Assembly: GCA_964559915.1 (NCBI GenBank) | Contig: CAZLJP010000002.1 | Coordinates: 66,423 to 130,422 of the forward strand | Direction: 5' to 3' | Source of the DNA: an uncultured Candidatus Saccharibacteria bacterium | Lineage (GTDB): Bacteria > Patescibacteriota > Saccharimonadia > Saccharimonadales > JALRHH01 | Length of the DNA stretch: 64,000 bases | Part shown: piece by piece, positions 1 to 64,000 of the stretch | Numbering within the stretch: the stretch's first letter is position 1 | Layout of the letters: each line of letters begins with the position of its first letter | Position numbers and translations under genes: made by a program | The notes under the pieces: generated by a model | What the model was told of the DNA's origin: nothing | What the model saw: only the letters and a program-made list of their open reading frames with translations | Databases searched by the model: none

Positions 1-139
1 GCAGCCGTAGCTATAAACGTTGGATTTTTGAGTGCTTTCATGGCTTTATTCTAACCCACCGACACAATCAGATGATAGCAGCACCAGCACGGCTACTCAT
101 TTAACAGCGTAAGTGTTACCATAAGCTCAGTAATCCATC

Positions 140-1681
140 ATGAAAATAAAACTATTGCTGAGCTGTTTGATAGTTGCGCTAGGCTGCACACTCGTAGCAC
201 CCGTAGCCGCTCGCGCTGACTCAAATAACGCGACCGTTGATACCGGTTGCGATGCAGATGACTCACCATCCTACACTGGAACGCTATCAGTACCAGACGG
301 AACGTATGATGCGTATGCTCGCTTATCTAAACGAGGTGAGCAAGCTACCGTTCGTGCGTATGCGCAAACCGCGAGTGGCGAATACGGTATCTGCCAGAAA
401 CTCGGTGAAGTTGCCGCGAGTGGCGACAGCTGGACGAAATTAGGAGAGCTTACTGCAGCTGGTGACAAAGAATACACACTGCAACTATCGTCAATTGCAC
501 TCGGGGGGTTGCCTGATGCCAACCGTCCAGCCATCCTGTTGGTACCTCATGATAATCCAATCTGCGTCCCTCGAATTGAGTGTGAACTCACAGTCAATGG
601 CCAAGCAGGCTTCGTGAGGCCCACGGGTACACTCTTAAACGAAGATTCGTTGCATGTGCTGCTGGTGACTAATCCCGATGCCAGCACCATTGCAGGCGTC
701 CGCTATTACGTTGACAACAAGTTGGCTTACGAAACATCGCAGCTGAAACCATTTGACTTGCGCTACGTATCGTATCCCAAACAGAAACTGGCACGTGCGG
801 TTATCTACACATCAGGACAACAAATTATCCTTCCGGGGGAAGTGCCCAGCAATTATCAAGACAGTTTTGGTAACCTCATGTTTCGGCTCGGCAAGCAGTA
901 CCCAAATATCATAACTATCGCCCTTGTACTGCTCGGTGTGATACTACTACTATCTAGTATCCTGGCAATTACGCATGCTGTCTGGCATCACCGTAACTGG
1001 CAATATAACCATGGCATTGCGCGCAAAACAGCTCATCAACTGACAAACGGCGAAAAGATACTACTACAAAAACGTGAGGGTATCATACGCATATCCAAAC
1101 TCACCCTGCTAGGTACGGGTATTACTACTGTGACTATTGCGAGCATTTTGCTGGCAAACACGTACCTAGCGCAGATATTTACCGTAGACGGCCGCAGTAT
1201 GCGAGACACGATGTTCACCGGCGAAAAGGTGCTGATTAATAAAATTCCTTCGTCTTTGGCCAGCCTCAATAACAGGGAATACATACCAAACCGCGGCGAT
1301 GTAGTGGTGGCACGTGCTGTATTTGGAGCCGTAGGACTTGATACTGACACCAGCAGTCAAATCTACATCATTAAGCGAGTAATCGGATTACCTGGTGAGC
1401 GAATAGTCGTAAAAGACGGCACTCTGACGGTATACAACAAAGAGCACCCTGATGGATTCCAACCTGACAAGGGTAGTCACTGGGAGCACACCATGGTCCC
1501 AAATGAAAGAACGGAGCAACTTGATGTACAGCTCAGCCAAAGCGAGCTGTTCTTGAGCGGCGACAATCGGCCAGAATCAATTGATAGTCGTTTTAATGGT
1601 CCTATTACTACCAATGAAATTGTGGGTCGGGCAAGTAAAATATGGCCACCATTCGGACACAGTCACCCCGCAGACGAATAA
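140..1681 (+). CDS. lepB: Signal peptidase I (S26) with ~330-aa N-terminal extension
   Basis: 513-aa ORF. The C-terminal third carries S26 motifs GRSMRDTM (Ser box), IIKRVIGLPGE (Lys box) and SGDNRPESIDSR. The N-terminus looks like a signal peptide (MKIKLLLSCLIVALGCTLVAPVAARA). It is followed by a Cys-containing domain and two hydrophobic segments. Confidence 0.8.
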   Translation: MKIKLLLSCLIVALGCTLVAPVAARADSNNATVDTGCDADDSPSYTGTLSVPDGTYDAYARLSKRGEQATVRAYAQTASGEYGICQKLGEVAASGDSWTKLGELTAAGDKEYTLQLSSIALGGLPDANRPAILLVPHDNPICVPRIECELTVNGQAGFVRPTGTLLNEDSLHVLLVTNPDASTIAGVRYYVDNKLAYETSQLKPFDLRYVSYPKQKLARAVIYTSGQQIILPGEVPSNYQDSFGNLMFRLGKQYPNIITIALVLLGVILLLSSILAITHAVWHHRNWQYNHGIARKTAHQLTNGEKILLQKREGIIRISKLTLLGTGITTVTIASILLANTYLAQIFTVDGRSMRDTMFTGEKVLINKIPSSLASLNNREYIPNRGDVVVARAVFGAVGLDTDTSSQIYIIKRVIGLPGERIVVKDGTLTVYNKEHPDGFQPDKGSHWEHTMVPNERTEQLDVQLSQSELFLSGDNRPESIDSRFNGPITTNEIVGRASKIWPPFGHSHPADE

Positions 1682-1749
1682 ACGTAAGATATTTCATAGT
1701 CCTAATCATGTAGAAAAAGAGATAATATCTGACAAGAAAGGGAGGTTTT

Positions 1750-1890
1750 ATGTCAGCCAATACGCACGTTGTCCCCGTATCGTATCGGTCCATTGTGTCG
1801 GATAACCAAAAGGTCACTTACGAGGAGATCAGAGAGATTGTCAGGCGTCGCCACGACATGAGTGCTCTAGGTGATAGCGATACGATGTAG
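1750..1890 (+). CDS. Hypothetical small protein (46 aa)
   Basis: ATG lies 4 nt after AAGGGAGG. Product MSANTHVVPVSYRSIVSDNQKVTYEEIREIVRRRHDMSALGDSDTM. It is below the ORF-track length cutoff and I recognise no family. Confidence 0.3.
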   Translation: MSANTHVVPVSYRSIVSDNQKVTYEEIREIVRRRHDMSALGDSDTM

Positions 1891-2019
1891 GTTGCATCAG
1901 CTTTAGCACAGGTAGCCTGGGTATGCTTGTGATGTTGCTCCGCGTCATGGCGGACCTGGTAGCCCTCTTGACGGGGCTAATCAACCAACCGACCAATAGC
2001 ATACGTCCCACCTGCAACA

Positions 2020-2054
2020 AACACACCAGCCACCCTCCGGTTGGTGTGTTTTCA
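2020..2054 (+). terminator. Intrinsic terminator-like hairpin
   Basis: AACACACCA (2020-2028) pairs with TGGTGTGTT (2042-2050) around a 13-nt loop and runs into a T-tract. It lies between lepB and the response-regulator gene. Confidence 0.6.
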
Positions 2055-2088
2055 GCTTTATTTCAGGTAGGCGGTACAATATAGGGGT

Positions 2089-2769
2089 ATGAGAATACTT
2101 ATTGTCGAAGACGAACACAAAATTGCCAATGCTATAAAGCGGGGCTTAATGCAGCAATCGTATGCCGTAGATGTAGCATATGATGGTGATGATGGCTTGG
2201 CTATGGCCAGCACAGAACCGTATGACCTGATTATCTTGGACAGGATGTTACCGGGGAGTATTGATGGTATCGGTATCGTCCGTAAGCTACGAGCCGAACG
2301 TGTTCAGACGCCAGTATTACTACTGACAGCTAAAGACCGTATTCTAGACAAGGCTGAGGGGCTTAATGCTGGAGCTGACGATTACTTAGTAAAACCATTC
2401 GCATTCGTAGAACTAATTGCTCGGGTACGGGCCCTGCTGCGTCGCTCACCAAGCACCGATGACACAGTACTGCAGTATCAGGACCTATCCCTCGACCCTC
2501 AGAATATGGTTGTCAAACGCGGCGACAAAGATATTAAAATTACCGCCAAAGAGTTCGCGCTGCTTGAATACTTACTACGTAATCCACAACAAATCCTGAG
2601 TAAAGACACCTTAATTCAGCATGTCTGGGATTATGATGCAGACATTTTACCAAACACTGTAGAGGTCTACATTGGTTATCTACGTAACAAGATTGACAAA
2701 CCATTCAAGCAACCAGAGCTTATCCATACCCGTCGCGGCTTTGGATATTATTTTGGGGTTATGAAGTGA
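2089..2769 (+). CDS. OmpR/PhoB-family response regulator
   Basis: 226 aa. Receiver motifs are MRILIVEDEH, DLIILDRMLPG, LLLTAKD and VKPF. The C-terminal winged-helix output contains ITAKEFALLEYLLRNP and RRGFGY. GTGA overlap with the downstream kinase gene. Confidence 0.93.
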   Translation: MRILIVEDEHKIANAIKRGLMQQSYAVDVAYDGDDGLAMASTEPYDLIILDRMLPGSIDGIGIVRKLRAERVQTPVLLLTAKDRILDKAEGLNAGADDYLVKPFAFVELIARVRALLRRSPSTDDTVLQYQDLSLDPQNMVVKRGDKDIKITAKEFALLEYLLRNPQQILSKDTLIQHVWDYDADILPNTVEVYIGYLRNKIDKPFKQPELIHTRRGFGYYFGVMK

Positions 2770-3779
2770 AGCTACACCCCGGGTCACTCAGACTAGCAGG
2801 ACTCTATCTAGGCGTACTGATGGTTATCAGCCTATTCTTCAGTGCGACCTTGTACCAGACCTCACTACGTGAGCTAGACCGTGGCCTACGCGGCCCAACC
2901 ACCGTCATTAATGGTCCGATTGGACCAGGCTTTTCTGAGAATATTCGTACCCAAATTATTAATGAGCGCGGTTTGCGGTACGAGGAGGCCCGCAGTAATA
3001 TTCTAAAAAACTTAGTAGCAGTTAACTTTGTCATCCTAATTGGTGGTGGGGCACTGTGCTATTACCTGGCACTGCGTACACTCAAACCAATTGAGGAAAG
3101 CCACGAAGCTCAGAGCCGGTTTACCGCAGATGCCAGCCACGAACTGCGCACCCCAATTACTGCAATACGCACCGAAAACGAGGTAGCTCTGATGGACCCC
3201 AAATTATCACTCAAAGATGCTAAGGTACAGCTCCAAAGTAATATCGATGAATTAGAAAAATTAACTACATTGTCAGAAGGGTTACTACGGTTAGCGCAGA
3301 TAGATAATAATCATCTAGAAAAAGAACCAATTAGCGCAAAACAGATTGCAGAATCAGCCGTTGAACGCATGGCTCCTATGGCAAAACACAAATCAATCAC
3401 CATCAAAACCAAGATTGATACGGATAGTTTAGTGATAGGCGACACCAGTAGCTTAACGGAAGCATTAGTTACCATTCTGGACAATGCTATTAAATACTCA
3501 CCTAAATCCTCCGAAATACAGCTTGCCTTATTACAATCACAACGGCATGTTGAATTCCGTGTCACAGATAGTGGTGTCGGCATTAAGGCCAGTGAACTAC
3601 CTCATATCTTTGACCGATTCTATCGAGCTGATTCTTCGCGCACCAAACAACAAGTTAGCGGCTACGGCCTCGGCCTGGCAATCGCCAAGAATATTATAAC
3701 TGCGCATGATGGCAAGATAACGGCTATCAGTACGCCCGGCAGCGGTAGTACGTTCATCATCAGCCTGCTCTCAGCTTAA
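2766..3779 (+). CDS. Sensor histidine kinase
   Basis: 337 aa. Two N-terminal hydrophobic segments. H-box FTADASHELRTPITAI. ATPase boxes DNAIKYSP, DSGVGI and GYGLGLAIAK. Confidence 0.9.
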   Translation: MKLHPGSLRLAGLYLGVLMVISLFFSATLYQTSLRELDRGLRGPTTVINGPIGPGFSENIRTQIINERGLRYEEARSNILKNLVAVNFVILIGGGALCYYLALRTLKPIEESHEAQSRFTADASHELRTPITAIRTENEVALMDPKLSLKDAKVQLQSNIDELEKLTTLSEGLLRLAQIDNNHLEKEPISAKQIAESAVERMAPMAKHKSITIKTKIDTDSLVIGDTSSLTEALVTILDNAIKYSPKSSEIQLALLQSQRHVEFRVTDSGVGIKASELPHIFDRFYRADSSRTKQQVSGYGLGLAIAKNIITAHDGKITAISTPGSGSTFIISLLSA

Positions 3780-3821
3780 CTGATTAGGATAGTAGTATCG
3801 TCCACTAATATAAGGAACACT

Positions 3822-5243
3822 ATGAACACATTAACGCGCGGCTTCCGGAATGCATTTCGCAATAGTATCCGGAGCTTTTCTATTATTGTTATTTTGGGTC
3901 TAAGTATTGGCCTGGCATTGGCTATGTTAGTAGCCCGCAGTGCCGTACAAGATAAAATAACGAGTGTTAAATCATCAATTGGCAACACCATAACTATTAG
4001 CCCGGCCGGAGCACGCGGCTTCCAGGGTGGAGGTGAAGCACTCACTAATGATGAACTCAGTAAAGTCCGCTCAGTGGCACATGTTACTGGCACGCTAGAA
4101 ACACTCAGTGACCGCCTAACGTCAGAGAATACTAATCTACAGTCAGCCGTAGAGGCAGGCACACTCGGCCAACGTAATGGCGCGAACTCGGGTGTTGGGT
4201 TCCAGACAGCACCCCGCATGGAATCACGCAGTTTTAGCTCATCTGATGGCAGTACCCAAGTCACACGCACATTTACGCCCCCGGTTATCGTGACAGGTAC
4301 GAACAATGTCACTACGGAAAGTGTCTATGGTGGTAGTAGTGTCACGATTACAAGCGGCAAAACAATTGACCCAACTGCCGACAAGGACGAAGCGGTAATC
4401 GGCAAGGCGTTGGCAGAGAAGAATAGTCTGCAAGCTGGCTCCACTTTTACCGCCTGGGGCAAAACAATCACCGCAACGGGTATCTATGATGCAGGTAACT
4501 CATTTGCGAATGCCGGTCTTGTAATGTCACTAGCCAGCGTACAACGTTTATCAGGCCAAACCAGTGCTATAACAAGTGCGGTTGTAACGGTAGATTCCAT
4601 TGATAACCTTGAGTCAGCAACCAACGCGGTCACATCTGCACTCGGCGATAAAGCAGATGTTGTCAGCAACCAAGATAGTGCCAAAGAAGCCGTGGCGCCG
4701 CTTGAAAGCGTCAAAACTATTTCTACTTTTAGCTTGCTTGGCGCAGTGGCAGCTGGTGCGGTTATTATCTTGCTAACCATGGTCATGATTGTAAGGGAGC
4801 GTCGTCGTGAAATTGGCGTCTTCAAGGCAATTGGCGCTAGTAATGTCAAAATCGTGACACAGTTCATGTCGGAAGCTGTCACACTCACCTTGATTGCTAT
4901 GATTGCAGGTATTATCATCGGCAGTGTTGCAGCAAACCCGATTACCAAAGTCCTCATCAACAATAGCACTCAGTCATCTCAAACTAGCCAATCTCCTGAA
5001 GGACCGCAGACAGCTTCCAGTAATGGCCGACAAGCTGGACCAATACTGCGCGTTGGGAATCCAGGCCTCAGAAGCTTTGGCAATAATACCTTATCCAATG
5101 CCCGTAATATTCAGGCATCAGTCGGCTGGAGTATTCTGGGCTACGGTTTTGCCGCCGCCCTAGCAATTGCCATACTTGGCAGTGCCATACCGGCATTCTT
5201 GATTAGCAAAATCCGCCCAGCGGAAGTAATGAGAGCAGAATAG
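3822..5243 (+). CDS. ABC transporter permease, MacB/FtsX-like
   Basis: 473 aa. N-terminal TM, large extracytoplasmic domain and a C-terminal FtsX-type TM bundle (RRREIGVFKAIGAS...). The partner ATPase gene starts 10 nt downstream. Confidence 0.85.
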   Translation: MNTLTRGFRNAFRNSIRSFSIIVILGLSIGLALAMLVARSAVQDKITSVKSSIGNTITISPAGARGFQGGGEALTNDELSKVRSVAHVTGTLETLSDRLTSENTNLQSAVEAGTLGQRNGANSGVGFQTAPRMESRSFSSSDGSTQVTRTFTPPVIVTGTNNVTTESVYGGSSVTITSGKTIDPTADKDEAVIGKALAEKNSLQAGSTFTAWGKTITATGIYDAGNSFANAGLVMSLASVQRLSGQTSAITSAVVTVDSIDNLESATNAVTSALGDKADVVSNQDSAKEAVAPLESVKTISTFSLLGAVAAGAVIILLTMVMIVRERRREIGVFKAIGASNVKIVTQFMSEAVTLTLIAMIAGIIIGSVAANPITKVLINNSTQSSQTSQSPEGPQTASSNGRQAGPILRVGNPGLRSFGNNTLSNARNIQASVGWSILGYGFAAALAIAILGSAIPAFLISKIRPAEVMRAE

Positions 5244-5252
5244 GAGTCAATC

Positions 5253-5936
5253 ATGTTAACCGTATCAAATCTTTCTAAGACATTTAATAGCGCCGGTGGA
5301 CAAGTAAGCGCAGTCAAAGATATTAGTTTTAGTGTTCCTCAGGGTGAGTTTGCCTCAATCATAGGTAAAAGTGGTGCAGGCAAGAGTACATTACTGTCAC
5401 TTCTCGGGGCGCTTGATAAGCCGACGGCCGGGAGTATTGAGGTGGCCGGCAAAGATATTACCAAGTTACATGACCGGGAACTTATCAAATATCGAGGTAA
5501 AGAAATTGGCTTTGTCTTTCAGAACTATAATTTGGTACCAAACCTAACAGCACTTGAAAATGTCATGTTGCCTATGGAATTTGCTGGGCTCAAAAAAGTA
5601 AAACGCAAAGAAAGAGCCCAGGAATTATTAGAACAAGTTGGTTTGGATGATGCCAAGCAGGGGCGCAAACCAGGACGTTTATCTGGAGGCGAGCAACAGC
5701 GCGTAGCAATAGCCCGGGCACTGGCTAACAAACCGCATCTTATCTTGGCAGACGAACCCACGGGCAATCTTGATACTCAGACGGGTAAGATGATTTTTGA
5801 GCTGCTACACAGCCTGGCAAAATCGCAGGAAACTACTATTATTGCTGTAACCCACGATTTAACTATCGCGGGCAAGACAGACATGAGTTTTACGCTGAGT
5901 GATGGTACCATCAAACAGACCAAAGGCAATAAATAG
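5253..5936 (+). CDS. ABC transporter ATP-binding protein (MacB/LolD-like)
   Basis: Walker [10 protein letters not shown], signature [15 protein letters not shown], Walker [13 protein letters not shown]. Confidence 0.95.
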
Positions 5937-5941
5937 ATAAT

Positions 5942-6400
5942 CTATATATGGTGATAGGGGTGGCCCTGGATAACCATATAGGTCCTATACAACTGCTCAA
6001 GTAGCATTACGCGCACTAACTCATGAGGGAATACCAATGGCGACAAAGACCAAACCAATTGAGCTCGACTACGTAGCTCATCACTCACGCCATATGCACC
6101 ACCAATAATAAAGACAATCTGGCCATGCTGCCCAGATAATGTCTGATACGCATCCGTAAATGCGGTATTCGTCAGTAGCTTACCCCGTTCGTCCAACAAT
6201 ATCACCGTATCCGTTGATTTTAACCCCACGAGTAGACGTGTACTTTCGTCTGCGCGTGCCGCATCATCAGCCAATCGAGATGGTGCAACAAGCTGCCAAT
6301 CCACACCTGCATGCGGCGATAACCGCTTCTGATAGTTGTCTGCAATAGTTTGCAGCTCACGGCCCAATCGCTTACCAACAGCAATAATACGTATGTTCAT
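5942..6400 (-). CDS. rlmH: 23S rRNA (pseudouridine1915-N3)-methyltransferase RlmH
   Basis: 152 aa with a SPOUT RlmH pattern: MNIRIIAVGK, IVFIIGGAYG and C-terminal HELVRVMLLEQLYRTYMVIQGHPYHH. Confidence 0.88.
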   Translation of the reverse strand: MNIRIIAVGKRLGRELQTIADNYQKRLSPHAGVDWQLVAPSRLADDAARADESTRLLVGLKSTDTVILLDERGKLLTNTAFTDAYQTLSGQHGQIVFIIGGAYGVSDELRSRAQLVWSLSPLVFPHELVRVMLLEQLYRTYMVIQGHPYHHI

Positions 6401-6517
6401 CTGCCAGTATTGTAACAGCCCGTCAGGACGCTAGCCGAAAGCGTGTTACATTTCTTACTGTTGCTGGACATCAGGTTAGGTACACTGATACTACCTAAAT
6501 CAGAAGGAGACTGTATT

Positions 6518-6787
6518 ATGCTAGATATTGTTGCATGGGTTATATTTGGCGCGTTGGTAGGATGGATTGCATCCATGATTGTTGGCACAAATGAACAGCA
6601 GGGTGCGATTGGTAATATTGTAGTCGGTATCATTGGGGCGTTTATTGGCGGGTTTATTATGCGCTCAGTTGGCGAAGAGGTAAGCGGTATTAATCTTGCG
6701 AGCCTCATTGTGGCGGTAATTGGTGCCGTAATCTTACTACTCGTTATTCGTATACTTGGTCACGGTGGTAACAGCACCGAGCATTAA
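6518..6787 (+). CDS. GlsB/YeaQ/YmgE-family small membrane protein
   Basis: ATG preceded by GAAGGAGA. 89 aa with Gly-rich TM repeats GALVGWIASMIVG and GNIVVGIIGAFIGGFI. The track start at 6443 is an unsupported upstream extension. Confidence 0.8.
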   Translation: MLDIVAWVIFGALVGWIASMIVGTNEQQGAIGNIVVGIIGAFIGGFIMRSVGEEVSGINLASLIVAVIGAVILLLVIRILGHGGNSTEH

Positions 6788-6808
6788 TCAATTGAGAGGG
6801 GGTAATTT

Positions 6809-6982
6809 GTGGGCGAATATGGTCCCAAAGCAACCAGGAAAATTGAACAAGTCATGCATGAATTTGAAGCTGGTACGCTAAAAAGCAGCACTGGGCAAAA
6901 GGTAACAGACCGTAGCCAAGCAGTTGCCATTAGCATAGCAGAGGCCCGCAAGGCGGGCTACAAAGTTCCGAAAGAGTCTTAG
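6809..6982 (+). CDS. Small basic protein, DUF6496-like
   Basis: GTG start after GAGAGGGGG. 57 aa: VGEYGPKATRKIEQVMHEFEAGTLKSSTGQKVTDRSQAVAISIAEARKAGYKVPKES. The pattern (HEF..G.LKS..G.KV..R.QA.AI..SEARK.G.KVP) matches my recollection of that family. Below the ORF-track cutoff. Confidence 0.6.
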   Translation: MGEYGPKATRKIEQVMHEFEAGTLKSSTGQKVTDRSQAVAISIAEARKAGYKVPKES

Positions 6983-7002
6983 CCCCAGTCATGTTCCTGG
7001 GC

Positions 7003-7034
7003 AAATGACCCGCCGAATTGGTGCGGGTCATTTT
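7003..7034. terminator. Bidirectional terminator hairpin between convergent genes
   Basis: AAATGACCCGC (7003-7013) pairs with GCGGGTCATTT (7023-7033). There is an A-tract on one side and a T-tract on the other. Confidence 0.7.
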
Positions 7035-7039
7035 ATATA

Positions 7040-8266
7040 CTAACGCTGGCGCAAAGCTTCGATAGGGTCTTTGTGAGCTGCCTTAAGCGCAGGTGCAACG
7101 CCAAAGATAATACCCACTAGTACTGATACACCTACCGCCAGAACCACCACAGGTAGTGTCAAAACAGGTTCTATATCAGTTGCTATACTAAGTATGCCAT
7201 TAATAAGAAGTGACAATGCCACACCGACTACGCCACCCATAGAACTAATTACCGCCGCTTCAATCACAAACTGGCCCAATATCTGATTGTTTGTTGCACC
7301 GACGGCTTTTCTGATGCCAATTTCATGAGTTCGTTCGGTTACAGATACTAACATTACATTCATAATGCCAATACCACCGACCAGCAACGATATGGCCGCA
7401 ATACCACTGATTAAACGAGTTAATAGTGAGAGCACTGAGTCTGCTATAGCCAAGCTATCCTCTTGTTGCAGTACGCTCACGTCGTCCTGACCAGCATGTG
7501 CAGTTCGCAACTTTGATTCTAGTTCTTTGGCTACGGTAGCAGTTTGCTGCTGGTCCAGCGGCTTGACCAATATCTGTTGGATATTAGGGCTACCCCCTGC
7601 GAGGCGCTTAGCAATACCACTCGGTATAAAAATAGCGTTGTCATAATCTGTCAGGGGGTTCAGTGGTGAGGCTTCAAAATCTTCGAACACACCAACAATC
7701 ACAAAACTCTGGCCACGTATTTGCAGACTACGGCCAATCGGTACTTGCTCTTCGAGTAAATTCTCGGCCACACCACGGCCAACTACGGCCACCGCTTTAT
7801 TGGTATCATCACCAAAGAATGCACCGTATTCAACTTTTTGATTCAGCATCTGCGGCAAAGCACTGGAGGTTGCCACCAACAAAGTACCTGGTAATGACTT
7901 GTTATCTACCTCTGGCACAGCCGATACAAAGCCTAGTGGCACTGCCTGGCCAACACCCGGCGTTGTAGCGACCGTATTCAAATCCGTCTCGCTCAGAGTA
8001 CCTCCGGCAAAAGCGCTCAATAGGTTAACGCTGGATACCTGGCCCTGGCTATCACGGGTAACGGCCTTACCTGGACGGACAGTTATCAAGTCGGAACCAA
8101 AGTGATCAATCTGGTCTGTAATCTGGTGCTTGACGCCTTCGCCGATACTGACAATTGTCACCACGCTGACCACGCCAATAATAACGCCAGACATGGTTAG
8201 TAAGCTGCGCCAACGTGCGGTGCGAATAGAATCGAGTGCGATTTTGACATTACCGGTTGCAATCAT
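7040..8266 (-). CDS. ABC transporter permease, MacB/FtsX-like
   Basis: 408 aa. N-terminal TM, periplasmic MacB-type domain and a C-terminal FtsX bundle (ERTHEIGIRKAVGAT...). 4-nt overlap with the upstream ATPase gene. Confidence 0.9.
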   Translation of the reverse strand: MIATGNVKIALDSIRTARWRSLLTMSGVIIGVVSVVTIVSIGEGVKHQITDQIDHFGSDLITVRPGKAVTRDSQGQVSSVNLLSAFAGGTLSETDLNTVATTPGVGQAVPLGFVSAVPEVDNKSLPGTLLVATSSALPQMLNQKVEYGAFFGDDTNKAVAVVGRGVAENLLEEQVPIGRSLQIRGQSFVIVGVFEDFEASPLNPLTDYDNAIFIPSGIAKRLAGGSPNIQQILVKPLDQQQTATVAKELESKLRTAHAGQDDVSVLQQEDSLAIADSVLSLLTRLISGIAAISLLVGGIGIMNVMLVSVTERTHEIGIRKAVGATNNQILGQFVIEAAVISSMGGVVGVALSLLINGILSIATDIEPVLTLPVVVLAVGVSVLVGIIFGVAPALKAAHKDPIEALRQR

Positions 8267-9144
8267 TTGCTCGTGGGCCCTTTCTTCTTGCGCGAAGAAT
8301 AGCGTCGCTTTGGCTTCTTAGTTGCAGGTTTGGGTTCCTTGGCCGCTTCTTCTTTTTCGGGCATTGTCTTCATCAACTCTGAAACGCCCTGCAGGTCATC
8401 GTCTACGGTCTTTTTGGGCATAAAGTACATACTACGGCGCAATGTTTCGGGGATTTCACCTAAGCTGGTGTGCTCATCGGCTACAATACGACCATCGTGC
8501 ATAAACACCACACGTGAAGCGTAGCGAGTCAGAGAAGGGTTGTGAGTAACCATCAGTATGGTATTGCCGGCCTTATGAAGGTCAGCCAATAATTCCATGA
8601 CCAGCCGACTACTTGTGCTATCCAAATTACCGGTTGGCTCATCAGCAATGATAATCTGTGGCTCATTTATCAGCGCACGGGCAATTGCAGCGCGCTGGGC
8701 CTGGCCACCACTGATTTGGCGAGGATAAAAGTATTCGCGATCATTCAAGCCCAAACGCTCTAAAATCGCAGAGGCCTTTTTCAAACGCTTGGTCTGTAGC
8801 ACCCCCTTGTAAGCAAGTGGTAGGGCTACATTTTCGAGTACTGTCAGACGAGGCAGCAGATTAAATGATTGAAAGATAAAGCCAACATTATCGCGGCGCA
8901 CACGAGCCCGTTGATGCTGACGTAAGCGTGCCACATGTTTGTCGTCTAGTACATATTTGCCGTGAGTAGGCCGGTCCAGCAAACCAATAACGTTCATGAG
9001 CGTAGATTTACCAGAACCACTGGGGCCCATTACTGCCACAAACTCACCACGCTCCACGCTCAAATTAACTTCGTCGAGAGCCACCGTTGTGGCATCGCCG
9101 AAGCCGTACAGCTTGTGAACGTCTTCTAACAAGATTATGGGCAT
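8263..9144 (-). CDS. ABC transporter ATP-binding protein with Lys-rich C-terminal tail
   Basis: Walker A GPSGSGKST, signature ISGGQAQRAAIARAL, Walker [13 protein letters not shown]. The last ~60 aa are basic and low-complexity (KEPKPATKKPKRRYSSRKKKGPTSK). Confidence 0.93.
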   Translation of the reverse strand: MPIILLEDVHKLYGFGDATTVALDEVNLSVERGEFVAVMGPSGSGKSTLMNVIGLLDRPTHGKYVLDDKHVARLRQHQRARVRRDNVGFIFQSFNLLPRLTVLENVALPLAYKGVLQTKRLKKASAILERLGLNDREYFYPRQISGGQAQRAAIARALINEPQIIIADEPTGNLDSTSSRLVMELLADLHKAGNTILMVTHNPSLTRYASRVVFMHDGRIVADEHTSLGEIPETLRRSMYFMPKKTVDDDLQGVSELMKTMPEKEEAAKEPKPATKKPKRRYSSRKKKGPTSK

Positions 9145-9230
9145 GCTGTCCTATAGTGTACCCCGTAAATAAGACCGGGTTCAAGGTGTAAAATTACGTT
9201 TTTTTGGCTATACTAGACAAGTTGCATTAA

Positions 9231-9320
9231 GGAGAGGTGTCCGAGTGGCTGAAGGAGCACGCTTGGAAAGCGTGTGTGCAGGCGACTGTACCGCGGGTTC
9301 GAATCCCGCTCTCTCCGCCA
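9231..9320 (+). tRNA. tRNA-Ser (anticodon GGA), CCA encoded
   Basis: Acceptor GGAGAGG/TCTCTCC. Anticodon arm CACGC-TTGGAAA-GCGTG. Long variable arm. T arm GCGGG-TTCGAAT-CCCGC. Ends GCCA. Confidence 0.92.
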
Positions 9321-9387
9321 AATTGATTTATTAACTTGACTTCAATACTAATTTGCTTAAACCTATTAATGTAAGGAGACATTATTT

Positions 9388-9601
9388 TATGAAAGTTCAA
9401 AAACAGGATGATGATACATATATTCTAACAATGGATGGTAGCGATGCAGGCATGATTATGTTGCTAATCAATGAAGCAGTGAACGGCTCAGAAGCATTTT
9501 CAGATGGGGTTTGGGATATGGTTGCCGATAATCCTCAGCCTCGCTTGCTCCAAATTGCTGAAAGTATATTTGAAGCACTACCTGAACCAGAAGAAGGTTA
9601 G
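9388..9601 (+). CDS. Hypothetical acidic small protein (70 aa)
   Basis: ATG preceded by TAAGGAGAC with 7-nt spacing. MKVQKQDDDTYILTMDGSDAGMIMLLINEAVNGSEAFSDGVWDMVADNPQPRLLQIAESIFEALPEPEEG. First gene after tRNA-Ser. Confidence 0.55.
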
Positions 9602-9653
9602 TATTATTGGTGTCGAGTCCCTCTCCCTCCGCCATGAACAGATTGAGGTACTT

Positions 9654-10085
9654 ATGTGGGAAACTAATCCCCGAATTTGCGAGATTCCTTCAGAAGAGAG
9701 AACCCTAGAACTAGCACAAGAAGTTGGTAGAAATATTTTGGCTGCAACAGTATCGACCGAGCCGGAAGGTATAGCAACTGCATTAGGCTGGAAGTTCGAG
9801 ATTAAGCCTATCAAAAGTGAGGCTCTCGAGGCCCTACTTTTCCCTTTACTACGCGAGAATTGTTTGATTGTTACCATAAACAGTAACTTGGAGCCAAGTC
9901 CTACCCATACTAAATGGCTATTGTGCCATGAAATTGGCCATTCATTGTTCTGGCGTCCAGGGACTCCGCCACAGCGGGGTGTTAGATGGAAGAACCCCTC
10001 CTTTGAACGCAAAGAAGAGGAGTATGCTGACAACTTTGCAGACAAACTCCTCCCAATCCTAGAACAAGGACGATACCATGAGTAA
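9654..10085 (+). CDS. ImmA/IrrE-like zinc metallopeptidase (HEXXH)
   Basis: 143 aa from ATG 9654. WLLCHEIGHSLFW (HEXXH) is followed by EEEYADNFADKLLPIL, the usual downstream E..A..FA..LL.P pattern of COG2856 peptidases. The track start at 9504 overlaps the previous gene and is not supported. Confidence 0.65.
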   Translation: MWETNPRICEIPSEERTLELAQEVGRNILAATVSTEPEGIATALGWKFEIKPIKSEALEALLFPLLRENCLIVTINSNLEPSPTHTKWLLCHEIGHSLFWRPGTPPQRGVRWKNPSFERKEEEYADNFADKLLPILEQGRYHE

Positions 10086-10404
10086 CCCCGAAAATCCTGA
10101 TACAGATAATGGGCCATGGCGTGTACATGCATGCCTAGAGCTTATTGACGAAACAATAGCTATTCATAGGGGGCTTAAGCGCGCACTAGTGAACAAGCTC
10201 AACGGGCTTAACCCGCTGGCATACGATCAGGATTCATCTTTCTATTTCAGCTTTGTAATCCCAGACGGAGACTCTACGGGTCATGAATTTGCACACAAGA
10301 AACTGGCAGAACTTGCAGGTATATTACCACCGACCACTCTAGGGAAATTCGAAATATACCAGGGGCATTACCCTGAACCATTTACGCCAGATTTTAGCAA
10401 TTAG
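10078..10404 (+). CDS. Hypothetical protein (108 aa), coupled to the peptidase gene
   Basis: The ATG overlaps the end of the peptidase gene by 8 nt. No family recognised. Confidence 0.5.
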   Translation: MSNPENPDTDNGPWRVHACLELIDETIAIHRGLKRALVNKLNGLNPLAYDQDSSFYFSFVIPDGDSTGHEFAHKKLAELAGILPPTTLGKFEIYQGHYPEPFTPDFSN

Positions 10405-10422
10405 TGCTGTATTATAAGGCCA

Positions 10423-11001
10423 ATGAAACACGTCATTATATACATTCCTGGGTTAGGGGATAGCAATCTCTCGGGCCGCCGTAAGCTTTTGTCACTATGG
10501 CATTTTAGGAATCTTTCCATCGAGATTTGCTCTATGGATTGGACTATAAAAGAACCGTGGGAAGCCAAACTTGGGAGACTACTTGCTCGTATCGATGAAC
10601 TTGTAGCCGAGGGCAAGACTGTTTCGCTGATTGGTGAAAGCGCTGGTGCAAGCGCAGTAATAGTGACGCTGACTAAGCGAGAAGCAAAACTCAATCGTGT
10701 CATATTGCTCTGTGGCAAATACCAATACCCAGACAAAGTAGCTGCTTACCGTTATAAACTGAATCCAACTTTCAGGGCCGCATTGACCGAATCGCACAGC
10801 CTTGTGCCAAAACTCACCAAATCTCAAAGAGGCAAACTAATAAATCTGCATCCAATCTATGACCCAGTAGTACCCGTAGCAGAAACCAAAATTCCAAAGT
10901 TCAAAGATAACACCATGCCAATTATTGGCCACGCCACCAGCATAGTCTTTGCCAACACCCTCTGGAGCTGGCGCATCGTCCGTTTTGTAAAGTCTAGCTA
11001 A
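10423..11001 (+). CDS. Alpha/beta-fold hydrolase (putative esterase/lipase)
   Basis: 192 aa. Nucleophile elbow GESAG (GxSxG). Candidate Asp (IYDPVVP) and His (IIGHAT). Confidence 0.6.
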   Translation: MKHVIIYIPGLGDSNLSGRRKLLSLWHFRNLSIEICSMDWTIKEPWEAKLGRLLARIDELVAEGKTVSLIGESAGASAVIVTLTKREAKLNRVILLCGKYQYPDKVAAYRYKLNPTFRAALTESHSLVPKLTKSQRGKLINLHPIYDPVVPVAETKIPKFKDNTMPIIGHATSIVFANTLWSWRIVRFVKSS

Positions 11002-11701
11002 TTACTGTGCCGACGGGTTCGCCTTTGGCTACACGGGCAATATTGTCGGGCTTCATAGCGTCAAAGATAACTAGTTTCATGTGATGTTCCATGGCCAGAC
11101 CCATGGCAGCTTTATCCATAACTTTGATGTCATCATCGCTAACGGCTTGCTGGTAGGCAACAGTATCTAGCTTGGTAGCATCTGAATGCTTAGCTGGGTC
11201 TTTGTCGTACACGCCATCTACCTTAGTAGCCTTGAGCACTACGTCGCAGTCGAGTTCCAATGCCAGAGAAACAGCTGCAGTATCAGTGGTTAAATAAGGA
11301 CGGCCAATACCGCCCGCCACGATAATAACGCGGCCTTTTTCGAAGTGTTTGTGCGCCAAGCGATGTACAAACTTTTCGGCCACTTGTTCCGCAAATATAT
11401 TAGACAGGCAGCGCGTTGCCACCCCGTTGTGCTCAAAAATATCTGTCAGGGCCAGGGCATTAATCATGGTAGCAAGCATGCCCATGTGGTCGCCCGTCAC
11501 GCGCTGGATGCCGTGGCCGGCAATCTGTGCACCGCGCATAAAGTTACCACCACCGACCATAATCACCACTTGCGTGCCATCATCGGCAACTTTTTTGACC
11601 TCTTGTGCCAGCCAGCTAGCAGTCTCTGGATCAATACCATTCTCAAACTTACCAGACAGCTGTTCACCTGAAAGTTTGAGTAAAATTCGCTTATACGCCA
11701 T
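10994..11701 (-). CDS. pyrH: UMP kinase
   Basis: Starts MAYKRILLKLSGEQL. Contains VIMVGGGNFMRG and TTDTAAVSLALEL. The 294-aa track ORF extends upstream across the divergent xth gene, so the start is set at ATG 11701. Confidence 0.93.
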   Translation of the reverse strand: MAYKRILLKLSGEQLSGKFENGIDPETASWLAQEVKKVADDGTQVVIMVGGGNFMRGAQIAGHGIQRVTGDHMGMLATMINALALTDIFEHNGVATRCLSNIFAEQVAEKFVHRLAHKHFEKGRVIIVAGGIGRPYLTTDTAAVSLALELDCDVVLKATKVDGVYDKDPAKHSDATKLDTVAYQQAVSDDDIKVMDKAAMGLAMEHHMKLVIFDAMKPDNIARVAKGEPVGTVIS

Positions 11702-11749
11702 TGATTTACAGTCTAGCAGATATGGGGTACGGTCGCTATACTTGTAGCT

Positions 11750-12550
11750 ATGAAGATTTATAGTTGGAACGTAAATGGGATTCGCGCTGTTGTTAAGAAG
11801 GGCGAATTTCAAAAGTTTATGGCCGAACATCAGCCAGATATTCTGTGCCTGCAAGAAACTAAGGCAGAGCAGGGCCAAGCAGAAGTAGATATCACCGGCT
11901 ACGAAGAGTATTGGAATTCATCCCAAAACAAAAAGGGCTACAGTGGCACGGCTATTTTTACCAAGATTAAGCCGATAGCCATCATTAACGATATCCCCGA
12001 AAAGTTTGCACACGATGCCGGACTAGATGCCGACGGCTATGGGAACGCAAACCAAGAGGGCCGCGTTATAGCAGCAGAGTTTGATGAGTTTTATGTTGTT
12101 GGCTGCTACACCCCCAATGCAAAAGATGGTTTAGCACGTATTGATTTGCGCCAAAAATGGGATGCTGCCGTGACTGCATACTGTGCAGACCTGCAGACTA
12201 AGAAACCAGTTATATACTGTGGTGACATGAATGTAGCCCACACCGAAGATGACCTAGCAAACCCAAAGCCAAACATTGGCAAAAAGGGTTTTAGTGATGA
12301 AGAACGCAGCGGTTTTGATAACTGGCTTGCAGCCGGCTTTGTAGACACCTTCCGGTTGTTCACTCAAGGCAATGGTCACTACAGCTGGTGGAGCCATTTT
12401 GCTAATGCCCGTGCTCGTAATGTAGGTTGGCGCATCGATTATTTTCTCGTTTCAGAGAGCATCAAAAACAGAATCACAAAGGCTGAAATCCACGCACAGC
12501 AAATGGGTTCTGATCACTGTCCAGTTAGCATAGAAATCGCCTCTACATAG
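11750..12550 (+). CDS. xth: Exodeoxyribonuclease III
   Basis: 266 aa. MKIYSWNVNGIRA, LCLQETK, DYFLVS and C-terminal GSDHCPV. Confidence 0.93.
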   Translation: MKIYSWNVNGIRAVVKKGEFQKFMAEHQPDILCLQETKAEQGQAEVDITGYEEYWNSSQNKKGYSGTAIFTKIKPIAIINDIPEKFAHDAGLDADGYGNANQEGRVIAAEFDEFYVVGCYTPNAKDGLARIDLRQKWDAAVTAYCADLQTKKPVIYCGDMNVAHTEDDLANPKPNIGKKGFSDEERSGFDNWLAAGFVDTFRLFTQGNGHYSWWSHFANARARNVGWRIDYFLVSESIKNRITKAEIHAQQMGSDHCPVSIEIAST

Positions 12551-12587
12551 AACAAACCAATCAGTACACTTTACTAGATTAGTCAGG

Positions 12588-13007
12588 GTGTATACTGAAG
12601 GTATGAAGCCCGAAAATGTAACTCAAAATCCCCTCAAACAACCATCAACTAAGCCATCTATTGCAGGTGGCATTTTGTCTATCTTGGCATTACTTTCTGC
12701 AGGTATTGCGCACTTTCTCACTCATTCTGAATCACGCTCAACTACAGAGGTAACTACGGCAGTAGGCAAAGTTAAGAGCGGGCCCGTTGCCGATGCGGCA
12801 TCAAACACCGTAACCGGCATACTGAGCATGCCATTCAGCGTGGTTGCAATATTGTTGGGTGGACTAGCCCTATTATTCACCGCTTTGCGCTTGCGCAAGG
12901 TCAGGGTATCGGGCTGGGTATGGAGCATTATCTGGATTTTGATTAGTATATGGGCAATCTCAATAGCAATTGGTGCGATAAGTCTACTTAAGGCAGACCC
13001 GGCGTAG
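12588..13007 (+). CDS. Hypothetical membrane protein
   Basis: 139 aa with about four hydrophobic segments. The start is uncertain; ATG at 12603 is an alternative. Confidence 0.5.
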   Translation: MYTEGMKPENVTQNPLKQPSTKPSIAGGILSILALLSAGIAHFLTHSESRSTTEVTTAVGKVKSGPVADAASNTVTGILSMPFSVVAILLGGLALLFTALRLRKVRVSGWVWSIIWILISIWAISIAIGAISLLKADPA

Positions 13008-13015
13008 CAGCAACC

Positions 13016-13507
13016 ATGCCAAAAGAAACACATCCAGATATTCGCCGCACACTTCTGTTCTTGGTAGACGAAAATAATATGATTCTGCTAGCTATGAAAA
13101 AGCGAGGCTTTGGCGCAGGCAAGTGGAACGGCGTAGGCGGCAAGATAGAAGCAGGTGAGAGCATTGAAGACGCTCTGGTTCGTGAGTGTGAAGAAGAAGT
13201 AGGTGTGACACCGCTATCCTGGGAAAAGGTCGCTGAACTAGACTTCGTGCAGGATTCTAGCTCCGAACCATGGCACATGTATGTACATGCGTACCTCTCA
13301 CGCGAGTGGAAGAACGAACCTACAGAGAGCGAAGAAATGCGGCCGCAGTGGTATGACATACAACACATTCCATACAGCGAGATGTGGGATGACGATAAGC
13401 TCTGGCTACCACTGGTACTCAGTGGTAGCAAGGTGTATGGTCAATTTGCTTTCGACGAGAACGATAAGATGCTTAAACACACCATTCGCCCTACGGAAAG
13501 TTTCTAG
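13016..13507 (+). CDS. NUDIX hydrolase (MutT-like)
   Basis: Nudix box GGKIEAGESIEDALVRECEEEVGV. Confidence 0.88.
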   Translation: MPKETHPDIRRTLLFLVDENNMILLAMKKRGFGAGKWNGVGGKIEAGESIEDALVRECEEEVGVTPLSWEKVAELDFVQDSSSEPWHMYVHAYLSREWKNEPTESEEMRPQWYDIQHIPYSEMWDDDKLWLPLVLSGSKVYGQFAFDENDKMLKHTIRPTESF

Positions 13508-13509
13508 CC

Positions 13510-14289
13510 ATGCAGTCGGACTACTGGCTACGCCAAACCAAAGATAAGCCACTATTTCCTGACATGCTCTGGAGCAGGCCAGAGAATAAGCGGCACGCTG
13601 GCAAATTAGCAATTATTGGCGGCAATCTACACGGCTTCGCGGCTCCAGCTACTGCATTTACTGCGGCTCAGTCTGCGGGTATAGGACATGCAGCCGTAGT
13701 ACTGCCAAATGCTATTCAAAAATTAGTTGGTGGGTTTTTACCCGAAGCACGGTTTACACCCAGCACACCAAGTGGTAGCTTTGGCAGCCAGAGTCTCGCG
13801 GAATTACTGGACTCAGCCAATTGGGCTGATGGCGTGCTACTGGCGGGTGACTTAGGCAAAAACAGCGAAACAACCGTACTAATCGAAGCGTTCTTAGACA
13901 AGTATCGCGGCCAGCTTACCATTACTCAAGACACGCTAGATTTACTCACCGCAACACCGCAAACTCTACTCAGCCGACAAAATACTACGATAGTAACTAG
14001 CTTTAACCAGCTGCAAAAACTTGCCAAACAAGCAAGATTTACGACAGCATTTACCTCTGATATGGGGCTCGTACGATTGGTAGAGGCATTACACGAACTA
14101 ACGCAGCAATATACGGCAAATGTAGTCGTAGCATACGAAAATCAAATTGTCATAGCAGTAGATGGACGGGTAAGTAGCACGGGGCTTTTGGCCGAACTAC
14201 CAATCATAGCAGCTCATGCCAGTGTCTGGTGGCTACAACATCCCAATCAGCCGTTTGAGGCATCGACAACATCCCTCGTATCTATATAG
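13510..14289 (+). CDS. YjeF C-terminal / carbohydrate-kinase-like protein (NAD(P)HX dehydratase family, tentative)
   Basis: 259 aa. GKLAIIGGNLHGFAAPATAFTAAQSAGIGHAAVV and DGVLLAGDLG...TITQDTLDLL resemble the family pattern by eye. Confidence 0.45.
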   Translation: MQSDYWLRQTKDKPLFPDMLWSRPENKRHAGKLAIIGGNLHGFAAPATAFTAAQSAGIGHAAVVLPNAIQKLVGGFLPEARFTPSTPSGSFGSQSLAELLDSANWADGVLLAGDLGKNSETTVLIEAFLDKYRGQLTITQDTLDLLTATPQTLLSRQNTTIVTSFNQLQKLAKQARFTTAFTSDMGLVRLVEALHELTQQYTANVVVAYENQIVIAVDGRVSSTGLLAELPIIAAHASVWWLQHPNQPFEASTTSLVSI

Positions 14290-14307
14290 GATAGACAAAC
14301 ATACTTA

Positions 14308-15105
14308 TTGTGTCATAATATTCGCACTATGGCCGTTGAGTTACTGTCTACAGAAGAAGTTTGGGATAGAGACACTAGTCCCTTCATCAATAACCTCAAT
14401 ACCGAACAGCAGGCCGACCAGCTGATTCGTTGGGGAGCTTTTTCTGATGCTCAAAAAATATTAGACGAAGGTATCCACGACCCAGCTAGTAGTGTGGTTA
14501 GGGCAGGAAGATTGTTACTTAAACGCTGTACATTACCACTTTTAGAGCTGGATTGGCGCAACAACAACCGTACCGCAACCGATCCAGAACTCGTAGCCAG
14601 TGCCGAAAGTGTACACAGCGAGCTGGGGATACTTATGGAAATTGGTCTTGATTACATCAGGCATGCATCGTGGCGCTACAGCCGTGATTCCAAGAAAAAT
14701 ATGATAGGTATCGTAAGTGAAGCTACGTTGCTTGCAGTTGGGGCAAGATACTTTAACCAAACAGGTGAGTCATACATTATTCCCGGAACATATGATGAAG
14801 ACAGGAATGGTGGCGCATTTGCGACTGATATGCGCCTAGTACACGCTGACAGACATCAGCCAACACGCCGCATTCAGGCCAAAACAACGCGCATCGATGA
14901 CCACAGCGAAAAGTATAACCACAGAGTTGCAGTTATTGGCGTCAACGACCTCGACCCAACGGGATACACCAGGCACCGTAACCCTAACTCTATTTATCGT
15001 ACGATTATTCGTGAGCTTGAGGGCGGAAGTACAGAAGAAGATATTGAGCTGCTCGATGGTGCGATGGATACTATATTCAAATTAACGGCAACTGAGCCAA
15101 ATTAA
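14308..15105 (+). CDS. Hypothetical protein
   Basis: 265-aa ORF; ATG 14329 is an alternative start. The segment ATDMRLVH...RIQAKTT is faintly reminiscent of a PD-(D/E)xK core, which is speculative. Confidence 0.5.
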   Translation: MCHNIRTMAVELLSTEEVWDRDTSPFINNLNTEQQADQLIRWGAFSDAQKILDEGIHDPASSVVRAGRLLLKRCTLPLLELDWRNNNRTATDPELVASAESVHSELGILMEIGLDYIRHASWRYSRDSKKNMIGIVSEATLLAVGARYFNQTGESYIIPGTYDEDRNGGAFATDMRLVHADRHQPTRRIQAKTTRIDDHSEKYNHRVAVIGVNDLDPTGYTRHRNPNSIYRTIIRELEGGSTEEDIELLDGAMDTIFKLTATEPN

Positions 15106-15132
15106 AAACTCCCTCGTAACGAGGGAGTTTTT
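15105..15132. terminator. Bidirectional terminator hairpin
   Basis: AAAAACTCCCTCG-TAA-CGAGGGAGTTTTT lies between the + strand ORF and the minus-strand tRNA-Leu. Confidence 0.8.
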
Positions 15133-15154
15133 GAAAGCAATTTTTCTTTGCATA

Positions 15155-15239
15155 TGGTGCCGGAGGAGGGACTCGAACCCTCAAGGATTGCTCCACGCGA
15201 TTTTGAGTCGCGCGCGTATACCAATTCCGCCACTCCGGC
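15155..15239 (-). tRNA. tRNA-Leu (anticodon CAA), CCA encoded
   Basis: The reverse complement reads GCCGGAG-TG-GCGGAATTGGTATACGC-G-CGCGA-CTCAAAA-TCGCG-long variable arm-GAGGG-TTCGAGT-CCCTC-CTCCGGC-ACCA. Confidence 0.92.
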
Positions 15240-15379
15240 TCCAAATGTAAAGAAAGTCTACCAATTCCGTTCGCCGTCGGCTCTGCTCTAACGGGGCTAT
15301 TTTACTACAGGAGTGACATAATCCCAAGGTAATACGGTCTAACTATTAGCGGTTTCAGGTATAATTACATTAAGAAGTT

Positions 15380-16567
15380 ATGGACCCACAGAACCCAATC
15401 CAGCAACCCAACCCAATAAGCCCACAATCAGAGGGGGCTAATCCCGCAGTAGACCTCATCCGCAAGAAGCTAGAGTATTTGTATGCAGACGAGCCAAAGG
15501 CCAAGACAGAGATTACAGAAGTCCAGCACATGCAACATCGCTCCAAGCACCAGGAATTCATGTACCAATTAAGCACCTCTGGCAAATCGTTGGCCGAAAT
15601 CCAAACGCAGTGGCACAAATATTACACAGAACTTCCAGACAACGAAAAACATCAGGTCTGGCAAGAATTCTATGTCAATTACAACAAACAAGACAGTGCA
15701 CCAGCACACAGCCCAGACCCGCACCAGAATGTGAAACCCCTGGCCGCTCATCCTGCCCACCACACAACCAGCCGTAAAGCAGAAAACCGGACTATAACCG
15801 AGCTTAAAAAGCAGCTTTTAGGCACCGTCGGCAGTCGTGCCCAGCTGCAGCGTAAGGAACATCTCAAGTCACTCGGTTTTGGGCTGAGTATGGGGCTGCT
15901 GGCCATGCTAATATTCCTGTTTGGTTTCTTTAACGAGCGCTTTATTGCACCGTTTATTACGCCGAGCCGTACTGTCAGTTCAACATCTATTATCATTGAC
16001 CCGGGCACCAGTGCCGTGGGACCAGAATCAAAAGTCATAATCCCCAAAATCAATGTTGAAATCCCTGTGGTGTACGATGAGCCCACGATTGATGAAAAAG
16101 CCATCCAGAACGCGCTAGAGAAGGGTGTAGTACACTATCCAACCACTCCGAACCCCGGCGAAATAGGCAACGGGGTAATATTTGGCCACTCGGCTAACAA
16201 TATCCTCAACAAGGGCAAGTATAAATTTGCATTTGTGTTATTGAAGAAATTAGAAGCAGGGGACATATTCTACATTCAAAAAGATGGCAAACGCTATGCC
16301 TATAAAGTCTTTGATAAAAAAATCGTGCCGCCAACCGAAGTATCTGTACTGTATCCAAGCTTTACAGACAAACCTAGCACCTTTACCTTGATTACTTGTG
16401 ATCCACCAGGCACTAGTCTGAACCGACTGGTTGTATACGGTGAGCAAATTGCACCAGACCCAGCTGCTAATGTTGCCAGTACCGCCAAGCAGGTAAATGC
16501 ACCTCAAACCCTGCCAAGCAATTCACCAACCCTGTGGTACCGCATCACCCATTGGCTCGGTGAGTAA
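15380..16567 (+). CDS. Sortase-family transpeptidase with long N-terminal region
   Basis: 395 aa. The C-terminal sortase motifs are VIFGHS (His), TLITCDPPG (Cys) and NRLVVYGE (Arg). The N-terminal ~170 aa are Pro/Gln/His-rich and are followed by one TM. Confidence 0.85.
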   Translation: MDPQNPIQQPNPISPQSEGANPAVDLIRKKLEYLYADEPKAKTEITEVQHMQHRSKHQEFMYQLSTSGKSLAEIQTQWHKYYTELPDNEKHQVWQEFYVNYNKQDSAPAHSPDPHQNVKPLAAHPAHHTTSRKAENRTITELKKQLLGTVGSRAQLQRKEHLKSLGFGLSMGLLAMLIFLFGFFNERFIAPFITPSRTVSSTSIIIDPGTSAVGPESKVIIPKINVEIPVVYDEPTIDEKAIQNALEKGVVHYPTTPNPGEIGNGVIFGHSANNILNKGKYKFAFVLLKKLEAGDIFYIQKDGKRYAYKVFDKKIVPPTEVSVLYPSFTDKPSTFTLITCDPPGTSLNRLVVYGEQIAPDPAANVASTAKQVNAPQTLPSNSPTLWYRITHWLGE

Positions 16568-16583
16568 ATTACGCTGAAGACAA

Positions 16584-16603
16584 AAGCCGCCTTTTGGCGG
16601 CTT
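16584..16603. terminator. Hairpin between convergent genes
   Basis: AAGCCGCC-TTTT-GGCGGCTT. A T-tract follows on the minus strand, downstream of the 491-aa gene. Confidence 0.6.
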
Positions 16604-16609
16604 GCAAAA

Positions 16610-18085
16610 CTATTCTTTGCCGAGGTTTAGGTCTGTGCGAACCAGTCCAAGCTGGCTGGCATCGGACACGCGAGGACTCACCGTAAACAGCTGGTTGTAG
16701 TCACGATCAAATAGCGGCGTAAAACCAGCACTCGTGCCGAGTAGGGTTTGGCGATTGATACCGTCATAATCAAACACCACCATTTTGCCGTCACTCACCA
16801 GCATCAGGCGGTGGCCGTCCATCCAGGTAGCTTTCTCGCCGGCAGCAAGACTCAACCCCGTATCGTAGCTGTAGGGCCGTTCGGTTTCCAAATCATAAAC
16901 AGAAAAGCGGCTGCCGCCCTGCACGCTAATGAAGCGAGCATTGGCAGAAAACGCCAGATACTGAGCACCATTCACGCGCATAATCAGGTTTTGGATTAAC
17001 GGTCTCTTGGTGTCTTGTTTAAGTGTATCTATGGGGTTCTTGTAGACATAGACTTTACCATCTGCGGTAGAACCACTCACGACAAAAGTATCACCGTCAA
17101 ATTCTGCCATATTAAGCAGATATGCACTGCCACGAGTCACCTGGCGAATATCGTAGGTCACCTGACCATCCTTCAGCTTGATAAGTGTTTTGTCCTCAGG
17201 CGCTGTGGCATTCGTAGCGTATAAGATGGTGCTCGATTTGTATGGCCAGAAGTCCAGCACATTGCTTGCCACTGCAGTTACGACCTTGTCCTTAGAACTA
17301 GCTGCCTGTAGTACGCCGCCCTCTGCGCTATATACATAGAACTCATCCGCCGATTTATCTCGCAACGTTACCTTGGTAAAGCTCCGGCTAAAGACCTGTG
17401 ATAAATTAATGCTTTTATCGGGTTGTTCGCGGTCAAACACAATATAGTCATAGCCGCCATCATAGCTATATTTGATAAGCAGGTGGCGATTGTCGGTGGA
17501 CCACTCAGCTGCTTCCATTCGCAGATTACCAGTACGAGACGCCAACACACTGGCTGGGATACTCGCCGTAGTTGTTTTGAGCTCTTTAGTATTGGTGCTA
17601 ATTACCTGGAAATCACGTGGTGCAGCGGCGTTATGCGCCACAATCCAGTTACGGTCTGGTGAGGCACTGGCAATATCTGGCGCACTAGCAAATGGTAATA
17701 CATCTCGGCTATCAAGCTTGCTCGGAAAGAGGAAGGGGTACACCAGACGTACAATCACGCCACCATCCAGCGTAAAATCACGCTTCCAGCTGCGGTAACC
17801 ATCACGCTGTAACTCCAATGTATAATGGCCGGCCTCTAGCACAAAGCGACCATCCGTTCCGCCCTTATCTTGACCATTGATATACATCTCGGCCTGTTGC
17901 GGGTGAGCATCAACAAATACCAAGCCATTCTGAATCACCTCACCGGTAGTACCCTTAAGAGTGTAGCCAAACGCCGCGAGTAGCAGTAGCGTCGAAGCCA
18001 ACAGCAGTGCGATGGCTACAAGTACATAACCAATGTAGAGGCGTATTCGGTGGGCGCGTTTTTTGTTGGGATCAAGAAAATCCAT
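16610..18085 (-). CDS. PEGA-domain membrane-anchored protein
   Basis: 491 aa. N-terminal TM and a PEGA-like segment AEMYINGQDKGGTDGRFVLEAGHYTLELQRDGYRSW. The long remainder is beta-rich. Confidence 0.6.
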   Translation of the reverse strand: MDFLDPNKKRAHRIRLYIGYVLVAIALLLASTLLLLAAFGYTLKGTTGEVIQNGLVFVDAHPQQAEMYINGQDKGGTDGRFVLEAGHYTLELQRDGYRSWKRDFTLDGGVIVRLVYPFLFPSKLDSRDVLPFASAPDIASASPDRNWIVAHNAAAPRDFQVISTNTKELKTTTASIPASVLASRTGNLRMEAAEWSTDNRHLLIKYSYDGGYDYIVFDREQPDKSINLSQVFSRSFTKVTLRDKSADEFYVYSAEGGVLQAASSKDKVVTAVASNVLDFWPYKSSTILYATNATAPEDKTLIKLKDGQVTYDIRQVTRGSAYLLNMAEFDGDTFVVSGSTADGKVYVYKNPIDTLKQDTKRPLIQNLIMRVNGAQYLAFSANARFISVQGGSRFSVYDLETERPYSYDTGLSLAAGEKATWMDGHRLMLVSDGKMVVFDYDGINRQTLLGTSAGFTPLFDRDYNQLFTVSPRVSDASQLGLVRTDLNLGKE

Positions 18086-18183
18086 CGCTATGAATTATAT
18101 ACGAGTTAGGCAACCGACGACATGGTTTTCTATCCCAGTTTGGTAATTTAGGTTGCAATAGGCGGTCATTCGGCGGTACTATA

Positions 18184-19275
18184 GTGCTACAAGATAAAAC
18201 GCTTAAGGTAGAGATTACAAAACTAATGTCAAAACATACCGTAGAGGTCAACGGGCAACGATACGATGCCATAACCGGCGAACCTGTTGCTATTTCATCT
18301 ACCAAGCACAAATCAAGCGCTCCAGCCAAGAACCTTGACGGCTTCACTCGCCGCCCTAATAGCGCACCAAACACTGCCCAAACACGCACCGAGAAGTCCA
18401 GGACACTGATGCGCTCTGGCGTACATAAGCCGGCCGTTAGCCCCAAAATCCACGCCGCCACCAAAGCTGCTGCCACAAGCACCCCAGCTCAGCCAGACCA
18501 ACCACGCATTGCACCAATTTCTGCTGGCCGCGCCATCCGCGCCAAACATATCGCCAAAAGTGACCTTATCAGCAAGTTTGGCAAATCCGCGCCAAACCTC
18601 AAACTGGCCGTCGTACCCGTAAAAGAGCCACACAAAACAGTAGAAAGTGTCGCTGAACCAAAACCAGTTTCACACCCCGCTGTTCACCACCAGGCTGCTC
18701 ACACACCAGCCAAGGCTGCTAACCCATTCCAAACTGCAATAGAACAAGCTGATAGTCATACTCAGCCAAGACTCAAAAAAGCTAAAGTGCACCACCGTGT
18801 TGCTAAGAAATTACATGTCAGCCCACGCTTGGTTAGCTTTGCTGCCGTCACGCTGATGGTACTTGGTGTTGGCGGCGTGTTGGCTTATCAAAATTATCCA
18901 GAATTATCTATGCGCGTCGCCGCTACTAGGGCAGGCTTTGGGGCTAGTTTGCCCTCATATCAGCCTGCTGGCTTTGCCATGGCCGGCGCTATCAAATACG
19001 CACCAGGCGAAGTAACGCTCAACTACAAGTCACATACCGACGAGCGCAGTTTTGATGTTATTCAAAAGAACTCCGGCTGGGACAGTGCAGCGTTGCTCGA
19101 AAATTATGTGGTACCAACCGGTAAGCCATACCAGACATTCCAATCTGGTGGTCGCACTATTTACATCTATGATAGCAATAAAGCCACCTGGGTAGATGGC
19201 GGCGTCTGGTACAACATCGACGGCAAAACCAACCTCAGTAGCGACCAGCTACTTCGCATCGCCAACAGTCTATAG
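18184..19275 (+). CDS. Hypothetical membrane-anchored protein (DUF4367-like C-terminus, tentative)
   Basis: 363 aa. Basic, Pro/Ala-rich N-terminal half, one TM (LVSFAAVTLMVLGVGGVLAY) and a C-terminal globular domain. The start is uncertain (alternative ATG 18226). Confidence 0.5.
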   Translation: MLQDKTLKVEITKLMSKHTVEVNGQRYDAITGEPVAISSTKHKSSAPAKNLDGFTRRPNSAPNTAQTRTEKSRTLMRSGVHKPAVSPKIHAATKAAATSTPAQPDQPRIAPISAGRAIRAKHIAKSDLISKFGKSAPNLKLAVVPVKEPHKTVESVAEPKPVSHPAVHHQAAHTPAKAANPFQTAIEQADSHTQPRLKKAKVHHRVAKKLHVSPRLVSFAAVTLMVLGVGGVLAYQNYPELSMRVAATRAGFGASLPSYQPAGFAMAGAIKYAPGEVTLNYKSHTDERSFDVIQKNSGWDSAALLENYVVPTGKPYQTFQSGGRTIYIYDSNKATWVDGGVWYNIDGKTNLSSDQLLRIANSL

Positions 19276-19375
19276 AATTAATTGTTTGCAATATATCCAC
19301 ATTGTGGTATTATTTTACTTGCTAAATCTTGAGAGATTTTTGCACCTTGCAGACGTTTTATACAACCCCAAGACT

Positions 19376-19443
19376 GACCGGTCGATAGTAGTAGCATGCT
19401 CAATGCTCCCAACATAAGTAATGTCACCTACTATCGACCGGTC
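19376..19443. repeat. 16-bp perfect inverted repeat (long hairpin) in the gltX upstream region
   Basis: GACCGGTCGATAGTAG (19376-19391) is the exact reverse complement of CTACTATCGACCGGTC (19428-19443), with a 36-nt loop. Confidence 0.85.
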
Positions 19444-19755
19444 GCCAAACCGAGAATCTGGATTGAGACGCCTCGCGTCACTCCTATTCTCCTTAAGCCC
19501 GGTGCGGGTGAGCGCAGTTACTCTTCTGAGACTCTAGTGTAATGCTAGCCGCGAAGAAGCTTTTCTGCCTCACCCGTATTGGGACCAACTTGGCTGACTA
19601 ATTGGTCGAGAAACATTGTCTAAGAGCCTTCGCTCCAATAATTTCTCCCAACACCCCGTATATAACGTCTGCCTTTCCACCAGAACCCACAAATCATTGT
19701 GGATTGTGCAGGAGAGCATGGTCATAACAGAGGTAGTCTGCTAGACTATGAGGTA

Positions 19756-21183
19756 ATGAAACAAGTCCGTACCAGGTTTGCACCATCACCGACAGGCTTT
19801 TTGCATGTTGGCGGTATTCGCACTGCGCTATTTGCGTGGCTCGTTGCGCGCCAGGCAAACGGCCAGTTTATCTTGCGTTTTGAGGATACTGATAAAAAAC
19901 GAGAAGTCGAAGGTGCCCGCGAACACCTCATTAAAAGTCTGCAACAATTAGGCCTACAGTACGACGAAGGTCCTGACATTGGTGGCGCATATGGCCCATA
20001 CGTCCAGAGCGAACGACTCGATATTTACAAAACTTGGGCACAGAAGCTGATTGATGCAGGCAGAGCATACGCCGATCCGTACACACCAGAAGAAGTCCAA
20101 GCTTTCCGCGAACAAGCACAGGCTGCCAAAAAACCATTCTTATACCGCAACCACCGCCCAGAGAATCCACCCGCATGGGACGGCAGTACGCCACTACGCT
20201 TTAAATCAGAGCCCAAAGCGTATCAGTGGACCGACGCCGTCATGGGCGATTTGTCGACTGGTCCAGAAGTTATCGACGATTTTATTCTTATAAAATCCGA
20301 TGGCTATCCAACCTACAATTTCGCCCACATTATTGACGATGCGGAGATGCAGATTAGCCATGTAATTCGTGGTCAAGAGTTTTTGGCCAGCACCCCAAAC
20401 TATCTGAACCTCTACGAAGCCCTCGATATAGAACGACCAATTTTAGCGACCATGCCACATATCCTCAACGAGCAGGGTAACAAAAAGTTATCCAAACGTG
20501 ACGGTGCAAAAGACGTTTTAGATTATATTCGTGACGGCTACCTACCAGAGGCGCTACGTAGTTTTATCGCCACACTGGGCTGGAATGATGGCACTGAACA
20601 AGAAATATTTACCACCGATGAGCTCATAGAAAAGTTCTCCTTGCAGCGCGTCGGCCGTAGCGGAGCGCACTTTGATGAGCGTCGGCTTGCCTGGGTCAAC
20701 GGTGCTTTTATCAGAAATCTTGACATCAGCGATATATACACCCGCTGTCAAGATTATTGGCCACCAGAGGCAAAGGACGCCAGCGAAGAATACAAGCAAC
20801 AAGTGCTTGGCCTAGTACAAGAGCGTCTCAAATTCCTGGCAGAATTGCCGGAACTCACACGCTTTTTCTTCATTGATTTACCAATTAGCTCAGCATTAAT
20901 TACCGGTAACAAACAGCTCAAGAAGCTAGACAACACAGAACTTACATCACTATTAGAACAAGCCAAAACAACCATCGAACAAAGTGATTTTAGCGTAGAA
21001 GACCTTACTACTAAACTGAACGAACTACTCGAAACAACCGGCCAGAAGCCTGGTATTTTGTTTAGCCTGATTCGCATTGCCACCACGCAAGCACCAGCCA
21101 GCCCCGGACTAGCAGACACGCTCGCCGTACTAGGCAAGGACATAGCCCTTCGCCGCATCAATGCCCAAATAGCTTCGCTATAA
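19756..21183 (+). CDS. gltX: Glutamate--tRNA ligase
   Basis: Starts MKQVRTRFAPSPTGFLHVGG (HIGH-type motif). KMSKS-type motif KLSKRDG. The upstream part of the track ORF (from 19699) has no support. Confidence 0.93.
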   Translation: MKQVRTRFAPSPTGFLHVGGIRTALFAWLVARQANGQFILRFEDTDKKREVEGAREHLIKSLQQLGLQYDEGPDIGGAYGPYVQSERLDIYKTWAQKLIDAGRAYADPYTPEEVQAFREQAQAAKKPFLYRNHRPENPPAWDGSTPLRFKSEPKAYQWTDAVMGDLSTGPEVIDDFILIKSDGYPTYNFAHIIDDAEMQISHVIRGQEFLASTPNYLNLYEALDIERPILATMPHILNEQGNKKLSKRDGAKDVLDYIRDGYLPEALRSFIATLGWNDGTEQEIFTTDELIEKFSLQRVGRSGAHFDERRLAWVNGAFIRNLDISDIYTRCQDYWPPEAKDASEEYKQQVLGLVQERLKFLAELPELTRFFFIDLPISSALITGNKQLKKLDNTELTSLLEQAKTTIEQSDFSVEDLTTKLNELLETTGQKPGILFSLIRIATTQAPASPGLADTLAVLGKDIALRRINAQIASL

Positions 21184-21252
21184 AACATATAGCAATGTGA
21201 GCGATTAGTTGCTAGTATTGATACAAATACTTACTTTGGAGGGTCAACAAAC

Positions 21253-22713
21253 GTGGTTAAAAAGGTACTACATAAGAATTACATCCTGCTGATTGTAGCT
21301 GTTGCACAGTTTATGGTGGTCTTGGATGTGGCAATCGTCAATGTGGCGTTGCCATCTATTTACAAAGAGCTGGGCTACAGTAGTGCCAGCAACTTACAGT
21401 GGATTGTCACAGCCTATACTTTGGCATTTGGTGGCTTCTTGCTACTGGGCGGGCGCGCAGCCGATTTGTTTGGGCGCAAACGTATCTTCCTGAGTGCTGT
21501 CGCTGCGTTTAGTGTTATGTCTCTTATTTGTGGACTTGCTAAAAACCCGTTGATGCTTGATGCCACACGAGCCTTACAGGGCCTCGCGGCAGCCTTTATG
21601 TCACCAGCTGCGCTGTCTATTGTCATTACCACCTTCAGGGAAGGCAAAGAGCGCAACAAGGCGCTGAGTATCTGGGGCGGCGTGTCAGCTGCTGGTGCGG
21701 CTGCGGGCGTGCTCATTGGTGGTATCTTGACTCAGTATCTAGACTGGCGCTGGAATTTCTTCGTGAATGTGCCTGTTGGTATTGCGGTCTGGTTCGCTGC
21801 CTATCACTACGTGCCAGAGAGTAATGCTGGTCTCAAGCACAACAAACTTGACCTACCAGGCGCCGTGAGCGTTACGACTGGTCTTATCGCATTGGTATAT
21901 GCAATTAGCCAAGCCCCCCAGGCAGGCTGGCTCAGTAACCAAACTGTCGGCTTCCTTAGCGCGGCGGTTGCACTACTGGCGTTCTTTATCTGGAACGAAT
22001 CACGCAGCAAGCATGCATTGATGCCGCTGAGTATCTTCAAGGTGGGTAATGTTGCATCAGCTAACGTGGCCATGTTCCCAATGGTTGCCGCTATGTTCTC
22101 TTTGTTTTTCTTTATCTCACTGTATACACAGACCGTCCTTGGATTTACTCCGTTACAAACAGGTTTGAGCTTCTTGCCGATGCCAATTGTTATCGGCATT
22201 ATGTCTGGGATTATGTCTAAGGTTGTGGGGAAGATTGGCTACAAGAAACCTCTCGTTGTTGGTCCACTGTTAGTTGCTACAGCACTGTTCTACCTATCAC
22301 ATATATCTGTAGGTGGTAGCTACTGGGTGGATGTTCTTCCTGGCCTTATTCTGATGGCAACCGGTATGGGTATGGTGTTTATCTCTGTCACTCTTGCGGC
22401 TACCGCAGGTGTGCCTCACCACTCAGCTGGTCTGGCATCGGGTCTGCTTAATACTTCGCAGCAGCTTGGCGGTGCGCTGGGACTCGCTATTCTATCTGGC
22501 GTAGCAGCTAGTGGAGTTAGCGCATTTATTACGACGCATCACGCATTGGCAAGTCAACCACAACTACTGGCAGCCAACGCGCAGGTGCATGGCTATAGTG
22601 ATGCACTACAAGTGGCAATGTTCTTCCCACTTATTACTTCGTTAGTTGCGTTCTTCTTTGTCAAAGTCTATAAGTTCGACGAAAAAGAACTTATGGCGCA
22701 CGCTGCTGCCTAA
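21253..22713 (+). CDS. MFS transporter (DHA2/EmrB-like, 14-TM type)
   Basis: 486 aa and highly hydrophobic. MFS motif GGRAADLFGRKRIF after TM2. Confidence 0.88.
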   Translation: MVKKVLHKNYILLIVAVAQFMVVLDVAIVNVALPSIYKELGYSSASNLQWIVTAYTLAFGGFLLLGGRAADLFGRKRIFLSAVAAFSVMSLICGLAKNPLMLDATRALQGLAAAFMSPAALSIVITTFREGKERNKALSIWGGVSAAGAAAGVLIGGILTQYLDWRWNFFVNVPVGIAVWFAAYHYVPESNAGLKHNKLDLPGAVSVTTGLIALVYAISQAPQAGWLSNQTVGFLSAAVALLAFFIWNESRSKHALMPLSIFKVGNVASANVAMFPMVAAMFSLFFFISLYTQTVLGFTPLQTGLSFLPMPIVIGIMSGIMSKVVGKIGYKKPLVVGPLLVATALFYLSHISVGGSYWVDVLPGLILMATGMGMVFISVTLAATAGVPHHSAGLASGLLNTSQQLGGALGLAILSGVAASGVSAFITTHHALASQPQLLAANAQVHGYSDALQVAMFFPLITSLVAFFFVKVYKFDEKELMAHAAA

Positions 22714-22720
22714 GATTCTT

Positions 22721-22909
22721 CTATTCGATTCCTAGTTCACGCCGTCTAGCAAAATCGTCTTGATACTCTATATGGTCTTTAACTAGCTCAGCGACTGCTT
22801 TAGCTGTTTCCAAAATACGAAATTCAAGCAATTCAATGCCTGATTCAACATTAGTAAATGTATCCTCTAGAACGATCTCTGAAGCGTTAGTTCGTTTTGA
22901 ATTTGTCAT
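22721..22909 (-). CDS. Hypothetical small protein (62 aa)
   Basis: ATG preceded by GAAAGG. Acidic, helical-looking product with no family recognised. Confidence 0.4.
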   Translation of the reverse strand: MTNSKRTNASEIVLEDTFTNVESGIELLEFRILETAKAVAELVKDHIEYQDDFARRRELGIE

Positions 22910-23102
22910 AAAACCTTTCGTTCTTTTGAACTCGTCAGTACAAACTCACATTTGTAGAGGTTAATGCAGGGGAGTAGTGTTCAGAAAGAAAGGATTCGCA
23001 TGCGCGATTCAATTCAGTCTTACTGACCACTCACCCTACATGCTCGGAATTTCCGAGGCTCTATTTGGTTACGGTCCAAACTACCATTCCTACAAGCGCC
23101 TG

Positions 23103-23285
23103 TTAGGCGACGTTCTTGGCCTGGGCGTCGGCGGGCATGTCGTTGGCGATGAGGCCGACGATGTGCTTGCGAAGCTCGTGGCGATGGGCAACATGCCTGA
23201 GCATCTCGGGTGTCAACCCAAATTCTTCGAGTTCTTCGATGAGCGCAAGCGCCTTGGAAGCGGCCATGGGGCTGGGACGAGCCAC
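23103..23285 (-). CDS. Orphan small protein, G/C-ending codon usage (locus E)
   Basis: GTG start 7 nt after GAGAGGA; 60 codons. By hand count, 46/60 codons end in G or C. Product VARPSPMAASKALALIEELEEFGLTPEMLRHVAHRHELRKHIVGLIANDMPADAQAKNVA. Confidence 0.55.
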   Translation of the reverse strand: MARPSPMAASKALALIEELEEFGLTPEMLRHVAHRHELRKHIVGLIANDMPADAQAKNVA

Positions 23286-23348
23286 GGGGGTTCCTCTCGT
23301 TGTAGGTTTCTTCCAAAGGAAGATATTCTGCGGAAACAGAATAAACAT

Positions 23349-23377
23349 ATTATACTAGTTTATATGTATAAAGTCAA
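23349..23377 (-). promoter_or_regulatory. Near-consensus sigma70-type promoter (TTGACT-17-TATAAT)
   Basis: On the minus strand, TTGACT is at 23377-23372 and TATAAT at 23354-23349 with a 17-nt spacer. It lies immediately after the stop of the 832-aa gene. Confidence 0.6.
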
Positions 23378-23378
23378 T

Positions 23379-25877
23379 TTATCTCAGGTCTACTGTTACC
23401 GAATCATTGTCAGTAGTTGTCTGTTGTGACTGTGTGGCAGACTTCTTGCGGCGAGTACGCGTACGTTTGCGTTTAGGCTTATCTGATTTGACTGGGCTAG
23501 CCGGTTCAGTAGTAACCACATCAATATCTTTGAGCATTTCTGGTGAAACCTTTTGACTTGGCTGAGGCTTAGGCTGCTTTGGCTTGCTAGAAGGAACGGC
23601 TTGCGCCGCGTAACGACCATGCATGAATTCTTCTATTTCGCCCCGTAGTACTGCGTAATTCTGGCGGGAATGAGCCACAATATAGGCGCTATAGTCTGGT
23701 GGAGGGGGCGGGATTGGCATAGTGGTAGCAGAGAATGCCTGTGCTTTTTCGCCTTCGATGGTCATGCTAATCACAAAGTGGCGGTTGTGCATATGCACCA
23801 TGTCATGTTCCTCAAACTTCGGCTCAAAATATTTGAGCATCACGCGTGCATCATCCGCGCTGGTACGGAACGATACAATCGAACCAACGTTACCAAACAC
23901 CGCGTCTTTTACCTCTACGGACATCTGGGAAATATACTGGTTTGCCACCGTCAGATTGAGTGCATATTTACGTGCTTCAGACAAAATAACCGCAAAGCTA
24001 TCAGTGGCAAAGTTTTGGAACTCATCCACGTAGAGATAGAAGGGTATACGCTCTTCCTGTGGTGTATCAGCGCGGGACATGGCACCAAGTTGAATTTTGG
24101 TGACGAGTAGCGCACCCAGCAAAGATGCGTTGTCTTCGCCGATTAAGCCACGGCTGAGGTTCACAATCAAAATCTTGCGCTCGTCCATAATCTGACGAAT
24201 ATTAAAGCTACTCTTTGGCTGACCAATGATGTTACGCACAATTGGGTTAGCCGTAAAGGCACCCACTTTGTTAAGCACTGGGGCTACGGCTTCGGCTGCA
24301 AACTTGTCATTCCAGCTGGCAAACTCTACCGTCCAGAAATTGCGTACTACCGGGTCTTCTACATATGTCAGCACTTCGTCACGGAATTTCTTCTCGGTCA
24401 GGATACGTGTAATGTCCAACATTGTGGCGTTTGGATAATCTAACAGTGCGAGCAGGCTGTAACGCAAGATATATTCCAGGCGTGGCCCCCATGATTCAAA
24501 CATACGCTTAAGCACACCAATTAGTTCCGAACAGGTGTGTGTCTTGAGCTTGGGGTCCAGTACTTCCATAGGGTTGAAAGCAATCGGGAAGTCGGTGTCA
24601 GCCGGGTTGAAATAAATCACATCCTGAGCCCGGTGCTCTGGTATACGCTTGAGGATGCTCAGCGCATAGTCGCCGTGTGGATCAATAACCGCAAACCCAT
24701 ACGGGCTATAAATATCAGAAATAGTAAGCAGCTCCAGCATGCCGGACTTACCAACACCAGTTTGCCCAATGATGTACATATGACGGCCGCGGTCTACGCG
24801 GGGCATACCAAATAGCGTATTATGACCCCGGAAATTGGTGATTGCGATGGGGCTTATCTCGTGCTGATTGGCTTGGGTAGCTAACGGCAGCGTAGCTGGG
24901 GGCTCGGCCGTCTTGGCGTTGGCCCAGAGAATGTTCGGCGTCTCCACATTGGTGTGAGGCAAGTGATACAAACTAGCGACTTCTTCAATATTAAGTACGA
25001 AGCCTTTCTTGGCAAATGCACGGGCCCGGTACTGTTCCACATCAAATTCGCTACCAGTAAAGGGCCGCTGGGCAAACCCATTTAGATAGGTAGTATTAAA
25101 CTGTTTGAAGCTAGAGGTAATGGCCTGCAGGCGCATACGGGCCTGCGGCTGGCTGGTGCCGCGGTAGACGATACGTACAGTTACTTCATAGGCCAGTTTG
25201 TGTGACTTTTCCTCAGCCGCATTGGCACGAGCAGATTCGTACTCGGCCAGTTTGGGTGTGTCGGTACGTGCCTCCGGAGGAGCCCACAAGGCACTGACAA
25301 GACCAGTGGTATTAGTCTTGGTCGCACCACGAATCCGGCCCGCATATTGCTCACTTTTTTTGTACCAGGTATCAACGGCTGGGCGTACCACCACCTGCAT
25401 CCAGGCTTCTTCATCTGTCTCGAACTGAGCCAGGGTGGCAGTGATAGCTGCTAGTGGGTCAACCTCAAAGCTTGGAAACGTTTTAATGGGGAGTGCCTCG
25501 TGCGCAATGAGTTTTAGCTCAGTACTGAGTGTCGCGTTCTGGGTATTTACATTAGTGATGGTATAGTCGGGGACTTCACTGATATGTACCGTAGGATATT
25601 GAGCGTAAATCTGCTCTTCAACAAAGCTCTTGAGATATTGTGGTACCCATACGTAGAAGCCAATCCGCTTTGCCTTGACGGCAATCTCAAAACTGATGCG
25701 CTCACGGCGAGTTTTGGTGCCAAATAAGGCAGCCTGAGTGCTAATAAGCAAGCCGTGGAGACTGGCCAGCATCTGTTCGGCGGCGAGTTCTTTCTTTTCG
25801 TTAGTGCGGGGCACCTGGAGGAGCAGGACAGCACCGCTGTCATCTGTTGTCTCCGGTGATTGTTGCCTAAAAACCAT
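23379..25877 (-). CDS. FtsK/HerA-superfamily P-loop ATPase, type IV coupling protein (TraD/TraG/VirD4)-like
   Basis: 832 aa. Walker A GQTGVGKSG, Walker B-like FYLYVDEFQNF, and SEARKYALNLTVANQYISQ (TraD/TraG C-terminal type). No N-terminal TM. Basic tail KPKRKRTRTRRKK. Confidence 0.7.
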   Translation of the reverse strand: MVFRQQSPETTDDSGAVLLLQVPRTNEKKELAAEQMLASLHGLLISTQAALFGTKTRRERISFEIAVKAKRIGFYVWVPQYLKSFVEEQIYAQYPTVHISEVPDYTITNVNTQNATLSTELKLIAHEALPIKTFPSFEVDPLAAITATLAQFETDEEAWMQVVVRPAVDTWYKKSEQYAGRIRGATKTNTTGLVSALWAPPEARTDTPKLAEYESARANAAEEKSHKLAYEVTVRIVYRGTSQPQARMRLQAITSSFKQFNTTYLNGFAQRPFTGSEFDVEQYRARAFAKKGFVLNIEEVASLYHLPHTNVETPNILWANAKTAEPPATLPLATQANQHEISPIAITNFRGHNTLFGMPRVDRGRHMYIIGQTGVGKSGMLELLTISDIYSPYGFAVIDPHGDYALSILKRIPEHRAQDVIYFNPADTDFPIAFNPMEVLDPKLKTHTCSELIGVLKRMFESWGPRLEYILRYSLLALLDYPNATMLDITRILTEKKFRDEVLTYVEDPVVRNFWTVEFASWNDKFAAEAVAPVLNKVGAFTANPIVRNIIGQPKSSFNIRQIMDERKILIVNLSRGLIGEDNASLLGALLVTKIQLGAMSRADTPQEERIPFYLYVDEFQNFATDSFAVILSEARKYALNLTVANQYISQMSVEVKDAVFGNVGSIVSFRTSADDARVMLKYFEPKFEEHDMVHMHNRHFVISMTIEGEKAQAFSATTMPIPPPPPDYSAYIVAHSRQNYAVLRGEIEEFMHGRYAAQAVPSSKPKQPKPQPSQKVSPEMLKDIDVVTTEPASPVKSDKPKRKRTRTRRKKSATQSQQTTTDNDSVTVDLR

Positions 25878-25988
25878 ACCCCGTTAGTATACGCCTAAAC
25901 AGAGGTGATTCGCAATAACAAGCATAAAAGGGATGAGGGTCAAAGGATAAGCTTGTATGGCTTGAGCGATGTCGGTACAATACTGCTT

Positions 25989-27224
25989 ATGACTGATGGA
26001 TTTAAGCCGCCTAAGCGGCCAACTACTGCTGGTGTTTCATCAAATGATGAACCGGCATTCAAAACGCCAAACGAAATAGCAAAACTCGAAACCACCGAAC
26101 CGGTGGCGACAGAGAAGCCGCAGGGGCCTGGTTTTACGACCAAGCCGCAGGCAAAATCCCGTAACCCACTGCTATGGTTCAAGGGCCTTAGCCGCAAGCA
26201 AAAAATCATTGTTGCTGGCGCGGTTGTTGTTGGGCTAATTGTAAGCGGAGTTGGCATCTGGGCTCTGACCAAATCAGAACCTCAGCCCCCAGCCCCCAAA
26301 GTAGTAGAGCAAAAGAAAGAAGAACCTAAAGCGACGCCTATTTATTCACCACTAACTGGTATTCCTGTTACTAAAGAGCAAAGTGAGCTACCTGTAACAG
26401 GGATTATGATAGAGAACAGCCCTGATGCACGCCCACAATCTGGCCTCAATCAGGCTGGCGTCGTGTTTGAAGCCATCGCCGAAGGCGGTATCACACGGTT
26501 CCTCACACTGTGGCAAGAAGCCCAAGCCGATTATGTCGGGCCGGTTCGCTCAGTTCGCCCATACTACGTTGATTGGCTCGAAGGCTTTGATGCTGCCGTT
26601 GCTCACGTTGGTGGCAGCCCTGAGGCCCTCAACAAGATTAAGTCAGATGGAGTTAAAGATTTAGACCAGTTCTATAATCCCGGACCTTACAATCGTGTCA
26701 GCAATCGCTATGCACCACATAATGTCTACACCAGCCTAGCCGGATTAATTGACCTGCAAAAAGGCAAGGGCTGGACCAGTAGCAAATTCACCGGCTTCCC
26801 GCGTAAGGCAGAGCAGCCCAGCGCGGCACCAACCGCGCGTAGCGTCGACATCACCATTTCGGGCGCTCTCTACAATGTGCACTATGATTACGACCCCGCT
26901 AGCAATAGCTACAAGCGCGTACTCGCCGGCAAACCACATCTCGACGAACGTTCCAAGGCACAAATCGCGCCTAAGGTAGTGGTTGCGCTGGTTATCCCAT
27001 ACAGCATCCACGGCGATGGCATCCACTCGGTGTATCAGACAATTGGCAGTGGCAAAGCCTATATTTTCCAAGATGGCGTGGCTACCGAGGGCACCTGGGA
27101 GAAAGCCAGCAGCAAGACCCAAATTATATTCAAAGATGCCACGGGCAAGCCGGTACCATTTAATGCGGGGCAAACCTGGCTGACCGCCACGAGCATCGCC
27201 AACAACGTGGTATATAAACCGTAG
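25989..27224 (+). CDS. DUF3048-domain protein
   Basis: TM anchor, then GIMIENSPDARPQSGLNQAGVVFEAIAEGGITRFLTLW and VGPVRSVRPYYVDW, which are typical of DUF3048. The start is set at ATG 25989, which lies 7 nt after a TACAAT box. Confidence 0.75.
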   Translation: MTDGFKPPKRPTTAGVSSNDEPAFKTPNEIAKLETTEPVATEKPQGPGFTTKPQAKSRNPLLWFKGLSRKQKIIVAGAVVVGLIVSGVGIWALTKSEPQPPAPKVVEQKKEEPKATPIYSPLTGIPVTKEQSELPVTGIMIENSPDARPQSGLNQAGVVFEAIAEGGITRFLTLWQEAQADYVGPVRSVRPYYVDWLEGFDAAVAHVGGSPEALNKIKSDGVKDLDQFYNPGPYNRVSNRYAPHNVYTSLAGLIDLQKGKGWTSSKFTGFPRKAEQPSAAPTARSVDITISGALYNVHYDYDPASNSYKRVLAGKPHLDERSKAQIAPKVVVALVIPYSIHGDGIHSVYQTIGSGKAYIFQDGVATEGTWEKASSKTQIIFKDATGKPVPFNAGQTWLTATSIANNVVYKP

Positions 27225-27246
27225 CCTAAGGCGAGGAAATTATAGG

Positions 27247-28782
27247 GTGGAGCAATTTCCTAAGCTAGAAAAACAAATCCGGATTCGACTATTCTTTGGG
27301 ATACTCGCGGTTGCTTCCATCATGCTTGGGCTGTTCTACGTAGGCATACTGCTTGATATGGGCGACACGGTGGCCGCCATAATGGCATTGCTACTGGGTG
27401 TGCTACTGAGCTTTTTTGTGACTGACATGATATCTAATGATGTATTGGGGCCTATCAAAACTTTGCAACGTGCGGTTCTGCACGTTGACCCAGCCCACCA
27501 GGGCACACCTGCGCCTAGTCTCGACAGCTTACGCGTCGGCCGCGAGCTCGTAACAGACACGGTGCTCCGGATTTATCAATTTGCCAGCCAGCAAGACAGC
27601 AAAGACCTAATTGAGCATCGTCGCAGCATTATCCAGGCAGCAAACGTAGTTGAACACATGCCACTGCCATTATTTGTTATCAACAAAGAGCTCCTCGTTA
27701 CCAGTGCCAGCAAGACAGCTTTGGGGTACTGCGAAATAGACAGCGCCCAGCTGCTTGGCAAGCCCTTATTTGATGGGCTGCACATGGAGTTCCGTGATGA
27801 GCACACGCTAGATGACTGGGTGGCCGACTGTCAGGCCAACAAGGTGACCGACACGGCTTATTGGGAACGCGTTCACGTACTATCGCGTGAGACAAATGAG
27901 GTTATTAGGCAGTGTGACATTGCCGCCTACTACAACAAAGACAACCCTAGCGGTACAGAGTTTATCATCACTTTATTTGACCGTACGGATAGATACGATG
28001 AAGATGATGATTCACTTAGCTTTGTAGCGCTGGCTGTACACGAACTACGAACGCCCATCACTATGCTACGGGGCTATATAGAAGTCTTTGAGGAAGAGCT
28101 GGAGGGCAAACTGGACCCCGAGCTGGCAAACTACATGCTCAAGCTCGATACCGCCGCCAAACGATTGAGCAGCTTTGTGACCAATATTCTTGATGTTGTA
28201 CGTGTTGACCAAAACCAGCTGACGCTCCATCTCAGCGAGGCAGACTGGCCAACAACAATCAAGGCCACCATGGTAGACATGGAGCAACTGGCCAGCCTTC
28301 AGGGTATAGCAATTGAATACAATGTTGCGCCTGCCTTGCCAACAGTGGCAGTAGACAGTACGGCCATTGCGGAAGTTATCGTCAATATTGTAGAAAACGC
28401 TCTCAAATACAGCGGCCAAAGTAAGCGCATTGTTATTAACACAGGGCTCAACAAAGAAGGCTTAGTCGAGACTACTATCCAGGACTTCGGTGTAGGTATC
28501 CCCGAAAGCGTGTTACCAGACTTGTTCGAGAAATTCTCGCGTAATCACCGCACCCGTGATGCGGTGAAGGGCACTGGACTCGGCCTCTATCTCTGCAAAG
28601 CAATTGTCAGTGCCCACAACGGGCAAATCTGGGCCTCGTCTAAGGCAGACCAGGGTAGTACTTTTGGCTTCACACTACATTCATATGCCGCAGTCAGTAA
28701 CGAGCTCAAAGATAGCACTAACAAAGAAATTACGCGCCATGCACACGGCTGGATTAAAAACCATTCCTTGTACAAGCGCTAG
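27247..28782 (+). CDS. Sensor histidine kinase (PAS-containing)
   Basis: 511 aa with a GTG start. H-box FVALAVHELRTPITML. ATPase boxes ENALKYSG, QDFGVGI and GTGLGLYLCKAIV. Confidence 0.9.
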   Translation: MEQFPKLEKQIRIRLFFGILAVASIMLGLFYVGILLDMGDTVAAIMALLLGVLLSFFVTDMISNDVLGPIKTLQRAVLHVDPAHQGTPAPSLDSLRVGRELVTDTVLRIYQFASQQDSKDLIEHRRSIIQAANVVEHMPLPLFVINKELLVTSASKTALGYCEIDSAQLLGKPLFDGLHMEFRDEHTLDDWVADCQANKVTDTAYWERVHVLSRETNEVIRQCDIAAYYNKDNPSGTEFIITLFDRTDRYDEDDDSLSFVALAVHELRTPITMLRGYIEVFEEELEGKLDPELANYMLKLDTAAKRLSSFVTNILDVVRVDQNQLTLHLSEADWPTTIKATMVDMEQLASLQGIAIEYNVAPALPTVAVDSTAIAEVIVNIVENALKYSGQSKRIVINTGLNKEGLVETTIQDFGVGIPESVLPDLFEKFSRNHRTRDAVKGTGLGLYLCKAIVSAHNGQIWASSKADQGSTFGFTLHSYAAVSNELKDSTNKEITRHAHGWIKNHSLYKR

Positions 28783-28959
28783 AGCTACCTTAGGGACAAT
28801 GTTAGATGAGTCAGCGATAAGATTTTTGTGCGAAATACTTGAAGCGAGAGAAGACATACAGGCGTACGTCGCCGAGCGCTGAGAGTATTGCAGCCAAAAA
28901 TATATCGTTGAGTTGCTAACCATTATTCCTAAGGTAGTTCTGTGGTAGGATAGAACCAT

Positions 28960-29352
28960 ATGCCTGAAGCAACCCAAGTCAAAGTCCTATGCATAGAAGA
29001 CGAGCATTTTATTAGCGAGCTCTACGTCAGGGCACTCACCAAGGCAAACTATGATGTGACAGTGATTGTAGACGGCCAAGAAGGGCTCGAAGCCGCTCAG
29101 ACTAACCAATACGATATTATCTTGCTGGATATCATGCTTCCCACCATCACCGGCCTGGCAATATTGGATACATTACGGGCTACTGATGCCAAGCCCCTCA
29201 AAGCCAAGATTATTATTGCGACTAATTTAGAACAGGGCGAAGAAGGCCGCGCCGCAGTAGAGCAAAAGGCCGACGGCTACATCATCAAGGCCGAAATCAC
29301 ACCACGACAGCTGGTAGAATTCTTCGACCAGCTCAAGCTTAGTTCTCAGTAA
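28960..29352 (+). CDS. Stand-alone receiver-domain response regulator (CheY-like)
   Basis: 130 aa. LCIEDEH, DIILLDIMLP, IIIATN and GYIIKAE. No output domain. Confidence 0.88.
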   Translation: MPEATQVKVLCIEDEHFISELYVRALTKANYDVTVIVDGQEGLEAAQTNQYDIILLDIMLPTITGLAILDTLRATDAKPLKAKIIIATNLEQGEEGRAAVEQKADGYIIKAEITPRQLVEFFDQLKLSSQ

Positions 29353-29476
29353 CCCGAAACTACAAAATAGTTATAATCTCAGGGAACTGCTGGGAAAGAT
29401 AAAAGAAATGACGTGTGGTGGTATGCAAATGCATGCCAAACGTATTTCAATTACCTCTCCCAGAAGCCCTCTGTTG

Positions 29477-29875
29477 CTAGACGTCAGCCCAGCCGCGATT
29501 TTCCTTATTGGACATGTCTTCGCGACCGGAGTTGTTGGCGGTAAAGCCAAGGTCGCCGGGGCGTTCCGTGAAATTCCGACCGAAGCCGAAGTTTTGGAAA
29601 GCCGGACGATCAGCACGAACACGGTTCATGTGACGACCTCCAGAGACAAACCTCCGAAATCGACTCCGAGCTGCCTCCGCGCCAATCTGATGGTTGATGC
29701 GCCGCAAACGGATCTTGATGAAGACCAGCTGCAGTACTGCAATCAGCGCGATGACGGTCCACAGGATCTGCGGGCCATCCATCTTGGCGAACGTGTTGAC
29801 GTAGAACTCCAGCCAGATCTGCCACAGGGTAGCAGCCAGCCAGCCAATCCAGTTGAGCGGGTTGAGCGGATTCAT
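29477..29875 (-). CDS. Orphan small membrane protein, G/C-ending codon usage (locus A)
   Basis: ATG preceded by CAGAGGAGAAAGA; 132 aa. Two hydrophobic helices (LNWIGWLAATLWQIWLEFYV and ILWTVIALIAVLQLVFIKI) precede a basic tail. By hand count, 54 of the first 65 codons end in G/C. Confidence 0.6.
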   Translation of the reverse strand: MNPLNPLNWIGWLAATLWQIWLEFYVNTFAKMDGPQILWTVIALIAVLQLVFIKIRLRRINHQIGAEAARSRFRRFVSGGRHMNRVRADRPAFQNFGFGRNFTERPGDLGFTANNSGREDMSNKENRGWADV

Positions 29876-30007
29876 TCTTTCTCCTCTGTTTTTTGTTGGG
29901 ATACAAATATCCATAGTAGGGTACTTATATCCCAGCAAAATCAGGAGACGTTCTAGCAATAGAGAGCTTAATGTACAGGGGAGATAGTATCTCAACCCCA
30001 TCCTTTC

Positions 30008-30036
30008 ATTATAGCATAAACACGTTATAATGTCAA
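30008..30036 (-). promoter_or_regulatory. Consensus sigma70-type promoter (TTGACA-17-TATAAT)
   Basis: On the minus strand, TTGACA is at 30036-30031 and TATAAT at 30013-30008 with an exact 17-nt spacer. It lies ~125 nt upstream of the locus A start codon. Confidence 0.7.
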
Positions 30037-30178
30037 TATGCTATACTGGGGTCAGCCATGTGGGTATGCGAGTCGCATCCACTCACAGACTTCTAAAACT
30101 ATTCATCGTTACCAAACGATTCTAGCCTCACATAAATCCTTGCAAACCCTTTATTTTGTACCGAAAGGATAGTTTTAG

Positions 30179-30523
30179 ATGTACCACGATAGTTTGCCCG
30201 AACGGGGTGTAGCGATTCACACGGGGTTCCCAAACCCCGCCATCGACGCTGCACTCAAAGACCTAGATCTCAACACCTTATTAATCAGCCACAGCGCAGC
30301 CACATACTTCATGGAAGTAGCAGGGAACGATTGGCGGGCCCTAGGCATTTTTGCAGGCGATATTGCCATTATCGACCGTGCCATTACTGCACATAAAAAC
30401 GATATTGTAGCCTGGTGGCAACACGACAGCTTTGTGCTGAGCCACCTGCATCAGGTGCCCAAAAACGCTCAAGTCTTTGGCACCATCACCTCCACCATCC
30501 ACCGCTTCAAGGAGGTCAACTAA
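30179..30523 (+). CDS. UmuD-like S24-fold protein lacking the Ser/Lys dyad
   Basis: 114 aa. It aligns by eye to E. coli UmuD from GFPSPAADY onward (GFPNPAIDA...LLISHSAATYFMEVAGNDW...GDIAIIDRAITAHKNDIV). AGNDW replaces SGDSM and FVLSHL replaces FTVKKL. Confidence 0.75.
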   Translation: MYHDSLPERGVAIHTGFPNPAIDAALKDLDLNTLLISHSAATYFMEVAGNDWRALGIFAGDIAIIDRAITAHKNDIVAWWQHDSFVLSHLHQVPKNAQVFGTITSTIHRFKEVN

Positions 30524-30807
30524 TGCGTAATAAAACGTTCGAGTGTGGCCCGTGCATCAGAAAAACAGATGAGTCCACTCGGCTCATTGCCGAATCAAGC
30601 AGCCAGCATGTCTCGGCTTTTCCTACTAAAAGCCAGCCGAGACCGCTTGCGTTCTGGCTGCACGGCAATGAGGTGGTCGTGGAGTCAACCCAGTTTTTCT
30701 GCGCACAAGTTTCTTTGCTTCGTTTCTTGGCGATCCAAGAAATGAAGGTGGTGAAGGCTTTAGCCTTCAATGCAACACAAAATAATGGATTAGGTTACGG
30801 CCCATGA
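30523..30807 (+). CDS. Hypothetical 94-aa protein inserted between the umuD-like gene and umuC
   Basis: The ATG overlaps the umuD-like stop (TAATG) and lies 7 nt after AAGGAGG. The stop overlaps the umuC start (ATGA). Product MRNKTFECGPCIRKTDESTRLIAESSSQHVSAFPTKSQPRPLAFWLHGNEVVVESTQFFCAQVSLLRFLAIQEMKVVKALAFNATQNNGLGYGP. Confidence 0.6.
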   Translation: MRNKTFECGPCIRKTDESTRLIAESSSQHVSAFPTKSQPRPLAFWLHGNEVVVESTQFFCAQVSLLRFLAIQEMKVVKALAFNATQNNGLGYGP

Positions 30808-32090
30808 AACGAGCACCTGTATTTGCACTGATTGATTGCAATAATTTCTTCGTCAGTTGTGAGCGGCTATTCCGCCCGGACTTAGAAGATAAGCCAGTCG
30901 TCGTGCTCAGCAGCAATGACGGCTGCGCCGTCTCACGCAGCGCCGAAGCCAAGCTGCTGGGCATCCCTATGGGCGCGCCAGCTTTTAAATACCGGCAAAT
31001 CTTTGAACGCCACCAGGTAGCCAAATTTAGCGCTAATTTTGAGCTATACGGCAACATCTCACGTCGTATCACGGCACTGCTCACATCAATTACACCCAAC
31101 ATTGAGATTTATTCGATTGATGAGTCATTTCTTGACCTCAGCAGTCTACCGATTACCGACTACGAAGCTTGGGGCAAGGCAATTCGTCAACACATTCTGG
31201 ACTGGGTTGGTATACCCGTATCGGTTGGCATTGCACCCACCAAAACTCTGGCCAAACTTGCTAATTTGCAAGCCAAAAAACGGCTTGAACTTGGCGGCGT
31301 CTTGGCTCTTGATAACAATAATATAGATTTCAATCTCAAAGCTACGGCTGTAAGCGATATCTGGGGGATTGGCTGGCGACTGACACCGCGGCTACGAGCC
31401 GAGGGCCTGAGCACTGCCCAGCACATCGCTGCGCTCACGCCCAAACGAGCAGGGCAGCTTATGGGCGTGCATGGCAGGCAGCTGGTAGCAGAACTCAACG
31501 GCACGAGCTGCCATGGCCTCGAGCTAGAAGGCAGGTTGCCGCAATCTATTGCTGCCACGCGAACCTTCGGCGAGGATACCAGCGATATATACGCAATCGA
31601 AGCAGCGCTGGCTACTTTTGTGGCTACGGCTAGCTACAAACTCCGCCGCAGTGGGCAACTGACACGCCAAATCAGCCTATTTGCCACCACCAATCGTCAC
31701 AAACCAGGCTATCGCTCATGGTACCGCCAGATTCAACTGCCACAACCCACAGCCGACCCCGGTGTACTACTACAAGCTATCCGTAGTAGTTTGGACGAGT
31801 TTTATAAGCCCCAGATAAGCTACCACCGCGCCGGCATTACACTGTATGACTTCGCACCAGATAGTCAGCTGCAGACCGATTTGCTTGGTGGCGTTGATGT
31901 GCAGCAGCATAGCAAATCCAAAGAACGGATGGCCGCATTTGATACCATCAATAATCGCTATGGCCGCCGCAGTATTCGCATGGCCGCCGAACTACTAGGC
32001 AACCAGTGGAAACCCAAATATCTATTGCGCAGCCCACGCTACGTTAGCCGCTGGGATGAGCTGCCGAGGCTAAAGGCTATGGGTGAATGA
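30804..32090 (+). CDS. umuC: Y-family DNA polymerase, UmuC-like
   Basis: 428 aa. FALIDCNNFFVSCERLFRPDL, PVVVLSSNDGCAVSRS and SIDESFLDL. Confidence 0.92.
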   Translation: MKRAPVFALIDCNNFFVSCERLFRPDLEDKPVVVLSSNDGCAVSRSAEAKLLGIPMGAPAFKYRQIFERHQVAKFSANFELYGNISRRITALLTSITPNIEIYSIDESFLDLSSLPITDYEAWGKAIRQHILDWVGIPVSVGIAPTKTLAKLANLQAKKRLELGGVLALDNNNIDFNLKATAVSDIWGIGWRLTPRLRAEGLSTAQHIAALTPKRAGQLMGVHGRQLVAELNGTSCHGLELEGRLPQSIAATRTFGEDTSDIYAIEAALATFVATASYKLRRSGQLTRQISLFATTNRHKPGYRSWYRQIQLPQPTADPGVLLQAIRSSLDEFYKPQISYHRAGITLYDFAPDSQLQTDLLGGVDVQQHSKSKERMAAFDTINNRYGRRSIRMAAELLGNQWKPKYLLRSPRYVSRWDELPRLKAMGE

Positions 32091-32559
32091 TGTGAAGAAC
32101 TAGTAATACACCTGCTAATAACGTACCAATTAAATAGGTAGTTACTTGTGCCCATAAAAATATGAGTGTTGAACCCTTTGGTTCTGATGAGGTTGTTTTC
32201 AGCAAGTATTCACGTATCCTATTCTCATCGGCCAATAATTCTGCATCCTGATATTTTCTTACTGACTCTTTTGTAGCATCTTTCCAAAAATAGAAATCAA
32301 CTACCATATGCGCTACTGAAAAGCATACAGAGGCAAACAACGTCACAACACTTGAGATAAGAGTCAATTTACCAATACTTGATAAATCACTAAGAAGAGA
32401 CGCCGAAGTGGCAAAGGTTCCTACAATAACTAGAGTAAACCCAGATAAAGTCATTATTTGCTTCATTAGCGTTTGCTCAGATTTATTTGCATGGCCTGTG
32501 TACTTGTTCGCTTGTTCAGCGAGAAGTTGTATTGTGTTTTTTATTTCAGCCATAATCAT
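32077..32559 (-). CDS. Hypothetical membrane protein (A/T-rich gene)
   Basis: 160 aa with about four hydrophobic segments. It is visibly A/T-richer than its neighbours. Convergent 14-nt overlap with umuC. Confidence 0.5.
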   Translation of the reverse strand: MIMAEIKNTIQLLAEQANKYTGHANKSEQTLMKQIMTLSGFTLVIVGTFATSASLLSDLSSIGKLTLISSVVTLFASVCFSVAHMVVDFYFWKDATKESVRKYQDAELLADENRIREYLLKTTSSEPKGSTLIFLWAQVTTYLIGTLLAGVLLVLHIIHP

Positions 32560-32629
32560 CCCTTCAAATTACCTATAAAAATTATATGAGGTATCTTTTT
32601 GTTAACCATGAGCTTTATGAAAGGATTGA

Positions 32630-32645
32630 GTGACCGCACGGGGAA
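32630..32645 (-). repeat. Direct repeat of the tRNA-Glu 3' end (16 nt)
   Basis: GTGACCGCACGGGGAA at 32630-32645 is identical to 32777-32792, which lies inside tRNA-Glu. Confidence 0.85.
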
Positions 32646-32740
32646 AGCGCACGACTACAGCCATGCTCGGAGTAAACTCCTGCGCGTGGCTTTGCCGACC
32701 GAACCCCTGCAGGCTTCGTGTTCACTATGCGAACTAACCA

Positions 32741-32769
32741 AAACAAAGACCCCAGACTAGCTGGGGCTC
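32741..32769 (-). terminator. Intrinsic terminator after tRNA-Glu
   Basis: The minus strand reads CCCCAG-CTAGT-CTGGGG followed by TCTTTGTTTT. Confidence 0.7.
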
Positions 32770-32774
32770 TTGTT

Positions 32775-32849
32775 TGGTGACCGCACGGGGAATCGAACCC
32801 CGATTACCAGGATGAGAACCTGGTGTCCTAACCGTTAGACGATGTGGCC
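32775..32849 (-). tRNA. tRNA-Glu (anticodon CTC), CCA encoded
   Basis: The reverse complement reads GGCCACA-TC-GTCTAACGGTTAGGAC-A-CCAGG-TTCTCAT-CCTGG-TAAT-CGGGG-TTCGATT-CCCCG-TGCGGTC-A-CCA. The acceptor stem has one A-C mismatch and one G-U pair. Confidence 0.85.
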
Positions 32850-32985
32850 GTCAAATTGCATCAAAAAGACCGTAAAATACTACCACAACAGAGAGAAAAC
32901 GTCTAGTTTTAGAGATACTAATGACGTATACTAAAGCATAAGTACATTTCTCCTACGGGTGGGAGCCGTACCCTAAAAGACTTAC

Positions 32986-34434
32986 ATGCAAACGCTCAAA
33001 AAAGATTGGTATTCAATAGTCAGGTGGATTATCGCGGTGGCGGCGATTCTTTGTTTGGTGGCTTTTGGTCTGCTGACCCTGTTGCCGCGCGTCGCGCCAG
33101 CGCTGACCATACCAGCTATTAAGCCTGTTAATTTTCTGGTCGCCGAGGCGGTACTGGTTATTCTTGCACTGACGCAGTTCGCTTGGCGTCGCATATATGT
33201 GACAAACAACAATGCTGCTGTGGCCGAATTATCAGGCGAGCTTAAAACTAAAGAGCGGCAATCCGAAATCCTAGTACAGTCGCTGTCTGACGGTGTTTTG
33301 CTAATAGATTCAAACAACACCGTGACATTATTGAACCCCGCCGCAGCCACCATGAGCGGCTGGACCGTAGAAGATGCAACAGGCAGCGATTGCAAACTCG
33401 TTCTGTCGCTCAAAAACGAAGATGGCACCGACCTAGAGACCCAAGATAACCCCTTGGAAACCCTGGCGACGAATGCCGCTGGCAGCACTAAAACCGTTCA
33501 GCTCGTCAGTCGCGGCGGCAAACAGCTCATCGTATCAGTTGCAACTTCTCCTGTGCTGGATACAAAAACCCAGCAGCACATTGGTGCAGTGATTGTGCTG
33601 CGGGACATCAGTGCTTCCTATCAATCCGAGAAACAGCGAGCAGAGTTTATCAGCACCGCCAGCCACGAGATGCGTACGCCAGTGGCAGCCATTGAAGGCT
33701 ACTTGCAATTGGCACTCAACGAAAAGGTATCCAAAATTGACCCCAAGGCCCGCGAATTCCTAACCAAAGCGCTTGATTCAACTCATCATCTGGGTAAACT
33801 ATTCCAAGATTTACTGATGAGCGCCAAGGCCGAAGACGGCCGTATTACGAGCCATCCCGTTGTCATTGAGCTTGGTAGTTATATCGAACAGCTGGCTGAA
33901 TCGTTCAAATTCTCGGCAGAGAAGAGGGGCCTACTGACCGATTTCATCCTGGGCCAAAGCCAGGGCGAGACAAGTGCCGGGCAGCACACGATACGACCAC
34001 TTTATTATGTACAGGCCGACCCAGACCGCCTGCGCGAGGTTATTACGAATCTATTCGATAATGCAGTTAAATACACGCCTTCGGGCAAGATATCAGTTGG
34101 GCTGACTGGCAATGCACAGGTGGTGCAACTATTTGTACGCGATACAGGGCCGGGCATCCCCGCAACGGACCTGCCACATCTCTTTCAAAAATTCTACCGC
34201 GTTGATAATTCCGCCACCCGTACAATTGGTGGTACTGGACTGGGGCTGTTCATCTGTAAACAGATTATTACGCTGTACCAGGGCCGTATTTGGGTAGAGA
34301 GCGAAGTTGGCAAGGGCAGCACCTTCTACATCAACCTACCGCGGCTTGATACGGCGCGTGCTGAACAGCTCAAAACTACCGAGAAACAGTCGGCTGGTCA
34401 AACACCCATTAATTCGCTTACCACCCCGTTATAG
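32986..34434 (+). CDS. PAS-domain sensor histidine kinase (WalK/PhoR-like)
   Basis: 482 aa. Two N-terminal TMs and a PAS-like segment. H-box FISTASHEMRTPVAAI. ATPase boxes DNAVKYTP, RDTGPGI and GTGLGLFICKQII. Confidence 0.9.
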   Translation: MQTLKKDWYSIVRWIIAVAAILCLVAFGLLTLLPRVAPALTIPAIKPVNFLVAEAVLVILALTQFAWRRIYVTNNNAAVAELSGELKTKERQSEILVQSLSDGVLLIDSNNTVTLLNPAAATMSGWTVEDATGSDCKLVLSLKNEDGTDLETQDNPLETLATNAAGSTKTVQLVSRGGKQLIVSVATSPVLDTKTQQHIGAVIVLRDISASYQSEKQRAEFISTASHEMRTPVAAIEGYLQLALNEKVSKIDPKAREFLTKALDSTHHLGKLFQDLLMSAKAEDGRITSHPVVIELGSYIEQLAESFKFSAEKRGLLTDFILGQSQGETSAGQHTIRPLYYVQADPDRLREVITNLFDNAVKYTPSGKISVGLTGNAQVVQLFVRDTGPGIPATDLPHLFQKFYRVDNSATRTIGGTGLGLFICKQIITLYQGRIWVESEVGKGSTFYINLPRLDTARAEQLKTTEKQSAGQTPINSLTTPL

Positions 34435-34508
34435 GCAATTTGATTTGATGGAGAACATGGTACAATGACAAGCATAAGAATAAATAAACCTAACAGAGGG
34501 CACACCAC

Positions 34509-35597
34509 ATGGCAAAAATAATGCTCGTCGAGGACGACAATAACCTACGCGAAATTTATGAAGCACGGCTGTTGGCCGAAGGCTACGAAATTGTGGCTGC
34601 CAAAGATGGTGAAGAAGCGCTCGCTCTGGCTGTCAAGGAACGTCCTGATTTAATTATTTCTGATGTTATGATGCCAAAAATCAGCGGCTTTGACATGCTC
34701 GACATTCTGCGAAGCACCCCAGAGACCAAAGACACCAAAGTTATTATGATGACTGCGCTCAGCCAGGCAGAAGACAAGACCCGTGCCGACAAGCTTGGTG
34801 CCGACCGCTACCTTGTAAAATCACAGGTCACACTTGAGGATGTTGCCAAAGTTGCACACGATGTACTCACTGGCGAGAACAGTGCTGCAACACCACCAAT
34901 GGATTTGACGCCAGCTGCAGAGCAGCCAACAGTGACTCCTGCTGATGTAGTCACAGAACCGGCCGCACCAACAGAGCCTATTGCTACTGAGCCTGCTGCA
35001 GCACCGATTACAGACACCCCAGCACAAGATACATCAACACCAGCTGAGCCCACACCCATTGCAGTGACCGTAGATGAGCCAACCACACCTGTTGTAGCTG
35101 CTATTAACGATAATTTGAGCCAACCGATTGCCTCCGAAGAGGCAGAGGTTGCGTCACAGATTAATGCCGCTCTCGCATCCGATGATACAGCTACCGCAGA
35201 TGTACCTACTGAGACGCCAGCCGTTACACCTACTCCAAATGAAACAGCCACAGAGACTGCAATACCCGTATCAGTCGAAACAGAAGCACCAGCTGCGTCC
35301 GCCGAAGAACCAGCAGTAGTAGAACCGAGCGCTACACCAGAACCAGAATCGGTAGCAACGCCAGCCGCTGAACCCGTACCAGCAGCCCCCCAGGGCGACA
35401 AAAGAGTTATCCAGCCTATTAACGACGTTAAGGGACCGGATATCAACGAGTTACTCAAGCAAGAAGAAGCCAAGGAAGCCGCACCAGCTGCAGCTCCTGG
35501 CCAGCCATTGGACCCAGCTAAAGCCCATCAAGAAGAGCCAGCAGCTCCACCTGCTGCCCCTGGCACCAACATATCTCCGAACGATATTTCTCTCTAG
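34509..35597 (+). CDS. Response regulator receiver fused to a ~240-aa Pro/Ala/Thr/Glu-rich low-complexity tail
   Basis: The receiver contains MAKIMLVEDDNN, DLIISDVMMP, IMMTALS and YLVKS. The remainder is repetitive (TEPAAP, PTEPIATEPAAAP, ...). No recognisable DNA-binding output. Confidence 0.85.
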   Translation: MAKIMLVEDDNNLREIYEARLLAEGYEIVAAKDGEEALALAVKERPDLIISDVMMPKISGFDMLDILRSTPETKDTKVIMMTALSQAEDKTRADKLGADRYLVKSQVTLEDVAKVAHDVLTGENSAATPPMDLTPAAEQPTVTPADVVTEPAAPTEPIATEPAAAPITDTPAQDTSTPAEPTPIAVTVDEPTTPVVAAINDNLSQPIASEEAEVASQINAALASDDTATADVPTETPAVTPTPNETATETAIPVSVETEAPAASAEEPAVVEPSATPEPESVATPAAEPVPAAPQGDKRVIQPINDVKGPDINELLKQEEAKEAAPAAAPGQPLDPAKAHQEEPAAPPAAPGTNISPNDISL

Positions 35598-35615
35598 CCG
35601 TTATACTAGTAGCCA

Positions 35616-36278
35616 GTGAGACTCAATAAATTCATCGCTTTATCTACTGGTCTAAGCCGTCGGGCAGCCGATACGGCTATTGCTGATGGCCGCGTGCTGG
35701 TAAATGGCACTATTCCGACTACTGGGCATGCCGTTAGAGAAAGTGACACAGTGACCCTTGACGGCAGCGCCATTACACCCGCCGTCAAGACAACCATTAT
35801 GTTCAACAAACCTGCTGGCTATATAGTCAGCCGCGACGGGCAAGGGAATAAGACGATTTACGACCTCCTACCAGAGCAATATCACCACCTCAAGCCCGTT
35901 GGCAGACTTGATAAGTATTCTTCTGGATTATTGCTACTTACCAACGATGGCACACTCGCCAATGACCTGACGCATCCCAGCAAGGGCAAGTTCAAGCTTT
36001 ACGAGGTCAGACTCAATCATAGTCTCCAGCCGCTGCATCGACAGATGATTAGTGACCATGGCGTGCAGTTGGAAGACGGCCCCAGTAAATTTGAGCTAGA
36101 ACGCCTCAAAGATGGCAACGATAGCGATTGGATGGTGCGCATGAGCGAAGGCCGCAACCGCCAAATCAGGCGCACCTTTGATTCTTTGGGCTACTCTGTA
36201 GTAAAGCTGCACCGCATACAATTTGGCAGCCATACCATCGGTCAGCTTGCACCCGGCAAATTCAAAATCATTCCTTAG
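35616..36278 (+). CDS. Pseudouridine synthase, RsuA/RluB family
   Basis: GTG start. S4-like N-terminus MRLNKFIALSTGLSRRAAD. Catalytic motif GRLDKYSSGLLLLTNDG. Confidence 0.88.
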   Translation: MRLNKFIALSTGLSRRAADTAIADGRVLVNGTIPTTGHAVRESDTVTLDGSAITPAVKTTIMFNKPAGYIVSRDGQGNKTIYDLLPEQYHHLKPVGRLDKYSSGLLLLTNDGTLANDLTHPSKGKFKLYEVRLNHSLQPLHRQMISDHGVQLEDGPSKFELERLKDGNDSDWMVRMSEGRNRQIRRTFDSLGYSVVKLHRIQFGSHTIGQLAPGKFKIIP

Positions 36279-36411
36279 CCAAAAAATTCAAAATCTTGAA
36301 TGCTTTGGGAAAGTACAGAGAGGTTTGGTGGAGTAGAGCGGGAGGCGTGAGGAGTAAAAAAGCGTGTAGCTTCACCAGACAATTGTCTGTCTCCTCACGG
36401 CCGCCCCGATC

Positions 36412-36645
36412 TCACACCGTGCTGTGCTGCGTGGCCAAGGCCAACTGAGCTTCGAACGAGCGCGCCTGAGCGTTGTGCAACTCGGTGTCGGCCTGGGTCT
36501 GCTCAATCTTGAGCTGCTTCATCTTGACGCGACGGTCATGGATGTCATCAGCAATGAGCCACATGTAGGCGAAGAAGGCGGTAACAGCGCCACCAAACAA
36601 GTAGCCGATGCTCTTCACGATTGTGTCAATCAATTCCAGATTCAT
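36412..36645 (-). CDS. Orphan small membrane protein, G/C-ending codon usage (locus B)
   Basis: 77 aa from ATG 36645. One TM (SIGYLFGGAVTAFFAYMWLIA) is followed by a coiled-coil-like tail. About 60/77 codons end in G/C by hand count. Confidence 0.55.
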   Translation of the reverse strand: MNLELIDTIVKSIGYLFGGAVTAFFAYMWLIADDIHDRRVKMKQLKIEQTQADTELHNAQARSFEAQLALATQHSTV

Positions 36646-36696
36646 CCCGAGAACCTCTCTGTAGAAGTGCGAAAATCCGATTGGAAATTCATGCAT

Positions 36697-36725
36697 ACTA
36701 TACAACTTTTAGATTATTATTTCAA
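36697..36725 (-). promoter_or_regulatory. sigma70-type promoter (TTGAAA-17-TATAGT) for locus B
   Basis: On the minus strand, the -35 box is at 36725-36720 and the -10 box at 36702-36697. Confidence 0.5.
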
Positions 36726-36877
36726 CAAACAAAAACTCCCACTGCTGGCGGGAGTTTACTTTCTGGATAAAAGAGAAAGAGTGGCGTGATGGTGGGTATG
36801 GGTGCGTAAAACGCGGGAGGGGTGGAACACTCAAGTGTTACTGTGTGCTCAACACCCCTCGTACCACCGCCAAGCAG

Positions 36878-37096
36878 TCATGTTTGATGCAAATCACGAA
36901 GCAAATCATGCCAGCCGCCGACCAGAGCGTCGATGATTACGTAGGCCCAGCCTAGCGGGAACAGAAACGTCATCACTCTGCGAGCCCTGTCGCTCAAAGC
37001 AACCTCCACGTTCCTCAGCATGAGCCAGGGACAAATGTAGGCAACCGAAAGTGCAACAGCACATTCGACGGGATACTGTGCAATGTATTCGAACAT
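36878..37096 (-). CDS. Orphan small membrane protein (locus C)
   Basis: 72 aa with two hydrophobic helices. Codon usage is ordinary (about 60% G/C-ending by hand count). The upstream AGAGTGAG resembles the sequence upstream of locus D. Confidence 0.5.
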   Translation of the reverse strand: MFEYIAQYPVECAVALSVAYICPWLMLRNVEVALSDRARRVMTFLFPLGWAYVIIDALVGGWHDLLRDLHQT

Positions 37097-37146
37097 CGCT
37101 CACTCTTTCTCTAGAGTTGAAATCGTACAGTACGAAATCAAGTATT

Positions 37147-37175
37147 GTTATACCAGATTTATATAACTTTAGCAA
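37147..37175 (-). promoter_or_regulatory. sigma70-type promoter (TTGCTA-17-TATAAC) for locus C
   Basis: On the minus strand, the -35 box is at 37175-37170 and the -10 box at 37152-37147. Confidence 0.4.
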
Positions 37176-37354
37176 TGTTGGGTTTAGAAACAAAAAAGAC
37201 TCCTGCAAAAGCACAGAAGCCCGGATACATACATGGATAATAACAGAGTGAGGGAAGTGTGGAGGAGAAAAGTAGAGGCAAGCCTCGATACGTTTCTGCC
37301 GCCAGGCAAGGGGTGCGAGCACACTGCGTAAGCTATGCTCACACCCCTTGGAGC

Positions 37355-37603
37355 CTACGCGCGGCGGTATGCAGCCAGGTAGTTCGGGTTGATAGCGCAG
37401 CGCGCAATCACCAAGAAACCAACCGGCCACAACAGTGCCTGAACCACGCGGCGATGCCATTTCATTGTGGGGAGTGTCATCTTCAGCAGAATCAGCATCA
37501 GGAGCGTCAACGACGTCCAGACGAAGTGGTCTACGACGAACTCGCCGACGTAGAGCAACGCATCAATGACATTCAGCAACATATGGATGGGGAAGGATTC
37601 CAT
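37355..37603 (-). CDS. Orphan small membrane protein, G/C-ending codon usage (locus D)
   Basis: 82 aa from ATG 37603 with two to three hydrophobic helices. About 63/82 codons end in G/C by hand count. It is followed by a 14/15-bp hairpin at 37307-37350. Confidence 0.55.
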   Translation of the reverse strand: MESFPIHMLLNVIDALLYVGEFVVDHFVWTSLTLLMLILLKMTLPTMKWHRRVVQALLWPVGFLVIARCAINPNYLAAYRRA

Positions 37604-37657
37604 GTCACTCACTCTCACTCTGTTAATAGAATCTCCAATCTGGAAACTCAGTATATT

Positions 37658-37686
37658 ATTATAGCAAAAAACTGTGCTCTTGTCAA
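37658..37686 (-). promoter_or_regulatory. Consensus sigma70-type promoter (TTGACA-17-TATAAT) for locus D
   Basis: On the minus strand, TTGACA is at 37686-37681 and TATAAT at 37663-37658. Confidence 0.7.
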
Positions 37687-37708
37687 TATCTACTACCTCT
37701 GTTATACT
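37680..37708 (+). promoter_or_regulatory. der promoter (TTGTCA-17-TATACT), -35 overlapping the divergent locus D -35
   Basis: TTGTCA is at 37680-37685 and TATACT at 37703-37708. The der ATG lies only 7 nt after the -10 box. Confidence 0.6.
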
Positions 37709-37715
37709 AGAGGCA

Positions 37716-39131
37716 ATGAGTAAGAAATTACCAATAGTTGCAATTGTCGGTAGAGCAAACGTCGGCAAGTCCAGCCTGTTCAACGAAATTCTCGGTGAAC
37801 GGGAAGCTATCGTGGCCCGCGAAGCTGGTACCACGCGTGATTCGCTGTGGGCCAGGGCAGAGCACAACGAACAGCAGTTCTGGCTGATAGATACCGCTGG
37901 CATGAAGGACGCTGAAGACGATTTCGAGCTTACAATTCAGGAGCAGATTGGAGAGGCCGCAGACGCTGCAGATGTTATTTGGGTCGTGGTTGAGGCTGAT
38001 ATACCAATCACCGAAGAAGATCGCCGTGTGGCAACTATGGCGCTCAAAACTCGTAAGCCTGTCATGCTGGTGGTCAACAAGGCCGATAAAGCCAAGCGAG
38101 CAAAAACTGAGGACTACCAACGCCTGGGTATCAAACCCATCTTCCTGACCAGTACCACGCAGCACAGTGGTGTAATTGCGCTGCTTGATGAGCTGACAAC
38201 TATCATCCCCAAGGCTTTTGAGCATCAACCAGACAATGTCCTGCGCATTGCGCTGCTGGGCCGGCCAAATGTTGGTAAATCACATCTCTTTAACTCCTTA
38301 GCAAAGAAACAGCAGGCCATCGTCGCAGACCGCGCCGGCACCACTAGGGACGTCAATCGTACGGGCGTACGCTTTGAAAAGCAAGATATCGAGCTACTAG
38401 ACACGGCTGGTATTCGCCGTAGCGGCAAAATAGAGAAGGGCATAGAACAGTTTAGTGTTATCCGTAGCCTCGCAGCCATTGAACAGGCTGATGTCTGTTT
38501 GCTATTGATGGATGTAAATGAGCTAAACACTGGGCTGGACCAAAAAATTGCCGGCATGATTAAAGAAGCAGGCAAAGGCCTCATACTAGTAGTAAGCAAG
38601 TGGGACAGTGCCGAAAAAGACGCCTACACGCGCGATCAGCTGGCTCCGCAGATTCGCGATACCTATGACTTCGTGCCGTGGGCACCACTGATTTTTACCT
38701 CTGCAGTTACCGGCCAAAATGTAACCAAATTATTTGAGCTCGCGCTCGAGATTTATACCAGCCGCCATAAGCACGTCAAGACAACTGACCTAAATCGTTG
38801 GTTGCGTGAAATCGTTGATAAACACCCTCCTGCTGGGCTCAAAAACCGCATGCCTAAGCTCAACTACATCATGCAAGAAGAGGGTGGCGACGCGCCTAAT
38901 TTCAAGATATATGGTTCACACACCAAGCTACTGCACTGGAGCTACAAGCGCTATATGGAACGCGAACTACGCGAGAAATATGGCTTTGAAGGTACCGCAA
39001 TCAAGTTCTGGTTCTTTGAAAAACACGTTACGCACAAACACGGCGTTTCACCCACAAAGACAACCAACTCAGCCTTGCAACGCTACAACGCCAAAAAGCG
39101 CAACTGGAGCAAGCGACAGGAGGAAGTGTAG
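37716..39131 (+). CDS. der: Ribosome-associated GTPase Der (EngA)
   Basis: Two tandem GTPase domains (GRANVGKSSLFN...DTAG...NKAD and GRPNVGKSHLFN...DTAG...SKWD) and a KH-like C-terminus. Start at MSKKLPIVAIVG. Confidence 0.93.
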   Translation: MSKKLPIVAIVGRANVGKSSLFNEILGEREAIVAREAGTTRDSLWARAEHNEQQFWLIDTAGMKDAEDDFELTIQEQIGEAADAADVIWVVVEADIPITEEDRRVATMALKTRKPVMLVVNKADKAKRAKTEDYQRLGIKPIFLTSTTQHSGVIALLDELTTIIPKAFEHQPDNVLRIALLGRPNVGKSHLFNSLAKKQQAIVADRAGTTRDVNRTGVRFEKQDIELLDTAGIRRSGKIEKGIEQFSVIRSLAAIEQADVCLLLMDVNELNTGLDQKIAGMIKEAGKGLILVVSKWDSAEKDAYTRDQLAPQIRDTYDFVPWAPLIFTSAVTGQNVTKLFELALEIYTSRHKHVKTTDLNRWLREIVDKHPPAGLKNRMPKLNYIMQEEGGDAPNFKIYGSHTKLLHWSYKRYMERELREKYGFEGTAIKFWFFEKHVTHKHGVSPTKTTNSALQRYNAKKRNWSKRQEEV

Positions 39132-39763
39132 TGGCACTGTTTCAAAAACGACCAGATGCTTCTTCTTATTTGCCCGTATACAGTCTAGCCCTTACCAGGA
39201 CGCTGCTCATTGTGGGTCTGGGGAATGTTGGCAAAAAGTACGACGGCACACGGCATAATATTGGCTTTGCGGCGCTGGATGAATTGGCGCACAGGCAGAG
39301 TTTTGACCCCTGGATAGAGAAAAAGGACCTTAAATGCCTGTTTACCAGCCAAACGATTGGTGAGAGCCGCGTCATACTTATTAAACCAACTACATTTATG
39401 AATCTCAGCGGCGAAGCCGTCCAAGCCACTATGCATTTCTATAAAATTCCGCTTAACCAAGTATTGGCAGTGCACGACGATCTTGATATTCCATTTGGCC
39501 AGATTCGCACCCGTATAGGCGGTAGTAGCGCAGGGCATAACGGTATCAAATCAATCTCACAGCACCTGGGCGAAGAATACGGCCGTGTACGCATTGGTGT
39601 GGGCGCAGAAACGCCTATGGACACCAGCGACTTTGTGCTCGCCAAGTTTAGTACGGATGAAAAGGCCGAGCAATCGGCTCTACTCAAAGAAACGACCGCC
39701 ATTTTGACGGAATACATCCATGGCGGTCAGTTACTTGCGGAAACCCGCAGCTTCCTTATATAG
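39131..39763 (+). CDS. pth: Peptidyl-tRNA hydrolase
   Basis: LIVGLGNVGKKYDGTRHNIGF, VHDDLDIPFG and GHNGIKS. The GTG start overlapping the der stop is plausible but uncertain. Confidence 0.88.
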   Translation: MALFQKRPDASSYLPVYSLALTRTLLIVGLGNVGKKYDGTRHNIGFAALDELAHRQSFDPWIEKKDLKCLFTSQTIGESRVILIKPTTFMNLSGEAVQATMHFYKIPLNQVLAVHDDLDIPFGQIRTRIGGSSAGHNGIKSISQHLGEEYGRVRIGVGAETPMDTSDFVLAKFSTDEKAEQSALLKETTAILTEYIHGGQLLAETRSFLI

Positions 39764-40064
39764 TTGGCTGTGAAGCCTGTTTCATAATAAGTTCGAGGTG
39801 TTCATCTGGACACAAGTCAAAGACTCTGGTCGCAAAGCCTCCAAGACTAGCTGCTCGAATCTGACTTTTGCGAACTCTACCAATAATCTCTGCGTTATTA
39901 CCCGCAAAGGCAATCTGATGAATACTGATATCAGTTATCTTGCCAGCTACATCACTAAAAGCAACCGCAACATCTAGTGCATCGGCTACTGGTATGGCCT
40001 CGGGAACATCAAATTCTAGTCGTTCCTCTGGGCTAAATATAATTATGTCTTTATCGCGTTGCAT
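39756..40064 (-). CDS. Hypothetical protein (102 aa)
   Basis: ATG 40064 is preceded by GAAAGG. Codon usage is A/T-ending. The track start at 40127 falls inside a terminator hairpin and is rejected. Confidence 0.5.
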   Translation of the reverse strand: MQRDKDIIIFSPEERLEFDVPEAIPVADALDVAVAFSDVAGKITDISIHQIAFAGNNAEIIGRVRKSQIRAASLGGFATRVFDLCPDEHLELIMKQASQPTI

Positions 40065-40100
40065 ACAAGCCTTTCTTGTCATTTCATTATACTCTGAATG

Positions 40101-40143
40101 AAAAGAGCTCACAGAGGGGGTGGGCACCGCTGTGAGCTCTTTT
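40101..40143. terminator. Strong bidirectional terminator hairpin
   Basis: AAAAGAGCTCACAG (40101-40114) pairs perfectly with CTGTGAGCTCTTTT (40130-40143) around a 15-nt loop. Confidence 0.8.
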
Positions 40144-40420
40144 CACCCTTCAACCCACCCGAGCGAAACATCAACGTCCTATAGATTACGGACTTGTGTC
40201 TCTCGCCGAAGCAAGAACCGTCTAGGCTCGCTTTGAATTCGGGAGTTAAAGGGGTTAGTTTGTTTTAGAACGTTTATTCCCGAAGGAGTAAAGCAAGAAA
40301 TAAGTGGAGGGTAACAACTTAAGGCTCGGCGCGCTCTAAAACAATCTAACAATCCACCCAAGGGGTGAAGAGTTAAAATGGGGGTTATAAGGTGCAAAAA
40401 CGCGTATACCACGTTTACAG
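40144..40420 (-). ncRNA. Candidate non-coding RNA or cis-regulatory leader (~320 nt transcript including the terminator)
   Basis: It is bounded by a consensus promoter (40455-40427) and the terminator at 40143-40101. No credible ORF. It contains two C(UUCG)G-type hairpins and an 8-bp helix GTTTTAGA/TCTAAAAC (40262-69 with 40334-41). Confidence 0.4.
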
Positions 40421-40426
40421 GTTGCA

Positions 40427-40455
40427 ATTTTAGCAAATTTGTTGCTTTGTGTCAA
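40427..40455 (-). promoter_or_regulatory. Consensus sigma70-type promoter (TTGACA-17-TAAAAT)
   Basis: On the minus strand, TTGACA is at 40455-40450 and TAAAAT at 40432-40427. Confidence 0.65.
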
Positions 40456-40542
40456 TACTTAAACATACATTTGACTTTATTACTAATTTAAAACATTAGC
40501 GGATTGTTATCTCGGGCGGGGGACTTTACAATAGTTTGTAGT

Positions 40543-41400
40543 ATGAAGATTCAGCGTCTTAGGCCCGGCTCAGACACATTCCCGGGGTTACTCAACACTA
40601 TCGCAGACCCACCGAAGCAGTTGTTCTGCTTGGGCGACCTCTCAAAACTCATGCAGCGACCCAAATTGGCTGTGGTGGGAAGCCGCAAGGTTTCGACTTA
40701 TGGCCGCGCTGTCACGCTCAGGCTTGCCAAAGAAGCAGCCGAGCAGGGAATTGTAATAATTAGCGGCTTAGCGCTGGGTGTTGACGGTATAGCCCACCTG
40801 GCGGCTCTAGAAGCAGGTGGACAGACCATTGCCGTGTTGCCGAGCGGTTTGGACGCAATCTATCCTGCAAGCCACCGACAACTGGCAGAACGCATTCTTA
40901 CCACCTGTGGGGCATTAATTACTGAATATCCGATAGGGAGCGAACCGTATAAGACAAACTTTATTGCCCGTAATCGCTTGATATCAGGGCTGAGTGATGC
41001 TGTGCTCATTACTGAAGCCGCGGCCAAAAGCGGTAGCCTTCATACAGCTCAATTCGGGCTTGAGCAGGGCAGAACAGTCATGGCTGTACCCGGGAATATC
41101 ACCAGTGAGCTATCGGCCGGAACCAACAATCTCATCAAGATGGGCGCTACGCCAGTTACTGAGCTGCGCGACATATTGGCGGCCATGAATCTGACGCAGC
41201 AACAGAGAAAAGAAGCGCCACTTGGTTCGACCAATGAAGAAACCACCATTCTACAGCTCATACACGGCGGGATTAGTGACAGCGCAGAGCTCCATGCGCG
41301 TAGTCAACTATCACCCCAGTTATTCAACCAATCATTATCGATGCTCGAGATACAGGGCAAGGTTAGAGCACTAGGTGCTAGCCATTATGGGCTGACTTAG
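40543..41400 (+). CDS. dprA: DNA-processing protein DprA (Smf)
   Basis: GSRKVSTYGRAVTLRLAKEAAEQGIVIISGLALGVDGIAHLAALEAGGQTIAVLPSGLDAIYPASH. Start at MKIQRLRPG, with TTGTTA-17-TACAAT ending 10 nt upstream. Confidence 0.9.
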   Translation: MKIQRLRPGSDTFPGLLNTIADPPKQLFCLGDLSKLMQRPKLAVVGSRKVSTYGRAVTLRLAKEAAEQGIVIISGLALGVDGIAHLAALEAGGQTIAVLPSGLDAIYPASHRQLAERILTTCGALITEYPIGSEPYKTNFIARNRLISGLSDAVLITEAAAKSGSLHTAQFGLEQGRTVMAVPGNITSELSAGTNNLIKMGATPVTELRDILAAMNLTQQQRKEAPLGSTNEETTILQLIHGGISDSAELHARSQLSPQLFNQSLSMLEIQGKVRALGASHYGLT

Positions 41401-41415
41401 CGCTATACTATCTAT

Positions 41416-41583
41416 ATGGACAGCAAAAAACTCATATATATCGGCATAGCAGTTGGCGGGACACTGGGCGGTTGGCTGGGCAGCCTGTTGGACCACGGCA
41501 ACATATTTGGTGCGTGGGGTATCATAGTGGGCGCTCTGGGTAGCCTTTTAGGTATCTGGCTGGGCTGGCGCCTAGGTCAATAG
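41416..41583 (+). CDS. Small glycine-zipper membrane protein (55 aa)
   Basis: MDSKKLIYIGIAVGGTLGGWLGSLLDHGNIFGAWGIIVGALGSLLGIWLGWRLGQ. Below the ORF-track cutoff. Confidence 0.5.
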   Translation: MDSKKLIYIGIAVGGTLGGWLGSLLDHGNIFGAWGIIVGALGSLLGIWLGWRLGQ

Positions 41584-41646
41584 TTGCACTCAGACACGAT
41601 TGGGTGTTAGTGTAGGACGGTTATTAATGAGGTATACTTAAGCAAT

Positions 41647-43935
41647 ATGGCGAAAAACCTAGTTATTGTGGAGTCTCCGGCAAAGGCCAAGACTATCGAA
41701 AAATACCTCGGCTCCGACTTTACCGTCAAAAGTAGCTTTGGTCATATCCGCGACCTGCCCAAAAAGGGTCTTAATATTGATATTGAGCATGATTTTGCTC
41801 CAACTTACGATATTAGCCTAGATAAAAAGAAGGTTGTTAGCGAGCTCAAAACCGCCGCCAAAGGCGCTACCGTATGGCTCGCAAGCGATGAAGACCGCGA
41901 AGGAGAGGCTATTGCCTGGCACCTGGCACAGGCACTTGGGCTTGATATAGATAAAACCAAGCGTATTGTGTTCCACGAGATTACTAAAACGGCGATTGAA
42001 CATGCCGTCCAGAACCCGCGTACCATCGATAAACATCTCGTAGATGCCCAACAGGCACGCCGTATTTTAGACCGCCTTGTGGGCTACGAACTAAGTCCTG
42101 TACTCTGGAAAAAGGTCCGTCCGGGCTTGAGCGCTGGCCGTGTGCAATCCGTTGCGGTCCGTCTTATCGCAGAGCGCGAACGAGCTATTCGTGATTTTAC
42201 CGCAGAAGCAAAGTATAAAGTTGTTGGACAATTCCTGGCGGGCAAAGAGGGCTTAAGCGCTGAACTCAACACTCGTTTTGAAAGCGCAGATGAGGCCCGT
42301 AAGTTCCTAGAGGCTAATACCACCGCTACTTACGCCATTAGCGCTATTGAACAGTCACCAGCCAGCCGTAACCCAAGCGCGCCGTTCACCACCAGTAGCC
42401 TACAGCAAGAAGCCGCTCGCCGCCTGGGCTATGGCGTAAAACAAACTATGACATTGGCTCAGCGCCTATACGAAGCTGGTCATATCACCTACATGCGTAC
42501 CGATAGTACAACGTTATCTGGCTTTGCTATCAAAGCTGCTGAGGAATATATTCTCAAGGAATTTGGCAAAGACTACCACAAACTACGTCAGTTCAAGACC
42601 AAGAACGATTCCGCGCAGGAAGCTCACGAAGCAATCCGTCCCACTGATTTTAGACAGCTCAGCCAAGGTGCTGATGCTCAACAGATAAAATTATATGAGC
42701 TGATTTGGCGCCGGGCTATTGCCAGCCAGATGGCTCCAGCAGCAATCGATAAAACTGATATCAAAATTCGCATCAGCACTCGGGATGAAGTCTTCAGCGC
42801 CAAGGGCGAAGTACTGCAGTTTGATGGTTTCCTGAAAGTATACGGTGGTGGTAAAGACGACGTTATCCTGCCAGCCGTAACAGTTGGGCAGCCACTCAAT
42901 CGTGACGATATCATTGCAAGTCAGGTGTTTAGCCGGGCGCCAGCTCGCTATTCAGAAGCCAGCCTGGTTAAGGCACTCGAGGAATTAGGAATTGGGCGAC
43001 CTAGCACCTATGCGCCAACAATTAACACCATTCAGGTTCGTGAATATGTCGTTAAATCAGATTTAGAGGGCACCGAACGCCAAGTGCACAGCCTACAGCT
43101 GACCGGTGACGCCATCAGCGAAGATACCAAGACTGAAATTACCGGTGCCGACCGCAACAAACTGCTGCCTACCGCATTGGCCGACGTCACAACAGATTTT
43201 CTCGTCAAACATTTCCCAACGGTGGTAGATTATGATTTTACCGCCCGTGTGGAACAAGATTTTGACCATATTGCCGAAGGCAAGGGCACCTGGGTGGCTA
43301 TGATTAAGGAATTCTATAAAGATTTCCATCCGTTGATTGAAGCATCTGCCGATATTAGCCGCGAAGAAAGCACCCAGACCCGCCAATTGGGCGCCGACCC
43401 CAAGTCTGGCAAGCCAATCATGGCTCGTTATGGCCGGTACGGCCCTATGTTGCAACGCGGCGAGACCGAAAGTGAAGAAAAGCCAGATTTTGCCCCGATG
43501 CCTGACGGCGTACTGCTAGAGAACGTCACATTCGAGCAAGCACTTGAGATGTTCAAGCTACCACGCACGGTAGGCACTACAGAGGACGGCAAAGACATCA
43601 AAGCAAATATTGGCCGCTTTGGTCCGTACATCCAGGTAGACAAGCTATATGTGTCTATCAAGCCACATGACCCTATGAAGATTACCGAGGAAGAAGCCCG
43701 CGAGCTATACGCCAAGAAACTCGAAGTAGAGGCCAATAAGTACATTCAGATTTTTGATAAAAGTGGTATCAAAATCGTAAACGGGCCGTACGGCCCATAT
43801 GTGACCGATGGCAAGAAGAACGCCCGTATTCCTAAGGCAACCGACCCCGTCAAGATGACTGAGGCAGAAGCCAAAGAGCTGATAGACAAAGCTCCAGCCC
43901 GCAAAAAACGCGTTATCCGCCGCAAAAAGTCCTAG
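41647..43935 (+). CDS. topA: DNA topoisomerase I
   Basis: 762 aa. Toprim region LVIVESPAKAKTIEKYLG and DEDREGE. Active-site region ITYMRTDS. The C-terminal repeats carry GRYGPM, GRFGPY and GPYGPY without Cys4 motifs. Lys/Arg tail. Confidence 0.96.
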   Translation: MAKNLVIVESPAKAKTIEKYLGSDFTVKSSFGHIRDLPKKGLNIDIEHDFAPTYDISLDKKKVVSELKTAAKGATVWLASDEDREGEAIAWHLAQALGLDIDKTKRIVFHEITKTAIEHAVQNPRTIDKHLVDAQQARRILDRLVGYELSPVLWKKVRPGLSAGRVQSVAVRLIAERERAIRDFTAEAKYKVVGQFLAGKEGLSAELNTRFESADEARKFLEANTTATYAISAIEQSPASRNPSAPFTTSSLQQEAARRLGYGVKQTMTLAQRLYEAGHITYMRTDSTTLSGFAIKAAEEYILKEFGKDYHKLRQFKTKNDSAQEAHEAIRPTDFRQLSQGADAQQIKLYELIWRRAIASQMAPAAIDKTDIKIRISTRDEVFSAKGEVLQFDGFLKVYGGGKDDVILPAVTVGQPLNRDDIIASQVFSRAPARYSEASLVKALEELGIGRPSTYAPTINTIQVREYVVKSDLEGTERQVHSLQLTGDAISEDTKTEITGADRNKLLPTALADVTTDFLVKHFPTVVDYDFTARVEQDFDHIAEGKGTWVAMIKEFYKDFHPLIEASADISREESTQTRQLGADPKSGKPIMARYGRYGPMLQRGETESEEKPDFAPMPDGVLLENVTFEQALEMFKLPRTVGTTEDGKDIKANIGRFGPYIQVDKLYVSIKPHDPMKITEEEARELYAKKLEVEANKYIQIFDKSGIKIVNGPYGPYVTDGKKNARIPKATDPVKMTEAEAKELIDKAPARKKRVIRRKKS

Positions 43936-43982
43936 TAAACAATCATATTTACTTTTTTATCGTCTAGGCCTAGTATGCGCAT

Positions 43983-44246
43983 ATGACAGGTGAAAGTTCA
44001 CACGATAACCCAGAACAGGCCTCAAATACCGAGAAGCTCAACGCCCTGGCTGGGTTTGTTCTCATTGCGCAACACAATCCCAAGTCACCAGAGAGTAGGA
44101 TACTTGATGAATGGCAATACGAGGCCGCCGGTCTCCGTACCGATGAAGAGCGAAGCAACCATATGCAACAACGCTTTAATGATTGGCTGGCCAGTGATGA
44201 GCAGCTGGTTTCTTTCTACGTCATGGCTCAAGAAGATTTACGTTAA
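43983..44246 (+). CDS. Hypothetical acidic protein (87 aa)
   Basis: The ORF's ATG lies 6 nt after TAGTAT (TTTACT-17-TAGTAT). No family recognised. The overlapping frame 43990..44253 looks less protein-like. Confidence 0.4.
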   Translation: MTGESSHDNPEQASNTEKLNALAGFVLIAQHNPKSPESRILDEWQYEAAGLRTDEERSNHMQQRFNDWLASDEQLVSFYVMAQEDLR

Positions 44247-44442
44247 GCATTAGCACTTAATTTATCCACAGAGTGGCCCTCCGGGCAACTACATTTTGGG
44301 GTAATATTGGCATGCAACTATTGGGCATTAACGTCCACTTAGTGCTACAATATGAGTAATAGGTTGAGGTGGTGTTGACTTTAATAAATTATTGTTTTAA
44401 AATAATAGTAAATTCTGGATTTAACAGATAAGGATTAACGTA

Positions 44443-45486
44443 ATGACCGAAGTGGCCACCCCAGCACTGCCGATAGAAAAAATCGTCACCGACATTCTCG
44501 CAACTATAGATAGAGAGCGCGAGCGCGAGATTGTTTCTAGGCGCTTTGGTTTGTTTGATCGCAAAGAAACCTTAGAACAGATTGGTGAGCTGCTTGGTAT
44601 CACCCGCGAGCGCGTTCGTCAGCTGGAAAAAGCAGTTGTAGCTCGTCTCAAGGCTCAGGCAGGGGAGGGGCAACTACCTCATATTACAGAGGTACAGGCC
44701 GCTTTTGTTACCACTATTACCGACATGGGCAAAATTGCTCGTGTACAGGATTTGGCAGGCAAGTTCACAACAGAGAACAACCGTTTAGACCAGGCCCGTG
44801 TAGCGTTTCTGGCAGCACTGTGCCCAGAGCTATCAGTTATTGATGATAACGACCACTTCCACCACGCTGTTGGTATTACCGTTCACCATGATGAAAAGAA
44901 GATAAAAGACCTCGTCGCTAAGCTTATTGACACTATTAAGCAGCACGGCGAGCCAGCTGACATCAAGACTATTGCTGCTAAGGCTGGGCACGATGATCAC
45001 CTGCACACCCAAGCCCTAGCCAGCACCAGCAAGCACCTCGCGACCCTTAATGACCGTTGGGGACTTATCAAGTGGCCTATGGTCAACCCTAAAAATATTC
45101 GCGACAAGATTTACGTTATTCTGAAGGAACATGGCAAGCACATGCACTTCAACGAGATTTCTGATGCTATCAAGAAAAGTGATTTCAAGCGCAAGGATGT
45201 CACAACCCAGGCTATCCACAACGAACTTATCAAAGACAAGCGCTTTGTATTGATTGGCCGTGGTATCTATGCCCTCAAAGAATGGGGTTATAACAAGGGT
45301 ACCGTCGCTGATATTATCTCTGACGTCCTCAAAAAAGCTGGCGAGCCACTGCACCGCGATGAAATCGTTAAGCGCGTGCTTAAGAGCCGTTATGTCAAAG
45401 AAACGACAATCCTATTGAACCTTCAAGGCAAACAGCAGTTCAAACGCGTTGCTAAAGCCACCTACAGCCTCGCCGACGCTGAATAA
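44443..45486 (+). CDS. Sigma-70 region-4-like HTH protein with HARE-HTH-like C-terminus
   Basis: 347 aa. VSRRFGLFDRKETLEQIGELLGITRERVRQLEKAVVARLK is a region-4-type HTH. The C-terminal IISDVLKKAGEPLHRDEIVKRVLK is a HARE-HTH-like winged helix. Confidence 0.65.
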   Translation: MTEVATPALPIEKIVTDILATIDREREREIVSRRFGLFDRKETLEQIGELLGITRERVRQLEKAVVARLKAQAGEGQLPHITEVQAAFVTTITDMGKIARVQDLAGKFTTENNRLDQARVAFLAALCPELSVIDDNDHFHHAVGITVHHDEKKIKDLVAKLIDTIKQHGEPADIKTIAAKAGHDDHLHTQALASTSKHLATLNDRWGLIKWPMVNPKNIRDKIYVILKEHGKHMHFNEISDAIKKSDFKRKDVTTQAIHNELIKDKRFVLIGRGIYALKEWGYNKGTVADIISDVLKKAGEPLHRDEIVKRVLKSRYVKETTILLNLQGKQQFKRVAKATYSLADAE

Positions 45487-45759
45487 ATGCCAGAAAACAA
45501 TCTAGAACACCATTTCCATGAGGATTCCCGTACAGACGCCCTTACAGAGAGCCTAGCCAGACTCGTAGTCGCAACATGCGCTATTGACGAGGCAGATTCA
45601 GAACAGAAAGAAAAAGCACGCCTCAATCAAAGAGACGCTGCGCTTTCTACGAGAGATGAAGGTGCTACTTGGCAGCAAATCGCCTTTGCGGCTGGCTTGC
45701 AGACCGCCTCAGGAGCTCACAAGCGTTGGGCCAAGTATCTGCCCGATAACGATATCTAG
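45487..45759 (+). CDS. Hypothetical small protein with C-terminal HTH-like segment
   Basis: 90 aa. The start directly abuts the previous stop (TAAATG). ATWQQIAFAAGLQTASGAHKRW resembles a short HTH. Confidence 0.4.
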   Translation: MPENNLEHHFHEDSRTDALTESLARLVVATCAIDEADSEQKEKARLNQRDAALSTRDEGATWQQIAFAAGLQTASGAHKRWAKYLPDNDI

Positions 45760-45906
45760 AGTTGTTTCTATAAGTTATGAACATTTTACGAACATGATTT
45801 ATAGCCGTGTTTTTGATATGTAGTGTAGTAGCTGGCATCACGTATTTGATTGTATGTAGGGCGAGTGGGTGAGCATACAAACACAAAACCAACATGCAGA
45901 AGGATT

Positions 45907-46149
45907 ATGAAAATTCTTACACAGAATACGTGGCGTAGAGCACCCAATCGAGACACAGACATGATGTCGCTCAATGTATATTTTGCGACATCAATATATG
46001 ATTTACAGATGATATCACATACCACTGCTATAGGGGACTATTTGCTTATGTTTAATGATTTTGGTATTTACCTGTGCTCCATGTACTACTATTGTTGTAA
46101 CTATTTGCTACCTATACTACTTATAGCCTATGCCGGGGATGCGTTGTAA
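45907..46149 (+). CDS. Questionable small ORF (80 aa, Tyr/Cys-rich hydrophobic) in an A/T-rich gap
   Basis: ATG after AGAAGGA with short spacing. MKILTQNTWRR...YYYCCNYLLPILLIAYAGDAL. It is followed by a terminator at 46168-46207. Confidence 0.2.
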   Translation: MKILTQNTWRRAPNRDTDMMSLNVYFATSIYDLQMISHTTAIGDYLLMFNDFGIYLCSMYYYCCNYLLPILLIAYAGDAL

Positions 46150-46167
46150 TTTACGACACTACATTAA

Positions 46168-46207
46168 GTTTTCCACAGCCCGACCGTGAAAACTTTTGCT
46201 TTTTTTC
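46168..46207 (+). terminator. Intrinsic terminator
   Basis: GTTTTCCAC-loop-GTGAAAAC is followed by TTTTGCTTTTTTT. Confidence 0.65.
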
Positions 46208-46426
46208 GGTTTTGTGATTTATTATACATTCCCCTCCCTTGTCACCCTTTTACTAAAATATTTTTTGACATTTGGCATTTTTGATAGTTTTATATAGTTT
46301 TTTGTGATGTACGCATTGGTTACATGAACAAAAAGCGAACTAGCGGTGTAGTGGGATAGGGATAAGCAACCAAGAGATACGTTTTAAGAGAGCTCCCTAC
46401 CTCTTACCGCTCGTTGCTTATCTCTT

Positions 46427-47317
46427 CTATTTGTAATAAGCACGTTCATCAACACGAACGTCTATATATTCTTTAGGGACGTCTCCACTGCCCTCTAGGC
46501 GCTTCTTTACGGCCAGGAATGTGCCAGCTTGCGTTTCGGCGTGGCCAGCGGTGTTAAACCGCACCACATACGGCTGATTTTTGATACGTACATGTAGCTC
46601 GTTAGCAGATAATGGTAATACAACTGACTCTATAGGTGTCTGGGTAGCATTAAACTGCTGTAGTATGGTGCTGATGAAGGCTACCGTATCTGTTGGTAAT
46701 ATCTGTGTGCCTACAGATATAGGTAAGCCAGTCTCGTCTGTGACTGTTGGTAAGTTGGCAAGTTGGTGCTGTACATCACTGACTCGTACCAGCGGCACGC
46801 CCGTACTACTCACATAGTAGGATCCACGTTGCGTGGCCAAGACAAAGGCGGGGCTGGATACTGCAATCCGCACAACTGGCCGGTGGCCCAGGAAGGGTAC
46901 TGTCACGATAGCGGTAGCTACTTCTGGGAACTGTTTTTGTAAATCGGCGACTATTGGCTGGGCATTGAGAGTTAATTTATTTTTGTTCCAGATTGAATCC
47001 TGTAATCGATTCTGAATATACTGCTGGTACACCGCAGTAGGGCGCTGCAGAGACTTGCCGCTGCTACTGGCAGCGACCAACACGCGGGGATTAGTGTTTA
47101 ACACCGAAGTATAGAGTAACGACATAATGATTATGATGACTGCTAGCATTGTAGGCAAATGCCTAAGGCGTCCACTAGAATCGCCAGAACGGCCAGCTGG
47201 TTCATCGTAGCGTCCTCGAGCCGTCTCGGCACCCGAACGGCTTGAATGGTAGGAATAGACCGGTGCGGACTGCCGATATGCGGATGTACGTCTAGTATCT
47301 TGTTTCTTCTTAAACAT
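46427..47317 (-). CDS. ftsQ: Cell division protein FtsQ-like
   Basis: 296 aa. Basic N-terminus, one TM, and an extracytoplasmic POTRA/FtsQ-type domain. It is the last gene of the dcw cluster. Confidence 0.7.
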   Translation of the reverse strand: MFKKKQDTRRTSAYRQSAPVYSYHSSRSGAETARGRYDEPAGRSGDSSGRLRHLPTMLAVIIIIMSLLYTSVLNTNPRVLVAASSSGKSLQRPTAVYQQYIQNRLQDSIWNKNKLTLNAQPIVADLQKQFPEVATAIVTVPFLGHRPVVRIAVSSPAFVLATQRGSYYVSSTGVPLVRVSDVQHQLANLPTVTDETGLPISVGTQILPTDTVAFISTILQQFNATQTPIESVVLPLSANELHVRIKNQPYVVRFNTAGHAETQAGTFLAVKKRLEGSGDVPKEYIDVRVDERAYYK

Positions 47318-48550
47318 CTACTGCTTTACTGCGCCTATTAAGATAACTGCTAATCGAGTTGCCGCGTCTGGGATAGCCAGACCTTGCAGCTTGTCGGCAA
47401 AGTTCTGCGCCTTTAATTTGTTGGTGAGTAAGTCTTCGATGGCTGCCCGAAGTACTTGCGGATTAGTATCCATGGAGACCTCGTCTATAACTAAGGCTGC
47501 TTGCTCGGCCACAAGATACTCTGCATTTTTGAGTTGGTGGCCGCCAGCCAAAATGGGGCTAGGAACCACAATACAGGCCTTGCCTTGAACCCCGAATTCG
47601 GCAAGCGCGTTTGCCCCTGCTCTGGTAATAATCACATCCGCCGCACCACTGTAACGATACATTCCATCGACAAACTCTAGTACCGTCAAACGCTCGTGCG
47701 TATAAGTCTGATACGTACCGAGCTTGCCCTTACCTACCTGGTGAACAATATGCAAATCTGTGTAGGTCTGCAGCAGCACATCAGCAAAAGAATATACTGC
47801 TTGGTTTATCTTCTGTGCGCCTAAACTACCACCGGTAATAAACAGCACACGGGCAGTTTCAGGAATAGTTAGTTCGCGTTTGAAGGCCGCTTGGGTACTT
47901 GTATCCACTGCCCGGTATTGGCTCCCAACAAGCACTCCAACGTAGCGCACTTTATCCTTGGGATATGCATAAAATTTTGCTGGCATGCCTGTTGCATGCA
48001 CTTTGGCCCAACGGCTAATAATTCTATTGGCGAGGCCTGGCAGCACATCTGAATCATGGGTCACAATCGGGATGCGCCAGAATGCCGCAGCTAGACCAAC
48101 CGGGACGCCAACAAATCCACCCTTAAGAAAAACCACATCCGGCCGCTCTTTGCGAACTAAGCAGAGGCTCTGGAAAACACCAAGAACTACATACATTGCA
48201 TCACGAAGATTTAACAAATTAGTACGTATATCTAGTAATTTTCTCAGAGATGACTCGCCATGATAACGACGGAACTTACCCGCAAAAATGCTAAGTGTCC
48301 TATCAATATAGGGGCTGTCTGCCGTTAGATGAGCAAAGGCACTCCCCCGCTCCCCTACCGTAACCACAATAACATTTGATTGCCGCTTCTTAAGCTGCTC
48401 TGCCACCGCTAATAACGGTGTAATATGGCCACCACTGCCGCCGCCACTCATAAGGATTTTGAGAGATTTATCGTTTGGTTGAGTAGCCAAAGCTATACCT
48501 CCTGTTTGCGGCTGGTTGTACACGTGGTTGATTAGCATCTGACTGGTCAT
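47318..48550 (-). CDS. murG: UDP-N-acetylglucosamine--lipid I GlcNAc transferase MurG
   Basis: G-loop MSGGGSGGHITP and C-terminal GT-B motifs. The start is uncertain: the track start overlaps ftsW by 83 nt, and an internal TTG at 48487 or a later start is possible. Confidence 0.88.
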   Translation of the reverse strand: MTSQMLINHVYNQPQTGGIALATQPNDKSLKILMSGGGSGGHITPLLAVAEQLKKRQSNVIVVTVGERGSAFAHLTADSPYIDRTLSIFAGKFRRYHGESSLRKLLDIRTNLLNLRDAMYVVLGVFQSLCLVRKERPDVVFLKGGFVGVPVGLAAAFWRIPIVTHDSDVLPGLANRIISRWAKVHATGMPAKFYAYPKDKVRYVGVLVGSQYRAVDTSTQAAFKRELTIPETARVLFITGGSLGAQKINQAVYSFADVLLQTYTDLHIVHQVGKGKLGTYQTYTHERLTVLEFVDGMYRYSGAADVIITRAGANALAEFGVQGKACIVVPSPILAGGHQLKNAEYLVAEQAALVIDEVSMDTNPQVLRAAIEDLLTNKLKAQNFADKLQGLAIPDAATRLAVILIGAVKQ

Positions 48551-49715
48551 TCACAGCATAGGTTGTGTAGCGTGAAATATTAAATATCAGACCGATGGCC
48601 GCTGTTACAAAGATAATACTAGTACCACCATAACTAATAAACGGTAAGGTAATGCCCTTGAGCGGCAAAATACCAATCATGGCACCAATATTGATAATGG
48701 CTTGTGTACTGAGCCAAGCCAGCACACCGACTACCACTAACCGAGAAAAATCATCAGGCGCATGCTCCACTATCCGTTTCAGCCGCGTGAAAAACGCCCA
48801 GAACAGGGCCAGAAGCGCAGTGACACCCACAAAGCCAAACTTCTCTGCCACTACGGCAAAGATTGAGTCGTTGGCTGCCTCGGGCAAGTAACCATATGCC
48901 TGGACACTGTGCCCAATACCTTTACCAAACATGCCGCCAGTACCGACCGCAATCAGTGCCTGACACGCTTGATACCCTGCGGCCTGACAGTCACTTTGAG
49001 GATTCAAGAACGTCATAACACGGTCACGTCGATACGAACTGGTTGCAATTGCCATCAAGAACACCAGCGCGATAACACCAACAAATATCAATACTCGGCG
49101 CACTGTCAAGCCGGCCACAAACCACATAGCGCCTACAATAGCGATAATCACACCAGTTGATCCAAGGTCACTCTGCATTCCGGCGATTGCGACTGCTATA
49201 GCTACAAAAGCGATGCCGATTGGCTTGATTGATTTGTCGGTATGATTAACCTCACCCCTGCGTATGCGCTCCGCCAAAAAGGCCGACAACACAAAAATAA
49301 GTGCGAATTTTACCAGCTCAACAGATTGAAATGATAAGCCACCTAAGCGAATCCAACGATGCGCTGGATATAGTGGTGTAACCGGCATAACGAGCGCGAT
49401 AAGCGTAGCAACTACGGCAGCAATAATCAGTGGTTTTTGTAGTCGACGCCACGTGTCATACGGAATAGTCGCCATAATACCAAAGGTGATAAGACCCAGG
49501 GCGATGGCAATCAGCTGTTTGTTGACATAATAATTTTCTGCTACATGGCGCTGCTGTGCCAAACCGGGGCTAATTGAATAAATAACGACCAGGCCAATAG
49601 CTAGCAAGATTGCACTAATAACTAACAACCCGTAGTCAGGTCGGTGTCGGCGCTGCCCTACCCCGTCGCGCGTAACCACCGGGCGGCGGCGACCAGACGA
49701 GCTAGAAGCTATCAC
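48468..49715 (-). CDS. ftsW: SEDS-family peptidoglycan polymerase FtsW
   Basis: 415 aa with about 10 TMs. Typical segments are QSDLGST and LPLKGITLPFISYGGTS. Confidence 0.9.
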   Translation of the reverse strand: MIASSSSGRRRPVVTRDGVGQRRHRPDYGLLVISAILLAIGLVVIYSISPGLAQQRHVAENYYVNKQLIAIALGLITFGIMATIPYDTWRRLQKPLIIAAVVATLIALVMPVTPLYPAHRWIRLGGLSFQSVELVKFALIFVLSAFLAERIRRGEVNHTDKSIKPIGIAFVAIAVAIAGMQSDLGSTGVIIAIVGAMWFVAGLTVRRVLIFVGVIALVFLMAIATSSYRRDRVMTFLNPQSDCQAAGYQACQALIAVGTGGMFGKGIGHSVQAYGYLPEAANDSIFAVVAEKFGFVGVTALLALFWAFFTRLKRIVEHAPDDFSRLVVVGVLAWLSTQAIINIGAMIGILPLKGITLPFISYGGTSIIFVTAAIGLIFNISRYTTYAVNDQSDANQPRVQPAANRRYSFGYSTKR

Positions 49716-50759
49716 CTAAACTCCGCCTCCTAGGAGGAATAGAATCAAGCCGAGTACGGCAGTGACTTGGCCAATTACCCAGAAGCGCATAGTAACTTTC
49801 GTTTCCTCCCAGCCTGAGGCCTCAAAATGATGATGGATTGGTGCAATTTTAAAGATTTTTTTACCACCACGTAGTTTCTTAGAAGTAATCTGTAATAGCG
49901 TAGAGCCGGCTTCGGCTACAAATACTAAACCAATGATTGGCAGCAATAATACTGTATCGGTAATCATCGCTACTACCCCAAGTGCCGTGCCAAGAGAGAA
50001 CGAGCCAACATCACCCATGAAGAAACGCGCCGGAAATATATTGAACCATGTGTAGCTCAGTAATGCACCCACAATGGTCATACAGAATGCGGCTACACCA
50101 AAACGTTCTTGCAGGAATGCAATCAGGGCATACGATGCAAAGGCACTGGTGGCCAAGCCACCAGCCAAGCCATCCAGCCCGTCAGTCATGTTTACTGCAT
50201 TGGCTGTAGCGACCACTACCAGAACAAACAGCGGGATTACCAACCAACCGATTGATAAATCGCCATAAAACGGTATGTTGACGCCAGTGACGTCGAGCTT
50301 AAAGTAAAAGAACCAACCACCCAGTAATGCAATCAACGTGGTCAGCAGTAGTTTGAGTTTTGACGGCAAGCCTGCCACACCCTTGCCTGACCCACGAATA
50401 TTAATTACATCGTCTATAAGACCGACCAAACCAGCACCGACAAATGCTGCCAACGGCAACCAAGTTTCAGTACGTTCAAGATTAAATAGCAAGGTGACCA
50501 GTGTGACGGCAGCCACAAAAATTAACCCTGCCATAGTTGGGATGAGCCGACGGTGCTTAGCAGCATGTAGTTTAGCAAAGACTTTGGCGATTTCACCTGT
50601 CACAGTGGTTTCGCGCGGCTTTTTCCACCACTGATACTTATAGGCTAGCGTGGTGTAAATCGGGGTAACGAGCATGCTTAGTGAGAAACCAAGAAAGCCC
50701 AGTACCAAAATGCGTACCAAGGTTTCTGTCTGGACACCAATATTGATGAGTTCTGTCAT
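49716..50759 (-). CDS. mraY: Phospho-N-acetylmuramoyl-pentapeptide transferase MraY
   Basis: 347 aa. NAVNMTDGLDGLAGG and APIHHHFE. Confidence 0.94.
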   Translation of the reverse strand: MTELINIGVQTETLVRILVLGFLGFSLSMLVTPIYTTLAYKYQWWKKPRETTVTGEIAKVFAKLHAAKHRRLIPTMAGLIFVAAVTLVTLLFNLERTETWLPLAAFVGAGLVGLIDDVINIRGSGKGVAGLPSKLKLLLTTLIALLGGWFFYFKLDVTGVNIPFYGDLSIGWLVIPLFVLVVVATANAVNMTDGLDGLAGGLATSAFASYALIAFLQERFGVAAFCMTIVGALLSYTWFNIFPARFFMGDVGSFSLGTALGVVAMITDTVLLLPIIGLVFVAEAGSTLLQITSKKLRGGKKIFKIAPIHHHFEASGWEETKVTMRFWVIGQVTAVLGLILFLLGGGV

Positions 50760-50791
50760 ATCTATTTTCGCTTTCTCTACCGTATTATACT

Positions 50792-52570
50792 CTAGTTGGT
50801 CTTCGGTGTAACCCCGTAACTATCAATCATCATGTTGGCTAGTTTTACGAATATTGGTGCTGCTGCTTTTGACCCTGCATAGCCTGCAATTTTGGGTTTA
50901 TTTACACGCACCACAATGACGTATTCAGGCTTATCGCCACCAATAAAGCCAACATACATACCGTTAAAGAGGTCATCGTAGTAGCCACCCGTTGGCTTGG
51001 TTATTTGGGCAGTGCCGGTTTTGCCGCCAACTGCGTATTCACCGCGGACTGGACCAGCTCCATAGGCCGTACGGTTGGCTTGATATGTTATCTGTAACAT
51101 ATTGACTAGCTGGGCACTTATTTCTGGCCGGATAGCTTGTTTGTGCAGGATTTCTGGTTTATGTTTGGTCTGTTTGCCGGACGCATCCGTGGTGGCTTCT
51201 ATGAGTGTTGGTTTGTAATACGTACCGCCGTTTAGGATAGCGGCAAATGCCCCGGCCATCTGCAGAGGCGTGGCAGTCATACCCTGTCCAAAGGCCGTGT
51301 TGGCATAAGTAATATTCAAACCAAAGCCGTCTGTTGGGTGCGGAATAGTACCGGGCGCCTCGTAACCCTGTTCAATACCCGTAGTGGCACCGAAATTATA
51401 ATGATTAATCATATAATCATACCAACGCGTTCGTGCTTGCTCATTAATGGAGCCGCCGCCCATTTGCATAAGTAACCACGTAGCACCTGTATTGAGGGAG
51501 TATTTCAAGATATCCGTGACTGTGCGTTGCGCCGCACCACCATCTTCCTCGATATTGGTAACCTTTGCGTCATCAATCTTATAAAACCCGGGATCATAGT
51601 AACTTGTTGAGGGGTTCACCGTATTCAGATTCATCGCAGCAGCGGCAGTCAATGGCTTCATAACCGAACCAACCTCTAGGGGGTCACTGACATTAGTGTT
51701 GTTAAATGCCTCTGGCTTGGTTACCTTAAAGTATTCTGCTGGGTTATAGGTTGGTGCGCTAGCCATGGCCCGTATAGCGCCCGTGTTGGCATCCATAATC
51801 ATCGCGCTGCCTGATTCGGCTTTGGCACTTTCTAGGCCCTGCTTCAATATATCTTCCAGTTGCTGTTGGATGCTAACATCAATGGTCAGCGTCAATGTCT
51901 TGCCTGCTTCTGGTGCTATTACCACATTATCTTTATTGGCAGCTAGTGGTATGCCAGCCGCGTCAGTAATAGCCTTCAACTGGCCTGGCGTGCCTCTGAG
52001 TTCTTGGTTAAGTGCTTCCTCGAGGCCATATTTGCCGTCACCATCGTCATTTACAAATCCCAGTAGTTGGGAAGCTAGTTGGCCATCTGGGTAGGTCCTA
52101 TACTGCGCCTCACGCGTACCCACACCTTTTAGTTTCAGCGCATCAATTGCCTCATGTTGTTGCCTGGTCAGTCGCTTGGCTAGCACTGTGTAGCGTGGTG
52201 AGTCGGGGTGCTTTATTTTATCTTCGTATTGGTTAGCTTGGGCGCCTGTTGCCTTTGCTAGCTGAGAGGCTACATCACTGGCATCCTTAACATATTTTGG
52301 GTCAACAAAGAGCGTATAGAGTGTCTCGTTGAGCACGAGCGGCACCGTTTGCTCACCGCTTTTGGCCTGAATGACGCCACGGACGGCAGGAACTTCATAT
52401 TCTTTCAGCTGACTAAAAGCGGCTGCCTTCTGATAATAATCATGTCGAATCACCTGCAAATAAAACAATCGAATCACAAACAAAATACCGACGGCTATCA
52501 GAACCCCATGCCACACTCGAATGCGCGCAATGGTGCCAAATTTTATGTTTGTTTGTGGTCGCATAAGCAC
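50792..52570 (-). CDS. ftsI: Penicillin-binding protein 2/3 type transpeptidase (FtsI)
   Basis: 592 aa. N-terminal TM. SxxK (GSVMKP), SxN (YSLN) and KTG (GKTGTA). Confidence 0.93.
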   Translation of the reverse strand: MLMRPQTNIKFGTIARIRVWHGVLIAVGILFVIRLFYLQVIRHDYYQKAAAFSQLKEYEVPAVRGVIQAKSGEQTVPLVLNETLYTLFVDPKYVKDASDVASQLAKATGAQANQYEDKIKHPDSPRYTVLAKRLTRQQHEAIDALKLKGVGTREAQYRTYPDGQLASQLLGFVNDDGDGKYGLEEALNQELRGTPGQLKAITDAAGIPLAANKDNVVIAPEAGKTLTLTIDVSIQQQLEDILKQGLESAKAESGSAMIMDANTGAIRAMASAPTYNPAEYFKVTKPEAFNNTNVSDPLEVGSVMKPLTAAAAMNLNTVNPSTSYYDPGFYKIDDAKVTNIEEDGGAAQRTVTDILKYSLNTGATWLLMQMGGGSINEQARTRWYDYMINHYNFGATTGIEQGYEAPGTIPHPTDGFGLNITYANTAFGQGMTATPLQMAGAFAAILNGGTYYKPTLIEATTDASGKQTKHKPEILHKQAIRPEISAQLVNMLQITYQANRTAYGAGPVRGEYAVGGKTGTAQITKPTGGYYDDLFNGMYVGFIGGDKPEYVIVVRVNKPKIAGYAGSKAAAPIFVKLANMMIDSYGVTPKTN

Positions 52571-52621
52571 TTTTATTATACCACTTTATCCACCTATAAC
52601 AGAGTATTGAGTCCCGCGTAG

Positions 52622-52851
52622 CCAGATGTTTTGTGCTTGAGCCAGTTTTCGTTTTTATCCGACATGGTCTCCCTTTTGGCTGCAAGCGGGCTTAGCCCGC
52701 TTCACAGCAATAGGCACGATCTCGGAACGCAAGCAAGCCGTACGTTTGGTACGGTGAGTGCGTACCGTAAGGATAAAGGCGGAAAATGGTCAAGAAGGCA
52801 GCGGGCTGCGAGCTTTGCTCGTAGACAGGCTGGCTGCCACAAAACATCTGG
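52622..52851. repeat. 230-bp structured element bounded by a 14-bp perfect inverted repeat, in the ftsL-ftsI spacer
   Basis: CCAGATGTTTTGTG (52622-52635) is the exact reverse complement of CACAAAACATCTGG (52838-52851). The helix is extended by AGCCAG/CTGGCT after a small internal loop. The interior has several further stems. Confidence 0.8.
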
Positions 52852-52852
52852 G

Positions 52853-53200
52853 TTAGTTTTGAATGGTAGCGCTGGGCGCGACAGATACCATGTTCTTGGC
52901 CACATCGCTGTTCTTTACACGGTCGAGCGCCTGCAAACGGGCAGCTGATACCTGTAATTCAGCGTTTTCGTCCTTGAGCTTAGTTTGCTGTTGCTCAAGG
53001 CCATTAATCTTGTAGCCGTAGGCATTTGTTTTGGTCACCTGCGTCAGATACAGCAGGCCTAAAAGACATGCCAAAATAATCAGCATAATGGTATTACTGA
53101 CCGGGCCAAGCGTCCGTTCATTACTGCGAAAACGCGTGGTATTTTGATTGCGACCGTAGCTACGATTTCTGCTCATAGCTAGTGAGCTGGAATATGTCAT
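52853..53200 (-). CDS. ftsL: FtsL-like cell division protein
   Basis: 115 aa. Basic N-terminus, one TM, and a coiled coil (LEQQQTKLKDENAELQVSAARLQALDRV). It lies between rsmH and ftsI. Confidence 0.65.
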   Translation of the reverse strand: MTYSSSLAMSRNRSYGRNQNTTRFRSNERTLGPVSNTIMLIILACLLGLLYLTQVTKTNAYGYKINGLEQQQTKLKDENAELQVSAARLQALDRVKNSDVAKNMVSVAPSATIQN

Positions 53201-53335
53201 ATATTTTTGTGTTTGTTTTGTTGTTTGTTATAGTCCGCACCCCAGTTGCCTGGGGTACGGCAAGCGTATTTACTGTTCGATTCGAACGGTAACTTTATAC
53301 GCTCGGGAGAGGCTTTTGACCTGGATAGGCATGTC

Positions 53336-54229
53336 TCATCCCTTTCTATTTTTTATTTTCACGGCGGCCCGTAGCTTTGCGCTACGTGCTCGCGGATTGA
53401 AAACAACTTCGTCTGCCCCGCCCGAAACAGGCTGTTTCGTTAACAGCTGTAGGACGGCGTCGTAGCGATTACCAGATTGTGAAGCCAAAAACTGCTTCAC
53501 GATACGGTCCTCCAAACTATGGAAGCTGATAATCGCTATCCGCCCTCCTGGTGCCAACAGCTCAAGCCATAATGGCAGGCTGCGTTCTAGCTGTCCCAGC
53601 TCGTCATTGACCGCAATACGAATAGCCTGAAAGGTTCGTGTTGCAGGATGAACTTTGCTGTGGCCTGGCCAAGCGCGAGCGACGATTGATGCAAGTTCGT
53701 GTGTTGTAGCATACGGACGATTATCCACTATCAACTGGGCTATCTTATTAGCCCGCGGCTCCTCGCCGTACGTGCGGAGAATGCGAAGTATTTCTGTCTG
53801 CTCATAGGTATTGACTATGTCTGCAGCCGTAATAGCCTGCTGTTCATCCATACGCATATCTAGTGGTCCATCAGTCTTTATACTGAACCCACGCTGCGAA
53901 TTATCAAGGTGCGGTGACGAAACGCCCAAATCAGCCAAAATAATGTCGAACTGCTTATTCTCAGACACCAATTGCTGGCTGGCGCTCAGAAAATCCGCGT
54001 GGATGATATGAGAACCTTTGTCTGCGAACGTTGTACGCAAAAACGCCACGGCGTTCTGGTCGCGATCGACGAGAGTTGCTTGGTGAGGCTTCAAGGTGCT
54101 ATCGAGCACTTTGGCGGCGTGTCCACCGTATCCTGCCGTCAAATCGAGGTATGATTCCCCTGCTTGCGGATTAAGATAGTGGAGTACTTCGTCCAAAAGT
54201 ACTGGATGGTGTTCGTTAGATTGCTGCAT
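53336..54229 (-). CDS. rsmH: 16S rRNA (cytosine1402-N4)-methyltransferase RsmH
   Basis: HHPVLLDEV, DLTAGYGGHA, ADLGVSSPHLD and SFHSLEDRIVK. Confidence 0.94.
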   Translation of the reverse strand: MQQSNEHHPVLLDEVLHYLNPQAGESYLDLTAGYGGHAAKVLDSTLKPHQATLVDRDQNAVAFLRTTFADKGSHIIHADFLSASQQLVSENKQFDIILADLGVSSPHLDNSQRGFSIKTDGPLDMRMDEQQAITAADIVNTYEQTEILRILRTYGEEPRANKIAQLIVDNRPYATTHELASIVARAWPGHSKVHPATRTFQAIRIAVNDELGQLERSLPLWLELLAPGGRIAIISFHSLEDRIVKQFLASQSGNRYDAVLQLLTKQPVSGGADEVVFNPRARSAKLRAAVKIKNRKG

Positions 54230-54615
54230 TGCGCACTAATCTACTCGCTTTTTATTTTGGTTTTGATTTTGGTGTTTTTGTTTTAATGCTTTTTGAAAAG
54301 CTTCAAAGTCACCTAACTGATAGCCAACTTTTTGTTTTTTGGTTGTTTTTGTTTTTGTGTGTTCTTATCCGTGTATGTGAGAGTAGTTCTTTAGACTATT
54401 TTTGCCTAAAGCATTGCCTTCACTGGTTAAGAACATAAGTGTTGAGAGACTTATGTGTGAGGTGGAGTTTTGGGAGGTGTTTTGAGGTAATGTGCTAGGG
54501 TTTTTTATATGGTTACCCTCGGTCCATATGTTGACTATCAGATAGTTAACTTCGATAAGAAATCTATCTGTTTGTTGCTATCGTCGAATTGTTAAGGTAC
54601 TACAAAGTCACCAAT

Positions 54616-54975
54616 TTATGCAGCTTGGATTCGCCAGTATTTACCTGCACGGACAGCTACGACATCTCTGGTAATGCCCGCATAGTCCAGCAGATGCTGT
54701 TCTATGGTGACACGACCCTGTTTTTGGTCGAGCTCGTCGCTACTCTTACCCGCTCGGAACTGTACGTTCAGGTCTGCCGTCTTTTCGTCCAGGATATTAC
54801 CCTGAAGTTGCGGTTCGACCTCGTAGTCCCAAACATTTTTGGGGTATAAGTGCAGGTACTTCTGGAAACCTCTGGTAAGTACTACTCCGCTTTCGAACTC
54901 GGCTCGAAGCTCCGCAGGTATTGTCAACCTACGCTTGTCGTCAAGCTTTCGTTCAAAGTAGTCTACCGTGGCCAT
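54616..54975 (-). CDS. mraZ: Transcriptional regulator MraZ
   Basis: 119 aa. Two repeat motifs: KLDDKRRLTIPAELR and ELDQKQGRVTIEQHL. Confidence 0.85.
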   Translation of the reverse strand: MATVDYFERKLDDKRRLTIPAELRAEFESGVVLTRGFQKYLHLYPKNVWDYEVEPQLQGNILDEKTADLNVQFRAGKSSDELDQKQGRVTIEQHLLDYAGITRDVVAVRAGKYWRIQAA

Positions 54976-55040
54976 TGGTACCCTTATTAAATTGCAGTGG
55001 TTTTTTGTTTTTTATGGTCGGAGGTAGTCTGTTTTGGACT

Positions 55041-55093
55041 ACCCACGATTACCCACTAACGCCATCATACAACCCACTGTTACCCACGTGCAA
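55041..55093 (-). promoter_or_regulatory. mraZ promoter with four GTGGGT boxes (candidate MraZ operator)
   Basis: The minus strand reads TTGCAC-GTGGGTaacaGTGGGTtg-TATGAT-ggcgtta-GTGGGTaatcGTGGGT. The boxes lie at 55087-82, 55077-72, 55056-51 and 55046-41, spaced 10 bp apart within each pair. Confidence 0.7.
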
Positions 55094-55128
55094 TAGTTTT
55101 TTAGAGAAAGTGACCATAGTTATCCACA

Positions 55129-55155
55129 GAAAAACGCCCCGTCAATTCGGGGCGC
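55129..55155 (-). terminator. Intrinsic terminator after the LysM-like gene
   Basis: The minus strand reads CGCCCCG-AATTGA-CGGGGCG followed by TTTTT. Confidence 0.75.
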
Positions 55156-55189
55156 TATATATGGGCATATCAGTAGTATCGCAACGCTA

Positions 55190-55828
55190 TTACTTGGCTT
55201 TATCGTCTGGATATAGCTGATAGCCTGGTTCCGTGGGGTTGCCATCGCCTTCACCCGGAAGATACAGTGTATCGCCCGCAGCGATACCGCTGTGGTTATT
55301 CATATTGAGACCGCGGTCATTGTTCATCTGAATGATGGCATCGACTGCTTCTTTCGTAGTAACTTTTTGGCTTTCATCTTCTACTGAGGCGTTGATATTC
55401 TGAGCAACTTGCTCACCTGTTTCACTTAAAGTTTCACCTGGCTGTACGGTGCGGAAATCAGGGCTTGGATTTTGTAGGACAGCTGGGACTTCTTCTTTGG
55501 GAGCGTCTTTACCGTGCGTTAAGTTGCCTAACGAACTAATACCCACTACGAATGCGCCTGCGGCCACAGCTATTTTTTGAGCCAGCGAAAGCTTTTCGGG
55601 CTTTGAGTTTGCTTTGTTTATTGCCTCTTGTGAATTACTAGACTCTGCTGGCAAGGCTGCCTGGCTGATGTTTTGGTATTCCGCAGGTTTTGCTTCAGCA
55701 ACCATGTTCAGTGTCTTGTCGGTGTCAGCAACAAACTCGTCTTCTCGACTTTGCTGTAGCTTAGGCTCAATTGGTACGACGTTATTTTGTAAATTTTCTG
55801 GAGTGTTTGGGTTTTGTGTTTCTGACAT
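55190..55828 (-). CDS. Hypothetical membrane-anchored protein with LysM-like C-terminus
   Basis: 212 aa. One TM (IAVAAGAFVVGISSL). The C-terminal segment VQPGETLSETGEQVAQ...GIAAGDTLYLPG resembles LysM. Confidence 0.45.
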   Translation of the reverse strand: MSETQNPNTPENLQNNVVPIEPKLQQSREDEFVADTDKTLNMVAEAKPAEYQNISQAALPAESSNSQEAINKANSKPEKLSLAQKIAVAAGAFVVGISSLGNLTHGKDAPKEEVPAVLQNPSPDFRTVQPGETLSETGEQVAQNINASVEDESQKVTTKEAVDAIIQMNNDRGLNMNNHSGIAAGDTLYLPGEGDGNPTEPGYQLYPDDKAK

Positions 55829-55837
55829 AATATTGAC

Positions 55838-55866
55838 ATTTTAGCAAAACATTAGCTTTTTGTCAA
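55838..55866 (-). promoter_or_regulatory. Consensus sigma70-type promoter (TTGACA-17-TAAAAT), 9 nt from the start codon
   Basis: On the minus strand, TTGACA is at 55866-55861 and TAAAAT at 55843-55838. It is flanked by the 12-bp inverted repeat ATAATATTGACA/TGTCAATATTAT. Confidence 0.6.
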
Positions 55867-55876
55867 TATTATGGTT

Positions 55877-57145
55877 TTATTCGTTTATCTTGGCGATTGT
55901 TGCTGCGAACCATTTGGCACTGGGGCGAACTGTACGCTTGAGGCCGCGTTTGCGGTCGACCGCAATCAAGCCGAACCGTGGCCACCAACCATCTTGCCAT
56001 TCAAAATTATCTAATAAGCTCCAGTGGAAATAGCCACGCAGATCCACGCCTTCACTAATTGCACGCTCCATGGCCACGATTGTTTCCTCAATCCACCAGC
56101 GACGATGCACGTCCGTAGCATCTGCCAGACCGTTCTCGGTAATAAAAATCGGTGTCTTGAAACGGGCCCAGGTCCGGAGCAGCAAAGGATAGATACCTTC
56201 TGGCTCCATATACCAACCCATATCATTGAGTGGCACCTTGGGATTGGCTCGCTTGCCCAAGCCCGTAAAGTAATCGCTAAAGTAATAGTTCAGCCCTATG
56301 AAGTCTTGGTGTTTGCGGATGCGGCGCAGATACCACCAGTTCCAGAAATAGCGCATCCATTGTGTGGTTAGTTCGTCTAGATATTTATGAGGCCTTTTGG
56401 CTTGAATATTGGCAAGCTGCATGGCAACGCCAACTTGTAATGATGGTTTCTTGGCCTTGAGTATGTCATAAGCATACCTATGAGCCCTAACTAAATTCCA
56501 ATACACATTCATAAATGTCAGAGTGCTGCGCTTGCCCGGTGGGTGCTGACCCGTGAGGTAGCTAAAGCTAGCATCAACATTTGGCTCGTTTAATGTAATT
56601 ACATATTCCACATCATCGAGCAGCTCTTCGGATATCTTATCGACAAAACGCATAAAATAGGTCAGGTTTTCTGACTTTTCAAAACCGCCCTTTTCCGCAA
56701 ACCACACCGGCATTGTCCAGTGCCAAATATTAAGGAAAGGTTCGAGCTTGCGTGCACGTAGTTCTTTAATGTATTTCTTGTAATGCGCCACCGCCTGGGC
56801 ATCCCAGACACCTTCTTCCGGCTCAAGTCTGGACCATTCAATAGTAAATCTGAAGGCATTGAGGTTGAGCGATTGAGCTAAGTCAAAATCTTCTTTGTAT
56901 CTGTTAAAATGGTCAACACCTTTGCCTGAAACATAGTTTTCAGGCTCTTCGGCCTGGTCTTTAATCTCTTGCCAATTGGGTAGCCAGCTGAGCCGTTGAT
57001 GCGCCGTCTGCGCAAACTCTTTGGCGTGCTCTAGCTCCCAGACCGTCCACTGATTATACAAATCGCCTTCTACCTGGTGCGCGGCGGTACTGGCGCCCCA
57101 GAAAAAATGCTTGGGGAAATTACGGTCTGGATGTTCTTCGTTCAT
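55877..57145 (-). CDS. GH1-family beta-glucosidase
   Basis: 422 aa. FFWGASTAAHQVEG, acid/base ITLNEPN, nucleophile FITENG. Confidence 0.93.
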   Translation of the reverse strand: MNEEHPDRNFPKHFFWGASTAAHQVEGDLYNQWTVWELEHAKEFAQTAHQRLSWLPNWQEIKDQAEEPENYVSGKGVDHFNRYKEDFDLAQSLNLNAFRFTIEWSRLEPEEGVWDAQAVAHYKKYIKELRARKLEPFLNIWHWTMPVWFAEKGGFEKSENLTYFMRFVDKISEELLDDVEYVITLNEPNVDASFSYLTGQHPPGKRSTLTFMNVYWNLVRAHRYAYDILKAKKPSLQVGVAMQLANIQAKRPHKYLDELTTQWMRYFWNWWYLRRIRKHQDFIGLNYYFSDYFTGLGKRANPKVPLNDMGWYMEPEGIYPLLLRTWARFKTPIFITENGLADATDVHRRWWIEETIVAMERAISEGVDLRGYFHWSLLDNFEWQDGWWPRFGLIAVDRKRGLKRTVRPSAKWFAATIAKINE

Positions 57146-57165
57146 AGCTTATGTTTATTATAACG

Positions 57166-57297
57166 TAGGAACGGAGCTAAAGAGAAGTTTACTTATCTTT
57201 AGCGAGTACCGCCCGTTTCAGTGATACGAAGTATCACTATAACCCAGGAGCGGAGATAAGAAGAAGCTTGCTTATTCTTATCGGGCACCACCGGTTT
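57166..57297. repeat. Two tandem ~52-nt hairpin units with compensatory stem changes, plus a third hairpin between them
   Basis: Hairpin 1 is GCTAAAGA (57176-83) with TCTTTAGC (57196-203). Hairpin 2 is AGTGATAC (57220-27) with GTATCACT (57231-38). Hairpin 3 is GATAAGAA (57255-62) with TTCTTATC (57275-82). Units 1 and 3 align along their flanks and loops. Confidence 0.8.
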
Positions 57298-57889
57298 ATA
57301 CGCTATGCTGGTTGTCTTGGGCCTTTTGGCGAACCTTTTCGTCTAGATGCTCAATGAGTTCGAGCGTATCAAACATTTCGTCGCAATCATACGGTGTCAT
57401 CATATCGTCATCCATGTTGCCTGCCGTCAGAATATCCGGACGAAGAATCGTGGCATAGTATGGAAATAATGGGTCATTTGTCTCTTCAATGAAGTATTTT
57501 GTAGCCAATGTATGAAGCTGAGTATTCTTGTGCTCAACAAGTGTTTCGATTAAGAGAGAGTATTCTTGTCTAAGTGCTCCCTTGCCAAGATACCGTACGT
57601 GGTTAACGCTGAATCGAATCGTGTCGCCCAGCTCCCCGCTATACTCATCATCTTGCATCTGATACTCTTGCCTAAACATATGCCTGACGGCTTGCCCACC
57701 TCCCAAGTCTTCTTGGGAGGTGTTTGGTGCATTTTCTGGAGCATGAATAATATCATCAATTATTTCAATGAGTACGGACACACCGCCCTCAGCGCTCTGC
57801 ATCTCTTTAGTATTATATTCTTCAAGATGGTCATGGTCATGATACTCTGGAACGCCCATCCCCAACCCTAGGAAAGCTTCGTGTTGCAT
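57296..57889 (-). CDS. Hypothetical acidic protein
   Basis: 197 aa, Asp/Glu/His-rich, with no family recognised. Confidence 0.45.
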   Translation of the reverse strand: MQHEAFLGLGMGVPEYHDHDHLEEYNTKEMQSAEGGVSVLIEIIDDIIHAPENAPNTSQEDLGGGQAVRHMFRQEYQMQDDEYSGELGDTIRFSVNHVRYLGKGALRQEYSLLIETLVEHKNTQLHTLATKYFIEETNDPLFPYYATILRPDILTAGNMDDDMMTPYDCDEMFDTLELIEHLDEKVRQKAQDNQHSV

Positions 57890-57916
57890 AATAATCTACC
57901 TACATTAATTTTGAAA

Positions 57917-58342
57917 TTAGATACCAAACAGGCCAATGACCAACGCCATAGCCAGAATAGTTACCAGTTCGTGGCTGACAGTTATGAGAGTCAGCTTCTT
58001 GCGGCGATTCTCAAAGGCATCGTGCACATAGATACGGGCTGCCGTGAGGCCAAGCCACAACCAGAAGCCGGTTATCAGTGCGGTCTGCAGATAGGTGTAG
58101 TCAAAAAATACATAAGATAGGTATGTTACGTGAGCCAGTACGTAGGCCGTAACCAACGAGGCCACGAAAGTGCTGCTCAATAACCAAATCATCTCGCCCG
58201 GCTTGGGCTTGCGAGACATGTCTATTTTTGCCAGTTTGGCCCATGGGCTACCAAACACTTTTTGCGAATACCAGATACTGCCCACCACCATACTTGCAGC
58301 CGCTGCCAATAGGACTGCTAGATAATTAACACTTACGTCCAT
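57917..58342 (-). CDS. DUF1761-like membrane protein
   Basis: 141 aa with four TMs. The N-terminus MDVSVNYLAVLLAAAASMVVGSIWYSQKVFGSPW matches the DUF1761 pattern as I recall it. Confidence 0.6.
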   Translation of the reverse strand: MDVSVNYLAVLLAAAASMVVGSIWYSQKVFGSPWAKLAKIDMSRKPKPGEMIWLLSSTFVASLVTAYVLAHVTYLSYVFFDYTYLQTALITGFWLWLGLTAARIYVHDAFENRRKKLTLITVSHELVTILAMALVIGLFGI

Positions 58343-58462
58343 ATTTGTATCTCCTTATTGCTATGCGGCTGATTATGCTCTTGCTATATATAAAAATCAA
58401 TCCATCACAGCTAGCTCTCAGCAAACCACCCTACACTGTCTTTATACATAAGGAGATTCACA

Positions 58463-58732
58463 GTGGACTTTGCACAAATGATACGACAATACGGCCGGCC
58501 AATAGTAGAAAATACCGACCGACGACATGATGAATGGCTCCACGCAATTCTTACGCTACTGATTGTCCTGATAGTAGCTGGCGTGGTGGTATATCTCATT
58601 AAATCTGTTAGCCAGACTAAAAATACTCAGCTGGCTGAAAATCGTGACCCGTTCGATTATGCCAAGGAGCGTTTTGCTAAAGGCGAGATTAGCAAAGCCG
58701 AACTAGCCGACATCAAAAAAGAGCTTAAATAG
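58463..58732 (+). CDS. SHOCT-domain membrane protein
   Basis: GTG start 7 nt after AAGGAG. One TM. C-terminal AKERFAKGEISKAELADIKKEL is a SHOCT motif. Confidence 0.7.
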   Translation: MDFAQMIRQYGRPIVENTDRRHDEWLHAILTLLIVLIVAGVVVYLIKSVSQTKNTQLAENRDPFDYAKERFAKGEISKAELADIKKELK

Positions 58733-58787
58733 CTTTTCACGTTTCCTCTTTTGGTTAGACCTACGGTTGGTGGGATAATCGTGGGAT

Positions 58788-59381
58788 ATGCATACTCATG
58801 ATGGAGACACAGACCCAGGCTTACTACGGCGTATTCGCGGTATTTCCTGGGCGAATGGTTTTATTGGTGCAGCCGAAGTTACAGCCGGTATATTTACCAA
58901 TAGTTCCACCCTAACTATAGCTGGTGTACACGATGCGTCAGACAGCGTCTTGTACAAACTCAAACACAAAGCTGCTTGCGAACAGAATCCTGAACGCAAG
59001 CAACGCTTGCGCAAGTATGGTGCCATGTCACTGATTGGTGCGGCTGTGGTAATTGGCGGCTATGAAATAACTCAAGACTTAACTGACCCACATCATCAGC
59101 CAGAAATGGCTGCGATTGGGATTGCCATTGCCGCAGCTGCCGCTAATATTACTGCAGCCGGTATTATGCACAGCAAACGCCATGACCACGATGCGCAGGA
59201 TAGTTGGAAGCACGTAGCTGGTGTGGACCTGCCTGGGGCATTTATAACCTTAGCCGTCACACCCCTTTCCGTTAAATACCCAGAGCTGGATATCGTAGGC
59301 ACAGCCGCCCACATGGGCTTAGCGATAGCTGTTGGTAGTAACACCCTTCGTGGTATCAACGGCGAATTAGCTACTGATTAA
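58788..59381 (+). CDS. Membrane protein, cation-diffusion-facilitator TMD-like (tentative)
   Basis: 197 aa with five to six TMs. AAEVTAGIFTNSSTLTIAGVHDASDSV resembles the CDF TM1-TM2 region. No cytoplasmic C-terminal domain. Confidence 0.4.
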   Translation: MHTHDGDTDPGLLRRIRGISWANGFIGAAEVTAGIFTNSSTLTIAGVHDASDSVLYKLKHKAACEQNPERKQRLRKYGAMSLIGAAVVIGGYEITQDLTDPHHQPEMAAIGIAIAAAAANITAAGIMHSKRHDHDAQDSWKHVAGVDLPGAFITLAVTPLSVKYPELDIVGTAAHMGLAIAVGSNTLRGINGELATD

Positions 59382-60669
59382 TTAAATCTTCAGTTTTAAT
59401 GCGTTCTTGTTTGGTGGTGTCACGGTGTCGGATGGTTACAGTACCATCTTCGAGAGTGTCGAAGTCTATTACTACGCAGTATGGGGTGCCTATTTCGTCT
59501 TGGCGACGGTAGCGCTTGCCGATATTACCGTTGTCGTCCCACATAACAGCACCATGTTTTTGCTTGAGAGCTTTGTATACTTCCTGAGCCTTCTCAACTA
59601 GTTCTGGCTTGTTCTTAAGCAGTGGTGATACGGCGTATTTAACTGGCGCGAGGTGTTCTGGAAGTTTTAGATATACTCGTTTCTCACCATTAACTTCGTC
59701 TTCTGTATAGGCAGCTGTAAGTACAGCCATAATGGCACGCTCTAAACCAAAGCTTGGCTCAATAACGTGTGGTACAAATGGTGTACTGCCGTCTTTTGGA
59801 CGGTACTCCATGCTTTTACCAGAATCACGCTGGATATTACCTAGGTCAAAATCAGTGCGATATGCCAGGCCAAGTAGTTCTTCGCGGCCAATTGGGAAAT
59901 CAAATTCAAAGTCGATAGTACGTTTGCTGTAGTGGGCGCGGTCGCTTTCTGGAACCTCCAGCTCATGCACTGAGCTCTTTGGTAGCCCTAACGCCTCGCA
60001 CCACTCGTGTACCAGCTTAATCCACTTTTCAAATTCCGCTTCCCAATTATCGGGATGCACAAAGTATTCAATCTCCATTTGTTCGAACTCGCGGCTGCGA
60101 AACACAAAATCACGCGGACTAATCTCATTACGGAATGCCTTGCCCTGCTGACCAATACCAAACGGCAAATCAGGATAGAACGTATCAACAACATTTTTGA
60201 AATTAGTAAAAATGCCCTGGGCTGTTTCGGGCCGCAGATAGCTAATACTTGCTTCATCATCAACGGGGCCAACATTGGTCTTGAACATCATGTTGAATGC
60301 ACGGGCTTGGCCAAAGGAATCTTTTTGACCGCAAGTTGGGCATTTGTTTGGGTCGTCTAGTTTATCCGCACGGAAGCGGCCCTTGCAATTGCTACATTCA
60401 ACCAATGGGTCAGTAAATGTATCAACGTGGCCGCTGGCCTGCCAGACTTTTTGGTTCATCAAAATTGCTGCATCAACACCGTACATGTCGTCACGGTCTT
60501 CCACAAACATCTTCCACCACAACGACATCACATTGCGCTTGAGTGCCACGCCAAGTGGGCCGTAATCCCACGTACCGCTTAAACCACCATAGACTTCACT
60601 GCCCTGAAATATAAATCCACGGCGCTTACACAAACTAACTATGTCTTCTAGTGAAGTATCTTTGCTCAT
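59371..60669 (-). CDS. glyQS: Glycine--tRNA ligase (dimeric class II type)
   Basis: 432 aa. IVSLCKRRGFIFQGSEVYGGLSGTWDYGPLGVALKRNV, FRNEISPR and GLERAIMAVL. Confidence 0.93.
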   Translation of the reverse strand: MSKDTSLEDIVSLCKRRGFIFQGSEVYGGLSGTWDYGPLGVALKRNVMSLWWKMFVEDRDDMYGVDAAILMNQKVWQASGHVDTFTDPLVECSNCKGRFRADKLDDPNKCPTCGQKDSFGQARAFNMMFKTNVGPVDDEASISYLRPETAQGIFTNFKNVVDTFYPDLPFGIGQQGKAFRNEISPRDFVFRSREFEQMEIEYFVHPDNWEAEFEKWIKLVHEWCEALGLPKSSVHELEVPESDRAHYSKRTIDFEFDFPIGREELLGLAYRTDFDLGNIQRDSGKSMEYRPKDGSTPFVPHVIEPSFGLERAIMAVLTAAYTEDEVNGEKRVYLKLPEHLAPVKYAVSPLLKNKPELVEKAQEVYKALKQKHGAVMWDDNGNIGKRYRRQDEIGTPYCVVIDFDTLEDGTVTIRHRDTTKQERIKTEDLINQ

Positions 60670-60705
60670 CTTATGTCCAAGTATACCGAAGACCGATGTA
60701 AAACG

Positions 60706-61254
60706 CTATGCCTCAGGTAACCCTGGCAGCGCATTAATGTCTGATAGTACTGACACCTGAAGCTCGTGCAGCTCACGACGACGAGCAAGGCCCTGGAGCC
60801 CCAAAATTGCGCCACCAATCAGCATACTTTGCCCAGCTAATTCATAGCGCTGGTGGACCAGCTCTTCATCCCGATCTTGGTACCAATACTCGTTAGCCAT
60901 AAATAATGACTTGCTGGGCACAAAATACGCAGACTTAATTTCACCACGTGCATCAATATCCGTAGTAATAGTAAACGAGCGCACAAACGGCTCACAATCC
61001 TGGCTAATATCGTCGTAACTCATGACTTTTGGCGCTTCATCGTCCAGAAGTTTTGCGCAAGTCGTCACCTCTTGGTTGTGCTGTAGTGTTTCAGACTGGT
61101 GCGGCAGCAACGCAGACATTCCAATAAGATAGCCTGCCAACATCGTCGCTTTGGCTATTCTGGCCTGCACCTTCTCGCTGCGCAGCGTATAAAAAGCTGC
61201 GTCCAGCTTATCAATTACAATGTCTTTCCAATCTCTATATTCCGAGTAATCCAT
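60706..61254 (-). CDS. Hypothetical membrane protein
   Basis: 182 aa with two hydrophobic segments. No family recognised. Confidence 0.45.
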   Translation of the reverse strand: MDYSEYRDWKDIVIDKLDAAFYTLRSEKVQARIAKATMLAGYLIGMSALLPHQSETLQHNQEVTTCAKLLDDEAPKVMSYDDISQDCEPFVRSFTITTDIDARGEIKSAYFVPSKSLFMANEYWYQDRDEELVHQRYELAGQSMLIGGAILGLQGLARRRELHELQVSVLSDINALPGLPEA

Positions 61255-61315
61255 AGCACACCATTGTATCCCTAGAAGTAATGTTGCAGTATTATGCTGA
61301 TTCTAAGCTGGGGTG

Positions 61316-62011
61316 TCAACTGTTCGTATAGCGTTTGGCGCAACTTCTCAGTAGTGGCAACAGTGCTGAGGCATACTCACTACTACCCTGGACCCTTGCC
61401 AGCACACCGGCCGTGCTTGCGGTCTGCGCCAGGCGTAGCAAGCGAATATGATTAGCTTTGTAGGTTCCATTTGAACGTAGCGCAAAAGTCATAGCTTCGC
61501 TATCAAATGAATAGACAGCATCGGCGGCCAGTGGTGTGCCGTCTATGTCGGTTTCAGTATTTGGTGTGTGGCCCGAAACAACTAATAGTTGCACTAGAAA
61601 CCATAGCTCTGTCAGGCTACTGTCTATGCTCATATCGTTAAGGCTTATAAGTGTGGCATGTAGTAGCTCGAAGTATTCAGCATCAGCCGCATCCTCAACA
61701 AATCGATTCAAGTGCCTGATGCACTCATAGCCCATCATCGTGCGCTGAATATCAGTAGCGATATCACCATAATGCGTGTCGAGTCTACTGCTAATAAGTG
61801 TGCCCAAATCCGCCCGGCCCGGCAGGATATTGAGCGTACTGACACTAAATAGTTCTATGCCTGCCGCTAGTTTTGACTTGGGCCTACGCACACCCTTGGC
61901 CACAAAGCTCAGTTTGCCATGGTCAGGAGTAAGTACGCTCACAATCCGGTCTGCCTCACCAAAATCACGTCGTGACAAGACGATTGCTTCGGTTACAATT
62001 GCCGTTTTCAT
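61316..62011 (-). CDS. recO: DNA repair protein RecO
   Basis: 231 aa. MKTAIVTEAIVLSRRDFGEADRIVSVLTPDHGKLSFVAKGVRRPKSKLAAGIELFS (OB-fold N-terminus). Confidence 0.88.
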   Translation of the reverse strand: MKTAIVTEAIVLSRRDFGEADRIVSVLTPDHGKLSFVAKGVRRPKSKLAAGIELFSVSTLNILPGRADLGTLISSRLDTHYGDIATDIQRTMMGYECIRHLNRFVEDAADAEYFELLHATLISLNDMSIDSSLTELWFLVQLLVVSGHTPNTETDIDGTPLAADAVYSFDSEAMTFALRSNGTYKANHIRLLRLAQTASTAGVLARVQGSSEYASALLPLLRSCAKRYTNS

Positions 62012-62379
62012 AAGGTATTCTCTACTACTTGTATCAATTTCTTTAGATTCGTTTCTGGTTTGTACAGACAGGCACTAATGCCAAGCTGCCGCGAAACCGC
62101 GGTTGATAATTTGAGTGAGCTGGGCGGAACCATGCTAAGCAACACAACCGGAACATTCTGCCACTCTGAATATGACCTAAATTCATACAGAAATTCCACG
62201 CCATTGTGACCTGCTAGTTGCACCTCAAGCAACACAAGCTCGGGGTGGTTTTTGTCGGCAACATGAATTGCATCTTGGGCATGAAGTACATGCCACACCT
62301 GGTGGCCAGCGTCGCTCAACGCAGCGATATAAATATCTGCCAAATATTGGTCTGGCTCAATCAATAATATCGCCGCCAT
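62008..62379 (-). CDS. Atypical receiver-domain protein (Glu at the phospho-acceptor position)
   Basis: 123 aa. beta1 reads ILLIEPD and beta3 reads ELVLLEVQLAGHNG where D is expected. beta4 reads VVLLSM and beta5 reads LYKPE. ATGA overlap with recO. Confidence 0.7.
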   Translation of the reverse strand: MAAILLIEPDQYLADIYIAALSDAGHQVWHVLHAQDAIHVADKNHPELVLLEVQLAGHNGVEFLYEFRSYSEWQNVPVVLLSMVPPSSLKLSTAVSRQLGISACLYKPETNLKKLIQVVENTL

Positions 62380-62380
62380 G

Positions 62381-63088
62381 TTATACCAGGACTAACTGCT
62401 GGCTCGGAAGCAACGTGGCGGCCAAGCCGGCTTGATTACGGTGACGCGATGGATGTAGTGGCGCGGCCATATGGCCTAATATGGCATCAGCTACAAAAAT
62501 ACCCGCTCCTGCTGCTGGCGATAAACCAGGTAAGCTTTGCCGAGCAGTACCTAATAAGGCTTTACCCCGACGATAACTATCGGCCGTTAGTCCAGCCTGC
62601 TCACTAAAAATACCAGCCACTAACCCGTTCGAGGTACGATGTGCACCAAGTACTACTGTATGTTGCTGGCCCGCACTCGGAGCTGCCTCGATAAAGGCGT
62701 GCCCTAGTGTCTTGAAAGCCGCTTCAATTCCCTGTCGATGAGCCATAACCGGCCCGTATTTACCACCTAAATTAACTTCTAGCTGACAGTTGTATCGCTG
62801 AGCCAAGCCGTTGAGCTGATGTGCCGTCTCTTGCAGCATTGCACTTACGGATACCGGCTCAAGCTCAAGTGTTGGCTGTGCTTGCAGCTGCACGCTCAGC
62901 AAGTAACTATCCACCAAGCTCAGTGCCATATCGGCCGTGTATCCAATGGACTGCAGCGCAGCAATATCTTGTCTTTGGGCTGCTAATTCTGCTTCCCTGG
63001 CAATATGTAACAGGGGTAGCTTGAGCTGTTCGGCAAGCGCTCTTAATAAACGCTCACCCGCCCCGTCATCAAAAGCCACAGTTCCCAA
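62381..63088 (-). CDS. Degenerate histidine-kinase-like protein
   Basis: 235 aa. The H-box-like segment ALAEQLKLPLLHIA has Glu at the canonical His position. The N-box-like TLGHAFIEAA and G-box-like AAGAGIFVADAIL are degenerate. It ends 1 nt before the receiver gene. Confidence 0.5.
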   Translation of the reverse strand: MGTVAFDDGAGERLLRALAEQLKLPLLHIAREAELAAQRQDIAALQSIGYTADMALSLVDSYLLSVQLQAQPTLELEPVSVSAMLQETAHQLNGLAQRYNCQLEVNLGGKYGPVMAHRQGIEAAFKTLGHAFIEAAPSAGQQHTVVLGAHRTSNGLVAGIFSEQAGLTADSYRRGKALLGTARQSLPGLSPAAGAGIFVADAILGHMAAPLHPSRHRNQAGLAATLLPSQQLVLV

Positions 63089-63152
63089 ACGTAAAACCCT
63101 CTCGTTGTTCTGGCCTCAGTATACGCCAAGCAGTATAGATTTTCGACAGCTT

Positions 63153-63881
63153 TTAGGGGGTAAACGTCAGATTAGCCAGGACTATAGTGTCAAAGTCACT
63201 CAGGAATTGAGCCGACTCAGTTGAAATCTCAATCGTCTTATCTCGTAGTGGGAACAAAACCATACTATCTTGTTGCCCGGCGTTGATTTCACCGTCGATT
63301 CGCACACCAACAATATCATCGCCCATCTTGGGTAAGCTGTACGGCGATATGGTAACCTTGCCCGCGCTTGCCTTGGACTCGTACTGTTTTACTTCTTGGT
63401 CATAGGACTTTGATACCACTCTTACTCGTAGCGCAAAATCCGTTCCAGATTGCAGCCCCGGCACAAAGCCCGGATGCATGTATGCATCAAGTATCGTGCC
63501 ACTGGTTGTTGCTTCGTTAATGAATGCGCTCCATGTTTTGGGGAATATAACTGATAAGTTACCGGCTGACTGGCTTGCCCGGTATTCACGAAGTGGATTC
63601 TTTTCCTTTTCTGCAAATTCTTTGTCTTTGGTAGTTGCAGTAGTTTGCTGAGCCACCTTAACTGCAGCAGATACCTTGGTCTTAACATTTTGTTTATAGT
63701 CCAGTTGCGTCAGGTACGCCCAGATTGCAAAAGTTAATATGGCCACCAGTAAAACCAACGATATAATCAGGGCCAATAACAAGCCGTTTGATTTCTTTTT
63801 GGGTTGGCCAACGGGTAACCCTGCATACATTGGTTGTGGTGGTATCCCACCGTATTGCGGCTGAAATGGCTGTTGTTCCAT
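63153..63881 (-). CDS. Hypothetical membrane-anchored protein
   Basis: 242 aa. Pro/Gln-rich N-terminus, one TM (LLLALIISLVLLVAILTFAIWAYL) and an extracytoplasmic domain. Confidence 0.45.
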   Translation of the reverse strand: MEQQPFQPQYGGIPPQPMYAGLPVGQPKKKSNGLLLALIISLVLLVAILTFAIWAYLTQLDYKQNVKTKVSAAVKVAQQTTATTKDKEFAEKEKNPLREYRASQSAGNLSVIFPKTWSAFINEATTSGTILDAYMHPGFVPGLQSGTDFALRVRVVSKSYDQEVKQYESKASAGKVTISPYSLPKMGDDIVGVRIDGEINAGQQDSMVLFPLRDKTIEISTESAQFLSDFDTIVLANLTFTP

Positions 63882-64000
63882 ATCGCTTATGGTAACCGAT
63901 AGCTATGCTGACCGCAAGAGCTGAGGCAGCTATTTATAGCTATAGAGGTAGACTCCGTCTTGTTGCTTCGTGAGTTTACGATTGGGCACGGGGAATGCAT

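Follow-up and report, generated by a model that had tools for sequence, protein, structure and literature searches.

In type I toxin-antitoxin systems, by definition, the antitoxin is an antisense RNA that forms base pairs with the mRNA of the toxin (T1TAdb, PMC8594479). In hok, the tac/fbi fold-back keeps the full-length mRNA silent until its 3' end is processed (PMC9841398). A long-distance interaction likewise silences the full-length aapA mRNA until 3' processing, and metastable structures keep the Shine-Dalgarno (SD) sequence and AUG of aapA3 in local hairpins (PMC6733600).

In an uncultured member of the Saccharibacteria (TM7), the intergenic region between an rluB-like gene and der contains three separate one-gene cassettes, B, C, and D, which lie within the 64-kb stretch of DNA analysed here (the window). 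They resemble hok/Sok in having a predicted mRNA of ~400 nt that is closed by 5'/3' UTR pairing, a sequestered ribosome-binding site (RBS), and a small membrane protein as product; by analogy with hok, their activation would be expected after slow 3' processing (PMC9841398). However, they have no sequence or family relationship to hok/Sok, and neither a leader ORF of the mok kind nor an antisense promoter like that of Sok was found; their proteins have 72-82 aa instead of the ~50 aa of Hok, a large G+C hairpin separates the stop codon from the 3' arm, and the host is a CPR bacterium. With aapA/IsoA of Helicobacter and other Epsilonproteobacteria they share the 5'-3' long-distance interaction with an anti-SD at the 3' end, the local SD-hiding hairpins in nascent and truncated RNA, and the occurrence in several tandem or dispersed copies (PMC6733600). 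In contrast, the aapA mRNA is ~225 nt long, codes for a 30-aa peptide, and has an essential IsoA antisense RNA each time, whereas the cassettes have predicted mRNAs of twice that length, larger proteins of unrelated sequence, and no evident antisense gene. Overall, it appears with a probability of roughly 0.6 that B, C, and D code for small membrane-active proteins and lock their own translation, with the mRNA design of hok/aapA type I toxins.

Organisation of the cassettes

On the minus strand, three ORFs with 77, 72, and 82 codons were found just as a sequence-only reading of this DNA had described them, and its proposal that each unit is independent, with a promoter of its own, is supported (Table 1). 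The promoters with 17-nt spacers named in that reading were found by the scan for B and D; that of C is visible in the sequence, and the scan left it unlisted because position 6 of its -10 box is C. The number of promoter-like sites is not above chance (three in 3 kb; 2.8±1.6 in shuffles), and it is their positions that matter. Consensus motifs predict transcripts that start near 37651 (D), 37137 (C), and 36690 (B) and end near 37190, 36727, and 36272, respectively, with mRNA lengths of ~415-465 nt. The -35 box of the D promoter overlaps back-to-back with TTGTCA on the plus strand (37680-37685), the -35 box of the divergently oriented der promoter.

Table 1. Features of cassettes B, C, and D and of a predicted hammerhead elsewhere in the window (window positions).
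Unit	Feature	Positions	Strand	Basis
D	Promoter, TTGACA-17-TATAAT, 12/12, extended -10 TG	37658-37686	minus	promoter scan
D	5'-terminal hairpin of mRNA, transcript nt 3-23 from predicted start near 37651	37629-37649	minus	folding
D	5' arm, purine-rich ribosome-binding region AGAGUGAGAGUGAG, pairs with 37238-37259	37610-37628	minus	repeats, folding
D	ORF, 82 aa, 2-3 predicted TM helices, GC3 0.77, orphan	37355-37603	minus
D	G+C-rich hairpin, 4 nt past stop codon, -32.2 kcal/mol, z -6.4	37307-37350	minus	folding
D	3' arm, anti-RBS CUCACUCUGUUAUUA..., complement of 37610-37628	37238-37259	minus	repeats, folding, shuffles
D	Intrinsic terminator, 10-bp stem and U-tract	37188-37222	minus	terminator scan, folding
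C	Promoter, TTGCTA-17-TATAAC, extended -10 TG (TGg before -10)	37147-37175	minus	read from sequence
C	5'-terminal hairpin of mRNA	37123-37135	minus	folding
C	5' arm AGAGAAAGAGUG, ends 5 nt upstream of AUG, pairs with 36772-36783, probability ~1.0	37101-37112	minus	repeats, folding
C	ORF, 72 aa, 2 predicted TM helices, GC3 0.59, orphan	36878-37096	minus
C	G+C-rich hairpin 3' of stop codon, -23.5 kcal/mol, z -4.4	36817-36860	minus	folding
C	3' arm CACUCUUUCUCU, 12/12 complementary to 5' arm	36772-36783	minus	repeats, folding
C	Intrinsic terminator, hairpin and T-run	36726-36757	minus	terminator scan, folding
B	Promoter, TTGAAA-17-TATAGT	36697-36725	minus	promoter scan
B	5'-terminal hairpin of mRNA	36671-36690	minus	folding
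B	5' arm UACAGAGAGGUU, includes Shine-Dalgarno GAGG, pairs with 36314-36325	36652-36663	minus	repeats, folding, shuffles
B	ORF, 77 aa, one N-terminal TM helix and polar helical tail (predicted), GC3 0.77, orphan	36412-36645	minus
B	Branched G+C-rich hairpin directly 3' of stop codon, -37.3 kcal/mol	36336-36411	minus	folding
B	3' arm AACCUCUCUGUA, 12/12 complementary to 5' arm	36314-36325	minus	repeats, folding
B	Weak A/U-rich terminator-like hairpin and U-run, z only -2.1	36274-36313	minus	folding
Outside islet	Type III hammerhead on minus strand, predicted, expected cleavage after C22957	22912-22962		core and stems

Most genes of the genome appear to be leaderless, with the -10 box 7-10 nt upstream of the ATG; therefore, the leaders of the three cassettes, which are structured and 41-48 nt long, are special. 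The start codons lie 5-9 nt downstream of purine-rich SD-like motifs, which are weak in C and D (GAGUGAG). The first 12 nt of the B 5' hairpin (GAAUUUCCAAUC) are similar to the D leader (GAGUUUCCAGAU). The upstream string common to C and D, which had been noticed before, is AGAGTGAG; it has four copies in the window, all within the islet, and the one on the plus strand (37245-37252) is complementary to the D 3' arm. When the three units were aligned, their nucleotide similarity was confined to the layout of promoter and leader, and comparison of C and D ruled them out as paralogues. The G/C-rich hairpins past the stop codons, described earlier as lacking a U-tract, are real and very stable (-23 to -37 kcal/mol) and indeed have none, but they are not the gene ends, as the true intrinsic terminators come after the 3' arms; hairpins with T-runs are located at 37222-37197 in D and 36757-36733 in C, and a weak one at 36313-36274 in B.

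Predicted pairing between the ribosome-binding region and the 3' UTR

In each cassette, a pyrimidine stretch of the 3' UTR is the exact complement of 12-18 nt that cover the ribosome-binding region of that cassette. The inverted repeats are exact over 12 nt in B and C and match at 14/15 nt in D. When the 3' UTRs were shuffled, a complement of 12 nt was reached in 1/20000 (B), 6/20000 (C), and 8/20000 (D) cases, and the shuffle p values of the arms are ~5e-5, ~3e-4, and ~4e-4, respectively. RNAduplex energies between leader and 3' UTR did not distinguish the cassettes from other ORFs because of a strong background (mean -22 kcal/mol); therefore, exact complements were used as the criterion. Throughout the 64-kb window, the detector of arms joining RBS and 3' UTR returned only B, C, and D, apart from two hits of no Shine-Dalgarno character.

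Both MFE and centroid folds contain the long-range 5'-3' helix in all three predicted transcripts (z -5.3, -3.7, and -3.6). The computed closed form has a pair probability of ~1.0, with the region from SD to AUG 6-23% unpaired; in the D arm helix, the 12-bp core has pair probabilities of 0.9-1.0. Pairing of the 5' and 3' ends over the Shine-Dalgarno sequence in the full-length mRNA, a feature by which the hok/aapA subtype is recognised, is thus found in the computed structures. In nascent and truncated RNAs the SD and AUG are still held in weaker local hairpins, and truncation of the 3' end in silico opens the SD only partly. The sequence-only reading, confirmed in its observations and partly supported in its interpretation, had overlooked this pairing between the 5' and 3' UTRs over the ribosome-binding site.

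Composition and homology of the ORFs

The strongly G/C-ending codons that had been reported for B and D are borne out by a GC3 of 0.77 each (C: 0.59) vs 0.48±0.05 in 41 long ORFs of the genome, and the period-3 GC signal has p=7e-7 in B, 1.4e-7 in D, and 0.035 in C. Preferential pairing of third positions, considered as an explanation of the GC3 richness, is unsupported. The earlier description of all three products as hydrophobic holds for C (two predicted TM helices) and D (2-3), but B has a single predicted TM helix at residues 13-31 and its C-terminal half is polar.

Searches of Pfam, NCBIfam, PHROGs, 5.8 billion clustered sequences, IMG/VR, INPHARED, and PLSDB returned no homologue of B, C, or D other than the proteins themselves, and for B the same result was obtained when 1.84 billion representatives were scanned exhaustively with HMMER. 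A weak match of B concerns phrog_23844 (E=4e-4), a PHROGs family without an assigned function. An apparent match of C in locus L053 is a chance word, GWHDLLRD, inside a 197-aa phage protein. The holin-like role once suggested finds nothing specific in its favour, as no holin family in Pfam or PHROGs matches B, C, or D and no endolysin or lysis cassette adjoins them. The toxin-like role has gained real support from the mRNA architecture.

Type I toxins are usually smaller than 60 aa and mostly hydrophobic; they come from stable mRNAs and arrest growth or kill when made in the absence of the antitoxin. One alternative sees in the cassettes full toxin-antitoxin loci of type I, every one with an antisense RNA antitoxin that escaped detection, in a tandem array like those of ldr, hok, and aapA. 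The hok/aapA-like mRNA design, the small hydrophobic ORFs, the tandem arrangement in a variable region, and an SD hidden in nascent transcripts (cf. aapA3) are consistent with such loci. However, in the 5' half of ten cassettes (B, C, D, and seven related ones), a consensus scan of the opposite strand, which could miss a small RNA, gave no promoter-like site that scored 9/12 or better; therefore, the antitoxin partner expected in a type I system appears to be lacking. Furthermore, no toxin or antitoxin family of Rfam or Pfam matches, the Hok/Gef Pfam entry and the Rfam models of hok/sok and its relatives being unmatched as well (Pfam, NCBIfam, Rfam), the proteins of 72-82 aa exceed the usual size, and some related cassettes code for soluble proteins. 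Complete loci of this kind are unlikely.

Related cassettes and predicted hammerhead ribozymes

In other Saccharibacteria, the same layout recurs around non-homologous, mostly GC3-rich orphan ORFs: promoter, 5' hairpin, arm, ORF, G+C hairpin, complementary arm, and then either a terminator or a hammerhead ribozyme. A cassette in the same rluB-der gap of locus L045 has 13-nt arms that include AGGAGG, two cassettes of locus L003 (L003a and L003b) have 14-nt arms each, and more examples are found in L019, L024, L006, and L052 (z -9.4). Perfect arms of at least 12 nt that contain an SD number five in the orientation with the SD upstream and zero in the reverse orientation. Arms were found in 3/18 GC3-rich ORFs vs 7/314 others, a comparison that is indicative only, because length-greedy gene calling chose shadow ORFs over B, C, and D. 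The products of at least two related cassettes, L045 and L003b, are soluble; therefore, a membrane toxin cannot be the general cargo.

Type III hammerheads are known at bacterial and phage gene ends, and likewise the cassettes of L003, L019, and L052, as well as a unit in the window (22912-23375), have predicted hammerhead ends. The core CUGANGA...GAAA (C3-U4-G5-A6-N7-G8-A9, G12-A13-A14) is present, all three stems are intact, and stem III is open. In an alignment of 22912-22962 with the hammerheads of L003 and L019, 48/48 cells are paired and 8/16 pairs show compensatory changes on both sides; the predicted hammerheads score below the Rfam gathering thresholds. The end-pairing of the GC3-rich ORF that precedes the hammerhead in the window is weak, and this unit (22957-23375) is probably the one termed locus A in the sequence-only reading. 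In contrast, B, C, and D lack the hammerhead core and use intrinsic terminators.

Since the 5' arm of L003a and L052 lies upstream of the SD and not on it, end-pairing for RNA stability could be the primary role. The pairing would then mainly protect mRNA ends in a tiny, ribosome-poor cell without gating translation, and the products would be ordinary accessory membrane or surface proteins, for example for host interaction or phage exclusion. The 5'-terminal hairpin and the 3' hairpin or ribozyme-made end of all cassettes are typical stabilisers, and the cargo is heterogeneous, soluble proteins included. However, the arms of B, C, D, L045, L003b, L019, and L024 lie on the SD position itself, with their ends 5-7 nt upstream of the start codon, and local backup hairpins also lie over SD and AUG, which would be unneeded if stability were the only purpose. 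Protection of the ends as the main role seems improbable.

Genomic setting of the islet

The islet is flanked by two housekeeping genes, the rluB-like gene, whose stop codon at 36278 is convergent with the 3' end of cassette B, and der. The synteny of rluB and der is kept in ~45 Saccharibacteria loci, across which the spacer varies from ~25 nt to 3.9 kb and carries cargo that is unrelated between loci; none of the relatives examined at these loci carries B, C, or D. The rluB-der gap is a hypervariable hotspot, and B, C, and D are strain-specific. This agrees with the earlier suggestion of an acquired islet, which looks acquired or rapidly turning over. Eight other rluB-der spacers that were scanned have no similar complementary arms; such cassettes are therefore not always present in the hotspot. 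Origins as integron attC sites, a CRISPR array, or tandem repeats are not supported by the repeats of the islet.

A remnant of a prophage or mobile element with moron or lysis-type genes, in which C and D would be holin-like and B a membrane-anchored coiled-coil protein, may also be considered. Like phage morons, the three are accessory genes of small size that each have a promoter and a terminator of their own, and the 2-3 TM helices of C and D are like those of class II holins. The hotspot elsewhere holds a transposase-like gene (L009) besides unrelated cargo, hammerhead cores of the type that adjoins related cassettes are common in IMG/VR contigs, and the weak PHROGs match of B points the same way. 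However, no integrase, endolysin, or structural phage gene is near the islet, no holin family matches, and IMG/VR, INPHARED, and PLSDB have zero DNA or protein matches to the islet or to B, C, and D, which also leaves an actinobacterial or phage origin unsupported. Such a remnant is quite unlikely. Least probable is that the ORFs are untranslated chance frames in structured non-coding RNAs or decaying pseudogenes, since, although all three are orphans, the RNAs are unusually structured, and the period-3 signal of C is weak, the strong GC periodicity of B and D falls exactly in the proposed frame, TM-length hydrophobic segments are present, the start codons follow SD-like motifs, and no Rfam family matches the RNAs of B, C, or D.

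Proposed function and implications

The self-locked cassettes favoured here can be potentially described as follows. A separate sigma-70-type promoter would give rise, in each of them, to an mRNA of fixed order: 5' hairpin, purine-rich RBS, orphan ORF (72-82 aa, 1-3 predicted membrane helices), G+C hairpin, pyrimidine arm, and terminator. According to the folding models, the finished transcript would close via the 5'-3' helix and bury the Shine-Dalgarno region; by analogy with hok and aapA, the full-length RNA may be a stable, translationally silent store. Translation would then need the 3' arm to be removed or opened, most simply by 3' exonucleolytic trimming up to the G+C hairpin, which could plausibly halt an exonuclease; shortened RNAs would then be expected to end at ~37305 (D), ~36815 (C), and ~36335 (B). 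The proteins would be made in small and delayed amounts and may act on the membrane in a toxin-like manner. Some cautions apply to this reading: most type I toxins are shorter than these proteins, B is only partly hydrophobic, and the SD motifs of C and D are weak.

The cassettes may represent a recurrent Saccharibacterial type built around unrelated, mostly GC3-rich orphans at variable genome spots, some with a hammerhead instead of a terminator. It can be suggested tentatively that Saccharibacteria carry an undescribed class of self-contained closed-loop cassettes, a fast-turnover accessory pool in hotspots, with translation timed by RNA end-processing without an antisense partner and the 3' end made by a terminator or a hammerhead; B, C, and D would be a tandem triple of this class. 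The literature searched has nothing that links Saccharibacteria to type I toxin-antitoxin systems or hammerhead ribozymes.

If the reading is true, this would be, to our knowledge, the first case of hok/aapA-style mRNA self-locking in the Candidate Phyla Radiation. The combination of an RBS-to-3'UTR complement and a G+C hairpin past the stop codon would provide a sequence-readable signature for regulated orphan genes in ultra-small epibionts, and two RNA devices, long-distance translational locks and 3'-end-forming hammerheads, would be joined in one cassette type. The strain-specific small membrane proteins would then be candidate agents of host killing, of self-poisoning, or of defence against phages, in an organism for which very few effectors are annotated.

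Gene content, composition, and signals of the islet

The source of the window is an environmental Candidatus Saccharibacteria (TM7) genome, with a bulk GC of ~48% that is constant throughout the region; its Der is 84-86% identical to Der of uncultured Saccharibacteria MAGs. All three minus-strand ORFs (B, C, and D) described between the rluB-like gene and der in the sequence-only reading are present, and its observation of unusually G/C-ending codons in B and D holds: G/C at third codon positions (GC3) is 0.77 in each, and 0.59 in C, vs 0.48±0.05 in 41 long ORFs. In B and D, GC periodicity by codon position is highly significant (p about 1e-7), and in C it is marginal; therefore, the coding signal in the frames of B and D is genuine. 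The products had all been called hydrophobic, which a hydropathy scan bears out for C (2 TM helices) and D (2-3), but B has only one TM helix, followed by a polar tail.

Each gene has its own promoter with a 17-nt spacer, as previously proposed; those of B and D were recovered by a promoter scan and that of C was read in the sequence. The G/C-rich hairpins noted after C and D are real and very stable, and the one after B is the largest, but none of them is a transcript end. T-run terminators sit 60-110 nt further downstream for C and D, and a weak terminator follows B. The divergent D and der promoters (37658-37708) have one near-palindromic -35 region in common (minus-strand TTGACA, 37686-37681; plus-strand TTGTCA, 37680-37685), and RNA polymerase on one may block binding at the other.

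Features of the islet, the hammerhead-associated unit, and related cassettes
Feature	Position	Strand	Description
rluB-like pseudouridine synthase gene	35616-36278	+	flank of islet
der	37716-39131	+	other flank
ORF B	36412-36645	-	77 aa
ORF C	36878-37096	-	72 aa
ORF D	37355-37603	-	82 aa
B promoter		-	TTGAAA-17-TATAGT
C promoter		-	TTGCTA-17-TATAAC, extended -10 TG in front
D promoter		-	TTGACA-17-TATAAT, perfect
B arms	36652-36663 with 36314-36325	-	12/12 complementary
C arms	37101-37112 with 36772-36783	-	12/12 complementary
D arms	37614-37628 with 37238-37252	-	14/15, extends to 18 pairs
G+C hairpin after B	36336-36411	-	-37.3 kcal/mol
G+C hairpin after C	36817-36860	-	-23.5 kcal/mol
G+C hairpin after D	37307-37350	-	-32.2 kcal/mol
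B terminator	36313-36274	-	weak
C terminator	36757-36733	-	intrinsic, T-run
D terminator	37222-37197	-	intrinsic, T-run
Cassette-like unit	22957-23375	-	promoter, two leader hairpins, small ORF, then hammerhead
Promoter of this unit	23347-23375	-	TTGACT-17-TATAAT
Small soluble ORF	23103-23282	-	GC3 0.70; GTG start likely
Predicted type III hammerhead	22912-22962	-	CUGACGA...GAAA core, GUGA and AAAA loops
Very AT3-rich ORF	22721-22909	-	GC3 0.25; directly after unit
L045 unit	same rluB-der gap	-	89-aa soluble ORF, GC3 0.76
L003			two units, 14-nt arms
L019, L024, L006, L052			one unit each

Complementary arms over the ribosome-binding region

The pyrimidine-rich stretch between each G+C hairpin and the terminator is an exact complement of a purine-rich segment immediately upstream of the gene's own start codon. 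These arms, linking the ribosome-binding region with the 3' UTR, are a feature absent from the sequence-only reading, although the upstream string AGAGTGAG that it found in both C and D is part of them; AGAGTGAG has four copies in the window, all within the islet, one being the complement of the D 3' arm. A 12-nt complement arose in the shuffled 3' UTR in 1 (B), 6 (C), and 8 (D) of 20000 trials, and for such complements to recur at matching positions in three neighbouring genes is beyond chance. Across the whole window, a leader-to-3' UTR arm detector returned only B, C, and D, besides two matches without Shine-Dalgarno (SD) character.

When the transcripts were folded from predicted start to terminator (413-464 nt), the arm helix appeared in the MFE and centroid structures of all three (Z-scores -5.3, -3.7, and -3.6), with predicted pair probabilities of about 1.0 and the SD-AUG region 6-23% unpaired. 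A small 5'-terminal hairpin is predicted at the start of each RNA, and in nascent or 3'-shortened RNAs the SD or AUG would still lie under weaker local hairpins. This predicted RNA architecture is well supported by computation.

The structured, SD-bearing leaders of 41-48 nt are unlike the leaderless-looking background, in which at least 12 of 40 ordinary window genes lack an SD and carry a -10 box that ends 7-10 nt ahead of the ATG; this pattern suggests that the genome uses mostly leaderless mRNAs. TATAAT, TATACT, or TACAAT boxes occur, for example, upstream of 2089, 9144(-), 11750, 18085(-), 25877(-), 37716, 41647, 58788, 60669(-), and 61254(-).

Elsewhere in the window, a perfect 14-nt inverted repeat (52622-52635 / 52838-52851, arms 202 nt apart, strong hairpins between them) is found in intergenic DNA upstream of a small FtsL-like gene and may represent structured RNA. 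An ORF of 123 aa (39756-40127, minus strand) has an unusually low GC3 of 0.32 and forms a compositionally odd unit adjoining pth; a 19-bp hairpin of very high stability (40085-40160; -33 kcal/mol) comes after it. The stretch 34509-35597 encodes a fusion of a response-regulator receiver domain with a Pro/Thr/Ala/Glu-rich low-complexity tail of ~240 aa.

Distribution and related cassettes

B, C, and D gave self-matches only among 5.8 billion protein clusters, and exhaustively scanning 1.84 billion representatives with B had the same outcome; two contigs, both from the same organism, carry all three. The rluB-der adjacency is kept in about 45 Saccharibacteria loci, with a spacer that measures between about 25 nt and 3.9 kb, and the spacer cargo in other genomes (L002-L052) is unrelated between them, including aspartate kinase, folP, a transposase-like gene, and many unknown proteins. 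The comparison with relatives that had been suggested showed B, C, and D all missing from the nearest ones (L002, L003, and L047). Therefore, the islet is strain-specific content of a hypervariable hotspot. The suggested search for phage homologues found no phage or plasmid similarity for the islet.

The same layout recurs around unrelated ORFs elsewhere in Saccharibacteria. In the locus L045 the order is promoter, 5' hairpin, AACCAGGAGGAAG arm, ORF, G+C hairpin, complementary arm, and terminator. GC3 is 0.76-0.81 in L006, L019, L024, and L045 and only 0.57 in L003b, one of the two L003 units (these five computed); none of the eight cassette proteins tested matched a known family. Among perfect arms 12 nt or longer with an SD motif, five had the SD-upstream orientation and none the reverse, and 7 of 10 cassettes have a good sense promoter. 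B, C, and D are probably part of a broader class of Saccharibacterial cassettes that is as yet undescribed. The 27-mer CTGCGCGCGGAGCAAAGCTCGTGCTCG, an inverted repeat in L045 (9343-9369 / 9541-9567) found again in L046 at about 8300, is a repeat element common to these two MAGs.

Judged from sequence, a putative type III hammerhead ribozyme, not a terminator, lies 3' of the arm in L019, in L052, and in each of the two L003 units. The window has a predicted hammerhead (cut after C22957) that Rfam did not report at gathering score; in an alignment with the copies in L003 (11902-11952) and L019 (12820-12870), each sequence has its three stems fully paired, with compensatory changes in 8 of 16 pairs. 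It ends a cassette-like unit with weak 5'-3' pairing, which is probably the GC3-rich locus A of the sequence-only reading. The hammerhead core CTGATGAGNCCAAAAGGNCGAAA is also present in 105 IMG/VR viral-contig stretches (L054-L157); in several (L092, L157, L148, L079, and L081 among them) a second stem-I palindrome copy apparently lies 1.05-1.1 kb upstream, and these doubled palindromes may be tandem hammerheads or circular-RNA assemblies.

Comparison with type I toxin mRNAs

The mRNA design of B, C, and D is that of hok/aapA type I toxin mRNAs, in which a long-distance 5'-3' interaction keeps the full-length mRNA stable and untranslatable, transient local hairpins block co-transcriptional translation, and slow 3' trimming frees the translatable form (PMC9841398; PMC6733600). 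By analogy, the strong post-stop hairpin would be the stopping point for 3' trimming, and the locus would work like the toxin half of a type I toxin-antitoxin system; how the mRNAs are activated and what the proteins do are both inferred here. However, the locus is not filed as such a system, because B, C, and D have no family match in Pfam, NCBIfam, PHROG, or Rfam, their proteins exceed the usual type I toxin size, and no credible opposite-strand promoter for an antisense antitoxin was found in them or in seven related cassettes. The earlier proposal, in which the islet was acquired and its membrane peptides are toxin-like, is supported in part. The best reading is three self-locked mRNA cassettes encoding small membrane-active orphan proteins, which would make them a new form of the hok/aapA principle, here in a CPR bacterium.

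Follow-up and report, generated by a model that had tools for sequence, protein, structure and literature searches.

A stretch of 64,000 nucleotides from a Saccharimonadales contig (hereafter the window) contains, on its minus strand, what we consider with a probability of roughly 0.9 to be an independent, conserved and structured non-coding RNA gene of a new family. In this unit a near-consensus extended -10 promoter and a 14-bp terminator flank about 323 nt in which no ORF is conserved, and units of the same kind, 276 to ~600 nt long, were found at 4 genome loci and on at least 120 metagenome contigs of Saccharimonadales. An earlier note on the window had already seen here no credible ORF and a candidate ncRNA; the absence of a coding signal, together with conservation of covarying pairs and of the transcription unit, bears this out. 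The fuller statement, that the gene is independent and that its product works in trans as a folded particle with a C-rich contact surface, is one we favour with clearly less assurance.

Both transcription signals named in the earlier note, a TTGACA-17-TAAAAT promoter and a perfect 14-bp terminator hairpin, are present (Table 1). The promoter is kept in all 98 full-length homologues tested, with TTGACA (93) or TTGACT (5) as the -35 box, a spacer of 17 nt (88) or 16 nt (10) and the TG throughout (98/98), the family consensus being aaAGTATTGACAtaa..tTTGcTAaaAT.GCAA. It is this conservation that makes the promoter significant, and not the regional promoter count, which was 4 in the 3-kb region against 4.0 expected from shuffles. 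Judging from the position of these signals, the RNA would start 5-7 nt past the -10 box, at 40423..40420, and end within or just beyond the U tract, at 40104..40098. A simple terminator scan missed the hairpin because its loop limit was 8 nt. Among homologues, 10/10 pairs of the terminator stem have changed on both sides, the loop never changes across 77 distinct sequences, and for most homologues it is on the minus strand alone that the stem is followed 3' by a U tract.

Table 1. Positions in the window of the predicted RNA gene, its structural elements and the neighbouring gene
Feature	Position	Strand	Remarks
Promoter	40455..40427	minus	11/12 consensus matches plus TG
-35 box TTGACA	40455..40450	minus	
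17-nt spacer, TG at its end	TG 40435..40434	minus	
-10 box TAAAAT	40432..40427	minus	
Predicted RNA, ~323 nt	40098..40422	minus	predicted ends set by promoter and terminator; span covered by nhmmer hits in homologues
P1, 5' hairpin	40395..40419	minus	6/8 pairs with changes on both sides
J1, conserved unpaired, consensus GYACCUUAUACCCCCAUUCUAAC	40372..40394	minus	invariant or near-invariant columns outside helices
P2, optional local hairpin UCUUCACCCCUUGGGUGGA	40353..40371	minus	folds locally
P3 5' strand GUUAGAUUGUUUUAGAGCG	40332..40350	minus	18 pairs, 94.9% paired, 11 changed on both sides
P4, invariant hairpin UAAGU-UGUUACCCUCC-ACUUA	40301..40321	minus	C-rich element 2, contains CCUCC
P5, variable hairpin, C(UUCG)G loop in the window	40276..40289	minus	sequence and length vary among homologues
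P3 3' strand CGUUCUAAAACAAACUAAC	40254..40272	minus	
P6 5' strand CCCUUUAAC, abuts P3 directly	40245..40253	minus	
D3, variable domain inside P6	40155..40244	minus	in the window: P6b, P8, P8a, C(UUCG)G hairpin, long P9 hairpin
P6 3' strand GUUGAAGGG	40146..40154	minus	
Intrinsic terminator	40143..40101	minus	stem AAAAGAGCUCACAG / CUGUGAGCUCUUUU, 14 perfect bp
Terminator loop CGGUGCCCACCCCCU, 15 nt	40129..40115	minus	invariant, C-rich element 3
Terminator U tract	40104..40101	minus	
TATAAT of the neighbour gene	40091..40086	minus	
Neighbour gene, 102-aa acidic protein, outside the RNA	ATG 40064, stop 39759..39761	minus	

The RNA has a minimum free energy of -116 kcal/mol, corresponding to z = -6.9 relative to dinucleotide shuffles, of which 0/100 were equally stable. 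Helices were defined by hand on alignment A3 (78 sequences), since RNAalifold on gappy sub-alignments returned little, and were then tested by pair counts. Pairing across the 78 sequences reaches 89.0% for the 80 base pairs proposed, whereas sliding the partners by 1-3 columns lowers it to 35-50%, and changes on both sides affect 52 pairs (559 cells) as opposed to 23-33 pairs (81-137 cells) in the slid controls; the observed pairing and covariation values were reached by 0/500 shuffles. Within the helices 566 G-U stand against 127 A-C, an excess that places the RNA on the minus strand. Covariation across homologous loci, a check suggested in the earlier note, is extensive and strand-specific, with compensatory changes in 52 pairs.

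The conserved fold combines helices that vary freely in sequence with expansions at fixed sites. At the P1 site a local hairpin folds in every homologue although its sequence differs. J1, which follows, holds C-rich element 1 and a CUAAC copy able to pair also with the start of P3, so that this CUAAC and the one in the P3 3' strand compete for a single GUUAG partner. The length of P2 ranges from 0 to ~230 nt, and the hairpin is absent (<12 nt) in 31/89 distinct homologues. P3 forms an 18-19-bp helix in the window (40350..40332 with 40272..40254); the 8-bp helix proposed earlier (40262-69 with 40334-41) is real and lies within it, but had its 3' arm one nucleotide out of register. A CRISPR/tracrRNA-like reading of P3 (GUUUUAGAGC) was dropped, no cas, RT or IscB being present among the large ORFs of the window. 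In P4, 20 consecutive positions are invariant or near-invariant. P6 displays little covariation because it is nearly invariant (97.8% paired). Within D3, which takes at least three different architectures among homologues, pairs with changes on both sides amount to 4/4 in P8 and 7/9 in P9. The two C(UUCG)G hairpins reported in the earlier note are confirmed, with loops at 40285..40280 and 40211..40206. Insertions of 10-230 nt occur only at fixed peripheral sites, namely P2, D3 and the position just before the terminator.

Of the 51 invariant columns, 23 are unpaired. Three invariant unpaired elements are C-rich: ACCCCC in J1, UUACCCUCC (ACCCUCC) in the P4 loop, and GUGCCCACCCCCUC / CCCACCCCCUC in the terminator loop. 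No conserved G-rich partner for them was found within the RNA, which would leave them free to contact a protein or a G-rich nucleic acid; because they never vary, covariation is silent on whether they pair. A pseudoknot of the terminator loop (CCCACC with GGUGGG) is unsupported, as four lineages replace GGUGGG with the loop unchanged, and no covariation was seen for a pairing of J1 GCACCUU with AAGGGUG in alignments read by eye.

The metagenome contigs were retrieved with one exact 20-nt P4 motif, which by itself accounts for part of the invariance of P4; no other invariant element entered the search. Virtually every one of the at least 120 contigs thus retrieved carries the full unit, and it adjoins dprA in 4/4 related genomes in which DprA is only 50-60% identical. 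Its locus is fixed, with pth convergent and dprA/topA divergent (der-pth ->, <- RNA, dprA/topA ->). The fold is still kept in the 15/81 loci where dprA is absent, and also where other genes intervene between the RNA and pth. Since pth, der, dprA and topA are syntenic clade-wide, they are not readable as functional partners. Over its full length the window copy can be aligned to the family HMMs (E = 2.7e-103 and 1.4e-71); it has all the helices and shows every defining trait of the family: promoter, P1, J1, P3/P4, P6, a terminator with a GUGCCCACCCC loop, and the pth-dprA/topA location. The RNA occurs once in the 64-kb window and once at each locus; the complete genome OZ246406.1 carries it, and the viral contigs of IMG/VR gave no match to it. 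Sampling covered Saccharimonadales, and a search for Pth homologues gave only relatives of at least 66% identity.

Several readings would make the region something other than an independent RNA gene. An 85-aa ORF (40436..40179) is present in the window, but the chance that it encodes a protein is close to nil: its TTG start falls inside the promoter, ahead of the point where transcription is predicted to begin; alignment columns show no third-position excess of variation (entropy by codon position 1.00/0.85/0.95); indels are not multiples of three (length differences modulo 3 of 27/26/23); homologues differ in the frame of their longest stop-free stretch, whose median length is 64 codons; tblastn hits cover only the nucleotide-conserved P3-P4 block; and gene callers left the region empty. 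Conservation of this ORF as a protein, which the earlier note would have held against its own proposal, is contradicted by the codon-position pattern, the indels and the start in the promoter. The same note suggested a cis-acting leader or riboswitch in which a terminator/antiterminator choice controls read-through into the 102-codon gene immediately downstream (confirmed at 40064..39759). Like an attenuation leader, the unit runs from a promoter through a structured RNA to an intrinsic terminator, and some genomes have a same-strand gene behind it, which in roughly a third of loci belongs to one small-protein family; as in such leaders, two conserved strands (the CUAAC copies of J1 and of the P3 3' strand) compete for one partner, making conformational switching conceivable. 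The pairing of a 5' segment with the terminator arm does exist in the window (10 nt, 90%, 40363-40372 with 40139-40148), but this complementarity is not conserved: the putative antiterminator arm sits in the dispensable P2, and its duplex with the terminator arm has a median energy of -10.2, against -10.9 for shuffled P2. Nor does the RNA have an obligatory target, as in 22/72 loci its 3' end lies at most 60 nt from the convergent pth stop codon, so that there is no downstream gene to regulate, and the small genes elsewhere carry their own TGnTATAAT, which lies directly past the terminator and leaves 0-12 nt to the start codon. With an RNA far more conserved than the 102-aa protein, and no match to a riboswitch or leader family, the cis-leader reading is largely refuted and has, in our estimate, very little probability. 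The 102-aa protein does belong to a genuine family, with 24 clusters found at E<=1e-3 in a set of 1.84e9 representatives, and has no Pfam or PADLOC match; its AlphaFold model has a pLDDT of 96, and the PDB fold matches are generic helical hairpins (E>0.5). The order of promoter, RNA, terminator and small protein gene, seen in the window and about a third of loci, also recalls type III toxin-antitoxin systems (ToxIN), from which our unit differs in that TRF detects no tandem repeats in the RNA and in that the protein is acidic and helical, has no PADLOC/Pfam match, is missing from many loci and evolves fast next to a nearly invariant RNA. It is just as improbable that conservation acts at the DNA level on a functionless RNA, through overlapping divergent dprA/topA promoters and a bidirectional pth terminator. 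At some 35 loci the start codon of dprA does lie ~20 nt upstream of the RNA -35 box, so that the promoters must overlap, and in 13 loci the terminator abuts the pth stop codon; such duties, however, leave unexplained about 250 nt of internal conservation, the 52 compensated base pairs and the 4.5-fold excess of G-U over A-C, as well as a fold that persists without dprA or with genes inserted before pth.

Other readings accept an RNA but give it a familiar identity. Housekeeping RNP RNAs are the obvious comparison, as they combine an invariant single-stranded core with covarying helices, fixed-site expansions, a strong constitutive-type promoter and a single copy, and a very diverged universal RNA (RNase P RNA, 6S, SRP RNA or tmRNA) missed by Rfam models would account for this conservation, promoter and copy number; moreover, none of the four was found elsewhere in the 64-kb window. 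Against this, the Rfam/Infernal scan suggested in the earlier note returned no family, riboswitch and leader classes included: in a scan of the whole window at gathering score, none of the 4227 families of Rfam 15 matched the RNA, and relaxing the threshold to E<=10 on 751 nt, on the 331-nt RNA and on a 283-nt minimal homologue (L003), or to E<=1 on 12 further homologues, brought up nothing beyond chance miRNA-hairpin hits, the isolated 331-nt and 283-nt scans listing hits down to ~10 bits. The failure of the earlier note to recognize RNase P, tmRNA, SRP or 6S RNA by eye agrees with the covariance models. Some CPR bacteria are known to have diverged RNase P RNAs, whose scores can fall below Rfam cut-offs (PMC8172020), and RNase P RNA (RF00010/RF00011) was for this reason considered and rejected: it gave no hit at E<=10, the RNA ends are not paired with each other and the purine-rich strands of its P4 pseudoknot are missing from the invariant columns. 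ARAGORN found no tmRNA, only 3 tRNAs elsewhere in the window, and SRP RNA models gave no hit at E<=10. 6S RNA is a rod of about 150-200 nt, closed by pairing of its 5' and 3' ends and interrupted by a central bubble; here we have a multi-domain fold of 276 to ~600 nt with a local 5' hairpin, and no Rfam 6S hit. More generally, the 5' end forms a hairpin of its own and the 3' end a terminator, in place of the 5'/3' closing helix of RNase P (P1) or 6S and of the tmRNA acceptor stem, and the invariant columns lack P4-type purine strands (GAGGAAAGUCC / ACAGAA), a 3' CCA, a T-arm and the SRP domain IV motif, all of which makes a disguised universal RNA very unlikely. The rival with most weight, still an unlikely one, is a trans-acting base-pairing regulator whose C-rich loops, one with an anti-Shine-Dalgarno-like CCUCC, would pair with G-rich ribosome-binding sites or RNAs. 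RsaE/RoxS of Firmicutes, RNAs of ~100 nt with one or two hairpins, pair in this way through C-rich motifs, and our RNA likewise has its own promoter and terminator and exposes three unpaired C-rich elements, of which one lies in the terminator loop and one in another hairpin loop. Yet it is ~3 times longer than RsaE/RoxS (3-5 times larger than such sRNAs in general), with at least 10 helices in a covarying multi-domain fold, no homology and no Rfam RsaE hit; its 20-nt invariant blocks, which include the P4 stem, exceed by far the conservation of the flanking proteins (50-60% identity) and are unusual for seed-type pairing. A duplex scan confined to the 64-kb window gave no outstanding target except the antisense strand of the RNA itself.

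The Saccharimonadales RNA also resembles the raiA motif RNA, OLE, ROOL and GOLLD, which are likewise stand-alone RNA genes of 200-800 nt with an intricate covarying fold and conserved unpaired nucleotides, restricted to particular lineages and lacking a known biochemical function. Like it, raiA adjoins a competence gene, its neighbourhood including comFC. However, the Rfam covariance models of raiA, OLE, ROOL, GOLLD and HEARO do not match the Saccharimonadales RNA, which belongs to another phylum (CPR), occupies a strictly fixed locus rather than a prophage or variable one, and carries C-rich invariant elements. A full-text literature search, including literal invariant sequence strings, found no description of it.

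We therefore retain an independent gene for a structured RNA and propose the following model for its product. A strong sigma-70-type extended -10 promoter would drive the gene, and the transcript, ended by its own intrinsic terminator, would fold into the P1 hairpin, a three-way-junction domain closed by the 18-bp P3 and displaying the invariant P4, a variable domain closed by P6, and the terminator hairpin with its invariant 15-nt loop. Instead of serving as a cis leader, this RNA would act in trans as a folded particle, either as a subunit or scaffold of an RNP or as an RNA-only assembly, with the C-rich elements of J1, the P4 loop and the terminator loop as its contact surface. RNase P, SRP and other RNP RNAs share such a particle-like pattern of evolution, which fast-evolving antisense sRNAs do not. 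By this analogy a particle or RNP mode of action is a tentative proposal, to which we give somewhat less than even odds. A bolder version, in which the RNA is the core of a lineage-wide RNP or RNA-only machine with conservation comparable to that of RNase P or SRP RNA and kept in genomes of under 1 Mb, its C-rich loops, the anti-Shine-Dalgarno-like one included, engaging ribosomes, mRNAs or a dedicated protein, is speculative and on balance improbable. Two further properties are possible: a conformational toggle, in which the CUAAC copies of J1 and P3 alternate on GUUAG, and self-association through the quasi-palindromic terminator loop (GGUGCCCACC).

What is new here is the RNA family, found neither in Rfam nor in the literature searched, and it forms one more class among the few large bacterial ncRNAs without known function. 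With a fold backed by covariation, defined invariant surfaces and natural variants both minimal (276 nt) and expanded (~600 nt), it lends itself to structural and biochemical work, and its locus can serve as a compact marker for Saccharimonadales contigs. In Saccharibacteria and other CPR bacteria, which are still poorly understood, genomes are drastically reduced; a few Saccharibacteria are now cultivable and genetically manipulable. As its core is more conserved than neighbouring essential proteins and its promoter is among the strongest types in the genome, the RNA very likely does something important in the bacteria that carry it.

The pattern of substitution in 78 aligned homologous transcripts (alignment A3) indicates that the interval encodes an RNA on the minus strand. 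Helices were drawn from individual folds and anchored comparison, giving ten named helices with 80 pairs, which the pair counter split into 12. Standard pairs fill 89.0% of the alignment cells, versus 35-50% with partners displaced by 1-3 columns; both-side changes occur at 52 pairs (559 cells), versus 23-33 pairs (81-137 cells) after such displacement; and none of 500 shuffles attains any of five pairing measures. Covariation is heavy in P1, P3, P8, P9, an optional pre-terminator hairpin and the terminator stem (10 of 10 pairs); P4 and P6 say little because they are nearly invariant. G-U combinations outnumber A-C ones in the helices by 566 to 127, which fixes the minus strand as the transcribed one. 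Folded in this orientation, the interval has an energy of -116 kcal/mol (z = -6.9).

Both boundaries described in the earlier note were found: a TTGACA-17-TAAAAT promoter, here with an upstream TG, and a perfect 14-bp terminator hairpin, whose 15-nt loop has an invariant core, GUGCCCACCCC, unchanged in 77 distinct sequences. Its two C(UUCG)G loops are also present, and its 8-bp helix proves to be the middle of a 19-nt inverted repeat, P3. Among the matches listed, all 98 distinct full-length copies with sufficient flank carry the promoter, as TTGACA or TTGACT, a 16-17-nt spacer, TG and TAnnnT. A second promoter of like build, TTGACA-17-TGCTAAAAT, precedes an ORF starting at ATG 55828 (55838-55866, minus strand), and the organism apparently uses the TTGCTAAAAT extended -10 as its strong-promoter consensus.

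A search with nhmmer recovered the complete unit in four of four related genomes retrieved, each time directly upstream of dprA in divergent orientation, although DprA identity is only 50-60%. Homologues were then gathered by scanning metagenomes for exact matches to the 20-nt invariant P4 motif (at least 120 contigs), a procedure whose bias is limited to how invariant P4 looks. The whole element was found by HMM in essentially all of these contigs; 106 copies among the matches listed are full-length, mostly 330-610 nt, the others being cut by contig ends. The window and each locus have a single copy, and the viral contigs searched have none. A Pth homologue search returned close relatives only, and a contig identical to that of the window is present in the Logan assembly of SRR8931241.

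Features of the RNA and its locus (window positions unless a homologous metagenome locus, L, is named)
Feature	Position	Strand	Remark
der	37674-39131	+	
pth	39131-39763	+	
102-aa protein gene	40064..39759	-	
RNA interval	40422..40098	-	between 102-aa gene and dprA; predicted ends
Promoter	40455..40427	-	
P1	40419-40395	-	
J1	40394-40372	-	unpaired; consensus GYACCUUAUACCCCCAUUCUAAC
P2	40371-40353	-	optional hairpin
P3	40350-40332 with 40272-40254	-	encloses P4 and variable hairpin P5
P4	40321-40301	-	invariant hairpin UAAGU-UGUUACCCUCC-ACUUA
P6	40253-40245 with 40154-40146	-	abuts P3, encloses D3
D3	40155-40244	-	variable domain; at least 3 architectures among homologues
Terminator	40143..40101	-	
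dprA	40543-41400	+	
55-aa ORF	41416-41583	+	between dprA and topA
topA	41647-43935	+	
Small gene 3' of RNA	39759-40091	-	also L004, L020, L026, L040, L071, L085-L087, L099, L118, others
RNA-to-pth interval	L126:3717-4682		CAP-domain gene
RNA-to-pth interval	L049		MMPL-like 741-aa ORF
RNA-to-pth interval	L042		206-aa ORF
RNA-to-pth interval	L027/L056		192-198-aa ORFs

Insertions of 10-230 nt are confined to P2, D3 and the pre-terminator site, and the invariant columns number 51, of which 23 are unpaired. Compared across L014/L019/L052/L082/L083/L090/L091/L100 and L003/L072, D3 takes unrelated forms: in the window it has a UUCAAAG bulge and helices P8/P9, another type is marked by CCCGCA...GGAGGCCUUCAAGG, and a minimal one spans ~55 nt. 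The RNA outside D3 is constant across these architectures. The end of J1, UCUAAC (40372-40377), repeats that of the P3 3' strand, ACUAAC (40254-40259), and each can pair with GUUAG (40345-40350; all minus strand). All three strands are altered in concert in L022/L082, a single evolutionary event that hints at a conformational toggle or a triple interaction. P3 also pairs GUUUUAGAGC with GCUCUAAAAC (40332-40343/40261-40272, minus strand), the same 10-mer as in the S. pyogenes CRISPR repeat, and a ~22-nt single-stranded segment precedes it, a superficial likeness to an sgRNA. We treat this as coincidence because no cas gene lies nearby: the large genes of the 64-kb window include no cas, reverse-transcriptase or IscB-like genes, those beyond the RNA locus being ordinary chromosomal genes. 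The RNA has no tandem repeats.

The absence of a credible ORF, noted earlier, holds: gene callers place no gene within the interval, and the 85-aa ORF at 40179..40436 is not kept as a protein in homologues, having no codon periodicity, evenly distributed frame-shifting indels and a start codon inside the promoter. The proposal of a noncoding RNA therefore stands, with a conserved covarying fold, and that of a riboswitch-like leader does not, given an optional P2, loci without downstream room and small genes with their own -10. The 10-nt complementarity between 40363-40372 and the terminator 5' flank exists in the window; the supposed antiterminator arm lies in P2, and its match to the terminator arm is no better than in shuffled sequence. 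P2 folds locally where present and is missing from 31 of 89 distinct homologues, and in 22 of 72 loci no more than 60 nt separate the end of the RNA from the stop codon of pth, the two abutting or overlapping in 13 (matches listed in each case).

The 102-codon gene suggested as the regulated target is real and recurrent; it has its own TGnTATAAT, against control by an RNA leader. An acidic ORF of 80-125 aa occupies the equivalent place in ~26 loci among the matches listed, and a leave-cluster-out HMM test joined 17 of 26 in one fast-evolving family, which lies directly 3' of the RNA terminator in about a third of the loci listed. Exhaustive profile search of 1.84e9 representatives gave 24 clusters of ~100 aa sharing M.RDG..I.F..EQ..F..P...AV.TA...RA..L..FA..F.LCPDEHL. 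The extended -10 follows the RNA terminator immediately, 0-12 nt before ATG (40086-40091, minus strand, with equivalents in ~20 loci and no recognisable -35), so the small genes look independently transcribed, probably as leaderless or near-leaderless mRNAs starting right after the terminator. The 102-aa protein is acidic and helical, modelled by AlphaFold (pLDDT 96) as a small N-terminal beta element and a helical hairpin, with no relative in Pfam, PADLOC or PDB folds, where fold matches were uninformative; on these grounds it is an unlikely RNA-binding partner.

Known RNA families were searched with Rfam 15. At gathering score the whole window yielded only tRNAs, all outside the interval; at E<=10 the interval and a minimal homologue, and at E<=1 12 other homologues, gave only chance miRNA-type hairpin matches. 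Because CPR RNase P RNAs can score under Rfam cut-offs (PMC8172020), the isolated RNA was searched down to ~10 bits, again without a match to RNase P, tmRNA, SRP or 6S, in line with the earlier failure to recognize them by eye. A local 5' hairpin and a 3' terminator, both supported by covariation, leave no place for the helix that closes the 5' and 3' ends in RNase P, 6S and tmRNA, and the signature motifs of these RNAs are absent from the invariant columns; ARAGORN found no tmRNA. The literature searched, in part with the invariant sequences themselves, gave no description of the RNA.

The window is chromosomal sequence of Saccharimonadales (Candidatus Saccharibacteria, CPR), in which the locus keeps a constant position: among the matches listed, the 3' end of the RNA faces a convergent pth, and its 5' end a divergent dprA (66 loci) or, directly, topA (15). 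As dprA is absent from 15 of 81 listed loci (e.g. L068, L070, L109), where topA or the 55-aa ORF lies directly upstream, the RNA is not tied to dprA. In ~35 loci (e.g. L062, L085) the spacing between the start codon of dprA and the predicted transcription start of the RNA is constant at ~58 nt, with the codon ~20 nt upstream of the RNA -35, so the divergent dprA/topA promoter must overlap that of the RNA; the window spacing is 123 nt (40456-40543). Competition between promoters is possible, as is coupling with topA through supercoiling. The 55-aa ORF is glycine-rich and probably membrane-embedded, has no Pfam match and recurs at 48-67% identity (tblastn) in a dozen loci. Within these rigidly syntenic surroundings, the terminator-to-pth interval is in many loci a hotspot of variable content, from 0 to >2300 nt. 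In L052 (876-1974, minus strand) a 206-aa gene follows the RNA between two terminator copies with the invariant loop (1627, 898); it looks like an insertion or duplication exploiting the 3' end of the RNA, and recalls the islands that use the 3' ends of tRNA or tmRNA as integration sites.

Comparison across homologues shows the element to be an RNA gene in its own right, conserved and structured. Its unpaired core is invariant while its helices covary freely, expansions are restricted to fixed peripheral sites, and it has a single copy and a near-consensus promoter; by analogy, this pattern would match RNAs acting as folded particles. The main rival is an RsaE/RoxS-like regulator that acts by base pairing, but a duplex scan across the window gave it no support. 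Three C-rich elements are invariant and unpaired, namely J1, the P4 loop with CCUCC and the terminator loop. No conserved G-rich partner exists for them inside the RNA, the sole G-rich block, GGUGGG, being replaced in four lineages with the C-rich elements unchanged; we therefore propose that, in trans, a protein or G-rich nucleic acid would bind to the surface they form. The element represents a new family among large structured ncRNAs, confined to Saccharimonadales as far as sampled.

Follow-up and report, generated by a model that had tools for sequence, protein, structure and literature searches.

The ftsL-ftsI spacer element

The question raised by this locus was what lies between ftsL and ftsI in the window, i.e. 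the whole stretch of 64,000 nt of Saccharibacteria DNA that was analysed, and whether it has a bearing on these two genes. The initial annotation had described a structured element bounded by a 14-bp inverted repeat, and this description was confirmed, as the arms CCAGATGTTTTGTG (52622-52635) and CACAAAACATCTGG (52838-52851) were 100% complementary, forming a perfect 14-bp inverted repeat that closed a strongly folding element of 230 nt (52622-52851). By our own rough estimate, the chance expectation of such a perfect repeat in ~450 nt was ~4e-4. The left arm lay 51 nt from the GTG start codon of ftsI (52570), in agreement with the ~50 nt first given, and 57 nt from an ATG (52564), while the right arm, ending at 52851, was separated from the ftsL stop codon (TAA, 52855-52853 on the - strand) by 1 nt instead of 2 nt. 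Moreover, the 282-nt spacer reached -119.2 kcal/mol on the + strand and -102.5 kcal/mol on the - strand (z = -6.8 and -4.5 compared to shuffles, respectively), and the element alone -117.3 and -97.3 kcal/mol. An independent assembly (L117, run SRR8931242) was 100% identical across 1324 nt spanning the element, so an assembly artefact was excluded. Regarding the surrounding genes, Pfam matches were found for the PBP transpeptidase (ftsI), MraY, RsmH, MraZ and FtsW; the 115-aa 'ftsL' product had no Pfam match and is FtsL-like only by its position and its predicted transmembrane segment and coiled coil.

The features considered in the following analyses were these:

52571..52621, no strand assigned: 5' spacer with the ftsI promoter, read directly from the sequence
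52622..52635, + strand: 5' arm of the closing stem P1 (CCAGAUGUUUUGUG), perfect 14-bp complement of 52838-51
52636..52660, + strand: 5' strand of P2 (CUUGAGCCAGUUUUCGUUUUUAUCC), pairing with 52771-94 in the minimum-energy fold
52663..52723, + strand: extra hairpin containing AAGCGGGCU/AGCCCGCUU, unique to the window copy
52724..52766, + strand: conserved core comprising GGAACG, an internal loop, P3 (CCGUAC/GUACGG), UGAGUG and CGUACC
52771..52794, + strand: 3' strand of P2 (GGAUAAAGGCGGAAAAUGGUCAAG), partner of 52636-60
52797..52837, + strand: P4 arm (GGCAGCGGGCUGCGAGCUUUGCUCGUAGACAGGCUGGCUGC), with covariation in 10 of 10 modelled pairs
52838..52851, + strand: 3' arm of P1 (CACAAAACAUCUGG), with 1 nt between its end and the ftsL stop codon
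57136..57255, + strand: probable second family member, divergent and lacking P4 (25.5 bits with model R1, E ~1e-3)

A family of divergent intergenic copies

A pattern search based on the core (52724..52766) retrieved 96 metagenome contigs and had no matches among viral contigs, on which ground a phage or plasmid origin was discarded. The invariance of GGAACG...GUACCG seen in most copies was imposed by this search. With the covariance model R1, a total of 98 copies were identified in 654 kb, the window's second copy included, which corresponded to approximately one copy per 30-50 kb of sampled sequence. The copies were 120-230 nt long, were confined to spacers (some overlapping ORF ends), appeared in both orientations relative to their neighbours and encoded no protein; a 14-codon ORF of the main subfamily (AUGCAGUAC...) was not conserved in the other subfamilies, and coding potential was rejected. 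Two copies were present on each of 12 contigs, on the same strand in eight of them and on opposite strands in four, and the core identity between copies on one contig ranged from 24 to 55%. The two window copies were 26% identical, a figure that is unreliable since the first copy was misaligned in alignment A5. This second copy was recovered by R1 both with and without filters, its 5' end overlapped the start codon of a GH1 glycosidase gene (55877-57145, - strand), and it contained AGGAACGGA...GCGAGUACCGC. Furthermore, it folded with -40.3 kcal/mol on the + strand (z = -5.2), and its orthologue in L114 kept two hairpins by means of changes on both sides, so that its membership in the family is probable.

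The family is uncatalogued: Rfam 15 has no entry matching it, and no description of it was found in the literature searched. At the gathering threshold, Rfam 15 recognized three tRNAs only in the window; the best match within 52400-53000 was unrelated (E = 0.23), and at 20 loci with canonical copies no match overlapped the element at E values up to 1. For the Infernal scan proposed initially, the outcome was thus that no known RNA was recognized at this site, and the three ordinary tRNAs found by ARAGORN were likewise located elsewhere. Likenesses noticed by eye to a 23S rRNA segment (GUGAACCAGUACCGUGAGG), to a T-box sequence (GGUGGUACCGCG), to SRP domain IV and to a sarcin-ricin/loop-E turn (AGUA/GAA) were dropped, as none of them had the support of an Rfam model. 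A kink-turn was also rejected, its standard geometry differing from that of the internal loop and Rfam models giving no support; the covariation in copies L079, L113 and L114 pointed to an ordinary Watson-Crick helix interrupted by a single purine-purine mismatch.

Among known mobile sequences, the MITE-like insertion initially suggested was upheld in that the element was an insertion with respect to relatives and belonged to a dispersed multi-copy family found in both orientations. However, instead of many near-identical copies per genome, the identities were 24-55%, and instead of conserved terminal inverted repeats, the P1 sequence differed in each copy and its modelled pairs covaried. The search for further 14-mer termini, recommended as a test for a MITE, yielded no other mismatch-free occurrence of the arm in the 64-kb window. 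REP/BIME sequences carry a GTAG or CGTC tag on one side, and GTAG preceded P1 in the window copy only. REP/BIME are short palindromes of 20-40 bp (PMC3733652). The elements of 120-230 nt with a conserved core did not fit this class either, which was rejected.

Conserved secondary structure and its strand

The copies shared a common fold, in which the closing stem P1 was followed by the long arm P2 and the hairpin P3 (GGAACG...GUACC), with P4 as an optional arm (missing in L021, L025, L058, L062, L085, L087, L113 and L114); P4-bearing copies were Y-shaped and those without it were rods. P1 appeared in all full-length members, mostly with 13-14 bp and a different sequence in each copy, and 7 of its 7 modelled pairs covaried. 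P2 ended in the GGAACG/GUACC helix, which is conserved and contains an A-A mismatch; purine-rich internal loops and P3 came next. Across the family, 18 of the 19 pairs of helices 2 and 3 had changed on both sides, and the P3 pairs covaried. In the alignment of 32 copies, 40 of 49 pairs showed compensatory changes on both sides, 89.0% of the cells were paired versus 30-42% when the partners were slid, and the covariation score was 0.633 versus 0.236 for shuffles (none of 500 shuffles reaching it). The strongest mutual-information pairs all fell inside the fold or lengthened the outer helix of P4, and this analysis of the family alignment gave no sign of a pseudoknot or of any other tertiary covariation. 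Overall, the family presents a conserved secondary structure with compensatory changes on one strand.

This fold allowed the internal pairings previously proposed to be revised. The hairpin AAGCGGGC/GCCCGCTT, taken to be 8 bp long, is real but has 9 bp, and it belongs to the 61-nt insert at 52663-52723, which folded alone with -25.3 kcal/mol (z = -3.8) and was missing in every other copy, including the orthologues L113 and L114. The CGAGC/GCTCG hairpin was found to form the apex of P4, a conserved arm. As for AGCCAG/CTGGCT, thought to extend the closing repeat, both hexamers exist but are not partners in the covariation-supported fold, AGCCAG lying in P2 and CTGGCT in P4. Finally, the trio CCGTAC-GTACGG-CGTACC had been read as a switch with two alternative pairings of its middle segment, a reading that the alignment contradicted: CCGTAC/GTACGG forms P3, while CGTACC pairs with GGAACG (52724-29) around the A-A mismatch, a pairing that covaried in copies retrieved only by the model (GAAACG/CGUAUC in L113 and L114, GAACAG/CUGGUC in L079). 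The alternative pairing was not conserved, with GUAU replacing the GUAC of P3 in 19 of the 32 copies.

With respect to orientation, G-U pairs outnumbered A-C pairs in the family (125 versus 48), and the sense strand was the more stable one in 38 of 38 copies tested, by a mean of ~16 kcal/mol and irrespective of the direction of the neighbouring gene. In the orthologues L113 and L114, the values were -61.5 and -62.1 kcal/mol for the sense strand compared to -36.2 and -36.9 kcal/mol for the opposite one. Structural selection acts on the + strand of the window, antisense to ftsL and ftsI. It should be noted that G-T wobbles are tolerated in folded single-stranded DNA too, so this strand signal is not strict proof of RNA.

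These results bear on the two remaining explanations of the initial annotation, namely an RNA excised from the mraZ-rsmH-ftsL-ftsI transcript and a cis element or switch setting the ftsL:ftsI ratio. A dcw-specific regulator of either kind would agree with the exact placement between the two genes, with the presence of several members in dcw spacers and with the - strand, which also folds well (-97 kcal/mol) and whose strong hairpin would begin 1 nt beyond the ftsL stop codon. However, an excised RNA would come from the wrong strand, the selected one being antisense to dcw in the window copy, in L113 and L114 and in line with all 38 members tested. Likewise, a cis element acting on the ratio is at odds with the alternative pairing being unconserved, with ftsI keeping its own TGGTATAAT promoter, with most members adjoining unrelated genes and with the absence of copies from the dcw clusters of 14 out of 16 relatives (L002-L004 and L006-L016) and from L115 and L116. 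A role specific to dcw is hence scarcely credible.

Neighbouring genes, promoters and transcript ends

The neighbours of the copies had no common function and included nusA-infB, rpsF-ssb, nrdR, dnaG, 16S rRNA and a tRNA, among others. The median 5' gap was 57 nt, independently of the neighbour's orientation, and the 5' flank was more AT-rich and contained more -10-like boxes, which were equally frequent on both strands; none occurred at a fixed distance from P1 among the flanks. The modelled 3' end lay at most 10 nt from the next ORF boundary in 28 of 62 copies. Among the 62 copies with a called downstream neighbour, this was convergent in 34, including the window copy, and in 21 of those 34 the 3' end again lay no more than 10 nt from the ORF. 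The spacing to the neighbours therefore resembles that of a small gene.

In the window, the ftsI promoter TGGTATAAT was located on the - strand (52583-52575), leaving just 4 nt to the GTG; its mRNA would accordingly be leaderless or nearly so. This promoter was conserved in L001, L113, L115 and L116, whether their site was filled or empty, and as ftsI has its own promoter, its expression would be independent of read-through from ftsL. On the + strand, the same 5' spacer contained the -10-like boxes TATTAT (52574-79) and TATAAC (52595-52600), and it might act as a promoter for the element. At the other end, no consistent U-run followed P1 in ~75 flanks, with at most 4 T in 12 nt for 62 of 75 copies; a terminator scan gave nothing at the window element, whose - strand flank CUACGCGGGAC was not U-rich. 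Accordingly, an intrinsic terminator was rejected, the stem being devoid of a U-tract.

On the other hand, some copies ended immediately before a gene on the same strand. A start codon followed P1 after 0-3 nt in approximately ten copies, those of nrdR (L030), a cation antiporter (L042 and L053), infB (L017, L052 and L056), murG (L005) and yebC (L050), as well as in L068 and L027. In addition, copy L024 ended ~3 nt before position 1 of the 16S rRNA and copy L088 lay 9 nt before a tRNA. Where same-strand genes begin 0-3 nt after P1 (nrdR, infB, murG and, at ~3 nt, the 16S 5' end), the element would be co-transcribed as a leader, and for these cases a cis role fits better than a stand-alone gene.

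Two cis-acting readings were considered in view of these positions. In the first, the element would be an RNA module marking transcript boundaries, in which transcripts coming from the 5' side would fold up and be cleaved or halted at the foot of P1. This would release leaderless 5' ends of mRNAs and rRNA and, in convergent cases such as the window copy, would stop antisense transcription before it enters ftsL. tRNAs have a similar punctuating role in mitochondrial transcripts. Besides the copies abutting start codons, 16S rRNA and tRNA, this would be compatible with the leaderless or near-leaderless appearance of the neighbours' starts (for ftsI, TATAAT, 4 nt and GTG), with a local role of copies that are each under separate selection, and with the near-continuous duplex of 20-30 bp formed by P1 and the base of P2 in rod-shaped copies, RNase III preferring long duplexes of this kind. 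However, 34 of the 62 copies face a convergent gene and have no transcript to release, reading through in sense and stopping in antisense are not obviously compatible, the U-tract is missing, and a processing site needs no such conserved apical core, all of which makes a boundary module improbable.

The second cis-acting reading was a riboswitch or a leader responsive to a ligand or factor, in which P1 would hide the downstream ribosome-binding site. The three-way junction closed by P1 and the conserved unpaired nucleotides recall such leaders, and the 3' arm of P1 was rich in purines. It contained Shine-Dalgarno-like motifs in 31 of 74 copies, compared to 6 of 74 for the 5' arm, and in several same-strand cases the motif lay ~6 nt before the start codon. 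Nevertheless, a leader should always lie upstream of a gene on its own strand, and the 34 of 62 convergent neighbours led to its rejection as a general explanation; in the window, no + strand gene followed the element up to 56500 in the listed stretch. Given also that the downstream genes lack a common function, that pseudoknots or tertiary covariation were not seen and that no Rfam riboswitch matched, this reading is very unlikely.

Orthologous sites and selection at single loci

In the comparison of the spacer in relatives, which had been recommended, the site was filled in the window and, by shorter orthologues, in L113 and L114, and free of the element in L001 (31 nt), L116 (106 nt) and L115 (a 66-aa ORF). 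Conversely, L097 and L005 had a copy at the mraZ-rsmH site, where the window has none, so presence/absence polymorphism was observed at both orthologous sites. Within dcw clusters, copies were held by the spacers ftsL-ftsI (window, L113 and L114), ftsI-mraY (L001), ftsW-murG (L005 and L113) and mraZ-rsmH (L005 and L097). The window copy is thus a lineage-specific insertion, flanked by the ftsL stop codon on one side and by the promoter belonging to ftsI on the other.

Orthologous copies were compared in the sets L017/L052/L056 (nusA-infB), L042/L053, L032/L070 (rpsF-ssb) and L057/L040. They differed mainly by compensatory double changes (in one example, five double changes and one via G-U compared to two disruptive ones), and unpaired columns were more conserved than stems (in one example, 3 of 59 differed). 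Moreover, the P1 sequences of the window copy and of L113/L114 were wholly different yet still paired. The structure is therefore maintained at individual loci. For this P1 difference, re-insertion at a hotspot was dismissed, vertical descent with compensatory change being sufficient, since even the flanking coding DNA is just 75-90% identical. The renewal of P1 at each transposition, suggested by pairs with a similar core and different P1 (e.g. L030/L024, with core 0.81 and P1 0.29), was also discarded, because constrained positions explain the baseline identity of ~75% in the main subfamily. Similarly, the origin of P1 from a pre-existing host sequence or terminator stem was rejected, with no matching sequence at the empty sites of L001, L016 and the window.

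The polymorphism could also be expected of a selfish, non-autonomous mobile DNA, whose strand-specific fold would serve mobility and whose copy between ftsL and ftsI would be a tolerated insertion; Rickettsia palindromic elements and palindrome-associated elements moved as single-stranded DNA are the comparison for it. In its favour, copies appear in different dcw spacers, in both orientations and only in intergenic positions, sometimes overlapping ORF ends, without encoding a protein, and the G-T strand signal is compatible with folded single-stranded DNA. Furthermore, the identity of L114 to the window dropped from 89.7 to 75.7% exactly at the ftsL-ftsI spacer, which suggests a recombination breakpoint. 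However, near-identical copies in different contexts were absent among the family copies compared, every pair above 83% core identity having common flanks (orthologues), and copies on one contig were as divergent as stated above. The termini were not conserved, no consistent target-site duplication or flanking tetranucleotide was seen by eye in ~75 flanks, and inspection by eye of the N-termini of the flanking ORFs revealed no obvious transposase; the filled and empty pairs (window/L001 and L097/window) were too divergent for base-level junctions. The strand bias was weak (8 versus 4 of the two-copy contigs), and orthologues that keep their loops and repair their stems are unexpected for decaying selfish DNA. 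We consider this explanation rather unlikely.

A possible stand-alone RNA

In our judgement, there is an even chance that the element belongs to an uncatalogued Saccharibacteria family of structured, self-contained RNA elements. Each copy would be a small stand-alone RNA gene, transcribed from its AT-rich, promoter-bearing 5' spacer; at the window copy, transcription would proceed along the + strand, perhaps starting divergently from the region of the ftsI promoter. The RNA would then be trimmed back to P1, and the conserved loops and purine-rich internal loops could offer a protein-binding surface, giving a stable RNA-protein particle. The window copy is probably neutral for the dcw genes, because ftsI would not depend on read-through, or at most provides a 3' hairpin to the ftsL transcript. 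A more specific proposal is put forward only tentatively, namely that these elements are a new class of small structured RNA in Saccharibacteria, a multigene family with each paralogue selected at its own locus, acting as the core of an RNA-protein particle or as an RNA with a processing or catalytic role in shaping transcript ends in leaderless, compact genomes. The existence of many paralogues, each under selection, would be odd for a redundant trans-acting RNA, and the lack of a -10 box at a fixed distance from P1, the equal frequency of such boxes on both strands and the lack of a consistent U-run also count against a stand-alone gene.

Almost nothing was found in the literature searched on the RNA biology of Saccharibacteria/Patescibacteria, whose genomes are tiny. 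If expressed, the elements would join the small number of structured RNAs known to be specific to this lineage. The family has unusually strong covariation support and occupies a noticeable share of the group's scarce intergenic space. For annotation purposes, the reading of this locus as a cell-division riboregulator is removed, and model R1 explains many 'long' spacers.

Comparison with known systems

The elements resemble the palindromic repeats REP/BIME, ERIC, Correia and those of Rickettsia in being non-coding, multi-copy mainly in spacers, closed by inverted repeats, inserted in either orientation, variable in presence and able to be co-transcribed with their neighbours. In contrast to the near-identical copies and conserved transposase sites of those repeats, the copies described here are divergent (24-55%), with terminal stems that covary in each copy, a conserved core, a strand-specific fold at each locus and a low copy number (~one per 30-50 kb). 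Strong covariation, conserved loops, lineage restriction and the lack of an assigned role are shared with the orphan non-coding RNA classes raiA, OLE, ROOL/GOLLD and HEARO, from which the family differs in its smaller size (120-230 nt), its many divergent paralogues, the absence of a pseudoknot signal and the lack of a recurrent neighbour. The intervening sequences of 23S rRNA, removed by RNase III, are likewise sporadic and closed by a long stem, and probably removed or trimmed; however, they lie inside rRNA helices and have no conserved core, while the present elements are intergenic, with L024 just upstream of 16S rRNA.

As a functional analogy, tRNA punctuation in mitochondria also places a compact RNA 0-3 nt before the next start or mature 5' end, as in approximately ten copies of this family, although these are not tRNAs (none by ARAGORN or Rfam) and a majority of the copies adjoin a convergent gene. 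The mraW RNA motif (RF01746), which neither Rfam scan covering the element returned, is a structured RNA tied to dcw, lying upstream of mraW/mraZ in Actinobacteria in sense orientation, while the family described here has no Rfam match and is not restricted to dcw.

The dcw locus and the ftsL-ftsI element

The window is part of a Saccharibacteria genome. The nearest FtsI relatives in the genome collection were found in MAGs bearing the labels Candidatus Saccharibacteria, Saccharimonadales or Saccharimonadia, and the FtsL homologues carried labels of the same set. The genes of the division and cell wall (dcw) cluster were located as follows:

54975-54616, minus strand: mraZ, Pfam confirmed
54229-53336, minus strand: rsmH, Pfam confirmed
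53200-52853, minus strand: FtsL-like ORF of 115 aa, called on position, transmembrane segment and coiled coil only, Pfam giving no support
52583-52575, minus strand: ftsI promoter TGGTATAAT, four bases 5′ of the ftsI GTG
52570-50792, minus strand: ftsI, Pfam confirmed
50759-49716, minus strand: mraY, Pfam confirmed
49715-48468, minus strand: ftsW, Pfam confirmed

Given its closeness to the start codon, the promoter would yield a leaderless or near-leaderless ftsI mRNA. It was also found in four of the compared loci (L001, L113, L115 and L116), with the element present or absent, so ftsI would be independent of read-through and the insertion tolerated. Individual TATAAT promoters seemingly precede the dcw genes (52583-52562, minus strand; also 50790-50760), and an arrangement like that of ftsI was seen before gap in contig L062 and pyrG in contig L025.

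In 16 related dcw clusters, 10-40 nt is the usual length of the ftsL-ftsI spacer, which measures 282 nt in the window. The extent given for the element in the initial annotation was correct to within one base, its right arm ending 1 nt from the ftsL stop and its left arm beginning 51 nt from the ftsI GTG, and an assembly made independently from this strain has the identical sequence. The following parts, named after the helices (P1-P4) of the family fold, were distinguished:

52622-35 with 52838-51, plus strand: P1, a perfect 14-bp inverted repeat
52636-60 with 52771-94, plus strand: P2
52663-52723, plus strand: private insert of 61 nt, in the window copy alone
52724-66, plus strand: core and P3
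52797-52837, plus strand: P4

The unmismatched 14-mer had no further occurrence anywhere in the window. Both strands of the spacer folded far more stably than shuffled sequence, the plus strand clearly the better (-119.2 kcal/mol, z = -6.8, vs. -102.5 kcal/mol, z = -4.5), and the element alone reached -117.3 kcal/mol on the plus strand, with 8 G-U pairs, vs. -97.3 kcal/mol on the minus strand. The family fold revised three details of the initial annotation. AGCCAG and CTGGCT, formerly paired as a stem extension, are parts of P2 and P4, respectively, and the AAGCGGGC hairpin does exist, but within the private insert. The trio of segments described as a switch is not one: GGAACG is the partner of CGTACC, and the two covary in divergent copies, reading GAAACG/CGUAUC in L113 and L114 and GAACAG/CUGGUC in L079.

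A dispersed family

Relative to related dcw clusters, the element is an insertion, with family members elsewhere. A BLAST search against the 16 related dcw loci found matches in ftsI-mraY of L001 and ftsW-murG of L005, to which a profile search added a copy in the mraZ-rsmH spacer of L005, and four copies already showed compensatory changes in 28 of 61 predicted pairs. The pattern GGAACG N8-12 GTA N5-10 TAC NN TGA NN G N GTACCG, derived from the shared core, matched 96 metagenome contigs, once each, and none of the viral contigs searched; it was this pattern that made the core motif invariant in most copies. The covariance model of the family (R1) gave 98 hits across 654 kb of window and loci, with two copies a few kb apart in twelve sources. 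Taking only sequence not selected for the element, the density was about one copy per 30-50 kb. The taxonomy is firm only for L001 and L005, whose copies lie on MAG contigs labelled as Saccharibacteria. In the window, R1 recovered the element and a second, probable copy:

57136-57255, plus strand: divergent copy lacking P4, detected by R1 with filters on and off

It overlaps the start codon of a GH1 glycosidase on the opposite strand, and its L114 orthologue keeps the hairpins through double changes. In contig L018, members at 1325-1482 (+) and 1574-1729 (-) were convergent and about 90 nt apart.

Copies of one contig were 24-55% identical, and all pairs above 83% identity had common flanks, making them orthologues. 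No near-identical copies in differing contexts occurred among the copies compared, hence nothing points to recent transposition. That the family is an old selfish element, with a fold serving mobility as single-stranded DNA, is unlikely.

The common fold

A structure of 49 pairs, refined by hand, was obtained from 32 aligned copies, the private insert having been taken out beforehand. Standard pairs filled 89.0% of the cells, vs. 30-42% with partners slid by 1-3 columns, and both-sided changes were present in 40 of the 49 pairs. The covariation score was 0.633 vs. 0.236 for shuffles, none of 500 shuffles reaching it. Furthermore, the strongest pairs by mutual information over 92 distinct copies all lay within the fold or extended the outer P4 helix, and no pseudoknot signal was seen there.

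The closing stem P1, mostly 13-14 bp, differs in sequence from copy to copy, and the long arm P2 contains conserved internal loops. A conserved helix, GGAACG/GUACC with one A-A mismatch, is followed inward by purine-rich internal loops, in which tandem G-A pairs were read by eye, and by the P3 hairpin with its variable loop. A second arm, P4, is optional; inserted between P2 and the 3′ P1 strand, it turns the rod into a Y. Positions 4-8 of the P1 3′ arm were purine-rich (position 4 in 69/74) and the 5′ arm pyrimidine-rich; Shine-Dalgarno-like motifs appeared in 31/74 of the 3′ arms and anti-Shine-Dalgarno-like motifs in 16/74 of the 5′ arms. Across about 74 members, the P1 sequence is therefore not free.

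Strand preference

Paired cells contained 125 G-U vs. 48 A-C. Copies were then divided into those with convergent and those with co-directional downstream genes, and the G-U to A-C ratio was about 3.4 to 1 in either group. The sense strand, on which the family model folds, was the more stable in 22/22 and 16/16 copies, respectively, by about 16 kcal/mol. In the window copy, the sense strand is the plus strand, and ftsL and ftsI are antisense to it. The L113 and L114 orthologues, at the same site and in the same orientation, folded at about -62 vs. -36 kcal/mol, a larger gap than in the window copy. Maturation from the dcw transcript, formerly proposed, is ruled out, the favoured strand being antisense to dcw in all three.

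Variation at orthologous loci

Most differences between orthologous copies (nusA-infB L017/L052/L056; L042/L053; rpsF-ssb L032/L070; L057/L040) were G-U intermediates or compensatory double changes, and the unpaired columns were less changed than the stems. For instance, P1 is ACGATTTATACATC / GGTGTATAAATCGT in L017 vs. ACGATTTACACATC / GGTGTGTAAATCGT in L056. At the ftsL-ftsI site, P1 and P2 of L113 and L114 were wholly different in sequence from those of the window, with pairing retained, and the coding flanks were 75-90% identical. The spacer contents in relatives were:

L113 and L114: orthologue of about 125 nt, lacking P4
L115: called 66-aa ORF (1678-1878) replacing the element, with a faint PQ-loop hint only; its FtsL is 92% identical
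L116: spacer of 106 nt, element absent

The spacer seems to be a variable slot. The identity of L114 to the window dropped from 89.7% (mraZ to ftsL, 55197-52852) to 75.7% (ftsI, 52587-51915) exactly at the spacer, suggesting that the element marks a recombination breakpoint in L114.

At the ftsW-murG junction, L113 carried an extra copy (5930-6077, minus strand) that the window lacks, and the L005 copy there had the opposite orientation. When the filled mraZ-rsmH spacer of L097 was compared with the empty one of the window, the 3′ end of the element met conserved flank within about 3 nt and about 50 nt differed on its 5′ side, the same asymmetry as in the family spacing.

The mraZ-rsmH spacer was also a conserved non-coding block (window 54230-54615, minus strand; L114:3606-3936; L097:1081-1402; L005:1925-2271) without an Rfam match. 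It holds a helix of about 20 bp, GUUAACUAUCUGAUAGUCAAC with GUUGGCUAUCAGUUAGGUGAC about 230 nt downstream, with both-sided changes in three pairs, and invariant CA-rich stretches between the arms, e.g. AAAACACCUCCCAAAACUCCACCUCACACAUAAGUCUCUCAA. The block may represent a further structured leader ahead of rsmH, distinct from the element.

Neighbours and spacing

The neighbours, named by reading ORF N-termini rather than from database matches, were heterogeneous (infB, rpsT, rpsF/ssb, nrdR, dnaG, murG, mraZ, pyrG, gap, a 16S rRNA gene, a tRNA and many more); a dcw-specific regulator is extremely improbable, and a riboswitch very improbable. With genes taken as simple ORF calls, the orientation relative to both neighbours was nearly random (opposite/opposite 22, same/same 20, same/opposite 12, opposite/same 8). 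An ORF lay within 10 nt on the 5′ side in only 7/62 copies (median gap 57 nt), vs. 28/62 at the 3′ end, including 21 of the 34 with a convergent downstream gene. The AT content was 59% in the 5′ flank vs. 52%, and -10-like hexamers were enriched there on both strands equally. Ordinary small genes of compact genomes would show such asymmetry, having a promoter region on the 5′ side and needing nothing between two 3′ ends. Two expected signals were absent from the flanks of the copies: no -10 box kept a constant distance to P1, and no consistent U-run followed P1.

About ten copies had a same-strand start codon 0-3 nt past P1, and a canonical member in contig L024 (2786-2947) ended about 3 nt short of 16S position 1 (16S 2950-3012); another copy, in L088, lay 9 nt 5′ of a tRNA. 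Copies directly followed by a start codon or 16S must share a transcript with the gene downstream, which leaves room for a processing or 'punctuation' role as a rival; such a cis-acting transcript-boundary module is an unlikely reading of the family.

Nature of the element

No match to the family was found in Rfam 15, nor a description of it in the literature searched. With confidence, the element belongs to a dispersed family that is structurally constrained and strand-specific. On the sequence comparisons, there is about an even chance that its members are stand-alone, putatively expressed structured RNAs, which would be trimmed back to P1 and would probably be protein-bound.
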